IMG/VR virus record: IMGVR_UViG_3300017987_000047 | Strand: one strand, 5' to 3' | Source: a virus | Taxonomy: Duplodnaviria > Heunggongvirae > Uroviricota > Caudoviricetes | Length of the DNA stretch: 64,000 bases | Shown: positions 1-64,000 of the stretch, piece by piece | Position numbering within the stretch: position 1 is the stretch's first letter | Layout of the letters: every line of letters begins with the position of its first letter | Made by a program: the position numbers and the translations under genes | Notes under the pieces: model-generated | What the model was told of the DNA's origin: nothing | Databases searched by the model: none | What the model saw: only the letters and a program-made list of their open reading frames with translations

Positions 1-2
1 AA

Positions 3-212
3 GATAAAATATTCGAAACGCTTGATGATGCTTTAGTTACCGCTATCAAGAGGCTAAATTCTCGCCGACGAGAAATTTTCTTATTGAGAACATTAGTAGA
101 GCTTGATTACGAAATGCTTGCTAGCCGATATAAGCTCTCGGTGGGAGCAGTTAAAAAAGAAGTGTTTTATGCGAAAAAAGAAATTAAAGAAACGCTTGGG
201 GAGCCTAGTTAA
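3..212 (+). CDS. ECF-type RNA polymerase sigma factor, C-terminal fragment (region 4), 5'-truncated by window
   Basis: Frame 3 translation ...LNSRRREIFLLRTLVELDYEMLASRYKLSVGAVKKEVFYAKKEIKETL matches sigma-70 region 4 HTH pattern; stop TAA 210-212. Confidence 0.55.
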   Translation, partial: DKIFETLDDALVTAIKRLNSRRREIFLLRTLVELDYEMLASRYKLSVGAVKKEVFYAKKEIKETLGEPS

Positions 213-522
213 AGATAGGCAAGTATTTCTTTGCCCAGAAACGAACGGCCCCATGTTTATGTGTTAGCAAGGTATAGGGGTCAATAACATTTATATTATG
301 ATGCAGAGTTAGCATTGTAAAGGTTGAGCCATATATAACATCTTTTTGATTTCCTCTAAGAAACCCAACTTTTTCAGGAATATCAAAGAGGTAACCAACC
401 TGGACAAAATATTTCTTTGTTAGATAGATGAAATCTTCGCCCTTGACAAAGGGGGACGATAGCAAATGATATATTTTGCCAAACTCTATTATAATATTAC
501 AGTTCTCATTTAAGCTCTTCAT
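205..522 (-). CDS. LTH-tail family protein (C-term LLTHKHGAVRFWAKKYL)
   Basis: 105 aa ORF ending with family tail motif; isolated minus-strand member. Confidence 0.5.
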   Translation of the reverse strand: MKSLNENCNIIIEFGKIYHLLSSPFVKGEDFIYLTKKYFVQVGYLFDIPEKVGFLRGNQKDVIYGSTFTMLTLHHNINVIDPYTLLTHKHGAVRFWAKKYLPIFN

Positions 523-593
523 TTTTCTTGAGGGGCTGAGTTTTACTCTTACAGAATAAGTTACACTTTATTCAATCAAAAGGAAACGGAAAA

Positions 594-884
594 ATGAAAC
601 TCGGAACGCTAGTTGCAGTGAATCTCAACCACCTGGAAAAGGTACTCGGCAAAGTTGTTGAAAGAGGGATTTCTGAGGAAGAGCTTATTATAGCAACCCC
701 AAGTGGGGTAAAGACAAAAGCTCTAAGGAGCCAACTTGAAGCTTTAGATAAAGATAAAAACCAGGAAGAGTTGAATCAATTAAGAATGCACGAACAGGAT
801 ATTATACTAAAAGGTATTTTCCCTCTTTATGGGCGGAATCTAGTTTTGGATGAAGGTTTCTACCCAGACAACTACATGGAGTAA
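594..884 (+). CDS. hypothetical protein
   Basis: 96 aa ORF, stop TAA 882-884 just before next start. Confidence 0.4.
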   Translation: MKLGTLVAVNLNHLEKVLGKVVERGISEEELIIATPSGVKTKALRSQLEALDKDKNQEELNQLRMHEQDIILKGIFPLYGRNLVLDEGFYPDNYME

Positions 885-888
885 CCCA

Positions 889-1302
889 ATGAAGCTTGCT
901 ATTATCATGCGTGGTTTGCCCGGTTCGGGAAAAAGCACTTTGGCCCAGGAACTGGCGACCAAAGCCGAAACTTCAGCAATTTGTTCGGCAGACGACTTCT
1001 TTGTTGTTGCGGGGGAATACAAATTCAACCCCAATTGGCTACCGAGAGCACACCAGACCTGTAAAGATAAGTTTAAGTCCCACCTTCGAAAAGGGACTGA
1101 AATAGTTATCGTTGATAACACCAATACCCGAAAGTGGGAATTTGCCGAGTACGTGAAGATGGCTAAGGCCCACAACTATAAGGTGGAAATCAAAACACCT
1201 CAAACCGACTGGGCTTTTGACCCGGAAGAATGTGCAAAGAAAAATTCCCACGGGGTTCCCGCAGAAGCGATCCAGCGGATGAAAGATCGCTGGGAAGACT
1301 AA
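889..1302 (+). CDS. P-loop NTPase, polynucleotide-kinase/AAA_33-like kinase
   Basis: Walker A GLPGSGKST, Walker-B-like IVIVDNTNT; ATG 889 preceded by GGAG; chosen over overlapping ATG 850. Confidence 0.7.
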   Translation: MKLAIIMRGLPGSGKSTLAQELATKAETSAICSADDFFVVAGEYKFNPNWLPRAHQTCKDKFKSHLRKGTEIVIVDNTNTRKWEFAEYVKMAKAHNYKVEIKTPQTDWAFDPEECAKKNSHGVPAEAIQRMKDRWED

Positions 1303-1314
1303 GTACAAAAGCCT

Positions 1315-1650
1315 GTGTCTCTCTTAACCCAACCTGGAGATGAAATAATGTCAGACCAATACGATCCTCTTGGAATTGAATTGCTTCATGCTAACGCTTT
1401 GGAAAAGTTTAAGGAACACCAACAAAAAGAATCCGGGATTGAGGCTTTGCAATCGCTAAGAGACTCTTATCTCTGGCTCGTAGAGCAACTTTTTTCTCTT
1501 CAAACCGCTTTAGCAAAGAGAGTTGATAAAACAGCGATAATGAAAGAAATCCTGGAGAGGTTTAGTAACGGTTTAGACGCCGAGCAGTTTGACGCAGACG
1601 AATGGGGCCCAACGCTTGAAGCGATTGAGAATATTTTTAAGAGCTATTAA
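1315..1650 (+). CDS. hypothetical protein
   Basis: 111 aa ORF, acidic/helical. Confidence 0.4.
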   Translation: MSLLTQPGDEIMSDQYDPLGIELLHANALEKFKEHQQKESGIEALQSLRDSYLWLVEQLFSLQTALAKRVDKTAIMKEILERFSNGLDAEQFDADEWGPTLEAIENIFKSY

Positions 1651-2147
1651 TCCTTAACCTTAATATCCCGCATACAACGGAATTTTTCATCTAGGTCCAT
1701 TCCATAACCCAAAACAAAACGATCCGGGATTTCAAACCCGACAAAATCAGGGGTAAATGGAATAACTCGTCTAGATGGTTTACTCAGTAAAACCGCTGTT
1801 AAAATTTCTTTAGCTCCCGCTTCCCTCAACTTTCGGGCTAGAGTTGAAAGGGTTAGACCCGTATCGATAATATCATCGAGCAACAAAATGGTCTTTTGAG
1901 AAACATCTGGGAATTCCCCAATTTGGATATCGCCCGTAGATTCTTCTCCTTCATAAGACCTAGCTTTGATAAACTCTAACTCGTAGTCTTCCATGTTAAG
2001 TTCTTGCATTAAGTCAGAGCAAAAGAACGCAGCTCCTTTTAGAAGGGCTAAAACCAACACGTCCTTATCTTGCAACTTAGGTAATATTCGCCTAGCAAGG
2101 CTTCTGATTCGAGCTTTTATATCATCATTACTAATAAATGTTCTCAT
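1647..2147 (-). CDS. hpt: hypoxanthine-guanine phosphoribosyltransferase
   Basis: PRTase motif VLLLDDIIDTGLTLS and HGPRT-like N-terminus VLVLALLKGAAFFCSDL. Confidence 0.85.
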   Translation of the reverse strand: MRTFISNDDIKARIRSLARRILPKLQDKDVLVLALLKGAAFFCSDLMQELNMEDYELEFIKARSYEGEESTGDIQIGEFPDVSQKTILLLDDIIDTGLTLSTLARKLREAGAKEILTAVLLSKPSRRVIPFTPDFVGFEIPDRFVLGYGMDLDEKFRCMRDIKVKD

Positions 2148-2205
2148 AAGTAAATCCCCACAGTAAATTTAAGTATATAACTATTACTACCGAAGAGGAG
2201 AAAGC

Positions 2206-3636
2206 ATGAATAAGAACCGAGAAAAAAGTAAGAAAGTGGCTTGTGACTTCTCTTCGAGAAGTTCCCCCCTTTTTCTTAAAACCAAGATGTTTAAAGCAGC
2301 AAACTATATCTTTGAAAAGTTAAATGCTGCTGGGCACTCCACTTATTTCGCGGGTGGTTGTGTGCGGGATTCAATCCTAAAACTATCTATTAATGATATC
2401 GATATTGCCACTTCAGCAACCCCAGACGAAGTCCAAAAGCTTTTCAGGAAGTCTAAGGCGGTAGGGGCATCCTTCGGGGTTGTGCTTATTGATATTGATT
2501 CCATTCCGTTTGAAGTTGCTACTTTTAGGACTGATAGCTCTTATTCTGACGGGAGGCACCCCGATAAAGTAGAATACAGCAATGATCCCAAGATAGATAT
2601 CCAACGTAGGGACTTCACAATCAACGGTCTTTTCTATGATGCTAAAACCGACGAAGTCCTTGATGTTGTGGGGGGTGTTAAAGACCTGGAAGCCGGAAAG
2701 GTGCGAGCAATTGGTAACCCGGAAGAAAGGTTTGCAGAAGATTACCTCCGGATGTTACGTGCTGTTCGGTTTGCTGCACGGTTTGGATTTGATATTGAGG
2801 ACGAAACTCTGTTAGCAATTCGAGGGAATGCCCATAAAATAAATGACTTAGCCGCCGAAAGGGTTAAAGCGGAGCTTACTAAAATTTGGGCCGGACCCAA
2901 CCCTCACTATGCTCTAGATCTACTTCGGACAACTGGGCTTCTCCAAGAAATATTACCGGAAGTCGCAGCTCTAGAGGGGGTGGAGCAGCCAAAGAAATTC
3001 CACCCCGAGGGTGATGTTTATAATCATACATACTTTGCATTGAAAGCCATGTGGGAGGATTTGGGAGCTGATGTTTCTCCCACCCTTGCCTGGGGAGTTT
3101 TACTCCACGACATTGGCAAACCACGGACTGCTAAGATAAATAGGAGTGGCCGGGTCAGTTTTAATGGGCATGACCACGTTGGTGCGAAAATGGCAGAAAG
3201 GGTTTGTGAGCGTTTGAAATTTTCAAATGAAGAACGAGATTTAATTATTACCTTAGTCCGCAACCATATGAAATTCTTGGTTGCCCGTAATATGAAAACC
3301 GTAACTCTTAAGAAGTTTTTACGAACTGAGGGTTTTGATCAACTCTTACAATTACATAAATATGATTCACTGTCGGGAATCGGGGACCTTTCAAACTATG
3401 AATATACTCAACAAAAACTCGATGCTTTTGAAGCAGGCACCCTCCAAGACGGCCTCAGGCCGAAAATTCTCTTAAATGGCGAAAATTTGAAGGAATTGGG
3501 GTACGAACCGGGGCCCATGTTTGGCAAGTTCATTCGTGCTTTAGAGGACAAACAACTAAACGAAGAGATTAAGACTAAAGAAGAAGCAATTGGTTTTGCG
3601 CGAGTATACCTTGGGAAGGGTAAGAAGAATGTATAA
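2206..3636 (+). CDS. cca: CCA-adding tRNA nucleotidyltransferase / poly(A) polymerase family with HD domain
   Basis: GGCVRD...IDIAT nucleotidyltransferase motifs, HD region LLHDIGKP; strong RBS GAGGAG before ATG 2206. Confidence 0.85.
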   Translation: MNKNREKSKKVACDFSSRSSPLFLKTKMFKAANYIFEKLNAAGHSTYFAGGCVRDSILKLSINDIDIATSATPDEVQKLFRKSKAVGASFGVVLIDIDSIPFEVATFRTDSSYSDGRHPDKVEYSNDPKIDIQRRDFTINGLFYDAKTDEVLDVVGGVKDLEAGKVRAIGNPEERFAEDYLRMLRAVRFAARFGFDIEDETLLAIRGNAHKINDLAAERVKAELTKIWAGPNPHYALDLLRTTGLLQEILPEVAALEGVEQPKKFHPEGDVYNHTYFALKAMWEDLGADVSPTLAWGVLLHDIGKPRTAKINRSGRVSFNGHDHVGAKMAERVCERLKFSNEERDLIITLVRNHMKFLVARNMKTVTLKKFLRTEGFDQLLQLHKYDSLSGIGDLSNYEYTQQKLDAFEAGTLQDGLRPKILLNGENLKELGYEPGPMFGKFIRALEDKQLNEEIKTKEEAIGFARVYLGKGKKNV

Positions 3637-4678
3637 ATTGCGAACCATCGCTGGGGATGAAGTAGCACTCTCTCTAGACAACCCCCTAAACCTTCTCGCT
3701 GAAATAAATAACGAATTGCGGGAAGAGGATATTCTTAAATGGGCTAAGCAAAATGATAAAAGTTTGCAACTCGCGAGATGTTTAGGAAAATTAGGCACTA
3801 CCAAATTCTACCTCACCTCCCTTAGAACTGGTATGGCGGTCGATTTGCTTCTCCCTCTTTTATCGGAAAAACTTCCTGCTAAGGTCATAGCAAAACTTCT
3901 AAAAGTTTGTGCCTTCTGCTCCGTAAACGATTCAAGGGTATTAAATCAGAGAATTAGAAGGTTTGCGACAAAATACTTGGGGAAAGAGGATGCGGCCTAC
4001 GACTTTGTTCTTCAAAAAAAGAGAAAAACTATTTCTCCCGACCTTTTCCTTGAAACTTTTAAGGACATTTCAAAGGAATTCCGGGAATTCCTTCGATCCT
4101 ACCCCTATCTCTTTGAAGGTTATCTTGAAAGGTTAACTACTGCATCAGAAAAAGAAACAAATTCTATTGTTGGGGCACTGGAAAATATTTTTGAGGAAGG
4201 AATCAAAGAAAGTTACCCGAATACACTTACTATCGGCGTTTTAATTAAAAATAAGCGAGTCGTTCTAACGAAAAAAACGGTGGAGTTAAGGCTTAAGGCT
4301 CTTTTAAATGGAAAATGGATAGCGTACTGTCATAAATTTCTTGATGCCTATTTACGACAATATCGTCCAGAGTTCGTAAAAAAGAACATGGACTATGTTG
4401 ATAAAATTACTGTTCAGGTAATTCAAAAAGGCGATAAGAAAAATAAGGCGGCGATTCAATCAGCAGTCAAGAGGGTGAATAACCCTCGTACCCTAGTTAG
4501 CTTATTCACCCATACGGATCAAGTAATCCGAAAGATTGCGAAGCAAACAATTAAAAAGGGTAAAGCAGAGTTTATATATGAAGCCCTTAAGCAAAGAGTT
4601 AAAGAAGAGGTAGATCTCAATTGGGAAGAAATCCTTTCAACTGAAATTTACGAGCTTTTAACCTCTAAAGAGTTTTAG
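3629..4678 (+). CDS. LTH-motif family protein, long member (motif internal: LFTHTDQVIRKIAKQTIKKG)
   Basis: ATG 3629 overlaps cca stop; motif 45 aa before C-terminus. Confidence 0.5.
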   Translation: MYKLRTIAGDEVALSLDNPLNLLAEINNELREEDILKWAKQNDKSLQLARCLGKLGTTKFYLTSLRTGMAVDLLLPLLSEKLPAKVIAKLLKVCAFCSVNDSRVLNQRIRRFATKYLGKEDAAYDFVLQKKRKTISPDLFLETFKDISKEFREFLRSYPYLFEGYLERLTTASEKETNSIVGALENIFEEGIKESYPNTLTIGVLIKNKRVVLTKKTVELRLKALLNGKWIAYCHKFLDAYLRQYRPEFVKKNMDYVDKITVQVIQKGDKKNKAAIQSAVKRVNNPRTLVSLFTHTDQVIRKIAKQTIKKGKAEFIYEALKQRVKEEVDLNWEEILSTEIYELLTSKEF

Positions 4679-4734
4679 CATCAAACGAAGAACAAAAAAA
4701 ATTCAATATATATAAATAACTAAAGGGTAACCGC

Positions 4735-5013
4735 TTGCCATTCTCTTTTAAATGGAGGCAAGTTATGACGTACCGAGAAGAAGAATTACGAACAAGGATA
4801 GACGGAATTCAAAGGCTTGAGGCGAAAGCTAAATGCCCAGAATACCGACGGATTCTCCAAGAACGGAGGTACCGGGTTGAGCGCTCGCTTAATTCCGAGC
4901 GCAGACGAGCTATCTTTTTAGTAAAGGATACAGAATGCCAAATTTTGAATAAAGTGATTCTTGCAATGGTATTTTTAGGGGTTTGTTTTCTGTTATTCTA
5001 TTTTGGGAAATAA
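4735..5013 (+). CDS. hypothetical small protein with C-terminal TM segment
   Basis: 92 aa ORF, hydrophobic tail VILAMVFLGVCFLLFYF. Confidence 0.3.
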   Translation: MPFSFKWRQVMTYREEELRTRIDGIQRLEAKAKCPEYRRILQERRYRVERSLNSERRRAIFLVKDTECQILNKVILAMVFLGVCFLLFYFGK

Positions 5014-5018
5014 CCACA

Positions 5019-5435
5019 ATGAAAAGTATCTACTACCGGAAGGGGTGGTGGGAAAAACTTTCTGGCACATCTCGCAAACAAATCCGAGATTTATCCTTCC
5101 GCTCTGAGGGCGACTTTTGTGCCTCGATTATGGAAGACCCGCCTTATATTATAAGGCTATTTAACCAGTCAAAACTAATTGGCTGGGTGGCGTATTTTCC
5201 CAACCTCAACGAAATTAATACATATATTCGCAAGTCCGAAAGGCGCAAAGGACATGGACGGCGTCTTATGAAAAGGATGGCGGCGTTTTTGGAAGAAAGA
5301 AACAAGAGAAACAAGAAAGGGTTACCAATCGTTTGGAATTGGGATGCTACAAGTGGCCCGTTCTTCCACACCTTGAGCCAGGAACTGGGAAACCAAAAAA
5401 CCTTCCTAATTCGAAATGCGGACCCTTTCCCCTAG
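5019..5435 (+). CDS. GNAT-family N-acetyltransferase (putative)
   Basis: Motif A-like RRKGHGRRLMKRMAAFL; ATG 5019 follows upstream stop 5011-5013. Confidence 0.5.
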   Translation: MKSIYYRKGWWEKLSGTSRKQIRDLSFRSEGDFCASIMEDPPYIIRLFNQSKLIGWVAYFPNLNEINTYIRKSERRKGHGRRLMKRMAAFLEERNKRNKKGLPIVWNWDATSGPFFHTLSQELGNQKTFLIRNADPFP

Positions 5436-5487
5436 TGCGTTCCCTGCATGGTGCTATGAAGTGCCGATCTTTAAGGAGAGATGACTC

Positions 5488-5988
5488 ATGAGTTGGAAAT
5501 CGCTTGAGACCGCTGCTGAGCGTGGCCCGATCCGGTTAGGGTGTGCGATCATTGTTGTTGTGGCGGTGTTGGGAGGCATCGTCGGCATCCTTGGGTATGG
5601 GTGTGGCCTTTTTGGGGAAGCGGCGAGTGTGACCCAAGAGGAATTCGGGCCGAGAGCACTGCTCGAAAAGTACGAGCTTTTCAAAGATATGCATGCCCAG
5701 CTCGACAGCAAACTCGCCTCTATTGAGGTCTACCGCCAGAGGGTAACTCGGTTTGAGGAAGATTTTGCAGATGTCCCTCGGCCCGAGTGGGATCGGCATG
5801 CTCGGTCTGAGTACGATTTGCTTACGGCGGAATTGACAGGAATGGTCGCCGCATATAACAGCCTTGCAGCCGAGTACAACGCAGCAATGGCAAAGTTTAA
5901 CTACCGTTTCTGTAACACAGGAACTTTACCGGAGGGAGCTACCCAAACATTGCCAAGGGAAGTTGCGCCGTACGAATACGGGTATTAA
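5488..5988 (+). CDS. LemA-like membrane protein (putative)
   Basis: N-terminal TM AIIVVVAVLGGIVGILGY, C-terminal ...AYNSLAAEYNAAMAKFNYRF pattern reminiscent of LemA. Confidence 0.4.
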   Translation: MSWKSLETAAERGPIRLGCAIIVVVAVLGGIVGILGYGCGLFGEAASVTQEEFGPRALLEKYELFKDMHAQLDSKLASIEVYRQRVTRFEEDFADVPRPEWDRHARSEYDLLTAELTGMVAAYNSLAAEYNAAMAKFNYRFCNTGTLPEGATQTLPREVAPYEYGY

Positions 5989-6039
5989 ACACGCCCGTTG
6001 TCCTGCTACCCGTTTTATCTTTCCCAAAAGGAAATCCCA

Positions 6040-6609
6040 ATGCGCACCTCAACTTTCTTTTTCCTCCTAGCCCTCGTCTGTTCCTTGTTTATGCTCAGCT
6101 GCGACGAAGGGTCTAAGGATGGGCCTGTTTCGCGAACAAACGTTTCTCAGGCCACTGCGAACATCCCGGTCGGGTCCGATGGGCTGACGACCGAACAACG
6201 AAATATTCGACAGCGCCTAGAGATGGACAACACGCCTGGCAGTATCAAACATCTTTATATCATCAGCGCAATGTCTGGGCAGGTAATCCTTTACAGCACT
6301 GTTGCTGGGAAAGTTACTTCGTCTGGCAAGCGCCTCAGCCCATACGGGGTTGTTGCTACTGATGGACAGCACGTCGATAGCGAGCACCAGGGAATCCCAG
6401 TTAGTATTGGAGGCGAGACCCACCACACGTCTGAAGTTCTTCAAGACGATGGGACCTATGGGCACAGCATTCCTTATCTCTATTGGTGGGACCAGCGGGG
6501 TGTTTATCATCAACATTATGTTACCGGCGGGCAGATCGTGCACATTGGAAACGAACCGCTACGAGTCGGAGAAATCATCATCAATATCGAAGAGATGGCG
6601 AGCGAATAA
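6040..6609 (+). CDS. lipoprotein (signal peptide with lipobox LSC)
   Basis: MRTSTFFFLLALVCSLFMLSCDEG; ATG 6040 with upstream AAAGGAAA. Confidence 0.55.
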   Translation: MRTSTFFFLLALVCSLFMLSCDEGSKDGPVSRTNVSQATANIPVGSDGLTTEQRNIRQRLEMDNTPGSIKHLYIISAMSGQVILYSTVAGKVTSSGKRLSPYGVVATDGQHVDSEHQGIPVSIGGETHHTSEVLQDDGTYGHSIPYLYWWDQRGVYHQHYVTGGQIVHIGNEPLRVGEIIINIEEMASE

Positions 6610-6689
6610 TTCTCGCTTTCCATCAAAAACCCTGACCAGTCTTGGGTATTAAAGACTGGAGCTATGATCCCTAACCGGAGGAGCTGAAA

Positions 6690-6977
6690 ATGGCACAACA
6701 ACCGCAAGAAACGAAGTCGAAGGGCCGGCCTGACCCCAATCTTTGGAGTCCAGTGAAGGAGCTTCTGTCGCCCCCTCTTCCCAAAACCCCCAAGTGGAGC
6801 AAATTGTCCGTTAAGGACAAGCTCGCCTACTGGAACACGCGTCTGAAGGTGATCGCGAAACGAGAATCCGCAGGGATGTCTTGCACCCGCGAAAAGGCGC
6901 GGGTTAACAAGCGCATCGACGAACTAAAAGGCGCGGGGAAGCGTGAAAAGAAGGTGGAAGAAGAGGCGCAGGAATAG
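6690..6977 (+). CDS. hypothetical basic protein
   Basis: 95 aa, Lys/Arg-rich. Confidence 0.35.
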   Translation: MAQQPQETKSKGRPDPNLWSPVKELLSPPLPKTPKWSKLSVKDKLAYWNTRLKVIAKRESAGMSCTREKARVNKRIDELKGAGKREKKVEEEAQE

Positions 6978-7042
6978 AAAGATTTGACAACGTAGTTTTC
7001 ATCTCGATATACTTCTAAGATTCTTTCTCTACGTTGTCGGTT

Positions 7043-7114
7043 AAGCCGGTAGCTCAATTGGTTAGAGCGTCTGTCTTCCGGCGGATGATATGGGTTCGAA
7101 CCCCACCCGGCTTA
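7043..7114 (+). tRNA. tRNA-like gene, anticodon arm aberrant (anticodon not confidently assignable; possibly UUC/CCG), no encoded CCA
   Basis: Acceptor AAGCCGG/CCGGCTT, D-arm GCTC-AATTGGTTA-GAGC, T-arm ATGGG-TTCGAAC-CCCAC; anticodon stem only with G-U pairs. Confidence 0.45.
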
Positions 7115-7164
7115 TTTCAAAAAATTCCGGTTCACCTAACTTGGGTTTCTTAGGGTTAAAACAA

Positions 7165-7593
7165 ATGAAGCACTCAACGATCTGGCATGAAATTCCTCCG
7201 GAAGACACGGGCGCGATGAAGTGGCATACATTTCCGAAGTGGCTGGAAAAGGCACTCCGGAAATGGGCACGAAAAAATCTCGGTTTCTTCAAAAGCTTGT
7301 GGAGCACCCCCCAAGGCTTATTCGATCAACTGATTTTGGGTATCAACCACGAACACGGGATACCCGAATTTCATTGGCTTGATCATTGGGGAGCATCCAT
7401 CGCTGAAATCGATGGGGAAGTGTTAGACGTACTTTCTACCGAACCTTATACCCATTCCGATACCGAAGCAGGGTATAAGGCTTTTGCGGAAAGGCTTGAA
7501 CTTGAATACCGAGAAGTTTCTCCTGGGATTTACTTCCCGGGAGGAAAGAGATGTGTCTTTTATGAAAAACGTAGTTTAACTATCGCTTTTTAG
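7165..7593 (+). CDS. hypothetical protein
   Basis: ATG 7165 chosen over ATG 7090 that lies inside the tRNA T-arm (MGSNP artefact). Confidence 0.4.
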   Translation: MKHSTIWHEIPPEDTGAMKWHTFPKWLEKALRKWARKNLGFFKSLWSTPQGLFDQLILGINHEHGIPEFHWLDHWGASIAEIDGEVLDVLSTEPYTHSDTEAGYKAFAERLELEYREVSPGIYFPGGKRCVFYEKRSLTIAF

Positions 7594-7635
7594 TTAACCC
7601 TCTACCATTTAACCTATTCCTTAAAGGAAAAGAAA

Positions 7636-8190
7636 ATGCGTTTATCTTTCCGTATAGCGATTGAAGAAGAAGTAGATGGGGTCGTTCACGCAAAGTGCGT
7701 GAATTTAAAAGAAGCGTTTGTGGAAGAAGCCGATTTTAAAACAGCCCTCTCCAAAATGCAAGAAACAATCGTAGAAAAGGCACAAGCATATATCCAGGCA
7801 GGTGAAAAGGTGCCTTGGGAAAGACCTAAAAAACGAGGGTCGCGTGGAAGTGATGGCGCAAACCAAGTCCTTTGGGCTGACCTTGATAATATAGAAGAGG
7901 ATAACCTTCCCCCTGGAAATGTTATTGTAACTTGTATTTCGTGTGGAAAAAAACTCCACTGTGAGGACGTAGAGGATGATAATGTCCCAACAATCGTCCA
8001 TGACGGGATAATCTGCCAGTCTCATGGAAACTATGGCAGCACTCAATACGATTTAGATGATGGAGAATTAGTCATTTATCTTTGTGACGACTGCTTAGTT
8101 AAGAAGGCTGATATAGTTCGGCATGTCTTATGGAAACAAACTAAAACCGCAGGCCAAGTTCGAACATTCCGGGAACTTAAAACAAGGTAA
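7636..8190 (+). CDS. hypothetical zinc-ribbon protein
   Basis: CISCGKKLHC...CQSHG...CDDC cysteine pairs. Confidence 0.45.
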   Translation: MRLSFRIAIEEEVDGVVHAKCVNLKEAFVEEADFKTALSKMQETIVEKAQAYIQAGEKVPWERPKKRGSRGSDGANQVLWADLDNIEEDNLPPGNVIVTCISCGKKLHCEDVEDDNVPTIVHDGIICQSHGNYGSTQYDLDDGELVIYLCDDCLVKKADIVRHVLWKQTKTAGQVRTFRELKTR

Positions 8191-8194
8191 GAAA

Positions 8195-8509
8195 ATGGCG
8201 AAAAAGAAAGAGGATAGCTGGCTCAGCGAAATACACGGAAGCCTTGAACAGGATAGAAAAAAAAGGGACCAAGACCGCAAGGAATTTAACGAGAAGTTAG
8301 GGAATCCCGATCTTTTTATTTTAGATAATGAAGACCCCTTTGGCGATGAACGCGGGGTAGGGTACTGGCGGGTCGAGGAAGGTATCCTAACCGTTCGACG
8401 CCCGAATATAAAATATGGATTCGACCCCAATACCCAAGAACTTTTGGATGAGGGGTGGATTCTAAAAATGGAAAAGCTTCTAGCGAAAAAACCCCGGTCG
8501 TTTGAATAA
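8195..8509 (+). CDS. hypothetical protein
   Basis: ATG 8195 right after upstream stop 8188-8190. Confidence 0.45.
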   Translation: MAKKKEDSWLSEIHGSLEQDRKKRDQDRKEFNEKLGNPDLFILDNEDPFGDERGVGYWRVEEGILTVRRPNIKYGFDPNTQELLDEGWILKMEKLLAKKPRSFE

Positions 8510-8537
8510 CCCCTCGGAACCCTAAAAGGAGATTAAC

Positions 8538-8888
8538 ATGTCTGGAACTGGCGAATACGAAAAAGTCCTTGACAAAACTGCCGAGCTATGTGACACTGCT
8601 AAACGGTTGATCGCCGCTGGGTATTTCGGCATTTCAATTCATTCTGCTGATGGGCATCGTTGGATTGAAGTTAACGAAGAAGTCGAAACGAATCTCCAGG
8701 AGATGCTATCGCAAGCACAATTAACCCCAATTAGAAGTAAAGTTTACGGCTCTATCCTGGATGCTCTCGACCGGGTTGATGGTGCCCTGAAAACTTTGGG
8801 ACAACTCTCTCTACTCGAGACTTTCGAGAGTTATGATGAATGGGATGCGTGGGGATTAGCTCCCGCTGAAACGGGCCCTGAAAACTAG
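8538..8888 (+). CDS. hypothetical protein
   Basis: 116 aa ORF followed by terminator. Confidence 0.45.
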   Translation: MSGTGEYEKVLDKTAELCDTAKRLIAAGYFGISIHSADGHRWIEVNEEVETNLQEMLSQAQLTPIRSKVYGSILDALDRVDGALKTLGQLSLLETFESYDEWDAWGLAPAETGPEN

Positions 8889-8920
8889 GCCCATTAACAA
8901 TCTACAGCCTAAAAAGAAAA

Positions 8921-8948
8921 AGGAGCCAGTTTCGGCTCCTTTTTCTTT
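8921..8948 (+). terminator. rho-independent terminator
   Basis: AGGAGCC-agtttc-GGCTCCT stem then TTTTCTTT. Confidence 0.6.
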
Positions 8949-9055
8949 GCTTTAATTTTTGCAAGGCCATGAAATTCAAAGGTAATTTTGGGGGCAAGCC
9001 ATTAAAATAGTTCTTTTTTGTTTGCCCCTTGTTTTTTATTTACATTTAAGACAAA

Positions 9056-9090
9056 GCCAAAAAAGGCCCCCAGCTAGGGGCCTTTTTTGT
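9056..9090. terminator. bidirectional rho-independent terminator (GGCCCC/GGGGCC hairpin)
   Basis: AAAAAA-GGCCCC-cagcta-GGGGCC-TTTTTT between convergent genes. Confidence 0.6.
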
Positions 9091-9111
9091 TACCAATGTA
9101 ACCCAATGTAA

Positions 9112-10008
9112 TTAAATTTTTTCAAGAAAATTGAGAGCAATTTTCTTAGCGCCAAACGCAGCAAAGGAAACTATTGCTGTGGGGGTCTCCCCCTCTATTA
9201 TTTTCTGAACAAACCCTTCCCCGAATTTGGAATGCCTAACTGGGTCTCCTTCAGAAATAGTTTCTTTAATAGTTTTCTCAATATACTCTGGTTCTATTTC
9301 TGTTCCCCAGTCTAAACCCCTTATAACCCCTTCTACCTCGCTTGCTATGAAGGAGCAGATCTCCTTGGATATCCCAGGATAGTGAACCTCGCCTTTAAGT
9401 TTTGGAAATTTGAAAGGAGCTGGCGCACCAAGGTTAACGCGATTGAATTGCTTTTGAACATTTTCTAAAATTCTCAATGCTTCCTGTTTAAGGGCGAAAC
9501 TTTTTATCTCCGAGTCGATAAATTCAGCAAGTTTTAGGGACAGTTCCCCTACGGGGAATTCATCCGGGTCGTCCCCTATTTCATCTGTTACCTCCGTTAT
9601 TGCATCTCTAACGGCTAGAACAAAGTTAGAAAGAATTTTCATCTCTTTATCTGTAAGAACAGCCCGCTCTATTTTAGTTGTCTGGCTTTTTGTATATTGT
9701 TTACGTGTTTCCCCCCGAACATCAGCTGGCTTTTCATCTAAAAGGATTAAGTTAGTTTCTGTTGGGATTTTTGCAACATTTCTTGCCGTCTGTTTAATCT
9801 CGCTTAGAGTTGCAGCGGGAGTATGTTCAATTGCTGAATGCCCCCCTGTTGCGAAATCGACTACAAAGCTAAAACCTGTTTCGGTTGGCCAGCATCTAAT
9901 GCCTTTTGCTTGTGGCCGGTCATCCCCCCGCTGCCTTCGCTGGGAAGCAAGCTTTTCAATCTCAAGAATAATTCGGTATAACTGTTTAGAAAAAGCTCGT
10001 TTATCCAT
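9112..10008 (-). CDS. hypothetical protein (module 3 of minus-strand gene chain)
   Basis: 298 aa; N-term SKQLYRIILEIEKLASQ helix motif shared with neighbours; start ATG abuts upstream TAA. Confidence 0.5.
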   Translation of the reverse strand: MDKRAFSKQLYRIILEIEKLASQRRQRGDDRPQAKGIRCWPTETGFSFVVDFATGGHSAIEHTPAATLSEIKQTARNVAKIPTETNLILLDEKPADVRGETRKQYTKSQTTKIERAVLTDKEMKILSNFVLAVRDAITEVTDEIGDDPDEFPVGELSLKLAEFIDSEIKSFALKQEALRILENVQKQFNRVNLGAPAPFKFPKLKGEVHYPGISKEICSFIASEVEGVIRGLDWGTEIEPEYIEKTIKETISEGDPVRHSKFGEGFVQKIIEGETPTAIVSFAAFGAKKIALNFLEKI

Positions 10009-10236
10009 TTAAGTCAAGTCCTTTATTTTCTTCTTATACTTTGAGATTCTTTTCTCAAGCATCTTTACCCAGCCCCCGTTATTTGTTGCTTTTGCCCGCT
10101 CCATATGCTTATATGCCGTCTTTTTCTTTTCTCGCCAGTATTTCAATTCTTCTGTCATAGTTTCAAATTTTTTGGCTAACTTTGCTAGCCCATCAGCGAC
10201 TTTATATAATTGAGAAGCATAAGCTTTCTTATTCAT
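10009..10236 (-). CDS. hypothetical protein (module 2)
   Basis: 75 aa; N-term ASQLYKVADGLAKLAKKFE; 8-nt overlap with upstream gene. Confidence 0.4.
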   Translation of the reverse strand: MNKKAYASQLYKVADGLAKLAKKFETMTEELKYWREKKKTAYKHMERAKATNNGGWVKMLEKRISKYKKKIKDLT

Positions 10237-11005
10237 TGTATTTCTTTTCTAAGTCACTAGCAACCCGGTAAAGAAGTTTTGCTAGGTGTGTTTTCTTTTC
10301 TATCCCGTCTTCTTCTGCCTTTGGCTCTGGAGCCTTACTCGGCTTAGGTGGCTGGAATGGATTCCTTTTGGGCTCTCGCTTGGGGGGATCTGTTTTCGGG
10401 TCTGTTTTCGGTTTCGTTGGGGCAGATGGTGCGGGTGATGTTGCAAGTTTTTTCTGAGCTGCCTGTTTATTCTCGGATGTATTTTTTCTTAACATCTCTT
10501 TCATCTCCTCTGGATTATCGATGATTCGACTAATGGTCGTATGCAATTCATCCGGCTCTAGTAAGGCCAAAAACATAATCGCTTCTGCTTTTTCTTTAGG
10601 GTTTGTGGGCAGAACTTTCAAAAGTTTTCGCCACAAGGCAGGTCCAGTATGAAAATGGTAAATCTCGTGTTCTAATTTATCTGCGTACTCATAAACTTTT
10701 GCTAATTCCGTAGGGTTTTCTGGAAGGCCGTGTGCTGTTAAAACTTCCATAACGCCTTTTGATAGTTCCTGTAAAAGGACTGGGAAGATGATCCCATGTG
10801 CCTTAACAATTACTTTCTCCTCGCCGTCCGCTTCCTGCCACTCAATTTCTTCACTGCCCGCTTTTTGTCCTAACTGTGTTGGGTTAGGGAGGGGAATGAA
10901 CCAAACACTATAGGCCATCCCGGCGATATTCTGGTCATATAATTTAAGCAAATTCTCGTCGATTTGCCTTAGCTTCTCCCCTGCCAGATGATGCAATGTT
11001 TTCAT
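10229..11005 (-). CDS. hypothetical protein with Pro/Lys-rich linker (module 1b)
   Basis: 258 aa; PAPSAPTKPKTDPKTDPPKREPKRNPFQPPKPSKAPEPK; C-term LAKLLYRVASDLEKKY. Confidence 0.5.
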   Translation of the reverse strand: MKTLHHLAGEKLRQIDENLLKLYDQNIAGMAYSVWFIPLPNPTQLGQKAGSEEIEWQEADGEEKVIVKAHGIIFPVLLQELSKGVMEVLTAHGLPENPTELAKVYEYADKLEHEIYHFHTGPALWRKLLKVLPTNPKEKAEAIMFLALLEPDELHTTISRIIDNPEEMKEMLRKNTSENKQAAQKKLATSPAPSAPTKPKTDPKTDPPKREPKRNPFQPPKPSKAPEPKAEEDGIEKKTHLAKLLYRVASDLEKKYNE

Positions 11006-11149
11006 CGCATTAATCGCAGAGCCCTGTGTTAGATTATTTAAGGTGATTCGTTTATCAATAAGCTTTTTGATATTTTCGGGGATCTCTCCTTCGAAAATTT
11101 TGTCTGCATCAAAATCAATTTCATCAGCACGCTGATCTGCTCCTTGTAC

Positions 11150-11467
11150 TCACCCACCTCCTGGGCCTAAGCATGCTTGAAATTCTATTTCATCTGTTAT
11201 TCCCCATAATTCTTTTGTAATTTGGATTGCTAAATCCTCAAGTTTCTTTCTATGCGGGGTTTCTATCTCAATTGCTTGTGGGACTAACGGCATCAAACTT
11301 GATGGGTTAAATTGAGTATGGCCATGAACTTTTTCGTGGTGAGCCTTTGCGTGCTCAAACTCCCCTTCTTCCCCGACAGCTAAATCCTCTCCATGGATCC
11401 TGAAAATAGGATGTTTCTTAAAAGGATGCGTTGCGTCTTCATATGTTCTTTTTACGCTGGGGTGCAT
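11150..11467 (-). CDS. hypothetical protein (module 1a); same reading frame as 10229..11005, separated by one in-frame TGA
   Basis: Ends ...ACLGPGGG-TGA; frame continues VQGADQRADEIDFDADKIFEGEIPENIKKLIDKRITLNNLTQGSAINAMKTLHH without stops. Confidence 0.45.
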   Translation of the reverse strand: MHPSVKRTYEDATHPFKKHPIFRIHGEDLAVGEEGEFEHAKAHHEKVHGHTQFNPSSLMPLVPQAIEIETPHRKKLEDLAIQITKELWGITDEIEFQACLGPGGG

Positions 11468-11542
11468 TTTTTATTCCTATACCAATAGCAAAGTTAAAGT
11501 AAGCTTATAAATTGAAAATCTATTAACGGATTATTTCAATTA

Positions 11543-11560
11543 GGCAATTTTAAAATTGCC
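11543..11560. promoter_or_regulatory. perfect 18-bp palindrome GGCAATTTTAAAATTGCC in divergent intergenic region
   Basis: Between minus operon start (11467) and plus gene 11784. Confidence 0.4.
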
Positions 11561-11783
11561 CCTTATATTTGTTTTAATTTTACACTAGTTGTAGCCCTTT
11601 TTGTACCTATAACAAATAGTTTAGGGTAGCCCTGGCCCCAAACCAAATTGATTCCCAAGCTAATTAAAAACAATAGGTTGTGAAAAAATAAACTCTAACG
11701 TTAAACAAAGGGAAGTCGTTATATTTTAAATAGGAAGCCCACCAGGGGTAGCTGTTCTTTTAGGCCGAAACCGGGGATAAACC

Positions 11784-11999
11784 ATGCAAGTCACTGTTAA
11801 CGTTAACGAAGAACGTGGGGGGGTTGAACTTGTTTTCGATACGAAGCCTGGCAAAGCGGTGCGGAAAGCTCTGCTGGATGAAAACTTCCGATGGCACCCC
11901 AAGAAAAAGCTCTGGTACATCAAGCAAAGCTACCTCGAGCGAGATATCAGCGACATTGTCGAGGACCTACATCAAATCGCGGAGGACGCAACCGATTAA
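11784..11999 (+). CDS. hypothetical protein
   Basis: 71 aa ORF followed by terminator. Confidence 0.45.
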   Translation: MQVTVNVNEERGGVELVFDTKPGKAVRKALLDENFRWHPKKKLWYIKQSYLERDISDIVEDLHQIAEDATD

Positions 12000-12020
12000 C
12001 CAAAAAATAAGAACAAAAAG

Positions 12021-12051
12021 AAAAGGGCGCTTTCCAGCGCCCTTTTCTTTT
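12021..12051. terminator. bidirectional rho-independent terminator
   Basis: AAAA-GGGCGCT-ttcc-AGCGCCC-TTTTCTTTT. Confidence 0.6.
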
Positions 12052-12069
12052 ACGTAAAAATCTATAGGG

Positions 12070-12345
12070 TCATGAATTATCTTCGATGAATTCGTCTAAA
12101 GCCTCTTCAATATCCTTACCCCCATCGGAATATTCTTTGGAAGCTTTCGCAAACTCTTCTGGGTAGTTTTCAGAAAGCCATTGCATTATCTCATTTACCG
12201 GAAGTTGTGGGGGTTGGGAGTTTGGTTTTAAAAGTTCCCGGAGAAGTTTTGCAGCTTCAACCTTAATTTCTTCTCTACAACAAGTTCCTTCTGTTGCATA
12301 GCCCATTAACCTTCTTAAAATAATGGATGTCTCGTTACAATGCAT
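12070..12345 (-). CDS. hypothetical protein
   Basis: 91 aa ORF. Confidence 0.45.
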   Translation of the reverse strand: MHCNETSIILRRLMGYATEGTCCREEIKVEAAKLLRELLKPNSQPPQLPVNEIMQWLSENYPEEFAKASKEYSDGGKDIEEALDEFIEDNS

Positions 12346-12430
12346 TTTTTTAACCTTTCAATTTAATAAGATAATCTTATGCTATTTATACGAATCTCTC
12401 ATATACTGAAGGCAAAAAGAAAAGAAAAAG

Positions 12431-12943
12431 TTAATCTTTTTCTGGGACCCAATAGATAAATTCCCCATTCTCATTGCAGGTCATCTCTAAGTAGTTAAGT
12501 TGCGTCCAAACCTTAATTGCTTTATTTGTGAAAATCTTCGCCGCATAATCTGGGAGATGTAACTTTTCTTGGGCTACCCGCACCATATCGTTAAAGGTGA
12601 AGGAGTCTCTCGACACTAGGTCTTGGACAACCCCAAACTCTGGAGCTTTTTGGATCGATTCTTCTAAAACTCTTCCTCTTAGATTAAAGAAACCCCGCAT
12701 AAGATTAAAGTAATATTCTCGAACATCCTCAGGAAGGTTATGTACGTTTTCAATAGACACTTCATAAATCTTAATCTCTGCTTCTTTTATACTCTGCCCA
12801 TAAAGATTCTCTGCCATCTCTAAGATTTCTGTATCTTGAGGCAGCTTAACCTTTACGAAATGGAACAAGATTTTTTTGGGAAGTCGTTTTTCGGTTTCCT
12901 CCGGGGTACTCCACTGAATATTTGATATCTTTGCTATGATCAT
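12431..12943 (-). CDS. hypothetical protein
   Basis: 170 aa ORF. Confidence 0.5.
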   Translation of the reverse strand: MIIAKISNIQWSTPEETEKRLPKKILFHFVKVKLPQDTEILEMAENLYGQSIKEAEIKIYEVSIENVHNLPEDVREYYFNLMRGFFNLRGRVLEESIQKAPEFGVVQDLVSRDSFTFNDMVRVAQEKLHLPDYAAKIFTNKAIKVWTQLNYLEMTCNENGEFIYWVPEKD

Positions 12944-12972
12944 CTATCTTTGTCCTTCGTTCCCTAGTAGGA

Positions 12973-13239
12973 TTATAAAACATAATCCGCATAGTATGCT
13001 TCAAAATCCTTTTTGATTCGGAGAAAGCAAGCCTCACAGATTACCGGATATCGTTCTCCGTCAACATTTAGGGTTTCATCGTCGCTACCAACATCAGGTT
13101 GGTCTAGTACTTCCCCCAACAGATTCTCAGGGTCCTCAATTTCAGCTAACCAAGCTCTAAAGCTTTCTATAATTTCAAGTGCGATGATTCCATTAAGTCT
13201 CTTTTCACAGCTTGGGCATTGTTTCAAAACATCAACCAT
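12973..13239 (-). CDS. hypothetical zinc-ribbon protein
   Basis: CPSCEKRLN ... CEAC. Confidence 0.45.
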   Translation of the reverse strand: MVDVLKQCPSCEKRLNGIIALEIIESFRAWLAEIEDPENLLGEVLDQPDVGSDDETLNVDGERYPVICEACFLRIKKDFEAYYADYVL

Positions 13240-13303
13240 GATTACACCTCAACGTTTTTGGTTTTCCAAGTTATAATACTATATATAATTGAACTAAAAG
13301 GTA

Positions 13304-13507
13304 CTACGAATGTCCTTTGTTTTTTGACATTGATGAAAAATCTCCACACCAATCATTCTTTGATGTTTCGGGCCACCTCGCCTTTAGTGGTTGGCCGTCG
13401 CAATAATCCGGGGCGGGGGACTTAACTCTGCATAAACCAACTTCAGTTCCCGCCGGACCCTGCCTATCCCAAAACTTACAATTGTAACAAGTATCCCTTC
13501 TTCTCAT
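13304..13507 (-). CDS. hypothetical Cys-rich small protein
   Basis: CYNCKFW...GLCRV...YCDG...WCGDF. Confidence 0.4.
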   Translation of the reverse strand: MRRRDTCYNCKFWDRQGPAGTEVGLCRVKSPAPDYCDGQPLKARWPETSKNDWCGDFSSMSKNKGHS

Positions 13508-13870
13508 CCTAAAACTCCCTCTAACCTTAAAAAAGCGATTTCAAAGTTCTGTTTGATACATATTTTTAACTCTTCGATCCTATCTTTTTCCCCTAAAACG
13601 TAGATGACGTTTGTTGTCCGCCTTCTCTGGAAAAAACCGTGCTTTTTTGATTGGAGCACCCCATTTTTAAAGTTTCCGAAAAAGACTTAGAGAAAATCTG
13701 ACGTAGATTCAAAATCTAAATATGTAAACTAAACGATCTAAAAACAATCTTTTATCTTATTTATACAGATGCTTTTCGGACTATATACAAAAGTTTTAAT
13801 TGTTGCCCTCGTTTACTTTTGATGGCATGCTATGATAGGTTTCGTAAGTTTGGATAAGTTTTTGATCGGT

Positions 13871-14170
13871 CTAAAAAATTTTATTCATATAGCCCTTGGC
13901 AAAATTCCGAACGGTTTTATTTTCATGGGTAAGGAGGGATTCTGCCCGTACCTCTTTATAATCATAAGCTTTAAGGGAGGAACCATTAGAGAGGGTCACA
14001 AGATTATAGAAGAATTGATAAAATTCAGAACCCCTAACTAGGATATCGAAAAAATAGGATTTTTCATTGAAAGTATAGGTTACGTAAACTCGTTCGTCCT
14101 TAACGAAAGAAAAGACAACAAGAAAAAACGAGGTCTGGTTTCCTCTGCTTTGATATAGTTGCGAGTACAT
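13871..14170 (-). CDS. LTH-tail family protein (LLTHENKTVRNFAKGYMNKIF)
   Basis: 99 aa, C-terminal motif. Confidence 0.55.
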   Translation of the reverse strand: MYSQLYQSRGNQTSFFLVVFSFVKDERVYVTYTFNEKSYFFDILVRGSEFYQFFYNLVTLSNGSSLKAYDYKEVRAESLLTHENKTVRNFAKGYMNKIF

Positions 14171-14198
14171 TCTTATTTTTTGCTTTCAAGATGTAAAA

Positions 14199-14228
14199 TA
14201 CACCGGTGTAAATCTATACACCGGTGTA
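14199..14228. promoter_or_regulatory. two copies of 12-bp palindrome TACACCGGTGTA, 18 bp apart
   Basis: 14199-14210 and 14217-14228 between two minus-strand family genes. Confidence 0.4.
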
Positions 14229-14236
14229 TTTTAGGG

Positions 14237-14704
14237 TCATTCCTGGTATTCCCGCACAAAATCCCGAACAGCTTTATTTTCGTGCGTTAAAAGACTTTGA
14301 ATATTTGGAGCTTCGATTTTTTCACGTTCTATAACCTTGAAAACAATCTGTTCCTTTACGAGAAACGGTTTTCCTTTATGTTCTGCAACAAATTGTAGGT
14401 GAGCCTGGGCGGAAGGGGGGTGCCCAAAAAGCTTCTCGTAAAAAGTAACGGGGGGCTTAAGAGCAAGTTTATCAAAGGTAAAGTATAGAATTTTTGTTAC
14501 GTTAGCATATCTCTGTGTTACTAATTTTGTAAGCACTATATAGGCTAATTGTTCCTTTGTAACAGAGTCAGAATCCGTTTCTAAAAGATAAGATTGTTTT
14601 TCTCTCCGGGGCGAATCAAAGCCCCCTAGCTTTTCCTGGGAGTTTCCTTCCTGGTCATTTCTTGAAAAAGTTGTAACCCTAACTATAACCTGAAAGTATG
14701 TCAT
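14237..14704 (-). CDS. LTH-tail family protein (LLTHENKAVRDFVREYQE)
   Basis: 155 aa, C-terminal motif. Confidence 0.55.
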   Translation of the reverse strand: MTYFQVIVRVTTFSRNDQEGNSQEKLGGFDSPRREKQSYLLETDSDSVTKEQLAYIVLTKLVTQRYANVTKILYFTFDKLALKPPVTFYEKLFGHPPSAQAHLQFVAEHKGKPFLVKEQIVFKVIEREKIEAPNIQSLLTHENKAVRDFVREYQE

Positions 14705-14855
14705 GCATTTTCTCCGTTATATAAGATAAGGGTTATCTAAAATCTCCCTTAACAATTATACAAACCGCAAAAAAGAAATCCAGAGACGAACGAAAACAAA
14801 ATCATATCTTAAATTATGGTTAAATCGATGTATAATCTAGAAAAGGATAAATACC

Positions 14856-15251
14856 ATGCTAAACAAAACTGAACTTGAAGATGCTTTCGCACACTCATCA
14901 ACCTTAATCTTAGAGCCCAATGCTGATAGTCTTAAAGCCGTGCAACAGCTTGCTGACGCATTAAATGTTGATTTTGATTTTGATGAGGAAACTGGAGGTT
15001 TAATAGTTGTTGAAGCTCTTGATATGATAGATTCTATAGACGAATTAGAGCTCGCAGTAAATTGTATTAACCCTTATATTTTGAAAGAGGGATACATTTC
15101 ATTAATAAACGGGGCTACCTTCGCTGCAGTTATTTATTTCATTCCGGGAGAGACCCCACAATTAATTACTCCTTGCTCTGTTAAAGCAAAGTTTGAAGCG
15201 CCCAATGGAAAACTGGAAGTAAGTCTATACGACGAACAAGATGATGTTTAA
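14856..15251 (+). CDS. hypothetical acidic protein
   Basis: 131 aa. Confidence 0.45.
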   Translation: MLNKTELEDAFAHSSTLILEPNADSLKAVQQLADALNVDFDFDEETGGLIVVEALDMIDSIDELELAVNCINPYILKEGYISLINGATFAAVIYFIPGETPQLITPCSVKAKFEAPNGKLEVSLYDEQDDV

Positions 15252-15708
15252 CCTTGAAAACGTCTATATCTTCGAAGAGGTTAAGGGAAGGCTTCAAAAG
15301 AATGTGAAGTTTTTCATGGGACTGGAGGACGAAGAACTCTACTATGATTCCTTAGTTGATTTTTCCCGGAGTTGGAATCTTGATTTTTCTTGTTTCTTAG
15401 TTAAAAATAAACAAGAATATGCCGAACTCATACAAATCTTTTCCAAGATTAAGACGTTAACAAGGGGGGAAAGTTTTATTTGTACGAGGGTTTATCCGGA
15501 ACCTTTTCCTTTATTTTTCTTTATACGTGACTTTGAAGAGGATGACGTAATAGTCCGAGAAAAGTCGGTACCTAAGATTTTAAGCGAGACCGCACTGTTA
15601 CTTAAAGCAATCCAGGATAGCGATGTGTGTATGAAAGAATACCTTACCCATGAAGATCCCTCAACCCGATCAGCAGCGAAATACCATATAGACTTACGCA
15701 AATCCTAA
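15241..15708 (+). CDS. LTH-tail family protein (YLTHEDPSTRSAAKYHIDLRKS)
   Basis: 155 aa, C-terminal motif. Confidence 0.55.
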   Translation: MMFNLENVYIFEEVKGRLQKNVKFFMGLEDEELYYDSLVDFSRSWNLDFSCFLVKNKQEYAELIQIFSKIKTLTRGESFICTRVYPEPFPLFFFIRDFEEDDVIVREKSVPKILSETALLLKAIQDSDVCMKEYLTHEDPSTRSAAKYHIDLRKS

Positions 15709-15716
15709 AAAAACCC

Positions 15717-15735
15717 TAATATATATAAGGTAGGC
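15717..15735 (+). promoter_or_regulatory. conserved promoter-like motif TAATATATATAAGGTAGGC
   Basis: One of at least 5 near-identical intergenic copies, ~45 nt upstream of ATG 15784. Confidence 0.45.
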
Positions 15736-15783
15736 GCACCAAAGGGTGGCTTGAAAAATGCTGTCTCTAAAAAAGGGGAAAGT

Positions 15784-16305
15784 ATGAGTCTTGTGTCTTA
15801 CCTAGTACAACGGTGTAGCTCGTATAATCTTGATGCTCTTGCGGAGAAAAAAACCCTCTTAGCAATAGAGGAAAGCCGCACTCCTACAATTTACGAGCTA
15901 CTGGCTTTCGACTATATGGGTTCTTCCGAGTTTGAGTGGGGGGCAATTCCTAAAGCTGTCAGGACCTTAGAATCCCAAAAAGATTTCGCTATCAAACAAA
16001 TCCCGGAGTTAAAGAATTTCGCAGGAGATCCTGTTTTTGTTTACTGCTCCTCCCAACACTTTGACGAGATTATTGAATTTATCGAATCTCTCTCAAAGAT
16101 GGACTACAGGCTAAAGGAACCCACCTACTTCGATCACTATTTCGCTGGCCTAAGGAAATGGCATCGAATTGACTTTTGGTTTGCGATAGACGGTGTCGGC
16201 GGGGGTTTCGTTTGGTCCTTTGACGAAAGCCTTTTACAAGAATTTGTTAAGGGCCTTCCTGCCACGATCTCTTACCTAAACGCAAAGAAAGCCGCCGGGA
16301 AATAA
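15784..16305 (+). CDS. hypothetical protein
   Basis: ATG 15784 with GGGGAA upstream. Confidence 0.5.
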   Translation: MSLVSYLVQRCSSYNLDALAEKKTLLAIEESRTPTIYELLAFDYMGSSEFEWGAIPKAVRTLESQKDFAIKQIPELKNFAGDPVFVYCSSQHFDEIIEFIESLSKMDYRLKEPTYFDHYFAGLRKWHRIDFWFAIDGVGGGFVWSFDESLLQEFVKGLPATISYLNAKKAAGK

Positions 16306-16309
16306 AACA

Positions 16310-16600
16310 ATGCCGATGTTCCAAAAAGACCAGTATCTAACCCTTCTCACTCCTAACGACGAGATTCTTGAACAAATCTCTTTCCAAGGTACCCTTTCAA
16401 CCCCGGACCTTCTCTCGCTAAGAGGGATGTTCAGAAGAGCCTTCCCTGAAATGCCCGAGTTCCGGCTTAAGATTCTTACGTCCGGCGAAACCCGGCGATA
16501 CCTTGATGAGGGCGAACGAAAAAAAATGCATGAAAGGCAAGAAGCGGAACGCTCCAGAATGCGGGAAGAAATTAAGAAGAGGCGTAAAGAACAAGACTAA
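16310..16600 (+). CDS. hypothetical protein, charged C-terminus
   Basis: 96 aa. Confidence 0.45.
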   Translation: MPMFQKDQYLTLLTPNDEILEQISFQGTLSTPDLLSLRGMFRRAFPEMPEFRLKILTSGETRRYLDEGERKKMHERQEAERSRMREEIKKRRKEQD

Positions 16601-16633
16601 CACCCCAATTTCTCTCCAAAATAGAAAAGAACA

Positions 16634-17527
16634 ATGGATCTAACCTCTGACATGCTGATACGTGGGCTGACCCTTGCTTCCACTATTATAGAAAATGGGG
16701 AGAAGCTTCCAAGCGAATGCCTTGAAACAGCTTTCATCTTGGAATTCACAGACGCAGAAACTGCTAAAGAATTCATTGGGAAAGACCCCACAAAAATCGA
16801 AGACTTTGTTGTCCGCCTTGTAACTCGGGCCTGTAAGACCTATAACCTTTTTGATCGGGTCCGCGCTTTTGATCCCCTAAAACTCAGCGAGGAACTTGCT
16901 CAAGACGAAGCCGATGTTAACATACTAGGATTAGGTTTCGTTATGCTCAAAAGCCGCACTATGAAACAAATTATGGATGATCGAAACGACTCGGAATTTG
17001 GGTGTTCGGTTGGGAAATATCTAGGCATTCTCGAAGACCTTAAATTCGAGCTTGTTATGGAACTCCCCATTAAAGATAAGGATAAGTTTTACGTCTTCTA
17101 CCGCCCAGATGGGCTTCTCCTTCGCTTTGATACATACCAAGGTAAAAGCGTCAACAGCGCAACGGTTTATTATAATTGGAAGCCGAATCCAGGATATTGG
17201 GACCAAAAGCTTTACTGCCCTACTGGAAGTGGGGGCTGGGAACATCCGGACGATAAGAAACCTGAAGACCTGCGTATAGAGCGGCGAAGGGAAGAACTTA
17301 TCCGGGTTGGGTCCTTCGATGCCCGTGAAGGTATTCGCGGAACAATCCAAGAGCTTGAAAAGCATGGGAGGTTTCTTGCGAAATGGATAAAGCACCCTTC
17401 GCTGTGGCTTTGCCACTATGGGGACACGGAAAAGAAGCCACACAATTATACTTATTACGACGAAGTAAAGGAAACGCGGAAAAAGATGTTACCCCAACGC
17501 GTTCAAGAGATGATTGGGGACGATTAA
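16634..17527 (+). CDS. hypothetical protein
   Basis: 297 aa. Confidence 0.5.
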   Translation: MDLTSDMLIRGLTLASTIIENGEKLPSECLETAFILEFTDAETAKEFIGKDPTKIEDFVVRLVTRACKTYNLFDRVRAFDPLKLSEELAQDEADVNILGLGFVMLKSRTMKQIMDDRNDSEFGCSVGKYLGILEDLKFELVMELPIKDKDKFYVFYRPDGLLLRFDTYQGKSVNSATVYYNWKPNPGYWDQKLYCPTGSGGWEHPDDKKPEDLRIERRREELIRVGSFDAREGIRGTIQELEKHGRFLAKWIKHPSLWLCHYGDTEKKPHNYTYYDEVKETRKKMLPQRVQEMIGDD

Positions 17528-17557
17528 AAGCCTCTATCAAAAATCAATAAGAAACTC

Positions 17558-17577
17558 CCAATATATATAAGGTAGGC
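17558..17577 (+). promoter_or_regulatory. conserved promoter-like motif CCCAATATATATAAGGTAGGC
   Basis: Identical core to 15717..15735; 20 nt upstream of ATG 17598. Confidence 0.45.
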
Positions 17578-17597
17578 AGACACCTGGAGAAGGATCT

Positions 17598-18044
17598 ATG
17601 CTTCCCAAACACGTAGAAGACGCAATCTATCGCTGGACTGAAAATAGGGATGTTCGCTATAAGTGGGAACAATCCTACCTCCAAGCCGATCGGCTTGGGC
17701 GTGCCCGAATCACTTATATTCTTAATCGAGTTTCCCTCCCCACCTTCTTTGATTTCTACTACAAAGGGGAATTGCGGGAATTAATCCTGATTAAGGTATT
17801 TGCCGAACATGGCAATGTTTATCTTTGCGGTTTGGACGGAAATAAAAATGGGGAATGGCGTAAATTCAGGTTAGACCGGATTTCTCGGCTCCCCAAGATT
17901 TATACGATACAAGAGTCCTGGGCGCAAGAAATTCGACGTCGAAAATTACGAAGGGATCAAGTAGACCCTTCATTCCTGCCGAGGGAAGTTGATATTAACG
18001 CGCTTCCTTTTGTTTCTGAGATAGGAGAAAGCCAATGTTCGTAA
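17598..18044 (+). CDS. hypothetical protein
   Basis: 148 aa. Confidence 0.5.
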   Translation: MLPKHVEDAIYRWTENRDVRYKWEQSYLQADRLGRARITYILNRVSLPTFFDFYYKGELRELILIKVFAEHGNVYLCGLDGNKNGEWRKFRLDRISRLPKIYTIQESWAQEIRRRKLRRDQVDPSFLPREVDINALPFVSEIGESQCS

Positions 18045-18526
18045 GACCACGTGAAGAAACACTTCAAAATCTTCGGAAAATGCAACAGGCGGCTTGTGTT
18101 TACAACAACACTCCCTGTGATTGTAAATATGGCGCATCTGGGGGGGAACAAACCGGCTGTCCGGAATTGCGTACAGCTATCCTGCTGCTGGAAAACATGA
18201 GCGACGAACAGTACGCTGAGTTGACCAGTAGCCGCCGAGAACAACCCAAACTGACATTGCCCCAACTCTATACCCTTAAATGCACCTGTTCTTGTCCGAG
18301 GGCGGTTCATGCCCATGTTGGGTGTATGGGGATGGGCTGTAATTGCCAACATGGCATTCCAGCAGTGAAAGAGCATTTGCTTCTCGGGTTCTCAGAAGAA
18401 GAGATTGAACCGTGGGACAAGAAAAAATTTGGGGACGGTTGGAAAGCTGACAACCCTGAAATGTCTGCGGAAGAATGGGCCCGGAAAGAATTCGCAGAAC
18501 TCAAAAAACTATTAAAAGATGGTTAA
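18035..18526 (+). CDS. hypothetical Cys-rich protein
   Basis: CDCKYG...CTCSCPRAVHAHVGCMGMGCNCQHG. Confidence 0.45.
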   Translation: MFVRPREETLQNLRKMQQAACVYNNTPCDCKYGASGGEQTGCPELRTAILLLENMSDEQYAELTSSRREQPKLTLPQLYTLKCTCSCPRAVHAHVGCMGMGCNCQHGIPAVKEHLLLGFSEEEIEPWDKKKFGDGWKADNPEMSAEEWARKEFAELKKLLKDG

Positions 18527-18881
18527 GTTTTATAAGATTGATACGAAGATGCCTACTAATATTCAATTAGGGGTATCTCTACAGTCCGGGGGAGATCGGG
18601 TTCTCGTAAAATATCTAGGGTACTATAATGCTTTCCCGGATACTTTCAACAAAAAAAATACACTCCTCGGGCCACTCGTCCCAATCCACCCATCCCTTGT
18701 TTGGGAAGGGGGTTTTGTGCTTGCAGGATGTGGGATCTTTAAAGAAGTTCCGTATCAGTTCTTCTTAACATCCCCTGATCCTCTAATTAGAAGCCTCTCA
18801 CGACGATATAGGCAGGACCCACAAAGCTTTATCTTGGAGGCGAGGGGGTTTAAAAAGTATAGGGAGGGCCAGAAACCTTAA
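18519..18881 (+). CDS. hypothetical protein
   Basis: 120 aa. Confidence 0.4.
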   Translation: MVKFYKIDTKMPTNIQLGVSLQSGGDRVLVKYLGYYNAFPDTFNKKNTLLGPLVPIHPSLVWEGGFVLAGCGIFKEVPYQFFLTSPDPLIRSLSRRYRQDPQSFILEARGFKKYREGQKP

Positions 18882-18931
18882 AGGAAAGACCATAGAGGCC
18901 AGAAACATATAACTTTCACAAGGAGGAAATA

Positions 18932-19156
18932 ATGCGTATTTTTGCTAACGTTGTGCTTGGTCTAATTTCTGCCATACTAACTGCCTTAGTAGTTGGTGTT
19001 TTAGTTATGTTCCTCTGGAATGCATGCCTAGTTGGAACCGTCGCAGGAATTAAGATTATTGGTTTCTGGAAAGCATTCGGAATCAGCCTTCTGTGTAATC
19101 TACTTTTCAAAAATAGTCTTTCAGTGCGGGCAAGTTCCAAGGAAAGGCACGGCTAA
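18932..19156 (+). CDS. small membrane protein (2 TM)
   Basis: VVLGLISAILTALVVGVLVMFLW ... IIGFWKAFGISLLCNLLF. Confidence 0.45.
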   Translation: MRIFANVVLGLISAILTALVVGVLVMFLWNACLVGTVAGIKIIGFWKAFGISLLCNLLFKNSLSVRASSKERHG

Positions 19157-19332
19157 AAAGAAAATAAATTTCGAACATTTTTCCCAAGATTTCTTTTATA
19201 TATTAGGTACCAAAGGGGGGCAGCAAACGCCCACCAGTAATACCCGGTAGCCGGGATTAAAACTGAGGCATTGCTTGTTACGGCCATGTGCCGTACGGCA
19301 CTTTCTGGAGCCCAAAAGCTCCTGCCTCAGAT

Positions 19333-19417
19333 GGGTGCGTCGCTCAGTTCGGCCGAGAGCACTGGCCTTTTAAGCCAGCGGAGTAATCCCACGTAGGTTC
19401 GAATCCTACCGCACCCA
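19333..19417 (+). tRNA. tRNA with Lys-type anticodon loop CUUUUAA (UUU) but 14-nt variable arm; atypical
   Basis: Acceptor GGGTGCG/CGCACCC, D GCTC..GAGC, anticodon stem CTGGC/GCCAG, T-arm GTAGG-TTCGAAT-CCTAC; no CCA. Confidence 0.6.
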
Positions 19418-19567
19418 TGAGCGATAGTTTAATAGGTTGTGGTTCTAGCTTAACCAAAGCATTCGGCTTAATCCCGAAAGATTTGGGTTAGAGTCCCAAG
19501 ACCACAGTCCGCAAAATACCAGGCACTCGCCAGCCTGGAGATGCAGGTTCAAATCCTGCTCGCTCAA
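19418..19567 (+). ncRNA. ~150-nt tRNA-like element: 7-bp terminal stem TGAGCGA/TCGCTCA plus canonical T-arm, with inserted core containing an inner tRNA-like cloverleaf (19438..19507, anticodon loop CTTAATC, T-loop TTAGAGT)
   Basis: T-arm GCAGG-TTCAAAT-CCTGC at 3' end; no D-arm found for outer molecule. Confidence 0.3.
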
Positions 19568-19573
19568 GTGGTT

Positions 19574-19656
19574 GGGGGAGTGGTGGAATGGCAGACACTG
19601 GGGCCTTAAAAGCCCTTGACCGTACGGTCGTGTGGGTTCGAATCCCACCTCCCCTA
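19574..19656 (+). tRNA. tRNA-Leu (anticodon UAA), class II with long variable arm
   Basis: Acceptor GGGGGAG/CTCCCCT, anticodon stem GGGGC/GCCCT loop CTTAAAA, variable stem GACC-gtac-GGTC, T-arm GTGGG-TTCGAAT-CCCAC. Confidence 0.75.
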
Positions 19657-20033
19657 CTTCTTTGAGAGGTTACGGGACCAGGCTAAGAACCCGTTAACCG
19701 GCCGTAGTATTTTCGTCTGGGAGAATGCTACTGGGTCTGGCCCAGCCGAGAATGGGCTATCAAAATTTGATCTGCTGCGGTGGTCCCTACCACTGTCGGT
19801 TTGGGTGGTCACTACCACTTGGTTGCTACCTCTAGGTTGGAAAGGGTAGAGCAGTTCAATGAAACGCGGTGGCCTGCTTACGGAGTGCCAAACGTCGATG
19901 GCAATGACGTAAAAAACACCATTATAGCGAGACTGGGCCTAAGCTGGATAATGAGGTCGCTATAACGTGGGTACTACGTGAGTGTACCTAGGACCAATGG
20001 TTCCCGACATTGGACACCGAAACAAGCGGGAAA

Positions 20034-20106
20034 GGGCCGGTAGCTCAATGGTTAGAGCAGTTGACTCATAATCAATTGGCTGGGGGTTCGAATCCCTCTC
20101 GGCCCA
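20034..20106 (+). tRNA. tRNA-Met/Ile2 (anticodon CAU), elongator-type
   Basis: GGGCCGG-TA-GCTC-AATGGTTA-GAGC-A-GTTGA-CTCATAA-TCAAT-TGGCT-GGGGG-TTCGAAT-CCCTC-TCGGCCC-A. Confidence 0.75.
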
Positions 20107-20108
20107 TC

Positions 20109-20257
20109 GCGCCTGTGGACTGCTGGAAGTCCTTGCCGCTGTCTCGCGCAAAGGCAGCGGACAAACTAGAAATCAATGGATTATCGCGCTTTCCTTAGGT
20201 TTCTGGGGGAAACTTACAATAGTAGGTTGGCGCAGGTTCAATTCCTGCCTGGCGCGC
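20109..20257 (+). ncRNA. second ~149-nt tRNA-like element (terminal stem GCGCCTG/CTGGCGC, T-arm GCAGG-TTCAATT-CCTGC) with structured insert
   Basis: Same T-arm as 19418..19567; internal hairpins GGACT-gctggaa-AGTCC and GCCGCTG...CAGCGGC. Confidence 0.3.
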
Positions 20258-20260
20258 TTG

Positions 20261-20297
20261 AAAAGGGAGGAGCTAATCGCGGCTCCTCCCTTTTTTT
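20261..20297 (+). terminator. rho-independent terminator closing the tRNA/ncRNA array
   Basis: GGGAGGAGC-taatcgcg-GCTCCTCCC then TTTTTTT. Confidence 0.65.
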
Positions 20298-20360
20298 CAC
20301 TAAAAAACATAATGTCAAAATACGAAGTTTCTAAAAATCTATCGAAATTCTATAAAAATT

Positions 20361-20380
20361 CCCAATATAATTAAGGTAGG
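20361..20380 (+). promoter_or_regulatory. promoter-like motif CCCAATATAATTAAGGTAGG
   Basis: Variant of conserved motif, 35 nt upstream of ATG 20415. Confidence 0.4.
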
Positions 20381-20414
20381 AACGCTTATTTTTCCTCCAC
20401 ACAAAGGAAATCAA

Positions 20415-20630
20415 ATGAACACCAACCGCACAATTTACCACGGGAACTGGGGGATTACTTTTCTTAAAGACGGGAACCGGGTAGGTACCTTCTATTTTCC
20501 TGTTGGCCCACAAGGACCTGTAGATCCTTCGTATAATGAAGTAAGGACGATGCGTAATTGTTGGCTGTTTAATGGGGAATTGCCCGATGACGTTGTTTTA
20601 CATGAAACATTGGAGATAAATAATGGATGA
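20415..20630 (+). CDS. hypothetical protein
   Basis: 71 aa. Confidence 0.4.
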   Translation: MNTNRTIYHGNWGITFLKDGNRVGTFYFPVGPQGPVDPSYNEVRTMRNCWLFNGELPDDVVLHETLEINNG

Positions 20631-21219
20631 GGCAGCAATCGCAAAAAAGTTGGTTGATACATTAAAGAAACTGGGATATACGGTTTCCTGTGCTGAATCC
20701 TGTACAGGGGGACTTGTTACCCATCTCATTACCAGGGTTTCTGGGGCTTCTGACTGCCTAAATGAAAGTATCATAACTTATAGCAACTTGGCAAAGGCCA
20801 AGTATTTAGACATCCCTCTGAAAGTTATCGAAGAATCTGGGGCTGTTTCCCAGACTGTGGCAGTTAAAATGGCCGAGGGCATTTGCAAAATCTCCAAAGC
20901 CAATGTAGGAATTGCTATAACTGGAATAGCTGGTCCAGGGGGAGGAACGGCCCTGAAGCCTGTGGGTACAGTTTGGTTAGGGGTTTGTGTTAACGGCAAA
21001 ACCTTGACAGCACTAGTACCCCCCGAACAGGGCTCAACGTACATACCGACAACTATTGATATGGAGGGCCAAAAGAAGACATCGGGGGTATTTCAACCCA
21101 TAAAGAAAGGCATGGGGCGCACTGCTATCCAGAAGGCATCCGCATATAACGCTTTGTCTCTGGCCCTTCTCGCACTATCTGAAGAAAACCTAAATAAAGG
21201 AGAAACATGTTCAAACTAA
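20623..21219 (+). CDS. CinA C-terminal domain protein (PncC-like NMN deamidase family)
   Basis: LGYTVSCAESCTGGLVTHLITRVSGASDCLNESIITYSNLAKAKYLDI matches CinA_C core. Confidence 0.7.
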   Translation: MDEAAIAKKLVDTLKKLGYTVSCAESCTGGLVTHLITRVSGASDCLNESIITYSNLAKAKYLDIPLKVIEESGAVSQTVAVKMAEGICKISKANVGIAITGIAGPGGGTALKPVGTVWLGVCVNGKTLTALVPPEQGSTYIPTTIDMEGQKKTSGVFQPIKKGMGRTAIQKASAYNALSLALLALSEENLNKGETCSN

Positions 21220-21458
21220 TACAATCCCTCTTTCGGAAGAACCAAAGCAAAAAGAATAAGGTTAGGTACACTATTTTTTCCTTTATCGAGGATGGCAGAA
21301 AAAGAACATTCGGCCTCACTCGGATACATGGGATGTCCCGCAAAGACACTTTGATTGAGGTTGAAGCAGCAGGCTTTCCACATATGCTCCACCTAAAGCC
21401 TGACGACCCTAAGGACATCGAACGTATTTGGGAAATTCTACACCGGCCCAAAAGCTAA
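21207..21458 (+). CDS. hypothetical protein
   Basis: 83 aa. Confidence 0.4.
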   Translation: MFKLIQSLFRKNQSKKNKVRYTIFSFIEDGRKRTFGLTRIHGMSRKDTLIEVEAAGFPHMLHLKPDDPKDIERIWEILHRPKS

Positions 21459-21484
21459 GGTATTTTCAATATCGGGAGGGAACT

Positions 21485-21919
21485 ATGTCTTTTGAGGGGT
21501 ATGATCAAATCCTATGCGTGAATGGGCATTATCACACGCAGGATGTTTATTGTTCTGGGGATCTCAGCAAATGGACCTGCTTTTGCGGGGGAAGGTGTGC
21601 TTGGTATAACGTAGTCGACGAAACAAACGGAACACATGACCCCGATACGGGGGAACGGATTGACAATTATATCGAATTAGAAGCCCAGGAGAAAAGCCGC
21701 CCGTGCAATAGCCTCGCCGAGAAAACACAGAAACAGCTTAGCAGCTTACCTGTGGGAGTTCTTAGTGTTGATGTTGCGCAGTTTCTCAAAGACCTCATAC
21801 AACCTTTGCTTCTCTCCACCTACGAGGAGGACTCGGAAAAGCCACAAGTTTTCAAGATACCCACGGGCAAAGGCCATAGAATAAGCGAACCATCCTTGAG
21901 ATGGCCTTCTTCCCCCTAA
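21485..21919 (+). CDS. hypothetical Cys/His-rich protein
   Basis: ATG 21485 with GGGAGGG RBS; CVNGHYH...CSGD...CFCGGRC. Confidence 0.45.
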   Translation: MSFEGYDQILCVNGHYHTQDVYCSGDLSKWTCFCGGRCAWYNVVDETNGTHDPDTGERIDNYIELEAQEKSRPCNSLAEKTQKQLSSLPVGVLSVDVAQFLKDLIQPLLLSTYEEDSEKPQVFKIPTGKGHRISEPSLRWPSSP

Positions 21920-21933
21920 CGAAGAGGTAAGCC

Positions 21934-22377
21934 ATGCACCGGAATTGCACACACGATTTCGCCTTTTTTGCCGCGCTCAAGCAGTACCTTGATTCCAGCC
22001 ACTGGTTCGAAGGAATGTTGGGCAACGGATGCCTTTCGGAAGGGAAGAAGAAAATTATTCGGGCACAGCTATTCCATTGGCTGGGTTTCGATAGCTCCTG
22101 GCTGGAGCTTGTTGCTGATACCCATCTCGGCTTAATTATTATCAAACAAGACGAAGAAGTACCCGACCATCTTCTTCTGCGCCTAAGTGCTCACTCAAGT
22201 CTGGAAGAAAACCCGGTGTGGCAGGAAGCATGGGAGGCCCTAAAGAGTGAGCTTGGGGCTCTTTTCCCTTATATGGAGGCCTCGATCCAAGATTTTAATC
22301 CGCTAGAACATGACTTCGAGACATATTGCGAAAAAGCGAGGAAGTTAACAAAAGGATGTCCGGCTAAGCAACAATAA
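21934..22377 (+). CDS. hypothetical protein
   Basis: 147 aa. Confidence 0.45.
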   Translation: MHRNCTHDFAFFAALKQYLDSSHWFEGMLGNGCLSEGKKKIIRAQLFHWLGFDSSWLELVADTHLGLIIIKQDEEVPDHLLLRLSAHSSLEENPVWQEAWEALKSELGALFPYMEASIQDFNPLEHDFETYCEKARKLTKGCPAKQQ

Positions 22378-22400
22378 CTGGTATTCCGGGCAAAAGAAAA

Positions 22401-22429
22401 GAGGGCAACTGCTGCCCTCTTTTCTTTTT
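22401..22429 (+). terminator. rho-independent terminator
   Basis: GAGGGCA-actgc-TGCCCTC-TTTTCTTTTT. Confidence 0.65.
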
Positions 22430-22500
22430 GTTACATCTCAATAAAGTCATGAAAATCAAAGTATTAGAAGAAGAAAGTTTTATCTTTTCAGGAGAAAAAA

Positions 22501-23373
22501 ATGGGCTGTATTGAAAAAATCTATAGTGTTTCTGCTCTTACAGGGAATGGGGCTTGTAACGCAAATTGTGCGTTTTGTGCCGGGAAGTATTTGAGGGAAG
22601 AAGCAAAAGCAAGCGATAAAAACTCTTATGATCGCCTGTTGGAAGCATCCATTAAACTTTCTGCGCGGTACGGTGGATGGTCTCTTTCCTTTACTTCAAG
22701 CGGCGAGCCTACCTGTGACCCAGAGGCTGTTACTTCTGCTTTACAAATCTATTCTAAGTGCGCAAAGGAAGGGGCATATTTCCCAAACGTTAATCTGTTC
22801 ACAAATGGTATTCTTTTCGGGGATACTCCTTTCTGCACGAAATACCTACCGCTTTGGAAAGAATTAGGGTTAAGCAATATTGTAGTTTCTGTTTTTGACG
22901 AAGACGAGAAAAACCAAGCAAAAGCGTATGGCTTAAAAACATACCCTGATTATACAAAGATTGTCGAAAACGCCCGAAAACATGGAATAGGAGTAAGAGC
23001 AACTTTATTGCTTGGAAAAGGTGGGGTTGAGAATGGTAAGAAGTACGAGCAAGCAGTAACCACTCTTATCTCAAAAGGAATTAAGAATATTACATCCTGG
23101 CCAGTTGGAAATCCCGATGGATCAAGGAATGAATTTACCCCATCCCGACTAGGGCTTCTAAGTATTCGATGGTGGCTTTTTAGAAATGCAAAGAAATGTC
23201 ATGGACATGTTTGGGGTGGTGGGGTTTATGATTATAAGGGTAGCATTTTAAGATATACAGATTATGTAACAAAGCATGACCCTAAGAAGGATTTTGTGCG
23301 CCAGCTTGTTGTTTTTCAAAATGATGTTGTGGCATATTCATGGATCAGGGAAGGCGCTCTATGTCTAAAGTAA
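22501..23373 (+). CDS. radical SAM domain protein
   Basis: CxxxCxxC = CNANCAFC; SSGEPT glycine-rich SAM motif. Confidence 0.7.
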   Translation: MGCIEKIYSVSALTGNGACNANCAFCAGKYLREEAKASDKNSYDRLLEASIKLSARYGGWSLSFTSSGEPTCDPEAVTSALQIYSKCAKEGAYFPNVNLFTNGILFGDTPFCTKYLPLWKELGLSNIVVSVFDEDEKNQAKAYGLKTYPDYTKIVENARKHGIGVRATLLLGKGGVENGKKYEQAVTTLISKGIKNITSWPVGNPDGSRNEFTPSRLGLLSIRWWLFRNAKKCHGHVWGGGVYDYKGSILRYTDYVTKHDPKKDFVRQLVVFQNDVVAYSWIREGALCLK

Positions 23374-24146
23374 CTAGCTTATCCCTTTTTGTAGGGACAG
23401 GAAAATGTAATGCGAAGTGTAAACACTGTGCCGGAGTGCCCCTTCGAGAATATGCTCCTAAGACAGATGGTGACGTTGACCTAGAACATCTTTTTCAAGT
23501 CCTACAAGAATGCGCCGCAAAAGGCGCTCACTATCTCTCAATAACTAGCAGTGGGGAACCGACGCTCTCCCCGGAGTCGTTAACTAAGGTTCTACAATTT
23601 ATTAAAGATAAGAAATTTAGGTTTTCGCCTATTAACCTTTACACTAATGGAATTCGAATCGGAGAAGACCTAGAATTTAGTAACCGTTTTCTACCTTTAT
23701 GGGCAAGTCTTGGGTTAACATCCCTATATGTCACCATTCACAGTATAGATGAAAAAGTGAATGCAAAAACATATGGGGTTGGGCAATACCCTCCCTTAAA
23801 ACTTATCTTAGAAAGAATACACCGAGCGGGATTATTGATGAGAGCGAATATTATGTTGCATAAAGCTGGGATTTTTTCTTTACAAGATTTTCAATTAACT
23901 ACCCAGCACCTACTTGCTCTTGGGGTTGACAAGATTTCTGCTTGGCCCATCAGGAATCTTAAGGATAAAGTTGACTTAGACTTAGCCCCTTCTATAAAGG
24001 TATTAGGCTCCATTGAATCCTGGATAAAGAAGCAGGATTTAGATGAAAGGATAAAACTTACCCAAGCAAAGGGAAAGAAGTCAAAGGTTGGGGGGAAACT
24101 TACTTTGTTTCCAAACGGAAAGCTTTCCAGTTCCTGGTGTAATTAG
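23340..24146 (+). CDS. radical SAM domain protein (paralog of upstream gene)
   Basis: CNAKCKHC, TSSGEPT, same NxYTNGI...FLPLW pattern as 22501..23373. Confidence 0.7.
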   Translation: MDQGRRSMSKVTSLSLFVGTGKCNAKCKHCAGVPLREYAPKTDGDVDLEHLFQVLQECAAKGAHYLSITSSGEPTLSPESLTKVLQFIKDKKFRFSPINLYTNGIRIGEDLEFSNRFLPLWASLGLTSLYVTIHSIDEKVNAKTYGVGQYPPLKLILERIHRAGLLMRANIMLHKAGIFSLQDFQLTTQHLLALGVDKISAWPIRNLKDKVDLDLAPSIKVLGSIESWIKKQDLDERIKLTQAKGKKSKVGGKLTLFPNGKLSSSWCN

Positions 24147-24277
24147 TCTAAAGGTCCTTCGAATATCCGGGGGGATTCTTTATATTTTAGGTATATAAAC
24201 AGCGAAATTTATTATTTAAGGGGGTTCATGCTGAGTTGAGCAGCAGGCTCTCCCCCATTCGGACAGGAGGACTCAAA

Positions 24278-24526
24278 ATGAAAGTGACAGAGGAACAAAT
24301 AAATAAATTAGATAAGCTTCAGGCACAAGAAAACGACGGGAGAGGGGTTAGCTGTGTTAGGTCAATTATATCTTGTCTTCGAAGGGGTCAATATAATGAC
24401 GGATTAGCAGGCTGTATTAATGAAAGCGATAAGATCCGAAGCTATCCGGAAATCTACGCCTTTATGGAAGAAATTTTTCCTGAATTCAAACAATTTAACG
24501 ATCGTTTGCGGACCCTCTTTGGTTAG
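24278..24526 (+). CDS. hypothetical small protein with Cys triad
   Basis: ATG 24278 with AGGAGG RBS; VSCVRSIISCLRR...GCINE. Confidence 0.45.
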   Translation: MKVTEEQINKLDKLQAQENDGRGVSCVRSIISCLRRGQYNDGLAGCINESDKIRSYPEIYAFMEEIFPEFKQFNDRLRTLFG

Positions 24527-24537
24527 GAGCCTTCACT

Positions 24538-25578
24538 TTGGATAATAGTTTACAGAAATCGTTCAATTTTAGTTTTTCTTTAGAAGAAATTGCAGAGCTT
24601 TTAAAGATTAAGTTTTTCGCGAAAAAACCAAAGAAAATCCACCTTTGGACCTTCCAGGAAAACCTTGAATTTTCTGCTCATGGAAATAGCTATACTGAAA
24701 ATTCAGAGATACTTGCAACGTTTCCAGCTATTGTTAAGATTGAGTTTGCCCGAAAAACGGATATTTGGTATTACCCGAATTTTACAGTCTACTGGGAATT
24801 AAACAAGGATCAAATAAAGATATCCAAATTTTATGAAGGGAATGGAGGAAAGCAAGGGAAAGAAAAACTTGCAAATTTTTTAACAGCGGGGGCTGAAGTC
24901 CGAGCTAGGACTAAGGAAGCCTTAGAAGAAAAGCCTTTTATTCTTGAGTGTAAAGAAGATGATTCTCTTCTTAGGAATAAAGACCAGTTCGTAACTGAGA
25001 TGCGAGCACATTACCCCGACCTAGAGTTTGACCTATATAAAGGAAATCTTGTAATTTCGGGCAAAGGGTTTTCTTTTGAAGACCGCTTCCGGTTAACTCG
25101 GAAGACTAGGATCAAGGCGGTAGCCGTAGAAAAATTTAAGGTGAAAATTAAGGTTGCAAGAGTTTTAGGAAATCTTGTTCCGGACGGCTACGCCTTAAAC
25201 CTTACTTCGCCTTTAGAGAGGGACGGGGGCGTTATTTTCTTTGGATTGAGGCTAGCCCTGGGCGAAAAATACAAGATACCAATGTATTTAACAGTGGCAC
25301 AAATTCGGGATGCCGCACTTTTCCCACATTATGTTTCAGAAAAGATTAAAGAAATAAAGAAAAGCATCCAAGTGCTTGATGAGATCGAGAATTACTTTAA
25401 GATTAGGGTAGCTCCTGGAGAGGGTTACCAAACAATAGAAATTGTATTTGTAATTTCGGGCCAAGAGGTTTTATTCAATCTTTCTCCCGAAGACTTTTTA
25501 CCTTGCCTTGAAGACATAAGAGATAGACTCAAAGGAGGAGAAAGTGTATCAGGTATCTTACAACATTACACCCAATAA
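24538..25578 (+). CDS. hypothetical protein; paralog of 44369..45277 and 62958..63950
   Basis: N-term EEIAELLKIKFFAKKPKKIHLW resembles EERLIEVLRKREIKAKPRKIKYW. Confidence 0.5.
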   Translation: MDNSLQKSFNFSFSLEEIAELLKIKFFAKKPKKIHLWTFQENLEFSAHGNSYTENSEILATFPAIVKIEFARKTDIWYYPNFTVYWELNKDQIKISKFYEGNGGKQGKEKLANFLTAGAEVRARTKEALEEKPFILECKEDDSLLRNKDQFVTEMRAHYPDLEFDLYKGNLVISGKGFSFEDRFRLTRKTRIKAVAVEKFKVKIKVARVLGNLVPDGYALNLTSPLERDGGVIFFGLRLALGEKYKIPMYLTVAQIRDAALFPHYVSEKIKEIKKSIQVLDEIENYFKIRVAPGEGYQTIEIVFVISGQEVLFNLSPEDFLPCLEDIRDRLKGGESVSGILQHYTQ

Positions 25579-25721
25579 TCTTGTGTGCTTTGGAATTATG
25601 GTTAAAAACTCGATCATTGTTGAGACCGCCCCGATTGGGAAATGGATGCGGGGGAAAAACATTGAGGGAATAAAGGGATGGGTTAAGAAAAAAGGTGGAC
25701 ATCTTATAAAGGTATTTTAAG

Positions 25722-26066
25722 ATGGATTTACGATTACATACCTTATATAGTGTTGGGGTTGAGAGTGAAGATGTATATTTTCCTTTCAACTTTTTCTATT
25801 TTCTAGACCTCGATCCCTTTGCAGAGTACAGAAAACATGGGGTTGTGCTTTTTTCTGAAGGAAGCTTTTTTATCTCAGATGCTGTTAAATACTACTACGG
25901 CGCCTTGAAAAATCCCTATCCTCATATACCATCGGCGAAGGTAAAGATAAAAGAAGTTCCTCTTGAAACATTACTCACTCACGAAGAACCGGGGTACAGG
26001 AAAAAAGGGAAAGAGCTTTTAACTATGAAAAGGTCGCAACGACCCATAATAACTGTTAAAAAATGA
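25722..26066 (+). CDS. LTH-tail family protein, degenerate tail (LLTHEEPGYRKKGKELL)
   Basis: 114 aa. Confidence 0.45.
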   Translation: MDLRLHTLYSVGVESEDVYFPFNFFYFLDLDPFAEYRKHGVVLFSEGSFFISDAVKYYYGALKNPYPHIPSAKVKIKEVPLETLLTHEEPGYRKKGKELLTMKRSQRPIITVKK

Positions 26067-26106
26067 CATAGAATTTATTTCTCACGGTGTTCCTTTGGTT
26101 TTCCCC

Positions 26107-26129
26107 ATATTTTAAATATAGGTACGACC
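26107..26129 (+). promoter_or_regulatory. promoter-like motif ATATTTTAAATATAGGTACGACC
   Basis: Near-identical to 43174..43200 (ATATTTTAAATATAGGAAGGTACC). Confidence 0.4.
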
Positions 26130-26159
26130 AATGCCCAAACAGCAAGGAAAGAAAGACTC

Positions 26160-26774
26160 ATGGGAAGCCTATTCTATAACATTGCAACAGCAAACCTTGA
26201 AGAAATCAAAGGTCTCCTAAAAGACTGTGGTGGGGAACAAGCCACCAAAGGAAAAATAGATCAAATGATTCAGCAGTTTTCTATCTCAAGAAAACTCATT
26301 CAAAAAGGAATAACTGTTGAGCGGCTAACCGAAATAATTGCAGCGTTGCGTTATATTCAAGCTGAAAGCCCTCTTTCGGCGAAAAAGAAAAAGAAGAAAG
26401 GGTCAAAGAGCCCTTATAAGCGTTTGAGGCGGCTTACTATAGAAGAGGTCCTTCCCCACATTGGGCAAGAGGGGAAAGTTGACTTTGAGGGGCATCTCGT
26501 TAAATGTAATTCGCGTAGGCTTGTAATATTCAAGGAATCCCTTGCTTGTACTACTTGCGGCTTAAAAGGGAGTTTCTTTGCTGTGGAGACTTTTAGAAGA
26601 GGCAATCAGCAGACGCCTCATTTGAACCTTTACGCTCTTAATGACAAGGGCAACGAAGTTTTGATGACAATCGATCATATAAAGCCGAAATCTCTGGGGG
26701 GCGGCGACGAGTTTGAAAACCTACAAACCATGTGCGCTCCTTGCAATTCGGCTAAAGGGTCGATTCCAGGGTAA
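26160..26774 (+). CDS. HNH endonuclease
   Basis: IDHIKPKSLGGGDEFENLQTMCAPCNSAKG. Confidence 0.75.
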   Translation: MGSLFYNIATANLEEIKGLLKDCGGEQATKGKIDQMIQQFSISRKLIQKGITVERLTEIIAALRYIQAESPLSAKKKKKKGSKSPYKRLRRLTIEEVLPHIGQEGKVDFEGHLVKCNSRRLVIFKESLACTTCGLKGSFFAVETFRRGNQQTPHLNLYALNDKGNEVLMTIDHIKPKSLGGGDEFENLQTMCAPCNSAKGSIPG

Positions 26775-26786
26775 CAGCAAGTAAGA

Positions 26787-26810
26787 GAGACCATCATGGG
26801 AAAATACCAT
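26787..26810 (+). repeat. 24-nt 5' gene-start repeat GAGACCATCATGGGAAAATACCAT (copy 1)
   Basis: Second copy GAGGCCATCATGGGAAAATACCAT at 27335..27358; both encode MGKYH. Confidence 0.5.
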
Positions 26811-27332
26811 AACCGGCGGAACCTCTGGGCGAATGATAGGGCACTCGTAGCTGCCGTGAAGGCTGGAACAGCTGGCGCTGCCGAAACTTTTGTTGCTCGG
26901 TTTCAATCATTGCTGTTCGCTGCTACACTTCGACAGCCCACCCTCTCAGGCCAAGCAGAGGATCTAGTACAAAAAACCTTTCTAACCGCTTTTGCTTCCT
27001 TAGGAAAGCTGCGGAAGACCACTTCAGTGTGTACGTGGATACTTGGAATCCTACGGAATCACATTCGCGCCACCCGAAAAGGGGGACCCAAGGAAACTGG
27101 AACAATAGCACGTATACTCTGCAACTTGCCCGACCCACACCGAAGCGTCCTCACATTGCGGTATCTGTGGGGGCTCGGAAATCTGGAGATTTCCCGAGAG
27201 GTGGGGTTGAAGGTTAAAGCAGTTGAGACAATCATACACCGAACCCGAAAGGTATTTGGGCAAACTGCCGAACCAAAGCTCAAGGATCTTTTGGATTCGT
27301 TTCCTACCCTATCAAAGCGGGATATAATTTAA
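26796..27332 (+). CDS. ECF-type RNA polymerase sigma factor
   Basis: Region 2-like LVQKTFLTAF...WILGILRN and region 4 LTLRYLWGLGNLEISREVGLKVKAVETIIHRTRK. Confidence 0.6.
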   Translation: MGKYHNRRNLWANDRALVAAVKAGTAGAAETFVARFQSLLFAATLRQPTLSGQAEDLVQKTFLTAFASLGKLRKTTSVCTWILGILRNHIRATRKGGPKETGTIARILCNLPDPHRSVLTLRYLWGLGNLEISREVGLKVKAVETIIHRTRKVFGQTAEPKLKDLLDSFPTLSKRDII

Positions 27333-27334
27333 AA

Positions 27335-27358
27335 GAGGCCATCATGGGAAAATACCAT
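27335..27358 (+). repeat. 24-nt 5' gene-start repeat (copy 2)
   Basis: See 26787..26810. Confidence 0.5.
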
Positions 27359-27589
27359 TTTAAGGACTTCCCAGAAAAAGGCAAATCGGGATTTATGGTT
27401 GGCACGGCCTTAGAGTGTGCCAAAGCAATTTTTCGGGCAGAAGGGTTTTCAAATGGCGCAGTCAGGCAATTAGAAGGCCCATATAATGAAATATTAGGTA
27501 CTTGGGTGTTTGGGTACTATGAGGAAAAACACCCCCGAGCTAATAAACTAACTAAAGTTGGTAGCGATTTGGTAATTACGTTTGATTAG
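27344..27589 (+). CDS. hypothetical protein
   Basis: 81 aa, starts MGKYH like the sigma factor gene. Confidence 0.45.
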   Translation: MGKYHFKDFPEKGKSGFMVGTALECAKAIFRAEGFSNGAVRQLEGPYNEILGTWVFGYYEEKHPRANKLTKVGSDLVITFD

Positions 27590-27606
27590 CCCCAGGAGCA
27601 AAACAA

Positions 27607-28608
27607 ATGGCATCACAAAATTCAAGTTCCGACCGTTGGGAAAAGGATATTGCAGCAGCAGAGGAACTCAAAGTTGCAACCGAGCTCGCAGAAGAAATGC
27701 GAAGGAATAACGTCAACACCTATGCTGAGCTAGTAATTGCGCGAGCGAAGGGGATAGAGGAGAAACCTTCTATACCAACAGGCCCAATTGCTATCAGCCA
27801 ATGCGATCACCACGCTTATGGGTGCCCTTATTGTGGGTACCGCTCTGGTAGTTGTTCTATTTCAGGCGGTGGTGTCGGCGCTTGGAGCTGTGGCGAATGC
27901 CAAAAAACAAGCTTTATTCTAGCTGCGGGGTTAACCGTATCCCCGATGGGTATCGGAGGAAAAGACCAAGAAACAATTTATCCCAAGCTTCAAAAACACC
28001 CACGCAAAGGTATTCCGAAGCATGGGAAGCCTGACAAACGCCCCGAAAATGGTGGCGAGTTCTTTTATTCCCGTGGGGTTGGCGTCGACTCGTTCCCCGG
28101 GTGTTTTGTTTGTGGGGAAGAAACCTTCGGCTCAAATATCGCAGCATTTGTTCAATGCAAAGCAGCGGGGGAACGAGTCGTTGAGATGTTTGATGGCCAC
28201 TGTCGCCTCGACTATCGAGAGTACTCCCCAGACCGGGTACAAGTAAAACTTGGTTGCTGCAAAAAACATCTCTGCGCCTTGGAGTACCTCGCCCAACTCG
28301 TGCGCGATCATATCCTCACAGTCGAAAAGATTGAGGAAGCAAAGAAGTATAATAGTAGGGCCCACAGAATCTACGGGATACTTTATCAAGCTGTTTCTAA
28401 AATTATACGGCCTGATAAAGAAGAGGATGATGGGGTAGAAAGAGAAGAGTATTTCCCCGAAGAAGAAGTTTTCCGTTTAATTGATGCGGGGGAAATCACA
28501 ATTGATCGAATCTCTAAAGACTTTGCAGAGATTCTAGGCCGGAAGTATAATGACTGGCTACGGCACGAGCACTGGAAGAAAGAAAGAGATGAAAAAAGGA
28601 AAACATAA
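27607..28608 (+). CDS. hypothetical Cys-rich protein
   Basis: CDHHAYGCPYCGYRSGSCSISGGGVGAWSCGECQ. Confidence 0.5.
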   Translation: MASQNSSSDRWEKDIAAAEELKVATELAEEMRRNNVNTYAELVIARAKGIEEKPSIPTGPIAISQCDHHAYGCPYCGYRSGSCSISGGGVGAWSCGECQKTSFILAAGLTVSPMGIGGKDQETIYPKLQKHPRKGIPKHGKPDKRPENGGEFFYSRGVGVDSFPGCFVCGEETFGSNIAAFVQCKAAGERVVEMFDGHCRLDYREYSPDRVQVKLGCCKKHLCALEYLAQLVRDHILTVEKIEEAKKYNSRAHRIYGILYQAVSKIIRPDKEEDDGVEREEYFPEEEVFRLIDAGEITIDRISKDFAEILGRKYNDWLRHEHWKKERDEKRKT

Positions 28609-28985
28609 TGGAAGACTGGAAATACCGAAAAGCTGATTTACATGAATTTTCGAGAAGGAATATAGTTAGAAAACTGCTAGAGTCCTTCTTCTATGATTCT
28701 ACCCTAGAAATGGGGGATATCTATTCCTCCATTCAAGATTTTCCACAAGAGGAGGAAGTAGCCCTAGAAACTTGGGTACAGTTTATTGGAATTCGGGCAC
28801 ACGCCTTTGTCGAGGCACTTTCGGCTTTCAGAACACTTGGATGCCACGTAAAGGAACAGCCGGAAAAAGTAATGAAAATTCTTATGGCGTTGACCTCCAA
28901 AAACTATCCGGAGCTGAAAACAAATAAAATCCCGGAAAAGGTCATTGATGAAATCCTAGAGCTTCTTATTGAGCCAGAACCCTAA
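28608..28985 (+). CDS. hypothetical protein
   Basis: 125 aa. Confidence 0.45.
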   Translation: MEDWKYRKADLHEFSRRNIVRKLLESFFYDSTLEMGDIYSSIQDFPQEEEVALETWVQFIGIRAHAFVEALSAFRTLGCHVKEQPEKVMKILMALTSKNYPELKTNKIPEKVIDEILELLIEPEP

Positions 28986-29077
28986 CCTTATTTCTTTCAT
29001 TGTACAAGGCGATTTCATTATATAAAGGTTACCTACCGGAAAGGCTTAGGTTCTTAAAACTCCAAAAGGGAAAAACC

Positions 29078-29371
29078 ATGGCAAACGTCAAGCAAGTACA
29101 CCTTACAGCTCGCGTCCCTTATAATATCTCCGAATACAAGGAGATGCAACCCTTCTTGGCTCAATTTTCTGGTCCGGCCTTCGGGTTACGAATCAATTAT
29201 TCGCCTGGGGGAAGCCAGGAAAATGAAAACGGAGGCAAAACATCGTTTTTTTTCGCTGAGATTTCTGGGGCAGAAGCCGTCTCCTACAAATGGGTGGATG
29301 CTCTCAAAGAAGCAATTGAGGCTTCTGGGGGTCAAGTGATTTCTGACCATATGGTTGACCTTGAGGCTTAG
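29078..29371 (+). CDS. hypothetical protein
   Basis: ATG 29078; promoter-like CATTATATAAAGGTTACCTACC at 29016-29037. Confidence 0.45.
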   Translation: MANVKQVHLTARVPYNISEYKEMQPFLAQFSGPAFGLRINYSPGGSQENENGGKTSFFFAEISGAEAVSYKWVDALKEAIEASGGQVISDHMVDLEA

Positions 29372-29398
29372 CCATCCTTCTGAATAAAAGAGGATATA

Positions 29399-30076
29399 AT
29401 GAAAATTGGTTTTGTGGGCGACACCCACGGCAACTGGCTTGATCTCTACCGAGCAATGGACTTGCTTTCATCTGTCGGGGTTGAGAGAATCGTCCAAGTT
29501 GGAGATTTTGGTTTTTGGAAACAGAATCTAAGGTCTCTTAAACTTGAGATTCCTGTTTATTTTATTGATGGGAACCACGAGGAGTTTCCACTTTTACTAG
29601 ATAGGGTAAGTTCTAATAGGCTAACCCCACAAGAAGTTTTAGGAAATCTCTTTTATATCCCTCGCGGGACTGTTTTGAATTGGGGAGATACTATTTTCGG
29701 ATTCCTGGGGGGAGGCTTTTCAGTCGACTATAAACTTCGGAAAGATGGAGTTTCCTGGTTTTCAAAGGAAGAAACCCCAAAAGAGGAAGAAGCCCGAAAA
29801 CTAATTAACCACCAAGCCGAATTTATCGTAACGCACGATGCTCCTTCTGAGGCGGTTGCTTATATGCCAAAACCTCTTCGGCATACCGATACAAGGGATA
29901 CCCAGTGTAGAATGATTCTTCAAGGAATCTTGAATGAGGCCAAACCAGCACACTGGGTACATGGGCATTACCATATGCGGTATTCAACAAGAATCCAGGA
30001 TTGTAAAATTGTGGGGCTAGATTGTGCCCCGGATATAGTCGTTTTTGATACGAACGAAAAAAGATTCCTTTATTGA
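29399..30076 (+). CDS. metallophosphoesterase (calcineurin-like)
   Basis: GDTHGN, VQVGDFGF, GNHEEF, THDAP, GHYH motifs. Confidence 0.7.
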   Translation: MKIGFVGDTHGNWLDLYRAMDLLSSVGVERIVQVGDFGFWKQNLRSLKLEIPVYFIDGNHEEFPLLLDRVSSNRLTPQEVLGNLFYIPRGTVLNWGDTIFGFLGGGFSVDYKLRKDGVSWFSKEETPKEEEARKLINHQAEFIVTHDAPSEAVAYMPKPLRHTDTRDTQCRMILQGILNEAKPAHWVHGHYHMRYSTRIQDCKIVGLDCAPDIVVFDTNEKRFLY

Positions 30077-30423
30077 CGATGAAGTATTATCTATTCGATC
30101 TCCATCGGCAGTCCTCAGGGAATGTTTTCGAGCGCTATTACTGCTGCTTTGAGGGAGGCCGTCTCCTCTGGGTCTTTTCAAGGCTCTTTAAAAGTTTTAT
30201 GAGCACCGACCCCGCTGTTTTTAGATTCTTCCAAGAAGTTATTGGGCGAGGCGGAGAATATCTTCTTTGCGAAGATAATGAAGGCGGCGCTTTTTTCTAT
30301 ACGGCGAAAGAAACCATTCCAGAACTTTTTCTAGAAGAGTCGGAAATTCCATTCGGTGTGTTATTCACAATTGCTAACGAAAAAATTCGTTACTGGGCAA
30401 AAGCTTACGCAAAAAACAAATGA
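30073..30423 (+). CDS. LTH-tail family protein, degenerate tail (LFTIANEKIRYWAKAYAKNK)
   Basis: 116 aa. Confidence 0.4.
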   Translation: MTMKYYLFDLHRQSSGNVFERYYCCFEGGRLLWVFSRLFKSFMSTDPAVFRFFQEVIGRGGEYLLCEDNEGGAFFYTAKETIPELFLEESEIPFGVLFTIANEKIRYWAKAYAKNK

Positions 30424-30905
30424 GCCTTTGGTATCACGGGACAGGCTTCGGCAATGAGATCCGGGAATCTGGGACCTTTAAGGTTTCGGGTTCTGGTGGG
30501 GGTAATAGAGGGCTTAGAGGGGCGTGGTTCACCCAAGACAAGTCTTACGCAAAAGTATACGCTAATGCGTTGCGGGAAAAAAGCGGCGATCCGGAAATAC
30601 TAGTGGTTGAAATCGCTGACGACTTAAAGCTGATGGATTTCCGAGAAGCGGAGGCATCCGTCACGGGACACATGGAACTATTGGCGGCACAATGGATGCT
30701 TGTTGGGGTTGACATTTACGACGCTGAAGTTTTTGGCCCGATTCGAGCAACACAACCTTTTGCTTTAACAAAGGTACTCGTCAAAAAAAGGTATCACGGG
30801 GCAATTATTCCAAATACGGTAGAAAAAGGCGATGATGCTTCGCCAGAATTAGTTATATTCAACCCACAAAATATTAATATTATCGGGAGCGAATCAATAG
30901 ACTAA
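30420..30905 (+). CDS. HGT-motif protein, possible minimal H-Y-E class ADP-ribosyltransferase-like fold
   Basis: N-term MSLWYHGTGF; paralog of 47594..47944 (MLFFHGTKPE). Confidence 0.35.
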   Translation: MSLWYHGTGFGNEIRESGTFKVSGSGGGNRGLRGAWFTQDKSYAKVYANALREKSGDPEILVVEIADDLKLMDFREAEASVTGHMELLAAQWMLVGVDIYDAEVFGPIRATQPFALTKVLVKKRYHGAIIPNTVEKGDDASPELVIFNPQNINIIGSESID

Positions 30906-30930
30906 ATAACCTACGTTTTACTAGGGGATA

Positions 30931-30950
30931 CCCTTATATAATAGGTAGGC
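30931..30950 (+). promoter_or_regulatory. conserved promoter-like motif CCCTTATATAATAGGTAGGC
   Basis: Preceded by GGGGATAC also found at 43165. Confidence 0.45.
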
Positions 30951-31034
30951 AAGGGTGGCCTACCAGGAGTAGGCAGCGATTATTTCAGTCCTAATTTCCA
31001 GGGAGGAAACGGACATTGGGTAGAGGCTAGTTTT

Positions 31035-31424
31035 ATGAATATTTCCACTAACCAACCAAAACTTATCATGACCTGGTGGGTCCAACCATCCCTCGTTGCT
31101 GAGGCTTTTGGTTATAGGGGGCCACTTCCTCTCCGCGATTGGGTCAGTATCAAAAAATGGCCGTGGGGAGAAATGGGGTATAAGCACGAAGACGGCATTA
31201 AATTTATAACGGATCTCACAAAAATCGCCCTCAGAGAGGTTCTCACAATTGTTGCTGATTTTCATCGGCAGCATGGGATACCCTATACTTTTTCAAGTCC
31301 TGGTCTCGCGGGTCAACCCTATTTCGAAGCCCAGGCTTCGGACAACCAGGATATTAAGATTCTGTGCGAGGGTACTCCCCTTCGCCGGAATAAAGTTTTT
31401 GGTATTGTGTACGAACTCGTGTAG
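31035..31424 (+). CDS. hypothetical protein
   Basis: 129 aa. Confidence 0.45.
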   Translation: MNISTNQPKLIMTWWVQPSLVAEAFGYRGPLPLRDWVSIKKWPWGEMGYKHEDGIKFITDLTKIALREVLTIVADFHRQHGIPYTFSSPGLAGQPYFEAQASDNQDIKILCEGTPLRRNKVFGIVYELV

Positions 31425-31433
31425 GAGGGTATT

Positions 31434-31658
31434 ATGCGTGGCCGTCCTATTAGCTTTCAACGACGACGGGGACTTCCGCTGGCTTCCAAGTCGGATGTTT
31501 CCCCTGTTGCAGCACCTAAGAAAAAAATTCTGAGTCCGAAAGAGCTATCGAAAGAGATGCTCATTTCCTGGGCACGGCTCCAAATCAAAGCGATTGATGA
31601 CTGGTATCGCAGTAACGGGCAGTTTTACGACGGCCCCGTTTTTGAAAAGGAGGCTTAA
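31434..31658 (+). CDS. hypothetical protein
   Basis: 74 aa. Confidence 0.4.
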   Translation: MRGRPISFQRRRGLPLASKSDVSPVAAPKKKILSPKELSKEMLISWARLQIKAIDDWYRSNGQFYDGPVFEKEA

Positions 31659-31726
31659 ACATAGGGGGTTTAACTAACGTGGATAGGTTCTAGGTTACGA
31701 CACACAAACCGAAGGAGAAGGTACAT

Positions 31727-32311
31727 ATGAAAAACTTCCCGAAGACTTTCCAGCATGGCATACTCTTTACTGGGATTTTTATCATTCTGCTTCTCTGTAT
31801 CCTATTTTCCCTTGGGATAGGAACCGTAACCCCCAAACCCGACCATTTAATTGTAGTCGATTTTGATGATAATGACTATTTCGACCGAACTATCACGTTT
31901 GGGAACTCCCAATTTGCCCCTTTCGCCAAAACGGTTGATCTTGGAAAAATTTTCCCTCTCTTTAATAAGAGGGAGATAGAGGTTCTGGCAATGACTAAGG
32001 ACGGCGTAACGCTTGAGATCGAGATTCTCTTTTATTGGGGTTTCAAGGTAGATCAGGCGCATGAACTAGTCAATCGGGTTGGCACGGATATAAACGAGTG
32101 GGCACGCCTCCACGTCGATCGCCCCCTAACACAAAATATACAGGTGGTTGCTTCCAACCTCACCCTTCGTGAAATAGTTACTGACCGGGCACAGGTTCTT
32201 CAAACAATTGGGCACGCCCAATGTTCCGATCCTCGATTTTCGCTTACAGCGGTACGGGCGCTTAATATTGGAGGGTATACTGAAGAGGACATAGCAAATA
32301 CAAGTGATTAG
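31727..32311 (+). CDS. membrane-anchored protein, possibly SPFH/band-7-like
   Basis: N-term TM ILFTGIFIILLLCILFSL; weak SPFH-like segment. Confidence 0.35.
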   Translation: MKNFPKTFQHGILFTGIFIILLLCILFSLGIGTVTPKPDHLIVVDFDDNDYFDRTITFGNSQFAPFAKTVDLGKIFPLFNKREIEVLAMTKDGVTLEIEILFYWGFKVDQAHELVNRVGTDINEWARLHVDRPLTQNIQVVASNLTLREIVTDRAQVLQTIGHAQCSDPRFSLTAVRALNIGGYTEEDIANTSD

Positions 32312-32336
32312 TGTCCCATAACAACGGGAGAGGAAA

Positions 32337-32639
32337 ATGCAAATCGACCTTCTTATGCTCTACCTAGCAAAGTATGAAGGGGTAGCGCGCTTACCCAAAC
32401 CCCATCTTGACCCCTTGGTCGACTTGCAGTATGCTATAGGGATTGAGGATATCGACGACGACGGCCAAGCCGTCTATGTCTATAAAATCACGGGGCATGG
32501 GGTTGCCTTCCTGGCTGCGGTTCTTCGGCGTTACCCACAATTCATAGTGGAAGAATGCTTTCAAGTTGACCTAGCAAAAATTGAGCCTGGAGAAACCCCG
32601 AAACGTCGAATCAAGATAGATCCCGATCTCCTATTATAA
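32337..32639 (+). CDS. hypothetical protein
   Basis: 100 aa. Confidence 0.4.
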   Translation: MQIDLLMLYLAKYEGVARLPKPHLDPLVDLQYAIGIEDIDDDGQAVYVYKITGHGVAFLAAVLRRYPQFIVEECFQVDLAKIEPGETPKRRIKIDPDLLL

Positions 32640-32732
32640 TTTTCTGGAAGGCAAAGAGATGACATTTAAAAAATTCTGTGCATTCGTTTCCTTTGGTTCC
32701 CTTATTGTTGGTTTAAGTTTCTTCCTCCTCCT

Positions 32733-33086
32733 TTGTCTCCTGAACTCCTGTTCCTAGGAGGGGATTCTATGGTAGAATCGATGGAAAACCCGGCAGGAAA
32801 ACTTTTCAGTTACAGGCATAGGTATGCCCATCGTTTGAGTTTCACACCGCATGGGAATGTTTGTTATTGGATCTTTTTTCATGAAACTTATGAAGAGGTT
32901 CTCGTAAGACACAGCGAAGCCTTTGAAGTGAAAACCTATAGGTCTAGTAAATGGAGAGAACGCTTTAAACAGGATAGGAATGATTTTCATGAAATTTGTA
33001 TACCAGAACAACTAACAAATGGTGAGTTTCAACGGGGACCTAAACAGATTATTCGAAGATGGCTAGTTAATCTTTTAAACAAATGA
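32733..33086 (+). CDS. hypothetical protein
   Basis: 117 aa; ATGA overlap with next gene. Confidence 0.4.
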   Translation: MSPELLFLGGDSMVESMENPAGKLFSYRHRYAHRLSFTPHGNVCYWIFFHETYEEVLVRHSEAFEVKTYRSSKWRERFKQDRNDFHEICIPEQLTNGEFQRGPKQIIRRWLVNLLNK

Positions 33087-33394
33087 AGTACCTCTATACC
33101 TTTTACAAGGCAACCTTCTTATCCTCGGATGAAATAGTCTTTGTCCTGGTGGAAAATTCGAAAGGGCAGTTGTGCAGCTATTGTGCCGAGGTAGATTCTT
33201 CCCCACTAAATTTTCGGGTTGAGGGAACAGTGGAGGAATGGCTTGGCGGGCTTGTTTCATATTATGAGTTAGGAGCAGACCCCTGCGGTTATACCTATCA
33301 AAAGCTACACCCAGAACCTTTCTTGACCCATACGAACCGGACTGTTCGGAATGCCGCAAAGATAGCGACTAAAAATGAAGCTACTGAAACTTAA
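33083..33394 (+). CDS. LTH-tail family protein (FLTHTNRTVRNAAKIATKNE)
   Basis: 103 aa. Confidence 0.55.
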   Translation: MKYLYTFYKATFLSSDEIVFVLVENSKGQLCSYCAEVDSSPLNFRVEGTVEEWLGGLVSYYELGADPCGYTYQKLHPEPFLTHTNRTVRNAAKIATKNEATET

Positions 33395-33833
33395 CAATCT
33401 CCCCAAAAAGCCTAAGATGCTTCTTGGCATAGAATACGAAGATCAATATTTTATCTTGGAACATTGGGACCATAAGGATCTTTATTTCTTTGCACATCTC
33501 GATAAGCAAGACCTGTTACGCTGGAAAGACGGGGAAATTTCCGAGAAAGACTTGGTTTCGGTTCGAGGCCGTAAACAGGTTCCAGGTTTTATAAAGATTT
33601 TCAAGCAACTTATTCTTAAAGAAATCTCTGGGAAAGAATTTCTAACCCACGATTCCCCTGTTGTTCGTCATATTGCTAGGGCATACCTTGAAAAAGATTT
33701 TGATTGGATCTATATATTTAAGCAGCTAGTGAACCTAACAGGGAAGAAGAGGATTGGCAAGAAAATGTTTCAAGACTTAAGCCGGAGACCAAGATATCAA
33801 AAAGGGAAATCTTTAAGGGTATGGCATGTCTAG
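33375..33833 (+). CDS. LTH-tail family protein (FLTHDSPVVRHIARAYLEKD, +39 aa)
   Basis: 152 aa. Confidence 0.55.
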   Translation: MKLLKLNNLPKKPKMLLGIEYEDQYFILEHWDHKDLYFFAHLDKQDLLRWKDGEISEKDLVSVRGRKQVPGFIKIFKQLILKEISGKEFLTHDSPVVRHIARAYLEKDFDWIYIFKQLVNLTGKKRIGKKMFQDLSRRPRYQKGKSLRVWHV

Positions 33834-34200
33834 AATACATATACTTTACGTTGCCGCTTCAAACGACTGTATCCTGGGGATTGAAAAACCAAAAATCGGG
33901 GAAGGCGTCGCAGCACTATTAACAGTCTTCGAGTCCCATTACGATGATCTTAGATTTAGAATCGCCGAAATCGCCCTAAAACACTTCGATTTAGACCCAG
34001 GGGTAGTAAATACCACCCAATTTAGACTAAGTCTCCCTGATGGAAAATTAGCAGGGAATTATACCCTATCTTTTTGGATTGCGGAAACAGAAGAGGAGCT
34101 GATAAAAAAGGATAGCAGACTTCTCCAAACCAAAAAGCTAGAATCCTACTTAACATCTCAGCACCCGGGAATTCGAATCCTAGCGAAGGCCTACCTCTAA
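33826..34200 (+). CDS. LTH-tail family protein (YLTSQHPGIRILAKAYL)
   Basis: 124 aa. Confidence 0.55.
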   Translation: MSRIHILYVAASNDCILGIEKPKIGEGVAALLTVFESHYDDLRFRIAEIALKHFDLDPGVVNTTQFRLSLPDGKLAGNYTLSFWIAETEEELIKKDSRLLQTKKLESYLTSQHPGIRILAKAYL

Positions 34201-34514
34201 TGTTTAAACACTTGAAAACCGGGGTCCCATATAAGTTTACTGCTACAACAAACAAAGGGACTAAAACGGGGTTATTCGTTTTTGATAAACATGGGGAACT
34301 AAAAATCTGTGGTAGGTGTAGTTATATAGAAACAATAGGCAAAGAGTCTTCCTCAACATGGGCACAACTTATCGAAGGGTACTTCGAAGAAAATGAAGGG
34401 GATTTAGTAATTAAGTGCTTCTCCTATACCTTTTCTCGGGTATCAATAGAAGAACTTTTAACTGATGAAAATCTTCATGTAAGAGCTTGGGCGAAGGAAC
34501 AGGCAGCTAAATGA
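34200..34514 (+). CDS. LTH-tail family protein (LLTDENLHVRAWAKEQAAK)
   Basis: 104 aa; TAATG overlap upstream, ATGA overlap downstream. Confidence 0.55.
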   Translation: MFKHLKTGVPYKFTATTNKGTKTGLFVFDKHGELKICGRCSYIETIGKESSSTWAQLIEGYFEENEGDLVIKCFSYTFSRVSIEELLTDENLHVRAWAKEQAAK

Positions 34515-35050
34515 GCCAGCTTATTATCATCTCCGGTCCGTCGGGTGTTGGCAAAACAACAATTTGCAAAGCGTTATGTTTAGAAGAAGGCTTTGTTGAA
34601 TCCGTTTCAACAACAACCCGGCCGAAGCGGTCAACAGAAGAGTATGGAAAAGATTACTATTTTATCTCCGAAAAAAGTTTCGATGGCCTTGTAAATCATA
34701 ATGCTTTTCTTGAGTGGCAGCAATTCGCGGGGTTCCGTTATGGGACAACGAAAACAGAATTGGATGAGAAATTAAGAAAAAACAATTTCATTTTTGTAGT
34801 GGTAGAACAAGAAGGCGCGGCTAATATTAGAAAAACTTATCCTAATGCGATATCTATTTTTATAGCCCCTCCGAACAAGGAAGAGTTAATACGGAGGTTA
34901 TCAGGCCGAGGAGATACTCCGGACTTAAAAGAAAGATTAGCTTTAGTTAAGCAGACTTTAGAGCTCGCTAAATGTCACGATCATATTATAGAAGCACACT
35001 CGGTAGAAGATTGTATCGCTGAAATTAAAAATATTCTAGGACTTTCCTAG
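34511..35050 (+). CDS. gmk: guanylate kinase
   Basis: GPSGVGKTT P-loop, STTTRPKR motif. Confidence 0.85.
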   Translation: MSQLIIISGPSGVGKTTICKALCLEEGFVESVSTTTRPKRSTEEYGKDYYFISEKSFDGLVNHNAFLEWQQFAGFRYGTTKTELDEKLRKNNFIFVVVEQEGAANIRKTYPNAISIFIAPPNKEELIRRLSGRGDTPDLKERLALVKQTLELAKCHDHIIEAHSVEDCIAEIKNILGLS

Positions 35051-35064
35051 TACAAAAAAATATC

Positions 35065-35082
35065 ATAATATATAAGTTACCT
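35065..35082 (+). promoter_or_regulatory. promoter-like motif ATAATATATAAGTTACC
   Basis: Variant of conserved motif upstream of small basic ORF. Confidence 0.4.
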
Positions 35083-35128
35083 TTGGGCGCAAAAAACGCG
35101 CCTTTTCACCGCAGAGGAGACCAAACCG

Positions 35129-35269
35129 ATGGCAGGACCTTCAAAAGGCAGCGGCAGTAGTCTTGGAAAAAACCGGAAACACGACCAGGACAAAAACAGG
35201 CGGGCGCGGAAGGCCCGGAAAATCCAGAAGAGGAACGGGAACGGAAAACCCCCGAAAAAATAATTTCCT
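35129..35269 (+). CDS. small highly basic protein (46 aa), below ORF-track cutoff
   Basis: GAGGAG RBS 9 nt upstream; MAGPSKGSGSSLGKNRKHDQDKNRRARKARKIQKRNGNGKPPKK. Confidence 0.4.
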
Positions 35270-35930
35270 TCTGGGATCAAAGGCAATTCATCCTATAAAT
35301 AATACCTTTGGGGGCGCCATTGGCCATTTGCAGCCGCCCCCGGTGCGCGCGTAGGGCGAAAAGCCCGCTGAAGCAAGCCTGCCGGACACGCTGCCGGATG
35401 GGCAAACCATTTCGGAGGTTCAACATGCATCTGATCCGAGACGGCCCTTAAGAAGGAATCGATTGGCGGGGACCCTAAAGAAGCTTGAGTCCGGTTGCCC
35501 GCAAGCAGACCCACAAAGAAAAAAGCAAGAGAAACAAAGCATCGCCTGATCCCAATAACAATAGGAAAGGTGGACAATGCTGCAATCTTGAGCGGGGTAG
35601 TTTTCCTCTGCAGGTGAGGCCTATCTCGCGATGACAGAAAAAAGTTGAGCCTGCACCTTAAAAACGGGAAGAGGGGTCGTCGCAGACACTCAACCGCTTG
35701 CACTGGCCAGGAGCCCCAAGAAGAGACCGAATTGCGGGGGCGGCCTGATGCCGGGGAAGCGGTCATGCTGGGAAAAAGTCCGGACACGCAAGCAACCCAG
35801 CAACTCACCTCACGCGACAACCCCTTTTTCCTTCGTTTTAAATCGGTAGGTCATGTTAATGGAACTTTTAGAAAACCTTCGAAGTTCTGGGCAGTAACAT
35901 TATATATCTATTATAGTTTTCGCTTGGTAT
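35270..35930. other. GC-rich (~60%) non-coding island; candidate large structured ncRNA or foreign remnant
   Basis: No protein-like ORF; only low-complexity shadow ORFs without GC3 bias. Confidence 0.4.
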
Positions 35931-35933
35931 CTG

Positions 35934-36503
35934 ATGAAAGGCGTGACTATGCAACGGAAACAAAAATGGGGGAAACCTCTTCTCAAAGAAGAAATCGATG
36001 ATTTAGTCGCCCGAGTGGGTGTTTTTGAATGGGGGAGCTGTCAGTATCAAACCGCCGCAGGGTTTTTCTACTTAATCCGTGAGATGCGAGAAGATGGGAT
36101 TCCTTGGGAGCAATGCCTGTCCCTTTTAGGGATAGAGTGCAACTTTAGTAAGATTGAGAATAATTTCAAAAACTTCGGGGGCGAGGAGATTGCTGGAGGA
36201 TTCGACAAGAAAGAGTATGAAGCGCTCTTCAAAATGCCATACCCCCCACCAGACCCACCCTCGGCAGAGGCGGCTTTTGAAATGACAAAAGACAGGGCTT
36301 GGGATTTGTGGGGGGCAGCTCCCACAATTGCTGAGTGGTGTTTTAAGGACTTAAAAATTGAAGCTCCCCAAAGCCCCGGATTCGGGCCGTCAGGGAATGT
36401 GCTGGTACAAAACACGAATTATATAGTCGGTCTCTGTTGTGCCCTGCTTTACGAATATGGTTTAGTAAAAGATATTGAATGCTTTAAGGATTACGACACG
36501 TAG
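35934..36503 (+). CDS. hypothetical protein
   Basis: 189 aa. Confidence 0.5.
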   Translation: MKGVTMQRKQKWGKPLLKEEIDDLVARVGVFEWGSCQYQTAAGFFYLIREMREDGIPWEQCLSLLGIECNFSKIENNFKNFGGEEIAGGFDKKEYEALFKMPYPPPDPPSAEAAFEMTKDRAWDLWGAAPTIAEWCFKDLKIEAPQSPGFGPSGNVLVQNTNYIVGLCCALLYEYGLVKDIECFKDYDT

Positions 36504-36544
36504 GATGAAATATTTTCTAAATATTAGAATAAGAGGCTCTTAAA

Positions 36545-37036
36545 ATGTTAGCCCTCTTTCTTGATATTGATGGGGTCTTATGCTTTGGGCGGAAGCATGC
36601 GTGCCACCTTGAGAAGAGAAAACTAAAATTTCTCAAGAAGATACAAGCTAAAACGGGCGCACGGATAATCTTAATCTCAGTCTGGCGCAAATCCGATTGG
36701 AATCTCAAATACTTAATGCCAGCATTCAAAAAATATAAAATTGAATGGGACCCAGCAGATAAGACAGGGTCTATTCTATACCGAGAGGGCAATGAACGCC
36801 CCTTTGAGATTAGGGATTTTCTAGAGAAGCATCCTGAAATAACAAACTTCGCGGTGCTAGACGATGAAAACCATAAATCGTTTGGTCACCATATGTTTCA
36901 TGCCGACTTAATGAGAAAACCTCCTGGCATAATTATTAAAGAAGGATTAATCCACAAAGTCGGCCTAACTAAAGATTTGGCTGAGGCGATTATTACATAT
37001 CTTAATCGGCCTAAACCGGAGTTTCCCTATGGGTAA
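36545..37036 (+). CDS. HAD-superfamily phosphatase (putative, PNK-phosphatase-like)
   Basis: Motif I FLDIDGVL, later AVLDDE. Confidence 0.6.
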   Translation: MLALFLDIDGVLCFGRKHACHLEKRKLKFLKKIQAKTGARIILISVWRKSDWNLKYLMPAFKKYKIEWDPADKTGSILYREGNERPFEIRDFLEKHPEITNFAVLDDENHKSFGHHMFHADLMRKPPGIIIKEGLIHKVGLTKDLAEAIITYLNRPKPEFPYG

Positions 37037-37499
37037 AATTTACTACCGAAATTTTTACGATAAAGTATGCTACAGCGAAAGGGATTATACTTGGAGTTAT
37101 GTTATAAGCGGGGAAAGAAAATATAGAACAAGAGCCCTGGATATTGAAATAACTCCTTGGGAGATGATCCATTTTGGGAAGTGGGTAACTGTAGCTTCCG
37201 GGTTTACTTCAGACGAAGTAGTCCCTCGGGAGGACACTCCCTTTACCTGGGTAAAAAGAAAAACAACGCTGACCCAAATTAAAAACTTCTCTTGGTTTGC
37301 AAAATGGGGGGCTAAGATTGCTTTCCTTTTTAAGAGAAAGAAATATCGGGAAATTTGTGCCTCTCAAATGAATGATCTTCGGAGGGGTTTAACGGCAAAC
37401 GAAAATTTCGTGAGGTTGTTTTCAAAAGCATGCCTTACTAAATCTGCCACACAGCATAAAATTGCGGTGGAGTCGAAATTAAATGTTATCGAATATTGA
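37029..37499 (+). CDS. hypothetical protein
   Basis: 156 aa. Confidence 0.45.
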   Translation: MGKIYYRNFYDKVCYSERDYTWSYVISGERKYRTRALDIEITPWEMIHFGKWVTVASGFTSDEVVPREDTPFTWVKRKTTLTQIKNFSWFAKWGAKIAFLFKRKKYREICASQMNDLRRGLTANENFVRLFSKACLTKSATQHKIAVESKLNVIEY

Positions 37500-37869
37500 A
37501 ATCTACCGATACCGATACGGGCTATACGAACAATACGACTTTAAGAGGCAACTCACTTTAAGCGAGCAGCTTGGTTTTATCTTATCTTGGTCGTTTTATA
37601 ACGAAGCAATTCTTTTCTGCCGAGTACTCTCGATCGACATTACAACATGTGTGGTGAAGCTGCTTCCTTATAAATATCACTACGATAAGGAAGAGGGGGA
37701 AATTATAAAAAGATGTGACCAAATACGAGTTTATGGATGGAAATATATTGCTGAAGGTTGGAAAAGAAATCAACAGGATAAACCCATTATTCGTCTTGAG
37801 GAGTTTTTAACCTCTCCAAGCAGAAGACAGCGGGTTTTGGCAAAAGCAATTTCGAAGAGTTTGAAGTAA
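37483..37869 (+). CDS. LTH-tail family protein (FLTSPSRRQRVLAKAISKSLK)
   Basis: 128 aa. Confidence 0.5.
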   Translation: MLSNIEIYRYRYGLYEQYDFKRQLTLSEQLGFILSWSFYNEAILFCRVLSIDITTCVVKLLPYKYHYDKEEGEIIKRCDQIRVYGWKYIAEGWKRNQQDKPIIRLEEFLTSPSRRQRVLAKAISKSLK

Positions 37870-37900
37870 GTTTTTTTGACTTAAAAGTTTAAAGGCACAG

Positions 37901-37929
37901 AAAAAGGGAGCAGTGATGCTCCCTTTTTC
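37901..37929. terminator. bidirectional rho-independent terminator
   Basis: AAAAA-GGGAGCA-gtgat-TGCTCCC-TTTTT. Confidence 0.65.
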
Positions 37930-37952
37930 CGTAGCGGCGTTGTGAGGCTCGT

Positions 37953-38285
37953 CTAGAGCTTGGCGTCGACCTTCGCCGTCTCGAACAGCCAAGCGATGTT
38001 TTCGACCGCCCACGCCTTGCGGACGTACCACCGGCGGTTGCGCATGTACGCACCGGCGGCGTTGATGTCGTCCTCGGAGACGGGCTTGTGCGCGATCTCG
38101 CGCTCGCCGTTGTTGGTCCGCAGGGCCTTCCGGAGCTTGAAGCTCGCGGTGAACCCGGGGTCCGGGGACTGGGCGGAGGGGTCGAAATCGATCGACTTCT
38201 GCTCCTTGAGGCCCTTGAGAACCTCCATGAGCTTCATCGTCTCCTTCTCCCCGAACACCTTCTCGATCACAGTTTGCTTCGGCAT
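37953..38285 (-). CDS. hypothetical protein encoded by a ~65% GC gene (compositionally foreign)
   Basis: 110 aa MPKQTVIEKVFGEKETMKLMEV...; strong G/C third-position bias unlike all neighbours. Confidence 0.55.
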   Translation of the reverse strand: MPKQTVIEKVFGEKETMKLMEVLKGLKEQKSIDFDPSAQSPDPGFTASFKLRKALRTNNGEREIAHKPVSEDDINAAGAYMRNRRWYVRKAWAVENIAWLFETAKVDAKL

Positions 38286-38552
38286 GGCTCAACTCCTTGC
38301 AGGGATTGCCGAACAGAACAGTGGGGAAACTAACGCCCAGCCCAACTAGGGTGGGCGCCTAACCCCTTTGGTATTGGGTATATTGCTGAAACCAAAAGAG
38401 CCACGTATGAATTTATTTTTTAACGTAGCGTTTTTGGGATCACCTTTAACCCCTAATGCTAACCTATATATGATTGTATTCCGGCGTAAAACCGGTGTAA
38501 ATATTTTTTTTGGTTTGTATTTTGGGGTTCAGCTCTATAGTTTCAATAGAAA

Positions 38553-38572
38553 GCCCCCTATTATTAGGGGGC
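38553..38572. repeat. GCCCCCTA-ttat-TAGGGGGC hairpin
   Basis: Perfect 8-bp stem; related GGGCCCC..GGGGGCC hairpin at 38634..38654 and 9065..9082. Confidence 0.45.
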
Positions 38573-38633
38573 CAATTTGAAATTAGGCTACTTCCTTTTG
38601 TTTGCCCTTTTGTAGCTTTAATAAAATAATAAA

Positions 38634-38654
38634 GGGCCCCATTAATAGGGGGCC
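38634..38654. repeat. GGGCCCC-attaata-GGGGGCC hairpin
   Basis: Same GGCCCC/GGGGCC stem family. Confidence 0.45.
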
Positions 38655-38827
38655 TATGTTCCCAAAGGTAAATTAAAAACAATTAGCCAAAAATTCTCTA
38701 AGGAACCTACGAGGATCCTTATGAAATCTTTATATAAACCTTAGCAGGTTGCCCATTGGGGGTTCTGCTTTTTGGTGCTTGATTGCGCCACATCTTGGGC
38801 TAGGAATAGCCCGTCAGACAAGGAGAC

Positions 38828-39328
38828 ATGGAAATGTCGTCACTTATCTCTCCCCACGCCCGCGCAGTTTTCACGGCACTTGCCACTCAGATGTCGAATA
38901 CCGCAGACATCTCAAACGAGAAGATTGCCGAAGTCAATACTTTGCTTCGGAAGTCAGGGTACCCTGAGACCTTCATGGAACCCAACCCAATCTTCCTTTA
39001 CAAGGACAAGGACGATACTTGCGCAATCTTCCTCGTAGTGCAGAGTAAGGAACTAAAAACCGTCCCGGCGGTGATGTCCAAGTTTGATCAGAGATGGATC
39101 TATAATTGGGGGGCTATCTCCAGCTTGACTGGACAATGTCGGGGAATTCGCCTTGCAGCAGCACAAGTGCTTGAACACTTACTTGATACGGTGGCAGTCA
39201 AAGCCCGAGACTGGTTCGAGCAATCTTTCAACTTTGACTTGTCGGCACTAGATAATGAAATCTCCCAAATCTCGGACTATGAGAAACAGATAGCACAACA
39301 GCTCTCGGAAAACTCCAGCAAAGACTAG
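38828..39328 (+). CDS. hypothetical protein
   Basis: 166 aa; AGGAGA RBS. Confidence 0.5.
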   Translation: MEMSSLISPHARAVFTALATQMSNTADISNEKIAEVNTLLRKSGYPETFMEPNPIFLYKDKDDTCAIFLVVQSKELKTVPAVMSKFDQRWIYNWGAISSLTGQCRGIRLAAAQVLEHLLDTVAVKARDWFEQSFNFDLSALDNEISQISDYEKQIAQQLSENSSKD

Positions 39329-39356
39329 GAAAACTGGGGATTAAAATAAAACTGAG

Positions 39357-39389
39357 AAAAGGAGGGTTACACAGCCCTCCTTTTCTTTT
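39357..39389 (+). terminator. rho-independent terminator
   Basis: GGAGGG-ttacaca-GCCCTCC-TTTTCTTTT. Confidence 0.6.
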
Positions 39390-39476
39390 GGTTTTAAAAC
39401 CCCAGGTCAAACGTAGGTCCAAAAGAAAACGCCATATATTTAAAATGTCCAGAACCCCCTTTTAATTTCCGGAGGA

Positions 39477-39899
39477 TTGAAAGCAATGAAAATTTTAAAG
39501 GAAAGCGAAACCAAAACTTTCACGGAGTTTTCCCTTTTCTTTGTCTGGGAGGACGACCCGAATGCGGGGTTCAGTTTCCCTTGCGATGAAGACGGCAATC
39601 TTCTCGATGATGGTATGTCAGAATTAGGGAAAGAAAATTTTCGGAAATGCCAGGATGGGACTTTCGATGTTCGGTCTGAGGGCATCCAAAAAAGAGAGGA
39701 TACCTACCAGGAACCCGCTATTGGAGAATGTGCTTGTGGAGAAAAGATTGTTTTGGGATCGTTCACAAATACGTGTGAGCGGTGTGGCCGCGATTATAAC
39801 TGGAGCGGGCAAGAGCTAGCACCCCGTTGCCAGTGGGGGGAAGAGACTGGGGAAACCGCAACCGACATTTTAATGGGCGGCAATCCTTTTTCAGAGTAA
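39477..39899 (+). CDS. hypothetical zinc-ribbon protein
   Basis: CACGEK...CERCGRDYNW. Confidence 0.45.
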   Translation: MKAMKILKESETKTFTEFSLFFVWEDDPNAGFSFPCDEDGNLLDDGMSELGKENFRKCQDGTFDVRSEGIQKREDTYQEPAIGECACGEKIVLGSFTNTCERCGRDYNWSGQELAPRCQWGEETGETATDILMGGNPFSE

Positions 39900-39906
39900 T
39901 AATAGT

Positions 39907-40206
39907 ATGAAAATCTGGCTTGACGATATAAGACCAATGCCGGAAGGGTATGATATTCATGCCTATACGGCAGCTGAAGCGATTAAGCTTTTAGAGTCCG
40001 GCAAAGTAACAAGGATTAGCCTTGATCATGATCTAGCAGACCCTATCCGGGATGGGTATGAGGTGGCTTGTTGGATCGAAGCTCATGCCTACGATGGCAC
40101 TCTTCCAAAACTCAAATGGAGCCTTCATTCTGCTAACCCTGTTGGGGTTTCGCGAATGAAGGCAGCTCTAGAACAAGCTAACAAATGGTGGAAAAAGAAT
40201 GGCTAA
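39907..40206 (+). CDS. hypothetical protein
   Basis: 99 aa. Confidence 0.45.
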   Translation: MKIWLDDIRPMPEGYDIHAYTAAEAIKLLESGKVTRISLDHDLADPIRDGYEVACWIEAHAYDGTLPKLKWSLHSANPVGVSRMKAALEQANKWWKKNG

Positions 40207-40429
40207 AACACACCGCTTGTCCTTTGAAGGAAGTCTGAAAGAGGTCTCTACCATACTGGAGGGGCTGCACGAGCTCATCTGCTCAACTACGGAAGCTAAA
40301 GTAGATGTTGTTGCAGGAAACAAAGGCACTTGGAAAGGAAAAGAAGCGGAAAAATTCTGGCTTGATTCGCATCTCAGGTACTTAGAGAAGATTAAGAAAA
40401 GTATTCGGGTAGAGGTTATCGATGATTAA
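40199..40429 (+). CDS. hypothetical protein
   Basis: 76 aa. Confidence 0.4.
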   Translation: MAKTHRLSFEGSLKEVSTILEGLHELICSTTEAKVDVVAGNKGTWKGKEAEKFWLDSHLRYLEKIKKSIRVEVIDD

Positions 40430-40727
40430 AGCCTTACTAACCCGACCGGAGCCTTCATTACGAATGTTGGCGAAAGATCTTTTAAAACGTGAGATCGATA
40501 ATTTTTGTGAAATTATTTGTCTTCAGGATGAGGGCTTTAACGCCTGGTCTTTCACCCTTCTTCATATTACAGAATCATGGTGCATGGCTAAAATTTCCTA
40601 TTCTCCTCGGAAAAATAGACCCTTCTATTTTCGATTTGAAAATACAAATCTATTCTTCGAAGATTCAGAAAGTCTTTCACAAATAATACGCCTTTGGGCA
40701 AGGAATCCGGATTCTTTTGATGTATAG
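40422..40727 (+). CDS. LTH-motif family protein, motif N-terminal (MIKALLTRPEPSLRMLAKDLL)
   Basis: 101 aa. Confidence 0.5.
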   Translation: MIKALLTRPEPSLRMLAKDLLKREIDNFCEIICLQDEGFNAWSFTLLHITESWCMAKISYSPRKNRPFYFRFENTNLFFEDSESLSQIIRLWARNPDSFDV

Positions 40728-41127
40728 AATAGTAATCTCTACCTACAATTTCACCTTTTGTAAGGAACTTAAATCTTTCCCAAAACGGGAAAATATTGTT
40801 TCTGCCTTATTAGGGTTGGCCGACGCCGCTTATACGGACTTATACAAAGGCAACCTGCTAGAGATTAAAATTGATTTTAAGAGAAAAGAGTTTAATCTTA
40901 TTGATAATGAAAAAGAGGGAGACCAGTTTAATATGCAACACTATTGGGAAATAGTTGAGAAGGGAAAGAAGGTTCCCGTACTGGCGCCAATTCTGAATTC
41001 GATCCGAAAACAGTTTCAAATGCTTCCCTTGAAAGCTTATTTCACACATAGTGCCCCCCTCTTTCGAATGATCGCAAAGGCAGACCTTAATTCTGATTTC
41101 ATTTGCGCAAAATCTAATGATTCTTAA
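40717..41127 (+). CDS. LTH-tail family protein (YFTHSAPLFRMIAKADLNSD)
   Basis: 136 aa. Confidence 0.5.
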   Translation: MMYRIVISTYNFTFCKELKSFPKRENIVSALLGLADAAYTDLYKGNLLEIKIDFKRKEFNLIDNEKEGDQFNMQHYWEIVEKGKKVPVLAPILNSIRKQFQMLPLKAYFTHSAPLFRMIAKADLNSDFICAKSNDS

Positions 41128-41458
41128 TCTAAAACAGGCACTAACAAATAGAAGTCTGCTGGTACGCCAGGCGGCAAAAAAGCTGAGTATGCTGTGCCCA
41201 GAAAAGCCTATTGCTTTCTATATACATTATCCTTCTCTTGAAATCGCGTTAAAAGAAGATAAGCATCGTTTCTTTTGTATTAAGAAAATGGATTCATCGT
41301 TTTACGACGTAATGGAAGTAAGAATGATTATTTATTGGGGATATGGAGCAGCGGGGCTTCCAGAACAAGGTAAATTCTTCTCAAGGGGCTGCAAAGATTT
41401 AACCGAACTTCTTTCTTTATTAGAAAAGTGGTATTATAAAGAAGGGAACTTTGCTTAA
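41117..41458 (+). CDS. LTH-motif family protein, motif N-terminal (ALTNRSLLVRQAAKKLSML)
   Basis: 113 aa. Confidence 0.5.
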   Translation: MILNLKQALTNRSLLVRQAAKKLSMLCPEKPIAFYIHYPSLEIALKEDKHRFFCIKKMDSSFYDVMEVRMIIYWGYGAAGLPEQGKFFSRGCKDLTELLSLLEKWYYKEGNFA

Positions 41459-41463
41459 ATTTT

Positions 41464-41781
41464 ATGAAAATAACTGTATTCAAACCTTTAGTTGTGCGCT
41501 CCGATGATTATATTGTTTTTGTAGAATACGCAGAAGGGTGGCCCGATTTATTTTTCCTAAAAAAAGGGAAGGTCCTCCACGATATACGGGATTACACTAT
41601 GTATCATGATATTATGTATCGCCCAAACGAAGTGCTTGGCGTAAAATATGCAGAAAGCTTTTTTCCTACAAACGGAACAAATTGTAGTGTTATCCCTGCG
41701 GAAGTATTATTAACTGAGAAAAAAGCAAGCTATCGAACATTTATGAAAAATCTTCTAGAATATAGCAAGGAAAGAAAATGA
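41464..41781 (+). CDS. LTH-tail family protein, degenerate (LLTEKKASYRTFMKNLLEYS)
   Basis: 105 aa. Confidence 0.4.
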   Translation: MKITVFKPLVVRSDDYIVFVEYAEGWPDLFFLKKGKVLHDIRDYTMYHDIMYRPNEVLGVKYAESFFPTNGTNCSVIPAEVLLTEKKASYRTFMKNLLEYSKERK

Positions 41782-41948
41782 AAGTTTCAATATCTTTATT
41801 TGAATTAGAACAAGCTATTCGAGAATACGTGAGAAAGAAAGGGATCCAAGTCGACGACAATGCAAAGGTCGAAATGGAATATACTAAAGATTATGATGAA
41901 ACTTATTTAGAAGGAGCTTCTATCCAAATTAAAGAGAAGCAAACTTAA
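41778..41948 (+). CDS. small hypothetical protein (56 aa)
   Basis: ATGA overlap with upstream stop; MKVSISLFELEQAIREYVRKKGIQ... Confidence 0.35.
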   Translation: MKVSISLFELEQAIREYVRKKGIQVDDNAKVEMEYTKDYDETYLEGASIQIKEKQT

Positions 41949-41951
41949 ATT

Positions 41952-42299
41952 ATGAATTTTTATCACACAACTGTGGACGGGCTACATTCCCGCTATAGCA
42001 TAATCCTTACTTCGTTACCGACAGTAAACGAGCTACTTCTCTGGGCAGCTGAAATCCTTATCGAGAAGGAAGATATCGGCAGAGTTTCTGGTAAGGCCGC
42101 ACTACATAATAATAAAGTATTTAGTAGAAAAGATTCTATTTCGATAAGTTTTTCAACTGAAAGAAACCGACTTTTCAATTTTCACGCGGCATCTTCAAAA
42201 ATTGACTTAGAGGATGTGAAAACTTTGGAGTCCTACCTAACTCACGCGGAACCTGTGATACGGCGGCTTGCAAAACAGAGGATGGAAATCCCTGAATGA
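41952..42299 (+). CDS. LTH-tail family protein (YLTHAEPVIRRLAKQRMEIPE)
   Basis: 115 aa. Confidence 0.55.
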   Translation: MNFYHTTVDGLHSRYSIILTSLPTVNELLLWAAEILIEKEDIGRVSGKAALHNNKVFSRKDSISISFSTERNRLFNFHAASSKIDLEDVKTLESYLTHAEPVIRRLAKQRMEIPE

Positions 42300-42342
42300 A
42301 ATGCTTCGTCGCCTTGTTTGAAACCAGTAGGAGCACGGCAAG

Positions 42343-42861
42343 ATGAAATTCCTTAACCTCGGCGTTGTTGATGGGGCGAGACTTTCATGCTCAAGAACTC
42401 CAATTCGCCACGACAACTCATCCCTTGTTTTTGCCCTAGTCTTAAAAGAAATTGAGTCTACCCTTAAAAGGTTAAAAATCGAAATAGATTACCCCTATGA
42501 TATTATTCGATTAGAAACCTCAACTTTCAAGGCCTTCAAATTCAAATTAAAGGAGTTAAGAGCTTCTTGGATGTGGGAACGGTCTTCCTTAGGAAATTTT
42601 CTTCGTACTATTCGAGGTTTCCTTCTAGACTTTAGGGATCAATGTTTTCAAATGGATCTTAATGAGGAGGATATGGAGAATGAGGAATTTATTTTCCTCC
42701 AAGCAAGAGAAAAAGAACTGTCTAAAAATAACTATCTTTATTTTTTCTTTTGGCACGTAGACGAGCAAGGGGAAGAAGAAGGAAAGCTTGAAACCTTCTT
42801 GACCGCCAGCCATAAGGAGGTTCGGGATTTGGCCGTGACGTTTCTCAGGAAGAAAAAATGA
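42343..42861 (+). CDS. LTH-tail family protein (FLTASHKEVRDLAVTFLRKKK)
   Basis: 172 aa. Confidence 0.55.
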   Translation: MKFLNLGVVDGARLSCSRTPIRHDNSSLVFALVLKEIESTLKRLKIEIDYPYDIIRLETSTFKAFKFKLKELRASWMWERSSLGNFLRTIRGFLLDFRDQCFQMDLNEEDMENEEFIFLQAREKELSKNNYLYFFFWHVDEQGEEEGKLETFLTASHKEVRDLAVTFLRKKK

Positions 42862-43160
42862 AAATAACCAATAAAGTTTTTCAGATAGAACGTCATCTCT
42901 ATTGGGTCTTAAGTACTAATGAAATCCTTGCCATCTGCCTACCAGAGAAGTTGAAGTTTCAGTATCCGCCGCACCTCGTTAAATCAAACCACCCCAATTG
43001 GTATGTTCTAATTGAAAGATTCAGTAGACAGATAGAGGGGCATCCAAAAAAAGATAGCGAATTTGAAGTTAAGGAGCTCCCGCTCCATAACCTTTTAACT
43101 GTCGACGATCCACGGGTTCGCGCTTTAGCGAAAAAGGAGCTTCAAAAACTCAAACGTTAA
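42858..43160 (+). CDS. LTH-tail family protein (LLTVDDPRVRALAKKELQKLKR)
   Basis: 100 aa. Confidence 0.55.
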   Translation: MKITNKVFQIERHLYWVLSTNEILAICLPEKLKFQYPPHLVKSNHPNWYVLIERFSRQIEGHPKKDSEFEVKELPLHNLLTVDDPRVRALAKKELQKLKR

Positions 43161-43173
43161 ACTTGGGGATACA

Positions 43174-43200
43174 ATTATATTTTAAATATAGGAAGGTACC
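43174..43200 (+). promoter_or_regulatory. promoter-like motif ATTATATTTTAAATATAGGAAGGTACC
   Basis: Matches 26107..26129; preceded by GGGGATAC. Confidence 0.4.
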
Positions 43201-43245
43201 ATTTAAGGGGTGCCAACGCGGAAACCCCAACGAAAGGCATTTGAA

Positions 43246-43524
43246 ATGAGCTCCCGAAAATACTCCATGTTCCGCGCTTGGAAAATCCGCCGGAAACTGA
43301 AGAAGCTCGCGAAACTTCTCGCCGATCTCTCTCAAACCAAAACAAAAGATTTTGTTGAGGAATGGGCGATGTATGACACGTTCCTCGACTTCATGGAGAA
43401 TCATCTCCTTGATGACCTGCCTGCCTATGACCGTGCTGCACACTTCATTGCAGCATTACGGTCGTACGTGCAAGAGCGGAGGGAAGATAACGAGGCAGAG
43501 CTCCAGCACCGCGATCCCCGTTAA
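43246..43524 (+). CDS. hypothetical protein
   Basis: ATG 43246. Confidence 0.45.
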   Translation: MSSRKYSMFRAWKIRRKLKKLAKLLADLSQTKTKDFVEEWAMYDTFLDFMENHLLDDLPAYDRAAHFIAALRSYVQERREDNEAELQHRDPR

Positions 43525-43576
43525 AACCCCTTTCCAAAAAACCAAACTAAGTTTGCTTAAACCCAAGGAGAATACC

Positions 43577-43768
43577 ATGAGCCGTATGGTTGATTTCCGG
43601 TGCCCCCTCTGCAACCAACTTCTTCAAGGGAAAGAACAGGTTGCGCTTTTGGATGAAGAGCCGCCCAAGAAAATTCTTTGCACAAATCCGGACTGTGGGT
43701 GTGAAGCACACCTAGAACACGAGGATGACGTGTATACGGGTCGTATCTACTTCTACAACGTGGGGTAG
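43577..43768 (+). CDS. zinc-ribbon small protein (63 aa)
   Basis: AAGGAG RBS; CPLC...CTNPDCGC. Confidence 0.5.
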   Translation: MSRMVDFRCPLCNQLLQGKEQVALLDEEPPKKILCTNPDCGCEAHLEHEDDVYTGRIYFYNVG

Positions 43769-43795
43769 TCCTGCGGCCAAACAGGGTAAGCTAGA

Positions 43796-43825
43796 AAAAG
43801 GGAGCATCGGCTCCCTTTTTCTTTT
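43796..43825 (+). terminator. rho-independent terminator
   Basis: AAAAA-GGGAGC-atcg-GCTCCC-TTTTTCTTTTC. Confidence 0.65.
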
Positions 43826-43937
43826 CTTTCATCTTTTAAGGTCGAAGTTTCTTTCGTATTACTTTTGTGCTTCTTTATATATAAACCGTAGGGCAAGTCT
43901 GCTTTTAAATACGCGAAAAAACAGGGAAACGATTTCA

Positions 43938-44333
43938 ATGCTTTGTTTTTATAGAGGAAAATTTCAACCTTCGAGTCCTGGGGGATACTATTATAGCAGC
44001 GAAATAGATTTATGCCGAAAACCAACCTCACATGAACGGGCGGCACTAGCTTTAGAGTTATTATTAGAGAAAATAGAAAAATGGAACCTTGAATTTATCG
44101 AGCTCCATTGCTTTTTAACGAAAAAAGGTTGTCTTATTAAGGGGACTACAAACCCAGACAACTACAGGGTGCCAAATGGTTTCCGTTTAACCCTGGAAAG
44201 AAAAATTTCAAAAAAAAGAAACTTAAAATTAGACTTGAAAACCCCGCCCGACCTAAAAACCTTCCTCACACACGAGTTGCCTGTAATTCGAAAATGTGCG
44301 AAAGCAGTTATCCAAAATGATGGGGAGGTTTGA
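43938..44333 (+). CDS. LTH-tail family protein (FLTHELPVIRKCAKAVIQNDGEV)
   Basis: ATG 43938 preferred; track start 43725 would span the terminator. Confidence 0.5.
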   Translation: MLCFYRGKFQPSSPGGYYYSSEIDLCRKPTSHERAALALELLLEKIEKWNLEFIELHCFLTKKGCLIKGTTNPDNYRVPNGFRLTLERKISKKRNLKLDLKTPPDLKTFLTHELPVIRKCAKAVIQNDGEV

Positions 44334-44368
44334 CCTCCCTTGGTCTGCAGTTTGCTTAAGGATTAAAG

Positions 44369-45277
44369 ATGGAACTAAATTTAACGTTTGAGCTTAAAGA
44401 CGCCCATATAGTAGAGGCAATTCGGATAGAAGAAAATAGGCTAGGCCCTAAAAAGATAAAATTCTGGGCATCCCCGTGCCTTGCAAAACTTTCGTTAACA
44501 TCCGACGGTAATATAAAAGCAGGAATTCCAATCATCTACCAAGTTAATCGGGCATATTACCGGGCTGCTACTCTTGAAACCTTTTTTCTATTGCCGGAAC
44601 AAGAAGATTCCCGCCTAGACAGCATCCGTCTTCGGGGGGTAAGAAAAACAAAAAGGGTAGAGGCTTTTCTTACTTCAAAAGACCGAGAGTTAGCTACACT
44701 TGTTAAACAAATATCTAGTAACGAAATTCAGCCCAAAACGGCAACACCCGATCCTTCTAAATATTTTAGGTCGGTGGGTCAAATGGCAGCAGAGCTTAAG
44801 AGCCATATAGATCAAGCTTTTATTGTTGCTTCAGCGGAAACAGAAGCCTGGGGGGAATTTGAAATGCAGCTTGCGTGGGAACTACCATCTATTAAGCTCG
44901 GGATGCAGTTCCGCCTCCCGCTAGACCCGATAAAAGAATCAGTAAAGCTTGTGAAAACTGCAAATAGGGCCTTCAAAGACCTCTTAAAAGATTTGAAACC
45001 GGTAGCAGACAAGGTAGAGACTTATTTAGATTTAGAGATGCTGCCAGACGAAGAAGAAACAAGTTTTCTAATTTCAATTGTTCCAAAAGGGCTCAACTGG
45101 TACGCTGTTATCAGAAAGCCCAGTTGGAATGAAGTTCTGGTGCGATATAGAAAAGCTCTCCCCGTGATTATTGAAGTTTGTTCACGAAAAAAACGTGCCA
45201 GCGCCCTGCAGGGAGTAGTTGAATTTAACCTTGACACAAACAATGGGTTGGAAGGTCTTAAGAAACTTATATCATGA
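44369..45277 (+). CDS. hypothetical 302-aa protein; paralog of 62958..63950 and 24538..25578
   Basis: MELNLTFELKDAHIVEAIRIEENRLGPKKIKFW vs MEINIPVSLTEERLIEVLRKREIKAKPRKIKYW; IPIIYQVN shared. Confidence 0.55.
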   Translation: MELNLTFELKDAHIVEAIRIEENRLGPKKIKFWASPCLAKLSLTSDGNIKAGIPIIYQVNRAYYRAATLETFFLLPEQEDSRLDSIRLRGVRKTKRVEAFLTSKDRELATLVKQISSNEIQPKTATPDPSKYFRSVGQMAAELKSHIDQAFIVASAETEAWGEFEMQLAWELPSIKLGMQFRLPLDPIKESVKLVKTANRAFKDLLKDLKPVADKVETYLDLEMLPDEEETSFLISIVPKGLNWYAVIRKPSWNEVLVRYRKALPVIIEVCSRKKRASALQGVVEFNLDTNNGLEGLKKLIS

Positions 45278-45711
45278 TAAAAATTACCGCTAAACAATAT
45301 AATCTTGGGTTGGAGGCTGCTAGTAGAAGCCCAATACAAGAAACAGTGGGGTATTTTTTGATAAAGCGAGAGGAATTCCAATCATATGGAGCCGGGTTTG
45401 TAATCTCCATTCTTGAGGAGACAATCTCCAACTGCTCAGCGACTTTTGAATTAACTTCGATAAACCTATCTGAGATCTATTTAAGTGGTATGCGTTTCGT
45501 CACCCAAATTATAGGAAATTTTATATATGATATGTATGATAACTATAAGCTTCCCACAACAACGTTTTTCATTGTTGAAGGGGAAGAAATCCATTGGAAT
45601 AGATCTCAAAAGCTTGAGCACTTTTTAACCGACGAAGATCCCGATTTAAGGCACACAGCAAAGCAGTTCCAGCAAGCTTTCAAAAATGGACCCCGAGAAA
45701 GGAACGTATGA
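45274..45711 (+). CDS. LTH-tail family protein (FLTDEDPDLRHTAKQFQQAF)
   Basis: 145 aa. Confidence 0.55.
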   Translation: MIKITAKQYNLGLEAASRSPIQETVGYFLIKREEFQSYGAGFVISILEETISNCSATFELTSINLSEIYLSGMRFVTQIIGNFIYDMYDNYKLPTTTFFIVEGEEIHWNRSQKLEHFLTDEDPDLRHTAKQFQQAFKNGPRERNV

Positions 45712-46013
45712 TGGACCTGACCAAACTATACCAACTCATTCGTGACAGGAAGGTAGATGAAGCGTTAGACGTTATCTACGCCCAGATGGACGAGCTTTTC
45801 AAAACAGGAAAATTTAACCAGGTCGACACCATTCTCGAAAATGTGGATTTCGGGCAATTAGATCTTGACACTCAATTAGGGTTTCTCACAGCTACATTGG
45901 CTGCGAAAGAATATCTTAAGAAGCGCGAAGCTTTCTTTCAAAAAGTAAAACGATTTGTTGAAACAACGGAACCCAGAGAGACGCAAAAAGGGCTCTTAGA
46001 TGGTCTAAGGTAG
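45708..46013 (+). CDS. hypothetical protein
   Basis: 101 aa, no tail motif. Confidence 0.45.
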   Translation: MMDLTKLYQLIRDRKVDEALDVIYAQMDELFKTGKFNQVDTILENVDFGQLDLDTQLGFLTATLAAKEYLKKREAFFQKVKRFVETTEPRETQKGLLDGLR

Positions 46014-46020
46014 GAGAGGG

Positions 46021-46329
46021 ATGCTGATGGTGTTTTTCACATCGACAATAGGAACATTATTATTGACCGTAGGGGTTGGAGATGATTATTTCTTCCTATT
46101 CCGGGATACTTCTGAGAAATGGTCTTGGTGTAAATTTCGGTCCCGACCAGATTATCTAACAAAAGAATATTCTTGGGCCGAGGTTCCCCCTGAAGCCTTA
46201 GTAACCCATCGGTTTCGATTAATTCGGAACATAGCAAAGTTAGCAATCCGAAACCCCAAGGTTCTAGAGCAGCATCTTTTATGCGGAGAAGCCTACTCTG
46301 TTATGGGTAAGAATAATGGAAACAATTAA
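46021..46329 (+). CDS. LTH-motif family protein (LVTHRFRLIRNIAKLAIRN, +24 aa)
   Basis: 102 aa. Confidence 0.5.
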   Translation: MLMVFFTSTIGTLLLTVGVGDDYFFLFRDTSEKWSWCKFRSRPDYLTKEYSWAEVPPEALVTHRFRLIRNIAKLAIRNPKVLEQHLLCGEAYSVMGKNNGNN

Positions 46330-46711
46330 ACTATATTTCTTCCGCCGCCGCAAAGTAAAGATCAACAAATCCGGATCTTTTCACGAATCCATTTTTGCGA
46401 TTAAACATGCAAATTGCCCCGAATTGGAACCTTATGGTTTAGACATCCCAACGATAAAAGTTTTCGAGGTGTGGGCTACCTTAAAAGGAGGAAGCCTTGA
46501 GTATGACTATAGTTGGAGAGTGCAAAGGCACTTGCCCAAATCAGTCTATACCGAATGCACCCCCGCCGAAATACTAACAAGCGAATACCCTGAAGCCCGA
46601 AAAATAATCCAATTGTTTCTTAAAGACGAGCATCGTTTCCGCGAAAAACATTTCTTGCCACCAATTCTGCAAATCGACGCCCGGATCAGCTCGAAATGGA
46701 AAAAAGTATGA
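46316..46711 (+). CDS. hypothetical protein with degenerate LTH-like segment (ILTSEYPEARKIIQLFL)
   Basis: 131 aa. Confidence 0.4.
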   Translation: METIKLYFFRRRKVKINKSGSFHESIFAIKHANCPELEPYGLDIPTIKVFEVWATLKGGSLEYDYSWRVQRHLPKSVYTECTPAEILTSEYPEARKIIQLFLKDEHRFREKHFLPPILQIDARISSKWKKV

Positions 46712-47565
46712 AAATTACGGTTAACTTAGAAGATTGTATCGATCTAGACCCGGAGGAACAAAACCTGCTTCGGGGTCTTAAATTTCTAGAATCTGTTGAG
46801 ATTGAAATTGATTCTTTTCTTGAACTTATAATCAAGCAAGGTTGGCAAAACCAGTCTATTTTTTCAAAAATTTACAAGAAGTACGCGAAGGATAACCCTA
46901 CTGTTAAAGCGAAATTCCTAAAAGTTCCTACCTTGCCTTATGAAATCTCTCAGGATCTAATTAAAAAGGCAACCATAAAACAAATAGAAGAGAACCTGCC
47001 CTTTCTTGATGGACTGATTTGGACTGCACGTGATCTTGTAAGGGAATTAGTAGAAAGAACTAAAAATAGAACAATTTTGGGAAAAGTTTATGCGGAACTT
47101 CTAAAAGACCCCCAAGCTCTTCAGCTGCGTGCCAGTGTTGTAGCGAAGTATCCAAAGATTGGGCTTACTGATCCAAATCCTTATATAAGGGCTATCGCCC
47201 GAGACACAGCAATAATAGACCAAGACCTTAGCGAGGTTGCAGCAGAAAAGATGTTTCTGTTTTTAAGAGATAAATATCCGAAGTGGATTCTTAATAAAAG
47301 GGAACGGGACAGCAATTTTCAAGTATATTCGGGAAACGTCCATTTCTACTTGCAGTCGGAAAAATTGGATAGTTTTACGTTAAGGTTTTTGATTAATACG
47401 AAAAGGAAAACAAGTATTACTCACCCTAACAAAAGTTCGGAACTTTTCCTCCACAAAAAAAATATAGTTAATGTTTTAAGGGGAAAAATGGTTTGTACCT
47501 TTGCATCATGGGAAGACGATCTGCAATGGTTTATAGATAAATGGAACAGAATCTATATTACCTAG
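46696..47565 (+). CDS. hypothetical 289-aa protein
   Basis: Weak internal PNPYIRAIARD segment. Confidence 0.5.
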   Translation: MEKSMKITVNLEDCIDLDPEEQNLLRGLKFLESVEIEIDSFLELIIKQGWQNQSIFSKIYKKYAKDNPTVKAKFLKVPTLPYEISQDLIKKATIKQIEENLPFLDGLIWTARDLVRELVERTKNRTILGKVYAELLKDPQALQLRASVVAKYPKIGLTDPNPYIRAIARDTAIIDQDLSEVAAEKMFLFLRDKYPKWILNKRERDSNFQVYSGNVHFYLQSEKLDSFTLRFLINTKRKTSITHPNKSSELFLHKKNIVNVLRGKMVCTFASWEDDLQWFIDKWNRIYIT

Positions 47566-47593
47566 ACCAACTGGAAACTTAATTGGATCTGCT

Positions 47594-47944
47594 ATGCTTT
47601 TTTTTCATGGAACCAAACCCGAAAATTGGGAGCGAATACAAGCAGAAGGAGTCTTATGGGGTTGGCCGTGTCCTCGGTGTTATCCAGAAACTCGCGGATG
47701 TAAAAAGCCACAATCCCGAAACGCTTGTCGCTATACCTATTTAACCCCAGACCTTGCTGTTGCTAAAACATATGGATCAATTATATTGGAAGTTGAATAT
47801 GACCCCATAGGGGCAGGAACAGGAATTGATAATTATGGCTTTGACCCTCCCCCCGGACAATATTGCTGGCAATTCTCGGTATTCAAGCCAATTCCTTTAT
47901 CTCAAGTGAAAATCTATGAACTGGGACTAAAATGTACGAGGTAA
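47594..47944 (+). CDS. HGT-motif protein, paralog of 30420..30905
   Basis: MLFFHGTKPENWERIQAEG ... IILEVEY. Confidence 0.35.
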   Translation: MLFFHGTKPENWERIQAEGVLWGWPCPRCYPETRGCKKPQSRNACRYTYLTPDLAVAKTYGSIILEVEYDPIGAGTGIDNYGFDPPPGQYCWQFSVFKPIPLSQVKIYELGLKCTR

Positions 47945-48297
47945 CAATCACTTTTAACAGCTCTCTGCTTTCAGAAACGCTTTTTCTTGAAGAAAAACCG
48001 GAAGAAGATGAATTACTATTAAGAATGCTAGATATGGCATCAGAGGGGGATTATTATCATCCCATAGTGAAAATCATAGAACTTAAGGTGCAGTCCAAAA
48101 AAGAAGGGAGTCTTTCAGGCAGTATAACTATCTACGAGGAAGACGACGATGCCATAGAAAATTGGGATTTCCTGGTTACCGTTGATCCCTGTATTATAGA
48201 GGAACTCAATCCATGTAAAGCTTATCTAACACATAGAGATGTAAAAATTAGGGAAATAGCAAGGCAGGCAATAAAAAATGGCACAACCCTTAGCTGA
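47932..48297 (+). CDS. LTH-tail family protein (YLTHRDVKIREIARQAIKNG)
   Basis: 121 aa. Confidence 0.55.
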   Translation: MYEVTITFNSSLLSETLFLEEKPEEDELLLRMLDMASEGDYYHPIVKIIELKVQSKKEGSLSGSITIYEEDDDAIENWDFLVTVDPCIIEELNPCKAYLTHRDVKIREIARQAIKNGTTLS

Positions 48298-48610
48298 TAT
48301 ACTCACAAATAAAGATAGAAGTATACGTAACTTTGCGAAGCGTATATTGTCCTATACCGAATTCGGATTTGAGATTGGAAAACTCGCTAAAGGGACTTCT
48401 ATTCATGCTGTTGTAACAAGAGATTATGCTTATGTGGTCTACCCCCGATACTTTGTTGATACCTGGAAGATAGAAATTCAAAAGGGTGGAAAAGTTGTTT
48501 GGGATGCGTTTGGGAATCAAGAAACTAAAGATGTTTTTAAGGCGCTTGATGAGTTAACTTGGGAATTTGAGGGGATCGAATTCCATCGATTCATATATAA
48601 CTATATCTAA
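48278..48610 (+). CDS. LTH-motif family protein, motif N-terminal (ILTNKDRSIRNFAKRIL)
   Basis: 110 aa. Confidence 0.5.
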   Translation: MAQPLADILTNKDRSIRNFAKRILSYTEFGFEIGKLAKGTSIHAVVTRDYAYVVYPRYFVDTWKIEIQKGGKVVWDAFGNQETKDVFKALDELTWEFEGIEFHRFIYNYI

Positions 48611-48620
48611 GGAGAAAGCA

Positions 48621-48914
48621 ATGGAAGCCCCTAAAGAAAAATTTGAAAGACTTGCGAGCGTCTGGGAAGAAAGAACTCAGTTTCTTAGTGATGGAGGAAC
48701 CCAAGATCCGCTTTATAAAGAAATAACGGAGATGGGCGAAGACGTTGTCCCCTTAATGTTACAAGATTTTGTTCATGGGCGGTACCGACACTGGTTCAAG
48801 GCGCTTTATGACATCACAAAGGAATCCCCGATTACCAACGATATAAGGGGAAGAGTGAAGCTAATGGCGAAAGCCTGGATTGCGTGGGGAAAAGAAAAAG
48901 GGTACCTTTCATGA
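48621..48914 (+). CDS. hypothetical protein
   Basis: AAGGAG RBS; ATGA overlap downstream. Confidence 0.5.
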   Translation: MEAPKEKFERLASVWEERTQFLSDGGTQDPLYKEITEMGEDVVPLMLQDFVHGRYRHWFKALYDITKESPITNDIRGRVKLMAKAWIAWGKEKGYLS

Positions 48915-49261
48915 AATTTTATTGTGTACAAATAGAATTACAATATAACCGAGTTCGGGAATATCTCCTTGATTCCCCACCAACAGACGAAAAATTAAAA
49001 ATGTTGTTCCTTGAAGCAATTCTAAGAGACCCCTTTGACCTAGAGTGTTTGAGAAGGAATCCCCTATACCCACATTGGGAAAACATTATCATTATAGGGA
49101 GAAACCCTAAAGAGCGTGGGGAGTTTGAAGCGATTAGGGACAAATCCCCCGGAACGGTCATTGCAAGTTTCAGGATTCAAGCACTCGAACCGTATAAGGA
49201 AAAAATAGAGAGGTTTCTTACCCATAAAGAGCCCTTCGTCCGAAAGGTAGCAAGACAATGA
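48911..49261 (+). CDS. LTH-tail family protein (FLTHKEPFVRKVARQ)
   Basis: 116 aa. Confidence 0.55.
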   Translation: MKFYCVQIELQYNRVREYLLDSPPTDEKLKMLFLEAILRDPFDLECLRRNPLYPHWENIIIIGRNPKERGEFEAIRDKSPGTVIASFRIQALEPYKEKIERFLTHKEPFVRKVARQ

Positions 49262-49420
49262 TCGGATTGGATGAAAAAACTTTAATTAAGCGGGCAAAAA
49301 CCCTATTGCCTTTACGTCCGCACCTTCATTTATACACCCGAACATCTTAACGGGGATCCGGAAGAAAATAATCCTACCCCTTGGTTTTATTTTGAGAGGA
49401 TTCCATCTCCCGAAGAACTT

Positions 49421-49795
49421 ATGGCCTTTTGTCTCCAGCATGATCTTTTTGGATTTAAGGATAATTATGGTCGAATCGAAAACGTTTTTGTTATAACCTA
49501 CAAGACCCATAACGAGATCAGAAGCCAAATACTGAAAGCATATGAAAACCTAACAGGGGAAAGGCCAGCTTTCCAATTCTGCTGCATGCCTTATAAAGAA
49601 AACGATTATGGGATATTTTTGCTTAAGGACGAGTATGGGGAAATCAGCATTGATTACCGTTTTTTAAGGGTCAAACAATTAGAAAACTGGCAATATAAAA
49701 GCAGTAAGGAGTTGCAAGCTTCTAACCCAAAACAGTTTTTAACTGACGAAAATCAGCTAATTCGAAAACTTATAAAGGGCGTCTTAGGTGCCTAA
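49421..49795 (+). CDS. LTH-tail family protein (FLTDENQLIRKLIKGVLGA)
   Basis: 124 aa. Confidence 0.55.
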   Translation: MAFCLQHDLFGFKDNYGRIENVFVITYKTHNEIRSQILKAYENLTGERPAFQFCCMPYKENDYGIFLLKDEYGEISIDYRFLRVKQLENWQYKSSKELQASNPKQFLTDENQLIRKLIKGVLGA

Positions 49796-49888
49796 GAATA
49801 ATTCTTTAGTTTTCCTACGTTAAACCTTGGGTTTTCATATTATAAAGGATACCCCAAATTAGGGTTTAAGGGTCCCCAATAAGAGGAG

Positions 49889-50137
49889 ATGAAAGTGGAC
49901 AAGCTCACCAAATACTATGATCTGGCAGACGGGCTTCATGAAGAGATCACTCAGGCGGAGCTTAACCAGGTGGGCTCAATGTCGCAGGAAATCCATATGT
50001 TGAAGCACCGCTTCTGTGTCGCAGTTGTCCTATGGATCACGGAACTCAAAGAGTCGGACGATCCATGGGAAATGCTGCAGAAGGCAAACCCCGATCCGGA
50101 TATGTATGTCAAATGCCGCACGGCAATGTACTCCTAA
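49889..50137 (+). CDS. hypothetical protein
   Basis: 82 aa. Confidence 0.4.
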   Translation: MKVDKLTKYYDLADGLHEEITQAELNQVGSMSQEIHMLKHRFCVAVVLWITELKESDDPWEMLQKANPDPDMYVKCRTAMYS

Positions 50138-50159
50138 CCACACTAGCCCTTAATTTAAT

Positions 50160-50498
50160 ATGCAGTGGGAAACGATTCAAGATAAGCTTGTTAGAGCAAC
50201 CCCTGGACTTGTCTCATGCCTTATTCAGGAAGATGACGGGAATTTGGTCTGGACCGGGCAGTTTGATACTGCCGACAAGGCAATCTCCTTTTTGAAAAAA
50301 CAGATCGAGGAAGATCTTGATTTTGAAAAGCTTGTAAAAGAGTGGGAGTTGGTTGGGCTTGATGGAGATTGGCCCGATTGGTATGAGGCCGCTTTCGGTA
50401 CATGTTTTCTTGAATCACATTATCTTGATGACCTTGACCTCTACGAGGTTGTCTGGATTGATGGGACACCCCAAGATTTTATGGGGGCGGCCGAATGA
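50160..50498 (+). CDS. hypothetical acidic protein
   Basis: 112 aa. Confidence 0.45.
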   Translation: MQWETIQDKLVRATPGLVSCLIQEDDGNLVWTGQFDTADKAISFLKKQIEEDLDFEKLVKEWELVGLDGDWPDWYEAAFGTCFLESHYLDDLDLYEVVWIDGTPQDFMGAAE

Positions 50499-50824
50499 GA
50501 AAATACGAGCCTCCCCGAATTATTGAATACGCGGAGCTGTTAAAGAAAGCGACGAATAAGGTCGAAGAACTATCCGCAAGGATTTCGATACTTCCGTTGC
50601 CTGTCCCGGAGCTCCGCGATATCTCAATCGACCGAATCACGCCGTTTGCCGCACCACGCGTATTTCCCCTCTTGGAAGACTATTTGAAGTCCTTTGTAGT
50701 GGTAGACGCCAACGAAGGGCGACCGCCTAAAAAGAAAAAGGGACATATAAAGAAAAAGAAGAAGAAACTAGAGGCGAAACCAAAACTAGACGGGAAAGCA
50801 GCAAACCGAAAGAAAAGAAAATGA
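50495..50824 (+). CDS. hypothetical protein with poly-Lys C-terminus
   Basis: 109 aa ...KKKKGHIKKKKKKLEAKPK. Confidence 0.45.
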   Translation: MRKYEPPRIIEYAELLKKATNKVEELSARISILPLPVPELRDISIDRITPFAAPRVFPLLEDYLKSFVVVDANEGRPPKKKKGHIKKKKKKLEAKPKLDGKAANRKKRK

Positions 50825-51048
50825 TTTATTCCTTAACCTTCCACACACGGATCCTGGAGCAAATCGTTTATGCCCAGGCGAGCTCTAGGGACGAAGCGAA
50901 GGCAAAGGCGGTACACAAGGTCGAAAAAGTATTCATCCTTATAAAATGTACCGCCCTAGCAGACAACCTTGATGAACTGGACCCGGAAGAAAGAGCCCTA
51001 TTCGACACGGATGGGGTTGCAGTTTTTGCCCCCGAGGCGCTACGTTAG
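50821..51048 (+). CDS. hypothetical protein
   Basis: 75 aa. Confidence 0.4.
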   Translation: MIYSLTFHTRILEQIVYAQASSRDEAKAKAVHKVEKVFILIKCTALADNLDELDPEERALFDTDGVAVFAPEALR

Positions 51049-51059
51049 AAAGAACTAAG

Positions 51060-51344
51060 ATGACAGTACAAAAAATAGTTTACGTAGACCCCGAGACCTT
51101 TATGGCGCACAAGGGAGTTGTTGTCTACCATTGTTACAAAGACGATATGGTCAATTCTGGGGAAAGGACCTATATTTACACCGTTGATAAGGAAAATGGT
51201 GGGGACAGCCACAATTCCTTTGATGTGCGGAACCTTCCTTATTTTAAGGGCCATGGCGCTCAGTTTGGTCTGGAACTTTCAGAAATCCGGATGGCGATCC
51301 GCGACGCGATCGATAAAGGGATTGATTTATTGAAAGTACGTTAG
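51060..51344 (+). CDS. hypothetical protein
   Basis: 94 aa. Confidence 0.45.
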   Translation: MTVQKIVYVDPETFMAHKGVVVYHCYKDDMVNSGERTYIYTVDKENGGDSHNSFDVRNLPYFKGHGAQFGLELSEIRMAIRDAIDKGIDLLKVR

Positions 51345-51418
51345 GATTAACCTAAAAGAATCTCTCATATAACAAAAGGATTTCACTATATAATAATTAA
51401 CCCAAGTCTGGGGCCTCT

Positions 51419-51775
51419 TTGTTTCCTTCGGAGAAATGCATGCATCACATCGGGCACTACATCCAAGCAGAGGTTCGTGAATTGATCAGTTTCGAAGCGC
51501 GGACGGCGGAGAGGGTAGCTCACGAAGTAATAACCCGGTATGGGGGTTATTTTCATGCTGCTGTGGATACATTTTTCGAAGAGCAGGGTCGCGACCCAGA
51601 AGAAGCATTGGGCCAAGAAGTGCGCGAAGCACAGATAACGGTTCGAAAAGAATGGGAAAATAAGATCCTCAACAACCCTTCACTGACAATTCTTTATGAT
51701 GGTGGAAATGACCAAGTACTCGCTGTCGGAGCAGACCTAGCCAAAGTTAGCGGCACTCTTCCAGCAGAGATCTAA
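51419..51775 (+). CDS. hypothetical protein
   Basis: 118 aa. Confidence 0.45.
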   Translation: MFPSEKCMHHIGHYIQAEVRELISFEARTAERVAHEVITRYGGYFHAAVDTFFEEQGRDPEEALGQEVREAQITVRKEWENKILNNPSLTILYDGGNDQVLAVGADLAKVSGTLPAEI

Positions 51776-51869
51776 AGTATAAAAGAAAAAGAGTTGTGAC
51801 CCAGCTCTTTTTCGCCCATGATATATAATCAGCGAGAGAAACAGGCTTACCAAGGTTTTTAGGCCAAAA

Positions 51870-52262
51870 ATGGAAAACGGTAGAGAAAGAAGATATAGGG
51901 TAATTGCTAGAGACTTAGAGGGTCTTTATAGTTATAATTATCTACGGACACACGAGCATAGTGTCGTTTATTTATGTGAAAGATATTTTCTTATTTTTAA
52001 CCTAAGCCTAAAATTCCGTCCTGCTGGATATCCAACTTGGTTCAAGCTAACTTACTATATTGGAAAAATCTTTCAACACCCACTGATAAACCCATATCCC
52101 TTTTTCGATAAACATCTTAAAAGATGGGGGTACCAAGGGCTAAAACGGATTAGGGCAGAAAGCTTATTAACAGCAAAATGCCTCCAAAGGCGTCGTTGGG
52201 CGAAAACCTATATCAGGACAAACGACCCTCTTGGACTTTTAGGGACAGGGGAAGGCGAATGA
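51870..52262 (+). CDS. LTH-tail family protein (LLTAKCLQRRRWAKTYIRTN)
   Basis: 130 aa. Confidence 0.5.
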   Translation: MENGRERRYRVIARDLEGLYSYNYLRTHEHSVVYLCERYFLIFNLSLKFRPAGYPTWFKLTYYIGKIFQHPLINPYPFFDKHLKRWGYQGLKRIRAESLLTAKCLQRRRWAKTYIRTNDPLGLLGTGEGE

Positions 52263-52921
52263 TTTACGATGCTAGCTATAAATTTAGTCCCGTAGAAGAG
52301 CTTTATATCTATTTTCTAGAAGATTATTGCTTTGTGCTCTATTGCGATTCTTCTAGCAACCCAGGGAAACCAGCGGTTATTATAGAGGCTGCAAAAAATA
52401 AAGACTATAAAGGGCGGATGGAGGAATGGTCGTATGTTGAATTTCATCTAAATTGGTATTCGATTATACGGGAGTATTGCGAGAAGGAGAAGCCAAAACA
52501 GGTAAATATAAAGAAACTCTTAACCCATAGAACTTGCCTACGGGAATTTGCTAAACATGCTATAAGAGGCACACTTATTACCGAAACTCTTGGGGAAGAT
52601 CTGAAGTATTATGATAATGGTAGAATTTCGCATAACTCCTATTCTATTCGAGAAAGACTTGTGGTTGTTTTACCAATGCCGATTGAATCTGAAATACTGA
52701 GAGCTGCGAAAAAAATCACAAAACGTGTTAAAGTAGAGGACTATGATCTTAGATTTGTAGGGGTAGCCCAGAAATGGGAAAGAATATTGCTTAAAGCAAA
52801 ATGTCCTCATTTTAGCATAAGAAAGAAAGTTATGTTTGCGACAAGGCACTTAAAAGAATTAGCTATTGAACTAAATATTCCTCTATCAAAAATGCCAATT
52901 CGCCATGCAGATTACAAATAA
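52259..52921 (+). CDS. LTH-motif family protein, motif internal (LLTHRTCLREFAKHAIRG)
   Basis: ATG 52259 in ATGA overlap. Confidence 0.5.
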   Translation: MIYDASYKFSPVEELYIYFLEDYCFVLYCDSSSNPGKPAVIIEAAKNKDYKGRMEEWSYVEFHLNWYSIIREYCEKEKPKQVNIKKLLTHRTCLREFAKHAIRGTLITETLGEDLKYYDNGRISHNSYSIRERLVVVLPMPIESEILRAAKKITKRVKVEDYDLRFVGVAQKWERILLKAKCPHFSIRKKVMFATRHLKELAIELNIPLSKMPIRHADYK

Positions 52922-53219
52922 ACTTTGGTTAGTTACCGAAACTTACGAATCCTACGGTAACGGGATAAAAGATGAGTACTTTGTCTATCTCACAGACAAT
53001 TGTGCCTTTATGATTACTGACGTAGTTGAAGATTCTCAAAATTATAAGAGCTGGTACGAAGGGATTAGGACTTTTCTTTTGACTGGGAAAGATTGCGAAA
53101 GCAATGATTATAGCTACAAAGAAATGCCCCTTCAACTACTTTTTACTCACAACTTTTCTGTTGTTCGGGACTGGGCCAAGTTTTACCTAAAAAAAGAAAA
53201 AAGCGAACTTAGGCAATAA
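52905..53219 (+). CDS. LTH-tail family protein (LLFTHNFSVVRDWAKFYLKKE)
   Basis: 104 aa. Confidence 0.55.
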   Translation: MQITNKLWLVTETYESYGNGIKDEYFVYLTDNCAFMITDVVEDSQNYKSWYEGIRTFLLTGKDCESNDYSYKEMPLQLLFTHNFSVVRDWAKFYLKKEKSELRQ

Positions 53220-53222
53220 ACA

Positions 53223-53615
53223 ATGAAAAGAGAAGATTTTAATAAGAAACTAAAGACTTTTGGACGGGGAAAAATCTATTTCATTAAGCTACACCCTTCC
53301 CGAGAAAGGTACCCAGACTCTTTTCAAAACTATTTTCTTTTCACTTACCGAAGTGGCTACAGGCTAGTCCGAGGACACTTCCTTTCCTATCATGGTTTTG
53401 AATTTCCATGGCAAATTCAAAATTATAAAGATATTAAATTTATAGTTGAAGTGGATATAGAATATATTCTTCGGCAAGACACTTGGGAAAAGAAAACGGC
53501 AATCGCAAATCTATCAAAGCCCAAGTTACTAACACATCAAAACCAGTTTTTACGAAAAACTGCGAAAGAAACACAGGCTAGATTAAAAGAGTTGAAAGGC
53601 ATTAAAAATGATTAA
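53223..53615 (+). CDS. LTH-tail family protein (LLTHQNQFLRKTAKETQARL)
   Basis: 130 aa. Confidence 0.55.
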   Translation: MKREDFNKKLKTFGRGKIYFIKLHPSRERYPDSFQNYFLFTYRSGYRLVRGHFLSYHGFEFPWQIQNYKDIKFIVEVDIEYILRQDTWEKKTAIANLSKPKLLTHQNQFLRKTAKETQARLKELKGIKND

Positions 53616-53817
53616 GGATTCGAAAAGGCTAAAGGAGGACCTAGAAGCATACTATAGCTTAGTGGAAAAGCTAAAGGGAGAGAAGAGTTCACTTCGCCGC
53701 ACTTTGTTCAATATTCTCAGCGCATCAGGTACTATTAAGGACCAAAAGGTGCGAGAAATAATTTATGAAGAGATCGATAAAGCAATCAAGGCAACCGAGC
53801 CTAAAGAAGAATTCTAA
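53608..53817 (+). CDS. hypothetical protein
   Basis: 69 aa. Confidence 0.4.
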   Translation: MIKDSKRLKEDLEAYYSLVEKLKGEKSSLRRTLFNILSASGTIKDQKVREIIYEEIDKAIKATEPKEEF

Positions 53818-53843
53818 ACATACCTAGATTAAAGAGATGAAAA

Positions 53844-54185
53844 ATGGGTATTTGGATAGCTACTGTCTCTTCTACTCTGCTAGAATCCACACTCGGCGTA
53901 TCACAGATTTTTAATATCCCTCCCACCGAAGAGGAACTATGGTTGTGGGCCTTAGGTAGAATTAGTGGTATGGGATGTATTATTGAAAAAATTAACCCCG
54001 AAAATGGAACTGCGCAAAATACCATGTTTAGGGTTTGGGTAAAAGGTAGTGAAAAGTGTTTTTGGGTTTTTATGGCATGTAAAGAAGCAGAAATAAAAAC
54101 CCCACGATCTATAGAGGCAAGCCTCACTCACGAAGATCTCTTTATCCGTAGATTTGCGAAGCTCTTAAACAAAGACGAAGAATAA
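53844..54185 (+). CDS. LTH-tail family protein (SLTHEDLFIRRFAKLLNKDEE)
   Basis: 113 aa. Confidence 0.55.
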   Translation: MGIWIATVSSTLLESTLGVSQIFNIPPTEEELWLWALGRISGMGCIIEKINPENGTAQNTMFRVWVKGSEKCFWVFMACKEAEIKTPRSIEASLTHEDLFIRRFAKLLNKDEE

Positions 54186-54538
54186 TGTACCAGGTAGTTG
54201 TTGGCGGTGCGCTTGATGGTGCCCCGCAAGAAAAAACTATAGTTGCAACAAAGCCTACTAGGGATATGGTGGCCTTGTTATGTCTTGATTGGGTCCAGAG
54301 GGACGACTTGTGTGATGGCGATGCGATAGTTGGGGTTAAAGAGATTAGGGTGGCGGGAAATAACTTTATAATTCTAGTACAGCTAAGATCCGAGGCGATG
54401 GGTTTAGAGCTTGCGTATTATAAAGTTGAAGTAGAAGAAATAGAAGCCTTTAAGATAGAGCCCTATCTAACACACAAAGTTGAGGCAATTCGTAAGCTCG
54501 CTAAAAGGATACGGGAAGCAGATGAAAAGGGAATTTAA
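54185..54538 (+). CDS. LTH-tail family protein (YLTHKVEAIRKLAKRIREA)
   Basis: 117 aa. Confidence 0.55.
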   Translation: MYQVVVGGALDGAPQEKTIVATKPTRDMVALLCLDWVQRDDLCDGDAIVGVKEIRVAGNNFIILVQLRSEAMGLELAYYKVEVEEIEAFKIEPYLTHKVEAIRKLAKRIREADEKGI

Positions 54539-54938
54539 TTATTGTCTAAGTGTCCCAGGACTTAAGATAAAGGTCTTCTTCTCAAGGAGACTTGATAGGG
54601 ACGAACTGGAATTGTTTATTCTTGGTCATGCCTATAAGTATTACGAAAAGCTAGGTTTAAGAATAAAAAACCCAAGGTTTTGTATAGAAGGCTACCCAAG
54701 AAAAGATACTCTATATTTTGAGATACCAGATGCCAAAAAGTTTATTGCTTCTAAGTATGAGGTATTTGCTGTTAGGAATAAGGATGAAGAAATAACCCCG
54801 ATACCATTGCCAACAGAATTCTTAACACATGGATGTAAAGAAATAAGAGACCGCGCTAAGCTTATGCTTCAGTGGGCCCCCGAGTTGAGAAGAAGGCGCG
54901 AACTTTTTGGTGGTTATTTTAGCCCCAGGAATTGTTAA
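54522..54938 (+). CDS. LTH-tail family protein (FLTHGCKEIRDRAKLMLQWAP)
   Basis: ATG 54522. Confidence 0.5.
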   Translation: MKREFNYCLSVPGLKIKVFFSRRLDRDELELFILGHAYKYYEKLGLRIKNPRFCIEGYPRKDTLYFEIPDAKKFIASKYEVFAVRNKDEEITPIPLPTEFLTHGCKEIRDRAKLMLQWAPELRRRRELFGGYFSPRNC

Positions 54939-54939
54939 A

Positions 54940-55290
54940 ATGAAACCTTGGTGTATTCGCTTTTTTGAAATCGGAAAGTACCCACTCTTGTCCGATTTCA
55001 CCCGAATTATTGCAAAAAAACCAACACCAGAGGAGCTGCTACTTTGGGTAGTAGAGCAAGTACGATTGAAAAAACTGCTTATTGATTATGCAAGCATAGA
55101 GAAAGCTAAAAAGGATGGCACTTTTAAGATTTGGATTCAAATAAAAGGTCTCTCTCATCCTTCTGGTTTTTCAGTAAACTTAGAAGAAGTAACAATAGAC
55201 ACATTTAGCCCTGTTGAGTCCTATCTTACTAACACAGACCCTTATGTTAGGGCACAGGCGAAAAAATGTATTAACAGATGGAGAAATTGA
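54940..55290 (+). CDS. LTH-tail family protein (YLTNTDPYVRAQAKKCINRW)
   Basis: ATG 54940 right after upstream stop. Confidence 0.5.
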   Translation: MKPWCIRFFEIGKYPLLSDFTRIIAKKPTPEELLLWVVEQVRLKKLLIDYASIEKAKKDGTFKIWIQIKGLSHPSGFSVNLEEVTIDTFSPVESYLTNTDPYVRAQAKKCINRWRN

Positions 55291-55745
55291 GAATGCTAAA
55301 GTGCCCTGAATATTATATTGATAGCTTGATTAGTCACTACTTGATTAGGGTCTTTATTGGTGCCTATCATTCGGATAATATACTTATGGTAGAAGGTAGC
55401 ACTGAACAGCTCCCACCAATAGGAGAAGCCCATTTGTGGGGTTTAAAATTGACAATACAAACAGTGCTTGTCGTAAAATATCTGGGTACCCAGATAGAGG
55501 AAGATATGCCTCTCGTAAAAGACCCCGTATGCTATTATAGAAACATCGTTAGCAATTTCGAGGTCAAGCATGATCCGCGAGACTGGTTTTTTAGATTAGA
55601 GTGGTTACCCGTTGTGGGAGGGCAGGCTCCAACAAAAATTAGTTTTCCCCGAATAGAAGAATACCTTACACATGAAAGTCCAATAATTAGGAAAGTTGCT
55701 AAAGAATATCAAGTAAGGAATAAATATGGGTTGTTTAACACATAA
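55278..55745 (+). CDS. LTH-tail family protein (YLTHESPIIRKVAKEYQVRN)
   Basis: 155 aa. Confidence 0.55.
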   Translation: MEKLRMLKCPEYYIDSLISHYLIRVFIGAYHSDNILMVEGSTEQLPPIGEAHLWGLKLTIQTVLVVKYLGTQIEEDMPLVKDPVCYYRNIVSNFEVKHDPRDWFFRLEWLPVVGGQAPTKISFPRIEEYLTHESPIIRKVAKEYQVRNKYGLFNT

Positions 55746-55908
55746 AATAACAATAGAGTTGTCAGCAGATTTTGAAAAGCATTTTAAAAATTGGGGCGTT
55801 TTTACAAAATCGATTCAAACCCCGACACCCCCCAAAAATAATAAGGTTGAGGTTACGCTTGAGGTAGACAACACGAATCTCAAAAACTTGATTAAGAATT
55901 TAAGATGA
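55726..55908 (+). CDS. hypothetical small protein
   Basis: 60 aa. Confidence 0.35.
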   Translation: MGCLTHKITIELSADFEKHFKNWGVFTKSIQTPTPPKNNKVEVTLEVDNTNLKNLIKNLR

Positions 55909-56267
55909 AATACCTTCTATCACTTGGAACTTCTTGGCATTCCTCTCTTAAATGGAATATTCTTTATCAAGAAAAACCTTCTAAGGATGAGGTACTTGCC
56001 GCATGCCTTAAGTTTGTAGATTCCTTGGCAAAAGAAGATAAGGAGTTGAAAAAAAGTATTAAAGAAAAACCTTCCTTTGAGATACTAGGAAGATCATACT
56101 CTGATGGGACAATTGTTTTTTATGGGACAGGAAGTTTTTGGTGGAGTGTCTCAGAAATTAAGTTCTCCGAACACAAGCTTGAATCCCTCCTAACTTCGGA
56201 TCTTCCCTGCTTGCGAGACTATGCAAAGAAAAACCTTGAGCGGAAGAAAATGACAAATGAATATTAA
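55905..56267 (+). CDS. LTH-tail family protein (LLTSDLPCLRDYAKKNLERKK)
   Basis: 120 aa. Confidence 0.55.
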   Translation: MKYLLSLGTSWHSSLKWNILYQEKPSKDEVLAACLKFVDSLAKEDKELKKSIKEKPSFEILGRSYSDGTIVFYGTGSFWWSVSEIKFSEHKLESLLTSDLPCLRDYAKKNLERKKMTNEY

Positions 56268-56604
56268 AAAATTCTTAACAGATAAGCATCCTGAAAAACG
56301 AAAGCTAGCAAAACTTATAATCGGGCTTATTAATGATCATGGGTTTAGGGTTCTCAGAAATACAATAACAGATGAGATCCAAACCACTTTAACTAAGGAC
56401 GAAAATCCCTTAACGATAGAACTTCGTCTTGGGTGGGCTAAAAGCAGTCGATTATTACGGGGCTTCTCCTGTGAAAAACCAAACATGAAAGTTTCTTTAT
56501 TTAAGAACGGATACTATATTGGAGGCTCCGAAAGAGCCTATGGAAAGGTGAAAGAAATAGAAGAAGCCCTTGAAGAAGAAACTTGGTTTTCATTAATTTG
56601 TTAG
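56257..56604 (+). CDS. LTH-motif family protein, motif N-terminal (FLTDKHPEKRKLAKLIIG)
   Basis: 115 aa. Confidence 0.5.
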   Translation: MNIKKFLTDKHPEKRKLAKLIIGLINDHGFRVLRNTITDEIQTTLTKDENPLTIELRLGWAKSSRLLRGFSCEKPNMKVSLFKNGYYIGGSERAYGKVKEIEEALEEETWFSLIC

Positions 56605-56608
56605 TTGG

Positions 56609-64000: not shown

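Follow-up and report, generated by a model that had tools for sequence, protein, structure and literature searches.

We identified a gene of a huge uncultivated phage that is interrupted by a single in-frame TGA, which is probably a nonsense codon specific to this lineage, either recent or tolerated, in one ancestral gene that carries no dedicated recoding signal. On the minus strand of the window (the whole stretch of DNA analyzed, 64,000 nucleotides), positions 11467..10229 form a single 413-codon frame (gene 1) whose sole internal stop is the TGA at 11152..11150; starting from 11467, 105 codons are followed by TGA, 306 further codons and TAA. Because some 90 relatives all lack this stop, it is best viewed as a recent or tolerated nonsense mutation and not as a built-in device. 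The result is mainly an annotation correction, in which a 105-aa and a 258-aa ORF merge into a single interrupted gene and the start assigned to the 258-aa ORF is found to be false.

One gene annotated as two pieces

The N-terminal piece (codons 1-105, ORF P0012; 11153..11467, minus strand) carries HP...HP motifs and the conserved residues E69, L76 and A80. The TGA, codon 106 (11150..11152, minus strand), is preceded by GGA GGT GGG (Gly-Gly-Gly), and the base after it is G; in the peptide, ...ACLGPGGG is followed by the stop and then by VQGADQRADEIDFD.... A Shine-Dalgarno (SD)-like stretch, AGGAGGTG, was read from the sequence directly 5' of the TGA (11155..11162, minus strand) and also codes for part of Pro-Gly-Gly-Gly. 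A second SD-like motif, AAGGAG, is located 5 nt past the TGA. Neither motif is followed in the sequence by an in-frame canonical start, and a role for them can be proposed from their sequence only.

The TGA is separated from the first ATG (position 11005) by 48 codons (11006..11149, minus strand). These 144 nt contain no further stop, which leaves the TGA as the only one, and no ATG, GTG or TTG in frame. They are family-like and include K139, R140, N144 and G149, which are 96-100% conserved in an 81-sequence alignment. The ATG at 11005 has no SD sequence ahead of it. Since the 48 upstream codons hold conserved residues and offer no canonical start, the 258-aa ORF beginning at this ATG (P0001; 10229..11005, minus strand) is a gene-caller artefact. 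It comprises the rest of gene 1. The conserved core (FPVLLQELSKGVMEVLTAHGLP...AD..E.E....GP.LW) reaches residue 338 (position 10454) and is followed by a Pro-rich linker bearing an APSAPTKP...NPFQPPKP...PEPKA motif (10453..10286, minus strand) and by a C-terminal helix (10288..10238, minus strand). The original prediction placed ORFs 11150..11467 and 10229..11005 in the same frame with only a TGA between them, and both the coordinates and the sequence agree with it.

A large family continuous across the site

An uninterrupted ORF crosses the TGA site in all ten protein homologs (25-44% identity) and in 80 of 80 IMG/VR loci, and thus none of the 90 relatives has a stop at the position of codon 106. 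As all homologs are continuous here, we regard the two ORFs as pieces of one ancestral gene. Judged by sequence, their match in frame exceeds chance and they are homologous to the halves of single proteins in 90/90 relatives, which strongly bears out the claim of one frame split by a TGA; the opposite outcome, in which orthologs never join the two parts and the downstream part has its own start, was not found, as the orthologs are all fused and a canonical start is missing. A comparison of orthologs at this codon, which the original prediction proposed, revealed continuous sense sequence in every case; the residues aligned there belong to a variable acidic/Gly linker and include no Cys.

Gene 1 retains every column with a conservation of 95% or more in the family and 38 of the 47 with 80% or more, and its 306 codons downstream of the TGA align to the family with no second lesion. 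A long-standing pseudogene was rejected, as only one lesion is present and no strongly conserved residue has been lost, and only a recent event would be compatible. The missing second lesion and the retained columns exclude a long-dead gene, but not continued function.

The family itself is a large, uncharacterized group of tailed-phage proteins, with >513 loci in IMG/VR and, at 50% identity, 766 representatives. No sequence matches to it were found in Pfam, PHROGs or PDB, and no DNA match was found in INPHARED. A BFVD search with gene 1 returned only one uncharacterized phage protein, and a protein search for annotated relatives gave only two matches, both from unannotated uncultured phages of 635-642 kb. 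Being absent from Pfam and PHROGs, the family merits characterization for its own sake. Its members carry a recurrent Pro-rich motif, and an upstream Pro-rich module is separate in two loci (L042 and L043) and fused in another (L079). Fold comparison gave weak scores to zincin-like metallopeptidases (M32 carboxypeptidases, minigluzincins, SprT/Wss1 and YbeY). However, these enzymes have an HExxH helix, whereas the corresponding helix reads QELSK in gene 1 and HELxK in most family members. Conservation of the His of HELxK is only 84%, with Q, R or E in its place in several members. A zincin identity was therefore rejected, given the missing metal-binding helix and the variable His.

Predicted structure and the possibility of gene fission

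The AlphaFold2 model of gene 1 has a pLDDT of 78.7 and a pTM of 0.75. Residues 1-103 are modelled with pLDDT 86-97 and residues 127-338 confidently, while residues 104-126, which hold the TGA, have pLDDT <50 and are predicted to be disordered. The TGA thus sits in a variable and, according to the model, disordered linker between two confidently folded parts.

A split in such a loop is also what would be expected if the gene had undergone fission, the two pieces now being separate polypeptides that assemble non-covalently, with the C-terminal piece made by re-initiation or from a non-canonical start. In the model the two well-folded parts form one domain, in which strand 94-100 of the N-terminal piece is placed together with hairpin 204-225 of the C-terminal piece. 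SD-like motifs flank the TGA on both sides, and the separate and fused Pro-rich modules show that fission or fusion has occurred in this family at another linker. Translation of the second piece is where this explanation meets difficulty. Within the 144 nt past the TGA the only codons on offer are ATT and ATC, badly spaced from the SD-like motifs, and no ATG, GTG or TTG occurs in frame. The ATG at 11005, which lacks an SD, falls within predicted helix 131-169, and a start there would remove K139 to G149, including the invariant K139 and R140. The second piece therefore has no start and ribosome-binding site of its own that would spare these residues. Natural stand-alone halves were not found either. 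A word-indexed search for stand-alone N-terminal fragments recovered only the query itself, and an exhaustive profile search yielded ~20 short proteins. Three of these were looked up on their contigs: L088 and L089 carry frameshifts at runs of A on short Logan contigs, and L090 ends at an in-frame TAA on a contig of 657 nt with 1.27x coverage. Most of the others, by sequence alone, end at a contig edge or in Illumina adapter. These short proteins are no reliable evidence of natural splits, and we regard gene fission as quite improbable.

Occurrence of the TGA in two haplotypes

The same TGA was detected in a second haplotype, which differs by 7 SNPs over ~24.7 kb. The exact 105-aa N-terminal protein, and likewise all four ORF products of this region, are present on 4 contigs (JGI, Logan and ENA); contigs of this phage are 335-384 kb. 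Pattern scans of viral_contigs and metagenome_contigs with NNN at the stop codon gave no match, and the phage is therefore absent from these two collections. The family search gave no second match on any 384-kb contig, so gene 1 appears to be the only family copy in the genome.

An error of sequencing or assembly that masks a sense codon is the least probable of the explanations considered and barely credible. All copies come from metagenome assemblies whose reads may be shared, and the haplotypes are only 7 positions apart. However, contigs of three different pipelines or sources agree on the TGA, as do both haplotypes, the difference is of the substitution type and not a homopolymer indel, and the 335-384 kb contigs, being long, are presumably well covered. 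Fixation of the TGA says little, as only two near-identical haplotypes have been sampled.

TGA usage, tRNAs and RNA structure

TGA ends 26 of 123 greedy ORFs (21%) in the window, many of them as ATGA overlaps, and coding density in the standard code is 87%. In a close relative of recoded phages, TGA terminates 2.7% (10.1101/2021.08.26.457843). The interruption of gene 1 by an in-frame TGA is the only such case in the 64 kb. A candidate second TGA-split gene at 25722-26774 proved to be two separate genes with a promoter/RBS-like spacer between them, the second coding for an HNH endonuclease. Genome-wide reassignment of TGA was rejected, as terminators in the window show no shortage of TGA and the ORF statistics are normal.

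ARAGORN and Rfam searches of the window and ~18 kb of flanks (L091/L093), ~82 kb in all of a ~384-kb genome, revealed six tRNA or tRNA-like genes but neither a UCA suppressor nor a Trp tRNA. One of the six, at 7043-7114, is an odd tRNA-like gene with a UCC-containing 6-nt loop, or a UUCC tetraloop. It was rejected as a suppressor, as this loop cannot pair with UGA by normal rules.

These counts bear on a code change restricted to one stage of infection, in which another part of the genome would encode a UGA-decoding tRNA (either a UCA suppressor or a changed tRNA-Trp) that makes TGA a sense codon in late genes. In 68 of ~84 related loci the family gene does lie in the late module, where the genes for the large terminase and portal come directly after it. 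In recoded phages, in-frame stops are concentrated in late genes and suppressor tRNAs were detected in only 35-40% (10.1101/2021.08.26.457843), and tRNA-Trp(CCA) variants can read UGA in a way that anticodon inspection misses (PMC13092985). The tRNA search also covered only the ~82 kb. Gene 1 thus shares with TGA-recoded (code 4) phages an in-frame TGA in a family usual to the late module of a large phage. It differs in that TGA is not depleted (21% of window ORFs compared with the 2.7% above), coding density is normal, the event is single in 64 kb, and none of the six tRNA or tRNA-like genes is a suppressor or tRNA-Trp. We consider a stage-specific code change very unlikely, and its particular form in which a non-obvious UGA-reading tRNA encoded elsewhere switches gene 1 on late in infection is more remote.

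Signals that could act at the TGA itself were also looked for. RNA structure around and after the TGA was not significant (MFE z = -0.66 relative to shuffled sequences), nor was a small hairpin (GCCCA/UGGGU) near it. The G at the +4 position is shared by 5 of the 26 TGA-terminated ORFs, gene 1 counted. Selenocysteine insertion was rejected, as no significant SECIS-like hairpin was found 3' of the UGA and the homologs have no Cys at the site. Two features expected of readthrough gave opposite answers: the region downstream is coding and conserved (306 codons align), but the stop is conserved in none of the 10 protein homologs and in none of the 80 IMG/VR loci. The programmed readthrough or recoding put forward in the original prediction is unsupported, with a stop unique to this lineage, TGA in use as a normal terminator, z = -0.66 and no suppressor tRNA; the two checks it had named, for a UCA suppressor tRNA (within ~82 kb) and for a SECIS-like element downstream, were likewise negative.

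Probable termination and possible leakage at codon 106

According to the explanation that we favor, a single TGA would have arisen at codon 106, in the predicted linker between an N-terminal sub-domain and the remaining fold. Most ribosomes should stop there and release a 105-aa fragment, as expected when a dedicated recoding signal is missing. Full-length protein would be made only by ordinary near-cognate leakage, Trp-tRNA competing with RF2 at the UGA, and such leakage is ~2-4% in E. coli reporters (PMC10570021). Tolerance is plausible, as any residue inserted at this place should be harmless and little full-length protein may suffice; alternatively, the mutation may be recent, as no decay is visible yet. 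The amount of full-length product and continued function of the gene are the parts of this explanation that we infer. Simple loss is less comfortable, as gene 1 is likely the sole member in this genome of a family that is widely conserved. With two genes (genes 2 and 3) tightly coupled to gene 1, a polar effect of the nonsense codon should also carry a cost. Similar to other nonsense-interrupted phage and bacterial genes, gene 1 has a single premature stop that is absent from homologs, an intact frame and no recoding signals. It differs in having no second lesion, in keeping its conserved residues, in being the likely sole copy and in heading a coupled operon, which together make residual function plausible. 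A recently inactivated gene, the other reading offered in the original prediction, therefore fits better than recoding, but the intact conserved residues and the presence of the stop in both haplotypes suggest that gene 1 may still be partly functional.

A rival explanation is that selection keeps the TGA as a leaky stop, which would set the ratio of 105-aa to 412-aa products and gate genes 2 and 3, the full-length product being made by near-cognate readthrough or by an SD-aided in-frame hop. In the hop, peptidyl-tRNA-Gly would move from GGG over UGA-GUA-CAA onto a GGA 12 nt downstream. Readthrough would give the tryptic spanning peptide ELWGITDEIEFQACLGPGGG[W/C/R/G]VQGADQR, and the hop a product without X-V-Q. 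Several features are consistent with a selected leak. The frame is preserved, conserved residues lie downstream and there is no alternative start. The site is a Gly-rich linker, predicted to be disordered, where an inserted residue or a 3-residue deletion would be harmless. A strong SD-like AGGAGGUG lies directly 5' of the stop, and a Gly codon, GGA (within AAGGAG), occurs two codons past it. Downstream genes need ribosomes at the end of gene 1, given an 8-nt overlap and a weak SD of gene 2, and the TGA is present in both haplotypes. UGA is also the leakiest stop codon (~2-4% in E. coli; PMC10570021). On the other hand, the stop has no counterpart at this position in 90 relatives, no RNA structure was significant, and nothing found points to a separate role for the 105-aa fragment, the short N-terminal fragments in databases being contig-edge, adapter-contaminated, frameshifted or 1.3x-coverage artefacts. 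The next base is G, and a G after the stop is not the weak-termination context in E. coli. A selected leaky stop is possible but rather unlikely.

Known systems offer partial parallels to such a leak. As in T4 gene 60 and short E. coli hops, a Gly codon precedes the stop, a synonymous Gly codon follows downstream and an SD-like motif is nearby. The T4 gene 60 bypass involves a 50-nt gap, a take-off stem-loop and a nascent-peptide signal, whereas the gap here would be 9 nt, take-off would be from GGG and landing on a different codon, GGA, and neither a take-off stem-loop nor a nascent-peptide signal was identified; the likeness is one of sequence resemblance. The RNA phage Q-beta coat/A1 protein is a case of programmed UGA readthrough, and gene 1 would share with it an in-frame UGA and a short and a long product if Trp-tRNA reads through. 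In Q-beta, however, the stop is conserved and the extension is an added domain, whereas the stop here is unique and cuts a single conserved fold. If the TGA is usefully read through, it would represent a natural case of a conserved phage protein that tolerates, or makes use of, a nonsense codon within a disordered linker, and a small step along the proposed route to stop-codon recoding in phages.

Downstream genes and the helix motif

Gene 2 (10009..10236, minus strand) codes for a lysine-rich helical ORFan of 75 aa with the N-terminal helix AYASQLYKVADGLAKLA (10224..10174), and gene 3 (9112..10008, minus strand) for a 298-aa ORFan with the N-terminal helix AFSKQLYRIILEIEKLA (9996..9946). Homologs of gene 2 were not found, and none of gene 3 occurred in 5.8 billion proteins. 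The three helices, including that at the C-terminus of gene 1, had been described as a triplicated motif. The duplicated N-terminal helix of genes 2 and 3 is credible: among the 10,296 pairs of N-termini in the window theirs matches best, with a BLOSUM62 score of 42 that is 6.2 sd over the mean, and the helices are reciprocal best 17-mers among 17,321. The copy in gene 1 is marginal, as a leave-one-out profile run on 144 proteins gave it E = 0.005 and its 17-mer scored 23-28, within the background of 25-30. No repeat was detected behind the motif at the DNA level.

The stop of gene 1 and the start of gene 2 overlap by 8 nt (ATGAATAA, 10236..10229), and the stop of gene 2 abuts the start of gene 3 (TAAATG, 10011..10006). 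Both junctions are as originally predicted, but they are ordinary operon boundaries and not links of a recoding chain; genes 2 and 3 stand as distinct genes in the operon of gene 1, linked by translational coupling. The four-ORF transcription unit is closed by an intrinsic-terminator-like hairpin with a T-run (9058..9089, minus strand), and the preceding unit closes at a similar hairpin (12051..12016). Weak Rfam leader/terminator-like matches support these terminator hairpins.

Interrupted gene and its operon

Gene 1 on the minus strand (11467..10229) comprised 413 codons in one frame, with TGA 11152..11150 (codon 106) as the sole internal stop, preceded by EFQACLGPGGG and followed by VQGADQRADEIDFD. 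The first canonical start past this codon, ATG 11005, was located 144 nt downstream. Both the sequence and the coordinates of these same-frame ORFs split by one TGA were as first described. Gene 2 (10236..10009, minus strand, 75 aa) shared 8 nt (ATGAATAA) with the end of gene 1 and was directly adjoined by gene 3 (10008..9112, minus strand, 298 aa) at a TAAATG junction. The overlap and the abutment originally described for the chain into genes 2 and 3 thus held; they are ordinary coupled-gene junctions and not a recoding chain. Strong minus-strand hairpins resembling terminators (12051..12016 and 9089..9058) flanked the four ORFs, which therefore form one transcription unit.

A homolog search with the fused translation across TGA matched the exact 258-aa ORF called from the window (P0001, 11005..10229), which was present on contigs of up to 384 kb, and ten homologs (368–680 aa, 25–44% identity), all of which were continuous through the TGA position. 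Related loci in IMG/VR numbered more than 513, and in 80 of the 80 loci kept, a single tblastn segment within one ORF spanned this site; all relatives compared at this codon were uninterrupted. K139, R140, N144 and G149, which were conserved at 96–100% in the 81-sequence family alignment, were all located between TGA and ATG 11005. This stretch contained no in-frame ATG, GTG or TTG, and no Shine-Dalgarno sequence preceded ATG 11005. Therefore, the 258-aa ORF call is a false start. ATG 11005 goes back to a Met codon inside the ancestral gene and, judged by sequence comparison, the two ORFs are parts of a single gene. Gene fission, with a C-terminal piece that initiates on its own, is quite improbable, as this piece has no start codon.

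Reality and age of the stop

The products of all four ORFs were each found on 4 contigs (sources JGI, Logan and ENA). The same TGA was present in a second haplotype, represented by contigs from ENA ERZ27256770 and Logan SRR14699969/SRR14699967, which differed from the window by 7 SNPs over the ∼24.7 kb compared and by none in the operon. An assembly error is hardly to be expected here. The SNPs (window positions 415, 456 and 467; 8660 and 8670; 63305 and 63326) were the only differences from the ENA/Logan contigs and were grouped in pairs or triplets within 10–50 nt, suggesting local hypervariable spots or recombination patches.

Recent inactivation of the gene had also been proposed. The premature stop was indeed unique; signs of decay were absent and the most strongly conserved residues were intact. 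Gene 1 had no second lesion and retained every column conserved at ≥95% in the 81-sequence set, as well as 38 of the 47 columns conserved at ≥80%. The latter fraction (0.81; median 0.96) was the 13th lowest of 81, and was read as clade divergence rather than decay because most of the set represents a different, marine clade. By these sequence features, no decay is evident in gene 1. No relatives of gene 1 were found at identities between 44% and 100%, and no paralog from the same genome was detected in the fused-query homolog search.

Tests for recoding

Programmed readthrough or recoding, as initially suggested, received no support from stop usage, split genes, tRNAs or RNA structure. Of the 123 ORFs that a greedy choice gave for the window, 26 ended in TGA, many of them in ATGA overlaps, the standard-code coding density was 87%, and dropping TAG as a stop lengthened ORFs as much as dropping TGA did, or more. 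Only one other sizeable same-frame ORF pair in the window was divided by TGA (25722-26066 / 26160-26774), and it was rejected as a second split gene: these are two genes with a non-coding-looking spacer, the second encoding an HNH endonuclease. In contrast, in TGA-recoded phages the recoded stop is depleted, standard-code coding density is low and late genes contain many in-frame stops (10.1101/2021.08.26.457843).

ARAGORN and Rfam placed five tRNA or tRNA-like genes within the window and detected one more, tRNA-Met, in the ∼18 kb flank. Neither the UCA anticodon of a suppressor nor a CCA anticodon was detected by these tools in the window and flank, with ∼300 kb of the genome lying outside. 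tRNA-Trp variants keeping the CCA anticodon can read UGA (PMC13092985). Late-stage suppression by a tRNA encoded elsewhere in the genome is very unlikely. A downstream RNA element was also searched for, and RNA around and after TGA did not exceed shuffled controls in structure (z = -0.66).

Location of the stop in the protein

The read-through product, modelled with AlphaFold2 from an 11-sequence alignment, had a mean pLDDT of 78.7 and pTM of 0.75. Residues 1-103 and 127-338 were confident, and residues 104-126, including codon 106, had pLDDT <50, as did the Pro-rich segment 339-394. In homologs, the stop-bearing stretch was a variable acidic or Gly/Pro linker of differing length, such as GPMDMGGGDD in the family protein P0003 or GETGPPPEEEPEEEEE in locus L008. 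We think it probable that a lineage-specific nonsense mutation occurred in the structurally least harmful place and is either recent or tolerated via basal UGA leak. The mutation may be young; alternatively, leak would still yield some full-length protein. In E. coli reporters such leak is ∼2–4%, through competition between Trp-tRNA and RF2 (PMC10570021). A selected leaky stop, or a short hop from GGG to the in-frame GGA over UGA-GUA-CAA, is unlikely: the SD-like AGGAGGUG immediately ahead of the stop and AAGGAG immediately past it would suit a hop, but both schemes lack comparative support. The interrupted gene is real and correctly observed; as a feature it is commonplace, a gene whose premature stop is unique. 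Efficient readthrough, if true, would raise its interest, which is otherwise low to moderate.

The N-terminal part of gene 1, used for an exhaustive profile search (E up to 0.001), recovered 766 family representatives. About 20 short proteins occurred among the best 150 matches, and none provided reliable evidence for a recurrent natural split state. Contigs were looked up for three of them: in L088 and L089, both short Logan contigs, the frame was shifted at A-runs, and L090 had an in-frame TAA on a 657-nt contig with 1.27x coverage. Most others, judged by their sequences alone, ran into a contig edge or into Illumina adapter sequence. L088 and L089 are distant family members from separate sequencing runs. 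Their frame changes (2470-2500 and 830-935, respectively) fell in one shared linker, where the two sequences were alike and A-rich (GAAATAAAAC and AGAATAAAAC), and L089 shifted frame again at CTAAAAGAAG. Homopolymer errors in these short Logan contigs are the probable cause, although the changes recur at one spot.

Protein family and neighboring genes

The gene 1 family had no sequence match in Pfam, PHROG or PDB, and one structure in BFVD, an uncharacterised one, matched. In 68 of about 84 loci, the family gene was directly upstream of genes for large terminase and T4-type portal; the nearest relatives of the window gene were not at this position. A Pro-rich motif, APSAPTKP...P[FY]xPPKP...PKPKA, recurred in varying arrangements. 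It was C-terminal to the domain in the window (10286-10453, minus strand), P0002 and L008 (6057-6362), and N-terminal in P0003-P0006 and P0008. In L042 (1571-2491) and L043 it stood at the upstream gene's end, and in L079 (3849-6155) it made up the linker within a fused protein. It was kept across very distant members, with 2–3 repeats in P0003, L008 and L042, and resembles a mobile motif for binding or linking.

Genes 2 and 3 are ORFans. Among N-termini in the window, theirs (MNKKAYASQLYKVADGLAKLA and MDKRAFSKQLYRIILEIEKLA) were the most similar pair, and their helices were reciprocal best 17-mers, whereas the C-terminal helix of gene 1 (HLAKLLYRVASDLEKKY) had only marginal likeness to them. 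Thus, the helix originally described as triplicated is credible as a pair. No DNA repeat was found beneath it, and it could be an interaction or targeting helix shared by genes 2 and 3.

tRNA genes and accessory region

In a tRNA-like gene (7043-7114, plus strand; Rfam tRNA 50.7 bits, ARAGORN 'tRNA-???'), the acceptor stem, D-arm and T-arm were perfect. The anticodon arm, UCUGU-CUUCCG-GCGGA, forms a 6-nt loop or a 6-bp stem with a UUCC tetraloop and therefore lacks a normal 7-nt anticodon loop. The gene overlapped the start of ORF 7090-7593 and was identical in the second haplotype. A tRNA-repair-like set of T4 Rnl1-type RNA ligase, P-loop kinase and CCA-adding enzyme was located just upstream (6222-11431 of flank locus L091). 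Degeneration of a tRNA could account for the tRNA-like gene, as could a role as decoy or variant connected with anticodon-nuclease defence. Two unusual phage tRNAs were located at 19332-19510 (plus strand). The first (87 nt) combined a class II shape, including a long variable arm, with anticodon UUU (Lys), and the second (74 nt) a class I shape with anticodon UAA (Leu). Next came a tRNA-Leu(UAA) of normal class II type (19574-19657). A GC-rich, non-coding-looking stretch of ∼370 nt between tRNA genes (19660-20030) had no Rfam match at the gathering threshold. A CCA-adding enzyme/poly(A) polymerase with HD domain (2206-3636), two adjacent radical-SAM genes (22501-24146) and the HNH endonuclease (26160-26774), together with 109 small plus-strand ORFs, represent a typical huge-phage accessory region.

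Follow-up and report, generated by a model that had tools for sequence, protein, structure and literature searches.

Transfer RNAs are one of the main battlefields between bacteria and their phages, as seen with PrrC, RloC, PARIS, retron effectors, Schlafen-type nucleases, OLD and Cas12a3. In this light a counter-defence role is now being read into phage tRNA genes. RNase P matures the tRNA-like domain of tmRNA, an RNA also encountered in huge phages, and in the tRNA scaffold of Ponchon and Dardel an RNA body is reportedly inserted in place of the anticodon arm for stable RNA expression. That phage tRNA variants can defeat tRNA nucleases is established, while an inhibitor role of some viral tRNAs is a suggested possibility (PMC11464382, PMC12409363, PMC10264068).

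The closest known counterparts of the two RNA elements that are the subject of this work, designated here E1 and E2, are the species 1 RNA of phage T4 (rnaC, 139 nt) and, with a weaker resemblance, its species 2 RNA (rnaD). The architecture of rnaC, including its terminal stem and T arm, is supported in our analysis by 16 compensatory pairs across six Tevenvirinae phages. The RNA is still without an assigned role (PMC3014915, PMC12685909). Apart from T4 RNAs C and D, no tRNA-shell RNAs were found described in the literature searched. The preliminary description of the locus characterized here did not mention T4 species 1 RNA, a structural precedent that is 50 years old.

Layout of the array

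The window, by which we mean the whole 64-kb stretch of huge-phage DNA that was analysed, contains a GC-rich block of RNA genes lying back to back at 19215-20297 on the plus strand, with an intrinsic terminator at its 3' end. The features of the block, together with one protein gene encoded elsewhere in the window, are as follows.

2206-3636, plus strand: phage CCA-adding enzyme, 476 aa
19263-19330, plus strand: E0, a tRNA-sized leader module
19333-19417, plus strand: tRNA-Lys(UUU) with a 14-nt variable arm
19418-19567, plus strand: E1, a tRNA-shell RNA of about 150 nt, between tRNA-Lys and tRNA-Leu
19438-19509, plus strand: inner cloverleaf of E1
19519-19538, plus strand: hairpin of E1 in the position of the anticodon arm
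19574-19656, plus strand: tRNA-Leu(UAA), canonical class II
19657-20033, plus strand: GC-rich spacer of hairpins, 377 nt
20034-20106, plus strand: tRNA-Met/Ile2(CAU)
20109-20256, plus strand: E2, a tRNA-shell RNA of about 150 nt, between tRNA-Met and the terminator
20265-20297, plus strand: intrinsic terminator

The block is probably a single transcription unit, that is, a phage tRNA operon; this assignment rests on layout and terminator, since a search for a sigma-70-like promoter upstream of the block returned none. GC content is 0.51-0.55 over the entire block compared with approximately 0.38-0.50 in the flanks, and the spacing between neighbours is that of tRNA genes, with 0 nt separating tRNA-Lys from E1, 6 nt separating E1 from tRNA-Leu, and 2 nt separating tRNA-Met from E2. 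The terminator, GGGAGGAGC-UAAUCGCG-GCUCCUCCC followed by U7, begins 8 nt 3' of E2 and was read directly from the sequence; the hairpin is absent from the list produced by a simple terminator scan.

Both tRNA-Leu (Rfam, 55.8 bits) and tRNA-Met/Ile2 (Rfam, 73.7 bits) are also called by ARAGORN, at the positions at which they had been placed, and every feature reported in the preliminary description is present either as given or displaced by 1-2 nt. The block had further been characterized as free of open reading frames. Five listed ORFs of 61-77 aa do lie within it, but none has credible coding support: all have GTG or TTG starts and overlie RNA genes, four have no family match, and the fifth, over the tRNA-Met stretch, weakly matches an uncharacterised PHROG (E = 9e-4). 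CCA is encoded by none of the RNA genes of the block, and the window does encode, as previously noticed, a bacterial-type CCA-adding enzyme (Pfam E = 2e-36) composed of PolyA_pol head, RNA-binding, HD and tRNA_NucTran2_2 domains. Because this enzyme belongs to class II and carries an HD domain, the host is judged to be bacterial.

E0 has an 8-bp closing stem, CUGAGGCA/UGCCUCAG, around two hairpins, the second of which (GGAGC-CCAAAA-GCUCC) adjoins the 3' strand of that stem, and it ends 2 nt upstream of tRNA-Lys. The leader at 19215-19332 folds with z = -3.6, and E0 was recovered also by a closure screen; it has no T-loop consensus and no Rfam match. The spacer at 19657-20033, likewise without an Rfam match, folds with a z-score that is not significant (z = -1.7) and contains the near-repeat hairpins noted before, GGUGGUCCCUACCACU at 19779-19794 and GGUGGUCACUACCACU at 19804-19819, as well as a possible closed module of 106 nt at 19696-19801. 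Searches of the rest of the window for sequences that are antisense to E1, E2 or the spacer, or that repeat them, returned only chance-level 11-14-mers. Elsewhere in the window lies another odd tRNA, at 7043-7114, with a 6-nt anticodon loop.

A phage-specific tRNA family with a long variable arm

The tRNA-Lys of the array (Rfam, 61.7 bits; also called by ARAGORN) combines the anticodon arm CUGGC-CUUUUAA-GCCAG with a 14-nt variable region, CGGAGUAAUCCCAC, as first described; this region contains a GGA/UCC stem. The concern that such a class-II-type arm on a lysine tRNA might be an assembly artefact can be set aside, since the arm is shared by a covarying family: in an alignment of 12 sequences, consisting of this tRNA and 11 relatives, there are 14 compensatory pairs and the stems of the variable arm covary (GGA/UCC, GGAUC/GAUCC, GAGU/ACUC, GGGUC/GACCC, UGGU/ACCA and GAC/GUC). 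Four features define the family as understood here: the invariant D arm GUCGCUCAG-N(2-4)-GGCCGAGAGC, an anticodon arm of canonical form, a variable arm of 12-20 nt whose stem covaries, and a place within phage-type tRNA arrays. All four are found in the tRNA at 19333-19417. This tRNA is thus a member of a recurrent, phage-specific tRNA family, an affiliation to which the preliminary description made no reference.

Members of the family were found in phage-like arrays and in the cultured Xanthomonas phage Xoo-sp13. In Xoo-sp13 the same long-arm body carries Asn(GUU), while other long-arm bodies carry Thr(UGU) in other arrays. Class I anticodons on phage-only bodies with a long variable arm comprise Lys in this window and Asn, Thr, His, Ile and others elsewhere. 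None of the tRNAs in 185,579 cellular species genomes (GTDB species representatives) shows the D-arm pattern GUCGCUCAG..GGCCGAGAGC. Comparison by tblastx of the metagenome arrays that carry the long-arm tRNA-Lys with the window gave zero protein similarity, which indicates that these arrays belong to unrelated phages. In the search for relatives of E1 and E2, a scan of IMG/VR with the Lys anticodon arm returned nothing related, and a first metagenome scan with a Lys-specific pattern returned no match in a collection that lacks even the source contig. The literature searched contained no account of phage Lys or Asn tRNAs with a long variable arm.

On the reading favoured below, tRNA-Lys(UUU) is a decoding tRNA built on a phage-specific body, and that body may plausibly allow it to escape tRNA-cleaving defence nucleases. 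The target set of one such nuclease, AriB of the PARIS system, consists of Lys(UUU), Thr(UGU) and Asn(GUU) (PMC12409363).

Architecture of E1 and E2

In E1, the terminal stem pairs UGAGCGA (19418-19424) with UCGCUCA (19560-19566) at all seven positions and stacks on the T arm at 19543-19559, with A19567 as the discriminator. From 5' to 3', the element consists of the acceptor stem, U8 and A9, a D-loop-like segment (AAUAGGUU) containing GG, a cloverleaf insert, a hairpin, AGAU, the T arm and the discriminator. Candidates for a D stem are weak (GUUU/AAAU or GUUU/UGGU), and the hairpin in the position of the anticodon arm, CCAGGC-ACUCGCCA-GCCUGG, has 6 bp and an 8-nt loop. When the insert is removed, ARAGORN reports a tRNA whose loop has 6 or 8 nt and to which no anticodon can be assigned.

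The insert itself bears out the claim that E1 hides an inner cloverleaf: it scores 45.2 bits as an Rfam tRNA at 19439-19506 (E = 2e-6 over the 64-kb window; ARAGORN places it at 19437-19510), and its anticodon loop, CUUAAUC (UAA), and T loop, UUAGAGU, are as reported. The D loop has 5 nt without GG, the acceptor helix runs to 10 bp into the junction, and the full nested cloverleaf lies only 0.1 kcal/mol above the minimum free energy (MFE) of E1. A scan of IMG/VR with the inner T arm, UGGGUUAGAGUCCCA, returned 73 loci, many of them ordinary phage tRNAs and the rest unrelated, and no nested relative of E1 was found among them; given these ordinary tRNAs, the UUAGAGU-type T loop is not unique to E1.

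In E2, the stem that closes on the T arm (20232-20248) was initially described as one of 7 bp. Its strands, GCGCCUG (20109-20115) and CUGGCGC (20249-20255), do form a stem of seven positions, but only six are paired, with U.U at 6:67. Similarly, the 5' end at 20109 stands, while the 3' end falls at the discriminator G at 20256 rather than at 20257. The 5' part of E2 comprises U8, G9 and a canonical D arm (GACU-GCUGGA-AGUC) with G18G19, and the body is made up of a 12-bp hairpin (loop CGCGCAA, with G at position 33), a 9-bp hairpin and a 7-bp hairpin. Two of the E2 loops might form a 4-bp GCGC kissing contact. A CUCGC/CGC motif is common to hairpin loops of E1 and E2 but is too short to weigh.

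The two elements have been proposed to be tRNA mimics with a common T arm, GCAGG-UUCAA(A/U)U-CCUGC, and this proposal holds. Within the 64 kb the shared motif occurs in E1 and E2 only, and with up to three mismatches there are three matches, the third being tRNA-Lys, against 0.24 expected. In both elements the acceptor stem and T arm are those of a canonical tRNA, with a UUCRANY T loop and acceptor pairing at 7/7 positions in E1 and 6/7 in E2. A standard anticodon arm (5-bp stem, 7-nt loop, Y32 U33...R37, at the usual distance from the elbow) is present in neither. Both fold far more stably than shuffled controls (z = -4.5 for E1 and -4.2 for E2; 0/200 shuffles as stable), and folds constrained to the shell lie within approximately 1 kcal/mol of the MFE (for E2, -61.4 and -62.5 kcal/mol, respectively). 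Support from covariance models, in contrast, did not materialize for the shells: both fall below the Rfam tRNA gathering threshold (29 bits) that the inner cloverleaf passes, and neither scores in Rfam as a tRNA, tmRNA, Y RNA or intron. Specifically, the tRNA model matches only the T arm of the E1 outer shell (19539-19559, 16 bits, E = 5.4) and gives no match to E2 at E <= 10.

Relatives of the two elements were sought widely. By blastn against 50,697 phage records, the block is matched only through its Met and Leu tRNAs; scans of IMG/VR with the 3' end of E1 and with the CinA-like neighbour returned nothing related; and homologues of two flanking proteins occur only on contigs of 0.8-2 kb, a single one of which (1,505 nt) includes upstream sequence, with coding DNA and no tRNA in the roughly 500 nt upstream of its CinA-like gene. 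Other assemblies of the same phage are 100% identical to the window and hence offer no informative SNPs. As no homologues of E1 or E2 were found in phage records, IMG/VR or metagenome scans, support from conservation and covariation is absent for both, and function is a matter of inference.

Shells of this kind do recur in other arrays. In a screen for acceptor closure at orphan T arms, covering 2.5 Mb of phage and metagenome loci, perfect closure of long elements was seen at 68 of 257 sites compared with 8-13 in shifted controls, and the long elements recovered include conserved families within tRNA arrays. Phage arrays elsewhere also contain insert-bearing tRNAs with intact anticodon arms: Arg(UCU) with 41 nt (L025), Lys(CUU) with 36 nt (L196), Pro(UGG) with 115 nt (L143), the insert of which has its own T arm, acceptor stem and CCA, and conserved elements of 127 nt and 139 nt with UUUUGAA and CUGUUAA loops. 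Rfam accepts some insert-bearing elements as tRNAs at 32-53 bits. Among the matches of the metagenome scan were tRNA-Lys genes of archaea that carry inserts in their D loop and variable region. The screens suggest that shells occur commonly in the tRNA arrays of phages and escape standard annotation, in which they appear as 'hypothetical proteins' or gaps.

Proposed role, alternatives and relation to known systems

The reading that we favour, and to which we give about an even chance, is that the locus is one operon encoding three decoding tRNAs and two stable, non-decoding, tRNA-scaffolded RNAs of about 150 nt, E1 and E2. It starts from what is observed, namely the sequences and folds, the shells with their non-canonical bodies, the layout, the architecture shared with rnaC and the long-arm tRNA-Lys family. 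E1 and E2 appear to keep what the maturation machinery reads, an acceptor stem on a T arm together with the D-loop G18G19 that would form the elbow. RNase P would cut their 5' ends, the 3' ends would be finished by trimming and by the phage CCA-adding enzyme, and the shell would shield each RNA from exonucleases. Because E1 starts directly after the discriminator of tRNA-Lys, an RNase P cut at that position would also generate the 3' end of tRNA-Lys. The bodies, placed in the region of the anticodon arm, presumably could not reach the decoding centre, and in the role that we favour they would bind or titrate tRNA-recognising host factors, tRNA-cleaving defence nucleases for example, and possibly serve as decoys. 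Counted against a shell interpretation are the U.U mismatch of E2, low scores with Rfam and rnaC models, and a lack of homologues and of an antisense target. If the shells do act as decoys or scaffolds, they would represent a new class of anti-defence or host-takeover factors made of RNA, and a naturally occurring form of the tRNA scaffold that RNA engineering employs.

A broader version, which we consider speculative and on balance unlikely, joins E1, E2 and the long-arm tRNA-Lys into a repertoire of 're-bodied' tRNAs, in which nuclease-evading decoders stand beside decoy or inhibitor shell RNAs. The decoders would have gained an extra arm such that host tRNA-cleaving immune nucleases no longer fit, while the shells, with acceptor, T arm and elbow intact, would be matured and recognised as tRNAs and their bodies would serve as decoys or inhibitors, directed at these nucleases or at further host factors that bind tRNAs. 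Should this hold, it would provide a function for the class of T4 species 1 RNA, unexplained since the 1970s. In a sub-variant concerning E1, RNase P and RNase Z would excise the inner tRNA and an RNA ligase would rejoin the outer halves, which would make a tRNA serve as the intron of a tRNA-like RNA. Whatever their role, two structural solutions seen here are absent from the literature searched: class I anticodons on a phage-only long-arm body, and RNAs of about 150 nt that keep the shell only, the latter having a precedent in T4 rnaC.

Another reading is that E1 and E2 are tRNA genes that are decaying or have been rearranged, scarred by recombination or insertion in an array that evolves fast; they may be transcribed but would lack a function of their own. 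This is unlikely in our estimation, though several observations fit it: neither element has a detectable relative or conservation; the nearest relative with a recoverable neighbour gene has coding DNA and no tRNA in about 500 nt upstream of the CinA-like gene; other tRNAs in the window are odd (that at 7043-7114 with its 6-nt anticodon loop, and the inner cloverleaf lacking G18G19); and the identical T arms could reflect recent duplication of a tRNA 3' fragment rather than constraint. Decay does not readily explain, however, why the shells appear intact where it matters (acceptor register, T-loop consensus, G18G19, U8), why the bodies consist of long, near-perfect helices (12, 9 and 7 bp in E2) with z-scores under -4, or why GC is raised over the whole block and the elements are packed against their neighbours like tRNAs. 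Moreover, T4-like phages conserve the same design, with covariation, and it is found again in other arrays. Even if the shells are only decaying genes, the locus would serve as a useful warning on the annotation of arrays.

Quite unlikely, too, is the interpretation of E1 and E2 as tRNA genes bearing short inserts or introns, which would decode after removal of the insert or with the insert kept as an extra arm. ARAGORN in intron mode does return Trp(CCA) with a 79-nt insert for E1 and Asn(GUU) with a 58-nt insert for E2, both with the boundaries of the preliminary description, and convincing insert-bearing tRNAs with intact anticodon arms, some of which pass Rfam tRNA, exist in other phage arrays. 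Neither shell reaches the Rfam threshold, however, and the stems required are poor: the Trp reading has a weak anticodon stem (UCUAG/CUGGA) and a D stem in which three pairs are G.U and one position is mismatched, and the Asn reading has an anticodon stem of 2 Watson-Crick pairs, 2 G.U pairs and 1 mismatch, with a 23-nt variable arm on an Asn tRNA. In the precursor the intron readings cost 16.0 (E1) and 13.8 (E2) kcal/mol relative to the MFE, that of E1 destroys the 45-bit cloverleaf, and on the same data intron mode produced many false merges of adjacent tRNAs. The isotype calls are judged unreliable on account of these false merges, weak stems and energy penalties. With regard to mechanism, a group I intron, as had been envisaged, is contradicted by inserts of only 58-79 nt and by the lack of an Intron_gpI match in Rfam; the helices are continuous, with no 3-nt bulges and no bulge-helix-bulge; and permuted tRNAs, also envisaged, are not compatible with the normal order of the halves of E1 and E2. 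To our knowledge there is no bacterial splicing route for such inserts.

Very unlikely is the proposal that E1 is a precursor from which RNase P and a 3' endonuclease would release the inner tRNA(UAA), with the outer stem and T arm acting as a processing or stabilising clamp or as ligatable halves. In its favour are the 45-bit score of the inner element, the presence of UUAGAGU-type T loops in bona fide phage tRNAs, the existence elsewhere of nested tRNA-like elements such as the insert of the L143 tRNA-Pro, and the fact that RNase P and RNase Z leave 3'-OH and 5'-P ends that Rnl-type ligases can join. The inner acceptor stem is nonetheless off register (7 bp from position -1 to 6, a 3-nt connector, no nucleotide 66), the D loop lacks G18G19 and position 37 is U, and extension of the helix to 10 bp into the junction leaves no free end. 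In addition, a canonical tRNA-Leu(UAA) 7 nt downstream would render the product redundant, no RNA ligase was found in the window, and the proposal is silent on E2.

The remaining suggestion, that one of the two elements is a tmRNA in miniature or a YrlA-like Y RNA of the bacterial kind, is largely refuted and now scarcely credible: both elements do combine an acceptor and T-arm domain with the lack of a functional anticodon arm, and ARAGORN at relaxed threshold picks up an E2 frame GCA GCG GAC ... UAG (AADKLEINGLSRFP and stop), but the same relaxed run made a 727-nt 'permuted' tmRNA call, the default ARAGORN search and Rfam (E <= 10) are negative, position 3:70 is A-U in E1 and G-C in E2, no pseudoknots are predicted in either, and the putative resume codon of E2 lies inside the 12-bp helix, with a tag that is without the hydrophobic end such tags usually have. 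Ro/TROVE proteins and tRNA-like partners do occur together in some jumbo phages (PMC7824862), but in Y RNAs the 5' and 3' ends pair into the stem that binds Ro rather than into an acceptor stem (PMC4201824), as the ends of E1 and E2 do. Rfam gives neither element a Y RNA or YrlA match at E <= 10, no ORF in the window is long enough for Ro60, the longest being the 476-aa CCA-adding enzyme, and a Pfam scan of 30 window ORFs detected no TROVE domain.

The favoured reading, of stable tRNA-scaffolded RNAs in a decoding array, can now be set against known systems. Firstly, E1 and E2 share with tmRNA the acceptor stem, T arm, D-loop analogue and lack of an anticodon arm, and differ from it in length (about 150 nt against 260-400 nt) and in having no G3.U70, pseudoknots or credible tag frame. 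Secondly, they share with archaeal bulge-helix-bulge and bacterial group I intron-bearing tRNAs an interrupted cloverleaf with acceptor stem and T arm intact, and differ in having neither the bulge-helix-bulge motif nor a group I core, in a bacterial host. Thirdly, the tRNA-Lys of the array resembles that of phage T5, likewise a phage-encoded tRNA-Lys(UUU) with a body unlike that of the host tRNA-Lys; the T5 tRNA escapes AriB of PARIS by two point changes in the anticodon stem, whereas here there is an entire extra variable arm and a fixed D arm.

The likeness to T4 rnaC is the closest. That RNA lies in a phage tRNA cluster, last before a stem-loop, just as E2 directly precedes the terminator; it too belongs to the 120-150 nt class, does not encode CCA, ends in a 7-position acceptor-like stem stacked on a consensus T arm, and has hairpin domains in place of the D and anticodon arms. 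The differences are that rnaC has two hairpin domains while E2 has a true D arm and three hairpins and E1 a nested cloverleaf, that the terminal stem of rnaC tolerates U.U pairs, and that rnaC is kept in hundreds of phages while E1 and E2 have to date been seen only once each. The covariance model built from rnaC (R1) gives 7.5 bits for E1 (19513-19559) and 9.1 bits for E2 (20222-20316), which does not amount to homology, for the same model scores the ordinary tRNAs of the window higher, at 13-17 bits, through the shared shell. The architecture of E1 and E2 is thus the same as that of rnaC without homology in sequence or covariance model, and, since rnaC has no known function, the analogy accounts for their form and not for their role. 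For the latter, the engineered tRNA scaffold, which is man-made and implies no common descent with E1 and E2, offers a guide to how they probably work: the shell, made of acceptor, T and D elements, draws in the tRNA processing machinery and shields the RNA that it carries.

Layout of the RNA gene block

Structured RNA genes are set back-to-back across positions 19215-20297 (+), where GC content is 0.51-0.55 as compared with about 0.38-0.50 in the flanks. The preliminary description of this stretch as a tRNA array accompanied by two elements of approximately 150 nt, here designated E1 and E2, was confirmed by sequence inspection, Rfam, ARAGORN, and folding.

RNA genes of the block and the CCA-adding enzyme gene (coordinates, strand, description)
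2206-3636, +, bacterial-type CCA-adding enzyme with an HD domain
19263-19330, +, E0, leader module
19333-19417, +, tRNA-Lys(UUU) with a 14-nt variable arm; 61.7 bits (Rfam and ARAGORN)
19418-19567, +, E1, tRNA shell around a non-canonical body
19439-19506, +, fourth cloverleaf, inside E1; 45.2 bits (Rfam and ARAGORN)
19574-19656, +, tRNA-Leu(UAA); 55.8 bits (Rfam and ARAGORN)
19657-20033, +, spacer
20034-20106, +, tRNA-Met/Ile2(CAU); 73.7 bits (Rfam and ARAGORN)
20109-20256, +, E2, tRNA shell around a non-canonical body
20265-20297, +, strong intrinsic terminator read from the sequence, GGGAGGAGC-UAAUCGCG-GCUCCUCCC followed by U7; 3' end of the block

As had also been noted, none of the genes in the block encodes CCA by inspection of the sequence, and a CCA-adding enzyme is co-encoded. 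Credible coding support for the block is absent, since the five mechanical ORFs overlapping it (61-77 aa) start with GTG or TTG, four of them have no family match, and the fifth (20010-20198, +), which lies across tRNA-Met, weakly matches the uncharacterised phrog_23857 (E = 9e-4). This match suggests that phrog_23857 may itself have been assembled in part from false ORFs predicted across tRNA genes of phages.

Immediately 5' of tRNA-Lys, E0 forms a tRNA-sized three-way junction (fold z = -3.6) in which a 5-bp hairpin abuts the 3' strand of an 8-bp closing stem, producing a minihelix-like stack that lacks the T-loop consensus; E0 may serve as a processing or 5'-protective module. The spacer, 377 nt of GC-rich sequence with a string of hairpins and no gene call, does not fold significantly better overall than its shuffles (z = -1.7). 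It contains a candidate module of 106 nt (19696-19801) in which the first near-repeat hairpin together with GUCGGUU can pair with AACCGGC.

The genome of the huge phage that contains the window is about 384 kb long. A second, independent assembly of this phage (L001 and L346, sample SRR14699967) breaks within tRNA-Met, at about 20049-20078, with one contig ending at window position 20078 and the other starting at 20049; both contigs are 100% identical to the window, and the array sequence is therefore reproducible across assemblies. Additional genes in the window encode a phosphoribosyltransferase, a GNAT acetyltransferase, two radical-SAM proteins, an HNH endonuclease, a sigma factor, a metallophosphoesterase, a guanylate kinase, and a CinA-like protein. 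The CinA/PncC-like gene and the two adjacent radical-SAM genes lie just 3' of the array (20623-21219 and 22501-24146, +). Outside this phage, the nearest CinA relatives are found in Clostridia, a weak hint that the host may belong to the Firmicutes. Relatives sharing about 75% amino-acid identity are present in SRR17165147 and ERZ27256773. A second odd tRNA (7043-7114, +; Rfam 50.7 bits), for which ARAGORN could not name an anticodon, is an isolated gene about 12 kb away from the array; its anticodon stem UCUGU/GCGGA (5 bp) closes a 6-nt loop, CUUCCG, or alternatively 4 bp close an 8-nt loop, and it displays a T-stem mismatch and no encoded CCA.

Anatomy and identity of E1 and E2

The suggestion that E1 and E2 are tRNA mimics is supported by the acceptor closure and consensus T arm present in both. 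Specifically, the terminal stem of E1, UGAGCGA/UCGCUCA, is Watson-Crick paired at 7/7 positions and stacks directly on the T arm GCAGG-UUCAAAU-CCUGC, while that of E2, GCGCCUG/CUGGCGC, is paired at 6/7 positions (U.U at 6:67) and stacks on GCAGG-UUCAAUU-CCUGC; beyond E1 and E2, this T-arm motif has no other copy in the 64-kb window. Following U8 and A9, E1 contains a D-loop-like AAUAGGUU and then the inserted cloverleaf, whose acceptor helix is lengthened to 10 bp; a 6-bp hairpin with an 8-nt loop (ACUCGCCA), AGAU, and the T arm come next. E2 is tRNA-like over its first 26 nt (U8 G9, a D arm GACU-GCUGGA-AGUC with G18G19, and C26), after which hairpins of 12 bp (loop CGCGCAA), 9 bp, and 7 bp lead to the T arm. 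The earlier concern that such folds might not exceed shuffled controls is answered by z-scores of -4.5 for E1 and -4.2 for E2, and the full nested cloverleaf of E1 and the shell-constrained fold of E2 lie within 0.1 and 1.1 kcal/mol of the MFE, respectively. E1 starts with the base next to the tRNA-Lys discriminator and stops 6 nt short of tRNA-Leu, and E2 begins 2 nt past tRNA-Met and ends 8 nt ahead of the terminator.

Recognition by covariance models, also raised previously, held for the inner cloverleaf (45.2 bits) but not for the shells, as the Rfam tRNA model matched the T arm alone in outer E1 (16 bits) and nothing in E2. No relatives of E1 or E2 were found in any phage, IMG/VR, or metagenome collection searched, and other assemblies of this phage are identical to the window; consequently, there is no evolutionary evidence for E1 and E2 themselves, and this absence of relatives is the main weakness of the shell reading. 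Rival explanations are that both elements are decoder tRNAs bearing inserts, that they are decaying genes, and that E1 is a precursor from which the inner tRNA is released.

It is unlikely that E1 and E2 are intron-containing tRNAs, a possibility contained in the preliminary description. With its intron option, ARAGORN does assign E1 to Trp(CCA), with an intron of 79 nt, and E2 to Asn(GUU), with one of 58 nt. These calls are not trusted, however, because the Trp reading depends on a D stem made up of G.U pairs and disrupts the 45-bit cloverleaf, the Asn reading yields an anticodon stem of two Watson-Crick pairs, two G.U pairs, and one mismatch and would give an Asn tRNA a variable arm of 23 nt, the corresponding precursor structures are 16.0 (E1) and 13.8 (E2) kcal/mol worse than the MFE, and the same mode falsely merges many adjacent tRNAs on other loci. 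In silico deletion of the insert from E1 leaves a sequence that ARAGORN calls as a tRNA; its anticodon loop has 6 or 8 nt, and no anticodon can be assigned to it. Unspliced, neither the E1 nor the E2 body can position an anticodon at the usual distance from the elbow. Of the remaining identities proposed, a permuted tRNA was judged not to apply, Rfam returned no tmRNA, Y RNA/YrlA, group I intron, or other family at E <= 10, and tmRNA was further rejected by a negative default ARAGORN search and by the lack of G3.U70 in both elements.

Building upon the observed sequence features, folds, layout, and precedents, we propose that the block would be transcribed as one unit and that RNase P would cut the 5' end of every acceptor stem, E1 and E2 included, such that the cut at E1 would also determine where tRNA-Lys ends. 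Trimming would follow, and the phage enzyme would add CCA to the 3' ends. E1 and E2 would be expected to accumulate as stable RNAs of about 150 nt because the systems of tRNA maturation and protection would recognise the shell, the same principle upon which engineered tRNA scaffolds rest. As to function, the favoured but weakly held reading is that the E1 and E2 bodies may titrate host factors that bind tRNAs, for example defence nucleases.

Long-variable-arm tRNAs in phage arrays

A second metagenome scan demonstrated that phage-like tRNA arrays commonly include a tRNA-Lys(UUU) whose variable arm is long; its usual neighbors there are a normal-length Lys(UUU) and Lys(CUU). The window tRNA-Lys shares the invariant D arm GUCGCUCAG..GGCCGAGAGC with a subfamily displaying 14 covarying pairs, one member of which (L212) has an identical acceptor stem; the variable-arm stems of this subfamily covary as well (GGA/UCC, GGAUC/GAUCC, GAGU/ACUC, GGGUC/GACCC, UGGU/ACCA, GAC/GUC). 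Xoo-sp13, a cultured jumbo phage of Xanthomonas, has the same long-arm body with anticodon GUU in an 87-nt tRNA-Asn that is unannotated in GenBank and whose D arm is that of the window tRNA-Lys. Within the same stretch (MN047793.1, about 48.47-48.85 kb), for which the record annotates no tRNA, an 89-nt tRNA-Cys(GCA) (L345:2208-2296) lies near this tRNA-Asn(GUU) (L345:2501-2587), and both have long variable arms. Xoo-sp13 provides an experimentally tractable long-arm example.

Long-arm Asn, Ile, His, Thr, Trp, Gln, Phe, and Cys tRNAs are also present in phage-like arrays. Across 185,579 species-representative genomes, the D-arm pattern was found in no cellular tRNA; all 15 matches fall outside predicted tRNAs and look like chance occurrences in high-GC sequence. 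The long variable arm is a phage-specific tRNA body, and the possibility that it is an assembly artefact is ruled out by its recurrence in phage-like arrays, other isotypes included, together with the covarying subfamily and the Xoo-sp13 copy. No description of such a phage-specific family was found in searchable papers. Given that Lys(UUU), Thr(UGU), and Asn(GUU) are the tRNAs attacked by AriB, the nuclease of PARIS, and that phage T5 escapes it via variant tRNAs (PMC11464382, PMC12409363), nuclease evasion may be a reasonable reading of the long-arm tRNAs.

Long tRNA shells in other phages and in T4

In 2.5 Mb of phage and metagenome loci, 257 T arms lie outside any ARAGORN tRNA. A perfect 7-bp acceptor closure 96-260 nt upstream was found for 68 of these, as compared with 8-13 for shifted control 7-mers, a count that overstates the phage-specific signal as it takes in archaeal intron-bearing tRNAs and some att-site fragments. 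Screens for long closures are likewise inflated by tRNA-Lys(UUU) genes of 105-110 nt with GGGCCCG acceptor stems and inserts in the D loop and variable region (L207, L210, L211, L213, L216, and about 20 more peat/soil metagenome contigs), which look like archaeal multi-intron tRNAs and are unrelated to this phage.

Phage-type arrays contain shells with the class-II D arm UG-GCGG-AAUGUAAAGAC-GC and bodies of 60-160 nt (L087, L093, L116, L119, L137). The shell family of 104-211 nt, observed in these loci (two copies in L119), in L126, L166, and L167, and downstream of the L222 tRNA-Lys, combines an acceptor stem, this D arm, and the T arm GCAGGUUCAAAUCCUGC with heterogeneous bodies lacking an anticodon arm; most members are unmatched in Rfam, and L116 and L126 score weakly as tRNA (32-35 bits). 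Conserved elements of two further lengths occur in phage tRNA arrays.

Conserved long elements in phage tRNA arrays (locus:coordinates, strand, length class)
L238:5238-5363, -, 126-128 nt
L248:4491-4617, -, 126-128 nt
L254:9498-9624, -, 126-128 nt
L268:1320-1447, -, 126-128 nt
L309:11603-11728, +, 126-128 nt
L248:4628-4766, -, 139 nt
L254:9635-9773, -, 139 nt

Both classes share the motif GAGUUACUUCG. Their acceptor stem, D arm, and T arm are canonical, and an insert of 57-70 nt separates the D arm from an intact UUUUGAA (Gln-like) or CUGUUAA (Asn-like) anticodon loop; either an additional arm on a tRNA or a novel type of insert could account for them. Two IMG/VR loci display nested tRNA-like elements: a tRNA-Pro(UGG) whose 115-nt anticodon-loop insert has its own acceptor stem, T arm, and CCA (L143:11057-11248, +), and a class-II-type shell around a second T arm, GGGGUUCGACUCCCC (L192:5438-5578, +). 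The Rfam tRNA model takes some phage-array long elements at 32-53 bits, and none of these elements is homologous to E1 or E2.

Phage T4 produces two small stable RNAs of unknown function, rnaC (species 1) and rnaD (species 2), from the end of its tRNA cluster (PMC3014915, PMC12685909), and rnaC is much more widely conserved than rnaD. Homologues of rnaC in GenBank phage records include L325:156-263, L326:204-298, and L329:123-251. Many Tevenvirinae records label rnaC 'hypothetical protein', one Enterobacter phage has a 95-nt 'tRNA-Met' annotated over part of it, and in Karamvirus it lies between tRNA-Trp and tRNA-Gly. The closest known counterpart of E1 and E2 is rnaC (139 nt), which shares their plan: its 7-position terminal stem is stacked on a T arm of consensus type, and two hairpin domains lie in between. 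Alignment of rnaC from T4, T2, VR7, two Enterobacter phages, and Yersinia phage TG1 revealed compensatory changes at 16 pairs, the terminal stem and T stem included; within the terminal stem A-U changes to G-C, and two U.U positions are U-A and C-G in TG1. The rnaC covariance model scores E1 at 7.5 bits and E2 at 9.1 bits, below the 13-17 bits that it gives the ordinary tRNAs of the window via the shared shell, and E1 and E2 are therefore rnaC-like in architecture but not homologues of rnaC. They can be grouped with the T4-type tRNA-shell RNAs as a variant form.

Follow-up and report, generated by a model that had tools for sequence, protein, structure and literature searches.

The evidence supports reading the GC-rich island downstream of gmk as a + strand RNA element that is structured and conserved, and not as a degraded protein gene. 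Its 3′ half is an RNA with a conserved fold, paired beyond slid and shuffled controls in a comparison of two lineages, the analysed phage and its sister (L002/L003). Upstream of this fold lies an 8-codon mini-ORF that is predicted, from the pattern of its codon differences, to be a translated small ORF, or leader peptide, under peptide-level selection. The window, that is, the whole 64-kb stretch of DNA that was analysed (64,000 nt), belongs to a 335-kb phage-like contig of a phage described as giant, and has a mean GC content of 41.7%. The following features border the island.

34511-35050, + strand: gmk (guanylate kinase), the upstream neighbour; Pfam Guanylate_kin PF00625, E = 3e-37; PHROG 1815
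35064-35081, + strand: promoter-like motif P1, CATAATATATAAGTTACC, upstream of the micro-protein gene and conserved in L002; putative function
35086-35106, + strand: post-gmk hairpin GGCGC/GCGCC followed by UUUU, read from the sequence; candidate terminator
35129-35263, + strand: 44-aa Lys/Arg-rich micro-protein gene, with the RBS GAGGAG at 35114-35119
35289-35306, + strand: promoter-like motif P2, CATCCTATAAATAATACC, of the same type as P1, P3 and four other intergenic sites; putative function
35898-35915, + strand: promoter-like motif P3, CATTATATATCTATTATA, before the next gene and conserved in L002
35949-36503, + strand: downstream gene, 184 aa from its ATG; homologues begin at the equivalent ATG (P0001)

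In the sister lineage, too, gmk is followed by the basic micro-protein gene, the island and the next gene; this is a lineage whose proteins are ~79% identical (78–82% for gmk, the next gene and the micro-protein) and in which the synonymous sites of gmk are heavily diverged (65 synonymous changes over 180 codons). This single sister lineage was found when relatives were sought via gmk and the downstream protein; homologues of the latter in L004–L007 (38–49% identity) have no island adjoining. The original prediction had placed gmk upstream of a small basic ORF with a GAGGAG RBS, which is borne out, the RBS lying 9 nt 5′ of the ATG at 35129; the ORF itself, given there as 35129-35269 and 46 aa, is corrected to 44 aa, ending at 35263. 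It is a real gene, and its comparison with L002 gives 16 synonymous versus 8 non-synonymous codon changes, with 7, 6 and 19 nucleotide differences at the first, second and third codon positions. Its product has no homologue among 1.84 billion representative proteins or in the PDB, and the 184-aa downstream protein has no Pfam or PHROG match and no family. The stem of the post-gmk hairpin is preserved with other bases in L002 (GGGC/GCCC).

The core of the island (35311-35835, 525 nt) has a GC content of 57.0%, with 200-nt windows peaking at 60%. Just 0.2% of 525-nt windows within the 64 kb reach at least 57% GC, and nearly all the others lie in a second island at ~37.8–38.3 kb. The earlier description, ~60% GC over ~650 nt in a 42% GC genome, is too high: 35270-35930 has a GC content of 51.9%, and the core alone reaches 57.0%. 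The two long ORFs, 35293-35820 on the − strand and 35645-36001 on the + strand, both exist and, as had been stated, are without third-position bias (GC of 0.55/0.57/0.55 and 0.51/0.50/0.45 at codon positions 1/2/3), in comparison with 0.57/0.38/0.94 for a foreign GC-rich gene 2 kb downstream. The 175-aa antisense ORF matches itself alone among 5.8 billion proteins (the second member of its cluster differs solely in the spelling of the start codon), has no Pfam or PHROG match, and is split in L002 into pieces of 109, 54 and 118 aa. A degraded protein-coding gene had been named in advance as the outcome that would count against an RNA; what was found is no protein homologue, and a long ORF that is broken in the sister lineage.

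Alignment of the island with its sister shows conserved blocks alternating with unalignable, indel-rich stretches, and the RNA is made up of A-rich linkers and G+C-rich stems. Its main structural elements are these.

35310-35341, + strand: 5′ hairpin GGGGGCG/CGCCCCC, predicted in the window and in L002 with differing loops
35578-35643, + strand: most conserved block (66 nt), ~90% identical to L002 in alignments
35592-35629, + strand: hairpin GCGGGGUAG/CUAUCUCGC with apical loop CUGC, inside the most conserved block
35666-35831, + strand: 3′ domain, in which helix a (35666-83/35814-31) encloses hairpin 1 (35693-35763) and hairpin 2 (35766-35802)

The three-helix layout of the 3′ domain is common to the window and L002, and the domain folds far better than shuffled sequences, more so on the + strand than on the − strand in both (z = −4.5 versus −1.8 in the window and −8.7 versus −7.1 in L002). 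Because of these z-scores and the G·U pairs, the + strand is favoured for the transcript. Helix a has three double and three single compensating changes, and hairpin 2 has one double. Over the 3′ half, 97.1% of cells pair, against 46–52% when partners are slid, and four pairs are doubly changed, against 0–1 in the slid controls; the pairing score was reached by 10 of 500 shuffles, although two lineages supply few events and hence low power. The structural support that had been asked of the RNA reading is present as stems covarying in the 3′ half, between two lineages. In the hairpin of the most conserved block, each of the three stem substitutions (with L003 counted) permits wobble pairing, and pairing extends to 100% of cells. 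Within the mini-ORF, UCUG (35430-33) is the partner of the hairpin's flank CAGA (35635-38), and one G-C pair there is A-U in L002. The loop of hairpin 2 is an 8-nt palindrome that changes symmetrically, from GUCCGGAC in the window to GCCCGGGC in L002. Cut out by themselves, the 5′ part and the middle part fold no better than shuffles.

The mini-ORF and its immediate surroundings comprise three overlapping features.

35414-35418, + strand: Shine–Dalgarno (SD) sequence GGAGG, 6 nt 5′ of the mini-ORF ATG; the same GGAGG stands 8 nt off in L002
35425-35451, + strand: mini-ORF MHLIRDGP-stop, 8 codons (block A1), ATG CAT CTG ATC CGA GAC GGC CCT TAA
35417-35491, + strand: candidate helix X, GGUUCAA (35417-23)/UUGAGUC (35485-91), read by hand

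Peptide and stop position are identical in the window and L002, and all five nucleotide differences between them are synonymous or keep the stop (P ~2.5e-4 to 9e-4). Matching peptides written in other codons occur in the 5′ leaders of podophages of Xylella, Xanthomonas and Stenotrophomonas (~60% GC), and the family spans five lineages of Autographiviridae leaders, with the versions MQLIRDGPV, MHLILDGPH, MSHRIRDGP, MSHLIRDGPKG and MYYNARDGPVY. Arg is encoded by AGA, CGC or CGA and Leu by CTA, CTG or TTG. The residues past DGP and the length vary among the podophages, and the core is RDGP in six of seven sequences and LDGP in Xaa_vB_phi31. Conservation of the peptide across phages of very different GC content would suggest a target that is itself conserved, for instance the ribosome. 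The view of the island as non-coding accordingly needs dividing: the long ORFs are unconserved and without homologues, but an SD sequence and an 8-codon ORF with the marks of peptide-level selection lie within it. So too with the large structured ncRNA originally proposed, of which the conserved, covarying stems and the 3′-domain z-scores (−4.5/−8.7) remain, whereas an RNA with a selected mini-ORF would not be purely non-coding.

Candidate helix X covers the end of the SD sequence and the spacer and encloses the mini-ORF. In L002 it reads GGCCACC/GGUGGCC at matching positions, within the minimum free energy (MFE) fold of that sequence, and by hand alignment the two lineages differ by four double and two single compensating changes; it is absent from the window's own MFE fold, and MAFFT left its strands out of register. 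The MAFFT and RNAalifold runs (whole island, mini-ORF region and podophage leaders) left variable stems unregistered, so helix X and the closing helix of the podophage leaders are read by eye. An automated search for helices common to both sequences, which allowed some shift in position, was dropped because it over-counted through mis-registration.

The boundaries of the putative transcription unit are suggested by two further features.

35307-35842, + strand: proposed transcript, ~535 nt, bounded by the promoter-like motif and by the terminator-like stem with its U-tail
35832-35842, + strand: U-rich tail UUCGUUUUAAA after helix a, identical in L002; proposed 3′ end

P1, P2 and P3 are among seven copies of a + strand intergenic motif, CATNNTATAWA(G)GNTACC, that recurs in the window. 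P2 contains TATAAATA (35294-35301), the stretch around it is near-identical in L002, and L002 has a near-copy of the P2 motif before an inserted gene for a 64-aa protein. TATAAATA by itself was considered as a general late promoter and set aside for the longer CAT..TATAWA motif, as its six copies in the window are patternless. The region of the proposed transcript has a + strand A>T skew of 0.1–0.5. At the other end, helix a with its tail UUCGUUUUAAA resembles a simple terminator at 39340-39400 (covariance-model score of 21 bits), which follows the gene at 38828-39328; the likeness extends over stem, tail and the subsequent AGGUCA. Judged by sequence, the 3′ end of the island closely resembles the ordinary terminator of this phage and appears to be an elaborated version of it, and as such the RNA illustrates one route by which a large structured RNA might originate, through growth within an ordinary terminator loop. 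The duplex energy of helix a is −29.9 kcal/mol in the window and −36.9 kcal/mol in L002. We infer the transcript ends from these elements, and likewise the ribosome arrest, the switch and the regulated target considered below.

The putative function that we favour, tentatively and as falling somewhat short of probable, is that of a leader RNA that acts in cis and senses translation by means of a SecM-like (IRAGP-like) arrest mini-ORF. A + strand transcription unit would run from the promoter-like motif to the terminator-like element and yield an RNA of ~535 nt that far exceeds its surroundings in GC content and folding. Some 115 nt into this RNA, the strong ribosome-binding site would drive translation of MHLIRDGP-stop, and a ribosome pausing or arresting on the C-terminal R-D-G-P (compare I-R-A-G-P of SecM) would occupy block A1. 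Occupation of A1 would undo helix X, which covers the SD sequence, and would also separate the mini-ORF codons from the flank and 3′ half of the ultra-conserved hairpin, with which they pair. This remodelling may set the fate of the RNA at the elaborated terminator before the next genes, by read-through, stability or both. The next gene need not depend on read-through, as P3 sits between the terminator and that gene.

Folding with the mini-ORF masked moves the conserved hairpin in the window from pairing with A1 to its local form, and the 3′ strand of helix X takes new partners in L002; terminator helix a is unaltered at equilibrium in either sequence. In a candidate anti-terminator, A1 binds the 5′ strand of helix a through 10 bp in the window and 8 bp in L002 (−18.6 and −18.0 kcal/mol); its bases are invariant, and it ranks only second or third among the upstream partners. 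The intactness of helix a on masking, the non-uniqueness of the anti-terminator and the ~220 nt between ORF and terminator all speak against a leader, and a nascent chain of just seven residues, together with Leu for Arg in one podophage, speaks against arrest. The elaborateness of the 3′ domain is left unexplained by a leader function.

RAPP-like arrest cores (RAPP, RGPP, RAGP of SecM and the partly permissive RDPP) often lie near the C terminus of small, uORF-type products, and their Arg is irreplaceable; RAGP and, in part, RDPP support arrest, and RDGP is not among the variants discussed (PMC12992588). The mini-ORF is like the SecM/RAPP peptides (SecM GIRAGP, ApdA/ApdP RAPP, RGPP) in being short, with a C-terminal Arg-x-Gly-Pro at or beside the stop. 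Its IRDGP matches IRAGP of SecM at four of five residues, and it lies upstream of other genes, in 5′ leaders in the podophages, and is conserved as a peptide and not as nucleotides. By contrast, it has only 8–11 codons and no long tunnel-contacting segment, Asp replaces the usual Ala or Gly, one member lacks Arg, and the putative arrest mini-ORF has no link to secretion genes. With the trp, his and tna/TnaC attenuators the island shares an SD sequence, a short ORF, a terminator-type stem and U-tail, genes on the same strand, and leader codons able to pair with downstream segments; helix a and its U-rich tail provide an intrinsic terminator downstream of the mini-ORF. It differs from them in a leader of ~535 nt and an ORF-to-terminator distance of ~220 nt, the latter far above the classical range, in having no clear mutually exclusive terminator and anti-terminator at equilibrium, in a terminator loop that holds two large hairpins, and in a promoter-like motif beyond the terminator.

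It is possible, though we doubt it, that the RNA is instead a free-standing, trans-acting ornate RNA, perhaps forming an RNP with the 44-aa basic micro-protein, and that the mini-ORF is secondary or of dual use. Its role might be that of a scaffold or a decoy, and its copies might associate with one another through the palindromic loop. The symmetric change of that palindrome, a promoter-like motif and terminator of its own, a length of ~535 nt, GC-richness within an AT-rich phage, the elaborate covarying 3′ domain and the position of the most conserved 66-nt block outside the mini-ORF all suit this account, as does the linkage to the Arg/Lys-rich micro-protein, which is retained in both lineages with no terminator seen between the 44-aa gene and the island RNA. 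However, that link is one of adjacency only, the 5′ and middle pieces are thermodynamically ordinary, there is no Rfam family match, and the family is restricted to two close lineages in every collection searched. A pure ncRNA would also have no need of peptide-level selection on a mini-ORF, or of a mini-ORF that elsewhere lies in 5′ leaders. It is on account of the mini-ORF and the elaborated-terminator 3′ end that the leader, or regulatory, RNA is favoured over the free-standing one.

The resemblance to known ornate RNAs is general. Like ROOL and GOLLD, the island RNA is 500–600 nt long, phage-borne and multi-hairpin, and the palindrome in its loop suggests that it may self-associate, as both are known to do (10.1101/2024.12.08.627333). 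Unlike them, it has no covariance-model match (E ≤ 10), contains a mini-ORF, is found in two close lineages, and does not lie beside tRNA genes, the nearest being 15 kb away. Membership of GOLLD, ROOL or HEARO, which had been put forward, is not supported by Rfam 15 at gathering score in either the window or the sister locus; over the whole window this search returned only five tRNAs. At E ≤ 10, one spurious 14-bit sRNA match was obtained at 34900-36100 and generic hairpin matches alone at 1040-2340 of L002, so that the Rfam scan proposed at the outset gave trivial hairpin matches only. The 6S, OLE and raiA covariance models were likewise unmatched. RNase P, tmRNA and group I/II introns, also mooted originally, have no Rfam match here, and no tmRNA was reported by ARAGORN for the window. 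When the island was compared by blastn with 50,697 phage records, no match was obtained. Scans with the pattern of the conserved hairpin returned nothing from IMG/VR and, from the JGI metagenomes, L003 again plus two chance matches (one in coding-like, GC-rich bacterial DNA and one in a CRISPR array); the single match in GTDB genomes, in coding-like sequence of a Mucilaginibacter contig, was also put down to chance.

Several local likenesses were discarded. GGGAAAAAGUCCGGAC (35770-85) and ACAGAA (35634-39) look like CR-I and CR-V, which in RNase P RNA form helix P4 in a canonical order. Here, however, the order is reversed, the two are unable to pair, L002 has AUAGAA in place of ACAGAA, and no RNase P model matches. 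A box C/D k-turn was rejected as the G of CUGA covaries as part of a Watson–Crick pair, a lambda boxB-like hairpin (GGGC-GAAAA-GCCC) and an 11-nt tetraloop receptor as unconserved (the former in L002), and CsrA-type GGA loops as their rough count is about that expected from base composition. An internal tandem duplication of the RNA has a weak signal, with a local score of 46 against 30.6 ± 5.3 that equals the best shuffle.

SgrS/SgrT and RNAIII/hld are trans-acting, base-pairing regulators with known targets. The island is like these dual-function RNAs in combining a structured RNA with a very small ORF predicted to be translated, and unlike them in that its peptide resembles a nascent-chain motif. 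It is decidedly unlikely that the RNA is mainly a stabilised messenger whose 8-residue peptide is the active product, with hairpins and terminator protecting and dosing it. The strong SD sequence, the stable hairpins that flank the unit on the 5′ and 3′ sides, and the conservation of the peptide across unrelated phages despite codon turnover are in keeping with such a messenger; yet the 66-nt block outside the ORF is equally conserved, 500 nt of conserved structure goes well beyond what a messenger needs, and the variable length and post-DGP residues in podophages are easier to reconcile with a nascent-chain motif than with a mature peptide.

A decaying foreign insert or gene remnant, in which A1 would be the leftover 5′ end of an MQL(I/M)(K/R)DGP gene and the rest would be eroding, is very improbable. 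An IMG/VR contig does carry a long helicase-like gene (PHROG 62), with an SD sequence, that starts MQLMKDGPKYIAV..., and the foreign gene 2 kb downstream of the island (63% GC, GC3 = 0.94) indicates that GC-rich DNA enters this genome. The mini-ORF and the conserved block also share a reading frame in both lineages, although this has a 1-in-3 chance of arising by accident. Against erosion, the blocks are ~90% identical whereas gmk third positions are ~54% identical (83 differences over 180 codons), the two lineages share the stop position, after which come two (window) or four (L002) further in-frame stops, the distal frame in L002 has no start codon, no long frame has a protein homologue, and stems covary. 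A degraded foreign insert, the alternative offered originally, is thus unlikely because purifying selection has acted between two lineages with heavy divergence at synonymous sites. A DNA-level element (replication origin, packaging site or protein-binding array) is scarcely credible: the region is GC-rich and palindrome-rich and its 8-bp palindrome stays palindromic in the sister, but cumulative GC skew has no turn at the island, no iterons or tandem repeats were found in it, G·U stem pairs would be A-C mismatches on the other strand, the + strand folds better, and the mini-ORF appears to be under coding selection.

Were the translation-sensing leader RNA confirmed, it would be a compact case in which a phage senses the behaviour of ribosomes, or exploits it, by means of a nascent peptide of 8 residues, and would extend the RAPP/RAGP arrest-motif family to viruses and to minimal length. 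The peptide is far shorter than arrest peptides of the SecM type, yet it is common to a 335-kb environmental phage and to podophages of Xylella, Xanthomonas and Stenotrophomonas that are cultivable, which makes it experimentally accessible at once. A more far-reaching version, which we consider improbable as a whole, is that xHLIRDGP represents a new, host-independent family of very short arrest peptides in unrelated phages, set here within a new class of 535-nt ornate RNA with a two-hairpin terminator loop that self-associates through the covarying palindromic loop and/or binds the 44-aa protein, the whole being a device that reads the translational state of the cell. Whatever the function, annotation is affected: a spurious 175-aa protein is called at this locus in ENA, Logan and JGI contigs, and two micro-genes, of 44 and (as predicted) 8 aa, are missed by gene callers.

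The window is part of a 335-kb metagenomic contig (ENA ERZ27256770), and its proteins recur on 236–384 kb contigs from ENA, JGI and Logan; its tRNA genes, CCA-adding enzyme and many orphan genes fit a giant phage. The CCA-adding enzyme gene lies at 2206–3636 (+; PHROG 2244, E = 6e-84) and a four-tRNA cluster (Lys, Leu, Leu, Met) at 19332–20106. A tRNA-like gene at 7042–7115 (+) reaches 50.7 bits against the tRNA model of Rfam; ARAGORN calls it tRNA-??? with a two-base ‘anticodon (tc)’, and its anticodon loop appears to be of the wrong size. Only one sister lineage was found (L002 in ENA, L003 in JGI), with gmk, downstream protein and micro-protein 78–82% identical to those of the window. No gmk relatives were found between 79% and 49% identity, and at the loci examined, remoter homologues of the downstream protein have no such GC-rich island beside them.

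The gmk assignment (34511–35050) was borne out by Pfam and PHROG matches. For the small basic ORF that follows, the predicted GAGGAG (35114–35119, +) stands, and the real ORF is 35129–35263, encoding 44 rather than 46 amino acids. Between it and its L002 counterpart, 16 codon changes are synonymous and 8 non-synonymous, with one codon indel; nucleotide differences at codon positions 1/2/3 number 7/6/19, a pattern shared with gmk (36/15/83). Neither 1.84 billion representative proteins nor the PDB contain a homologue of the protein; judged by its codons, the ORF is a real gene. The GC contrast of the adjoining island is likewise present (window, 41.7%), but not at the predicted ~60%: the value is 51.9% over 35270–35930 and 57.0% in a 525-nt core (35311–35835). 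GC of at least 57% occurs in only 0.2% of the window's 525-nt windows, and nearly all of these belong to a second island around 38 kb. The island's + strand has many A and few T (AT skew up to +0.5). The long ORFs at 35293–35820 (−) and 35645–36001 (+) exist, neither with codon-position GC bias; the 175-aa antisense ORF has no match but itself among 5.8 billion proteins and nothing in Pfam or PHROG, and its L002 counterpart is three separate ORFs. By these comparisons, no long protein gene occupies the island.

The window and its sister lineage differ at about 46% of the third codon positions in gmk. Within the island, near-identical blocks (GAGACGGCCC, a 66-nt block at ~90% identity, GGGGUCGUCGCA, GCUGGGA and UUCGUUUUAAA) alternate with indel-rich, unalignable stretches, a pattern that is, on sequence grounds, that of a functional RNA. 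The island is a real, conserved feature; the mechanism discussed below is a proposal. When IMG/VR, JGI metagenomes and GTDB genomes were scanned for the pattern of the conserved hairpin (35592–35629, inside the 66-nt block), only L003 and chance matches came up. One chance match, L011 (LFRM01056737.1), is in a CRISPR array with repeat GTGGATCCCCGCGCATGCGGGGTAGAC, in whose spacers no match to the window was found past the 13 nt demanded by the pattern itself.

The boundaries of the island transcript are inferred from a promoter-like motif and a terminator-like element.

Elements of the island and related sites (window coordinates unless stated)
35289–35306, +, promoter-like motif P2, CATCCTATAAATAATACC, upstream of the island
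25700, 29016, 35064, 35289, 35898, 49836 and 51817, +, CATNNTATAWA sites
35425–35451, +, mini-ORF, GGAGG 6 nt upstream; ATG CAT CTG ATC CGA GAC GGC CCT TAA = MHLIRDGP-stop
L002 1773–1799, mini-ORF, GGAGG 8 nt upstream; ATG CAC CTA ATC AGA GAC GGC CCG TAG = MHLIRDGP-stop
35666–83 with 35814–31, +, helix a, closing the 3′ domain, then tail UUCGUUUUAAA
39340–39400, +, simple terminator, GAGAAAAGGAGGG-loop-CCCUCCUUUUCUU-UUGGUUUUAAAACC..AGGUCA

The window has seven + strand intergenic sites with the consensus CATNNTATAWA, frequently continued by (G)GNTACC. In the sister phage an extra 64-aa gene lies between the micro-protein gene and the island (L002 1251–1612; L003 421–782). A near-copy of the motif precedes this gene in L002 and the motif itself precedes the island; on both sides the gene is flanked by near-copies of a single segment of ~55 nt in which the motif lies. 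Such duplication would be the expected behaviour of a promoter cassette, with cassette-style insertion. At the other end, a covariance model built on the 3′ half had one single other match in 97 kb (21 bits), a simple hairpin terminator 20 nt past the stop of the gene at 38828–39328. Because its stem flanks, tail (UUGGUUUUAAAACC) and trailing AGGUCA closely resemble those of the island's 3′ end, the 3′ domain looks like the phage's ordinary terminator with ~130 nt (~140 nt in L002) inserted in the loop, which suggests an origin by such an insertion. Just past the terminator tail, a small ORF (35853–35897; L002 2235–2273) starts at a conserved AGGUCAUG; its products (MLMELLENLRSSGQ in the window, MTLKILEIFRSS in L002) are similar, the changes are mostly non-synonymous, and a good ribosome site was not found.

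When the island was folded in pieces, only the 3′ domain was exceptional, the 5′ and middle pieces being unremarkable. For the + and − strands, its z-scores are −4.5 and −1.8 in the window and −8.7 and −7.1 in L002 (full-length island: −1.9 in the window and −5.0 in L002). In both lineages the 3′ layout consists of helix a as the closing stem, hairpin 1, which is long and irregular, and hairpin 2 with stem GCUGGG/CCCAGC. Hairpin 1 is a near-perfect stem of 13–16 bp in L002, and the window has another stem there, with interruptions; the two cannot be aligned base by base, yet both are hairpins. Counted on a hand-written structure of the helices that MAFFT left in register, 97.1% of cells in the 3′ half are paired, versus 46–52% when partners are slid by 1–3 columns, with four doubly changed pairs versus 0–1 after sliding; of 500 shuffles, 10 matched or exceeded the observed pairing score. 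In the conserved hairpin, all three stem substitutions are wobble-compatible and other changes fall in loops or bulges. With two lineages only, this covariation is supportive of a structured RNA, not proof. The loop of hairpin 2 carries an 8-nt palindrome (35776–35783; L002 about 2160–2167) altered at two mirror positions and still palindromic (GUCCGGAC in the window, GCCCGGGC in L002), which may serve for kissing-loop dimerisation or as a site for a protein.

The original prediction of a wholly non-coding island is not confirmed: conserved block A1, read in codons, is a mini-ORF preceded by a ribosome-binding site of its own. All five differences between the window and L002 copies are synonymous or stop-keeping (simulated P about 2.5e-4; 9e-4 with transition bias). 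A scan of IMG/VR with A1 matched one contig, Xylella phage Paz, and the match runs past the pattern (28/33 positions). Related peptides occur in phiKMV-like Autographiviridae of Xanthomonadaceae, in a ~160-nt leader 5′ of a conserved gene of unknown function: MQLIRDGPV (Xylella phage Paz), MHLILDGPH (Xanthomonas phage Xaa_vB_phi31), MSHRIRDGP (Stenotrophomonas phage c9-N), MSHLIRDGPKG (Stenotrophomonas phage BUCT609) and MYYNARDGPVY (Stenotrophomonas phage P15 and Xanthomonas phage SB1). These podophage mini-ORFs, (x)HLIRDGP(x), are unannotated (L008 4844–5004, from Paz; L014, L015, L017–L019); Stenotrophomonas phage SBP1, with a short spacer, lacks one. Since Arg is encoded by AGA, CGC or CGA and Leu by CTA, CTG or TTG in podophages, selection is, by codon usage, at the peptide level. 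A looser scan also picked up a helicase-like gene at its true start (MQLMKDGPKYIAV...), so the motif is found as a protein N-terminus too, which may hint at its origin. The peptide string was not found in the literature searched.

In a by-hand alignment, helix X (35417–23 with 35485–91) can cover the Shine–Dalgarno sequence and spacer of the mini-ORF (GGUUCAA/UUGAGUC in the window, GGCCACC/GGUGGCC in L002) with four double and two single compensating changes. Read by eye, a long-range helix over the ribosome site closes the leader in Paz (GCUAGGUA/UACCUAGC), Xaa_vB_phi31, and P15, SB1 and c9-N (CCUAGGAAG/CUUUCUAGG). The Gly-Pro codons GGCCCG can pair with CGGGC ~100 nt downstream in three of five aligned podophages (Xaa_vB_phi31, P15, BUCT609). 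In the island, mini-ORF codons 2–4 (UCUG, AUC) are predicted to pair with CAGA and GAU, which directly follow the conserved hairpin; L002 has A-U in place of one G-C pair here. The minimum-energy fold of the window pairs the mini-ORF with the hairpin's 3′ half; masking the mini-ORF, which would stand for ribosome cover, gives the local hairpin instead. The need to fit two partners would explain the high conservation of the 66-nt block. The peptide's C-terminal IRDGP is like the IRAGP of SecM. RAPP-like cores are found close to the C-terminus of small products of the uORF type; their Arg cannot be dispensed with, and in RAPP an Asp in place of Ala is accepted in part (PMC12992588).

From the helices over the Shine–Dalgarno sequence, the masking switch and the IRDGP/IRAGP likeness, we propose that the island RNA may be a cis-acting, translation-sensing leader, in its working most like leader-peptide or arrest-peptide regulators. 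Several observations count against this: at equilibrium the terminator helix is unchanged by masking; A1, which could form an anti-terminator with the 5′ strand of helix a (about −18 kcal/mol), is not that strand's unique best partner, and the pairing cannot covary; the mini-ORF-to-terminator spacing is long; promoter-like motif P3 (35898–35915) precedes the next gene; and one podophage peptide has Leu for Arg. Nearly as likely is an ornate RNA that stands on its own, perhaps bound to the neighbouring basic micro-protein as a ribonucleoprotein; this would account for the elaborate 3′ domain and the symmetric loop-palindrome change. In size and context the island is most like ROOL or GOLLD, and no Rfam family takes it in, contrary to the known large-RNA membership envisaged. 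Less probable readings are a peptide-messenger role of the RNA, a decayed insert and an element acting at the DNA level.

The second gene past the island (36545–37036) encodes a HAD_SAK_2 ‘RNA repair’ domain protein. The second GC-rich island (37900–38375, −) holds a 110-aa gene (37953–38285; 62.8% GC, 94% at third codon positions) with a ribosome site of its own (AAGGAG) and, as hairpin terminator, GGGAGCATCACTGCTCCC followed by TTTTT. Its product has nothing in Pfam or PHROG; by composition, it looks like a recent gain from a high-GC organism. In the spacer upstream of this gene (38560–38680, −) stand two tandem hairpin-plus-U-run elements, GGCCCC..GGGGCC and GCCCCCT..AGGGGGC, the first preceded by the decamer TACCTTTGGG that also follows P2 and the promoter-like motif P1 (35064–35081).
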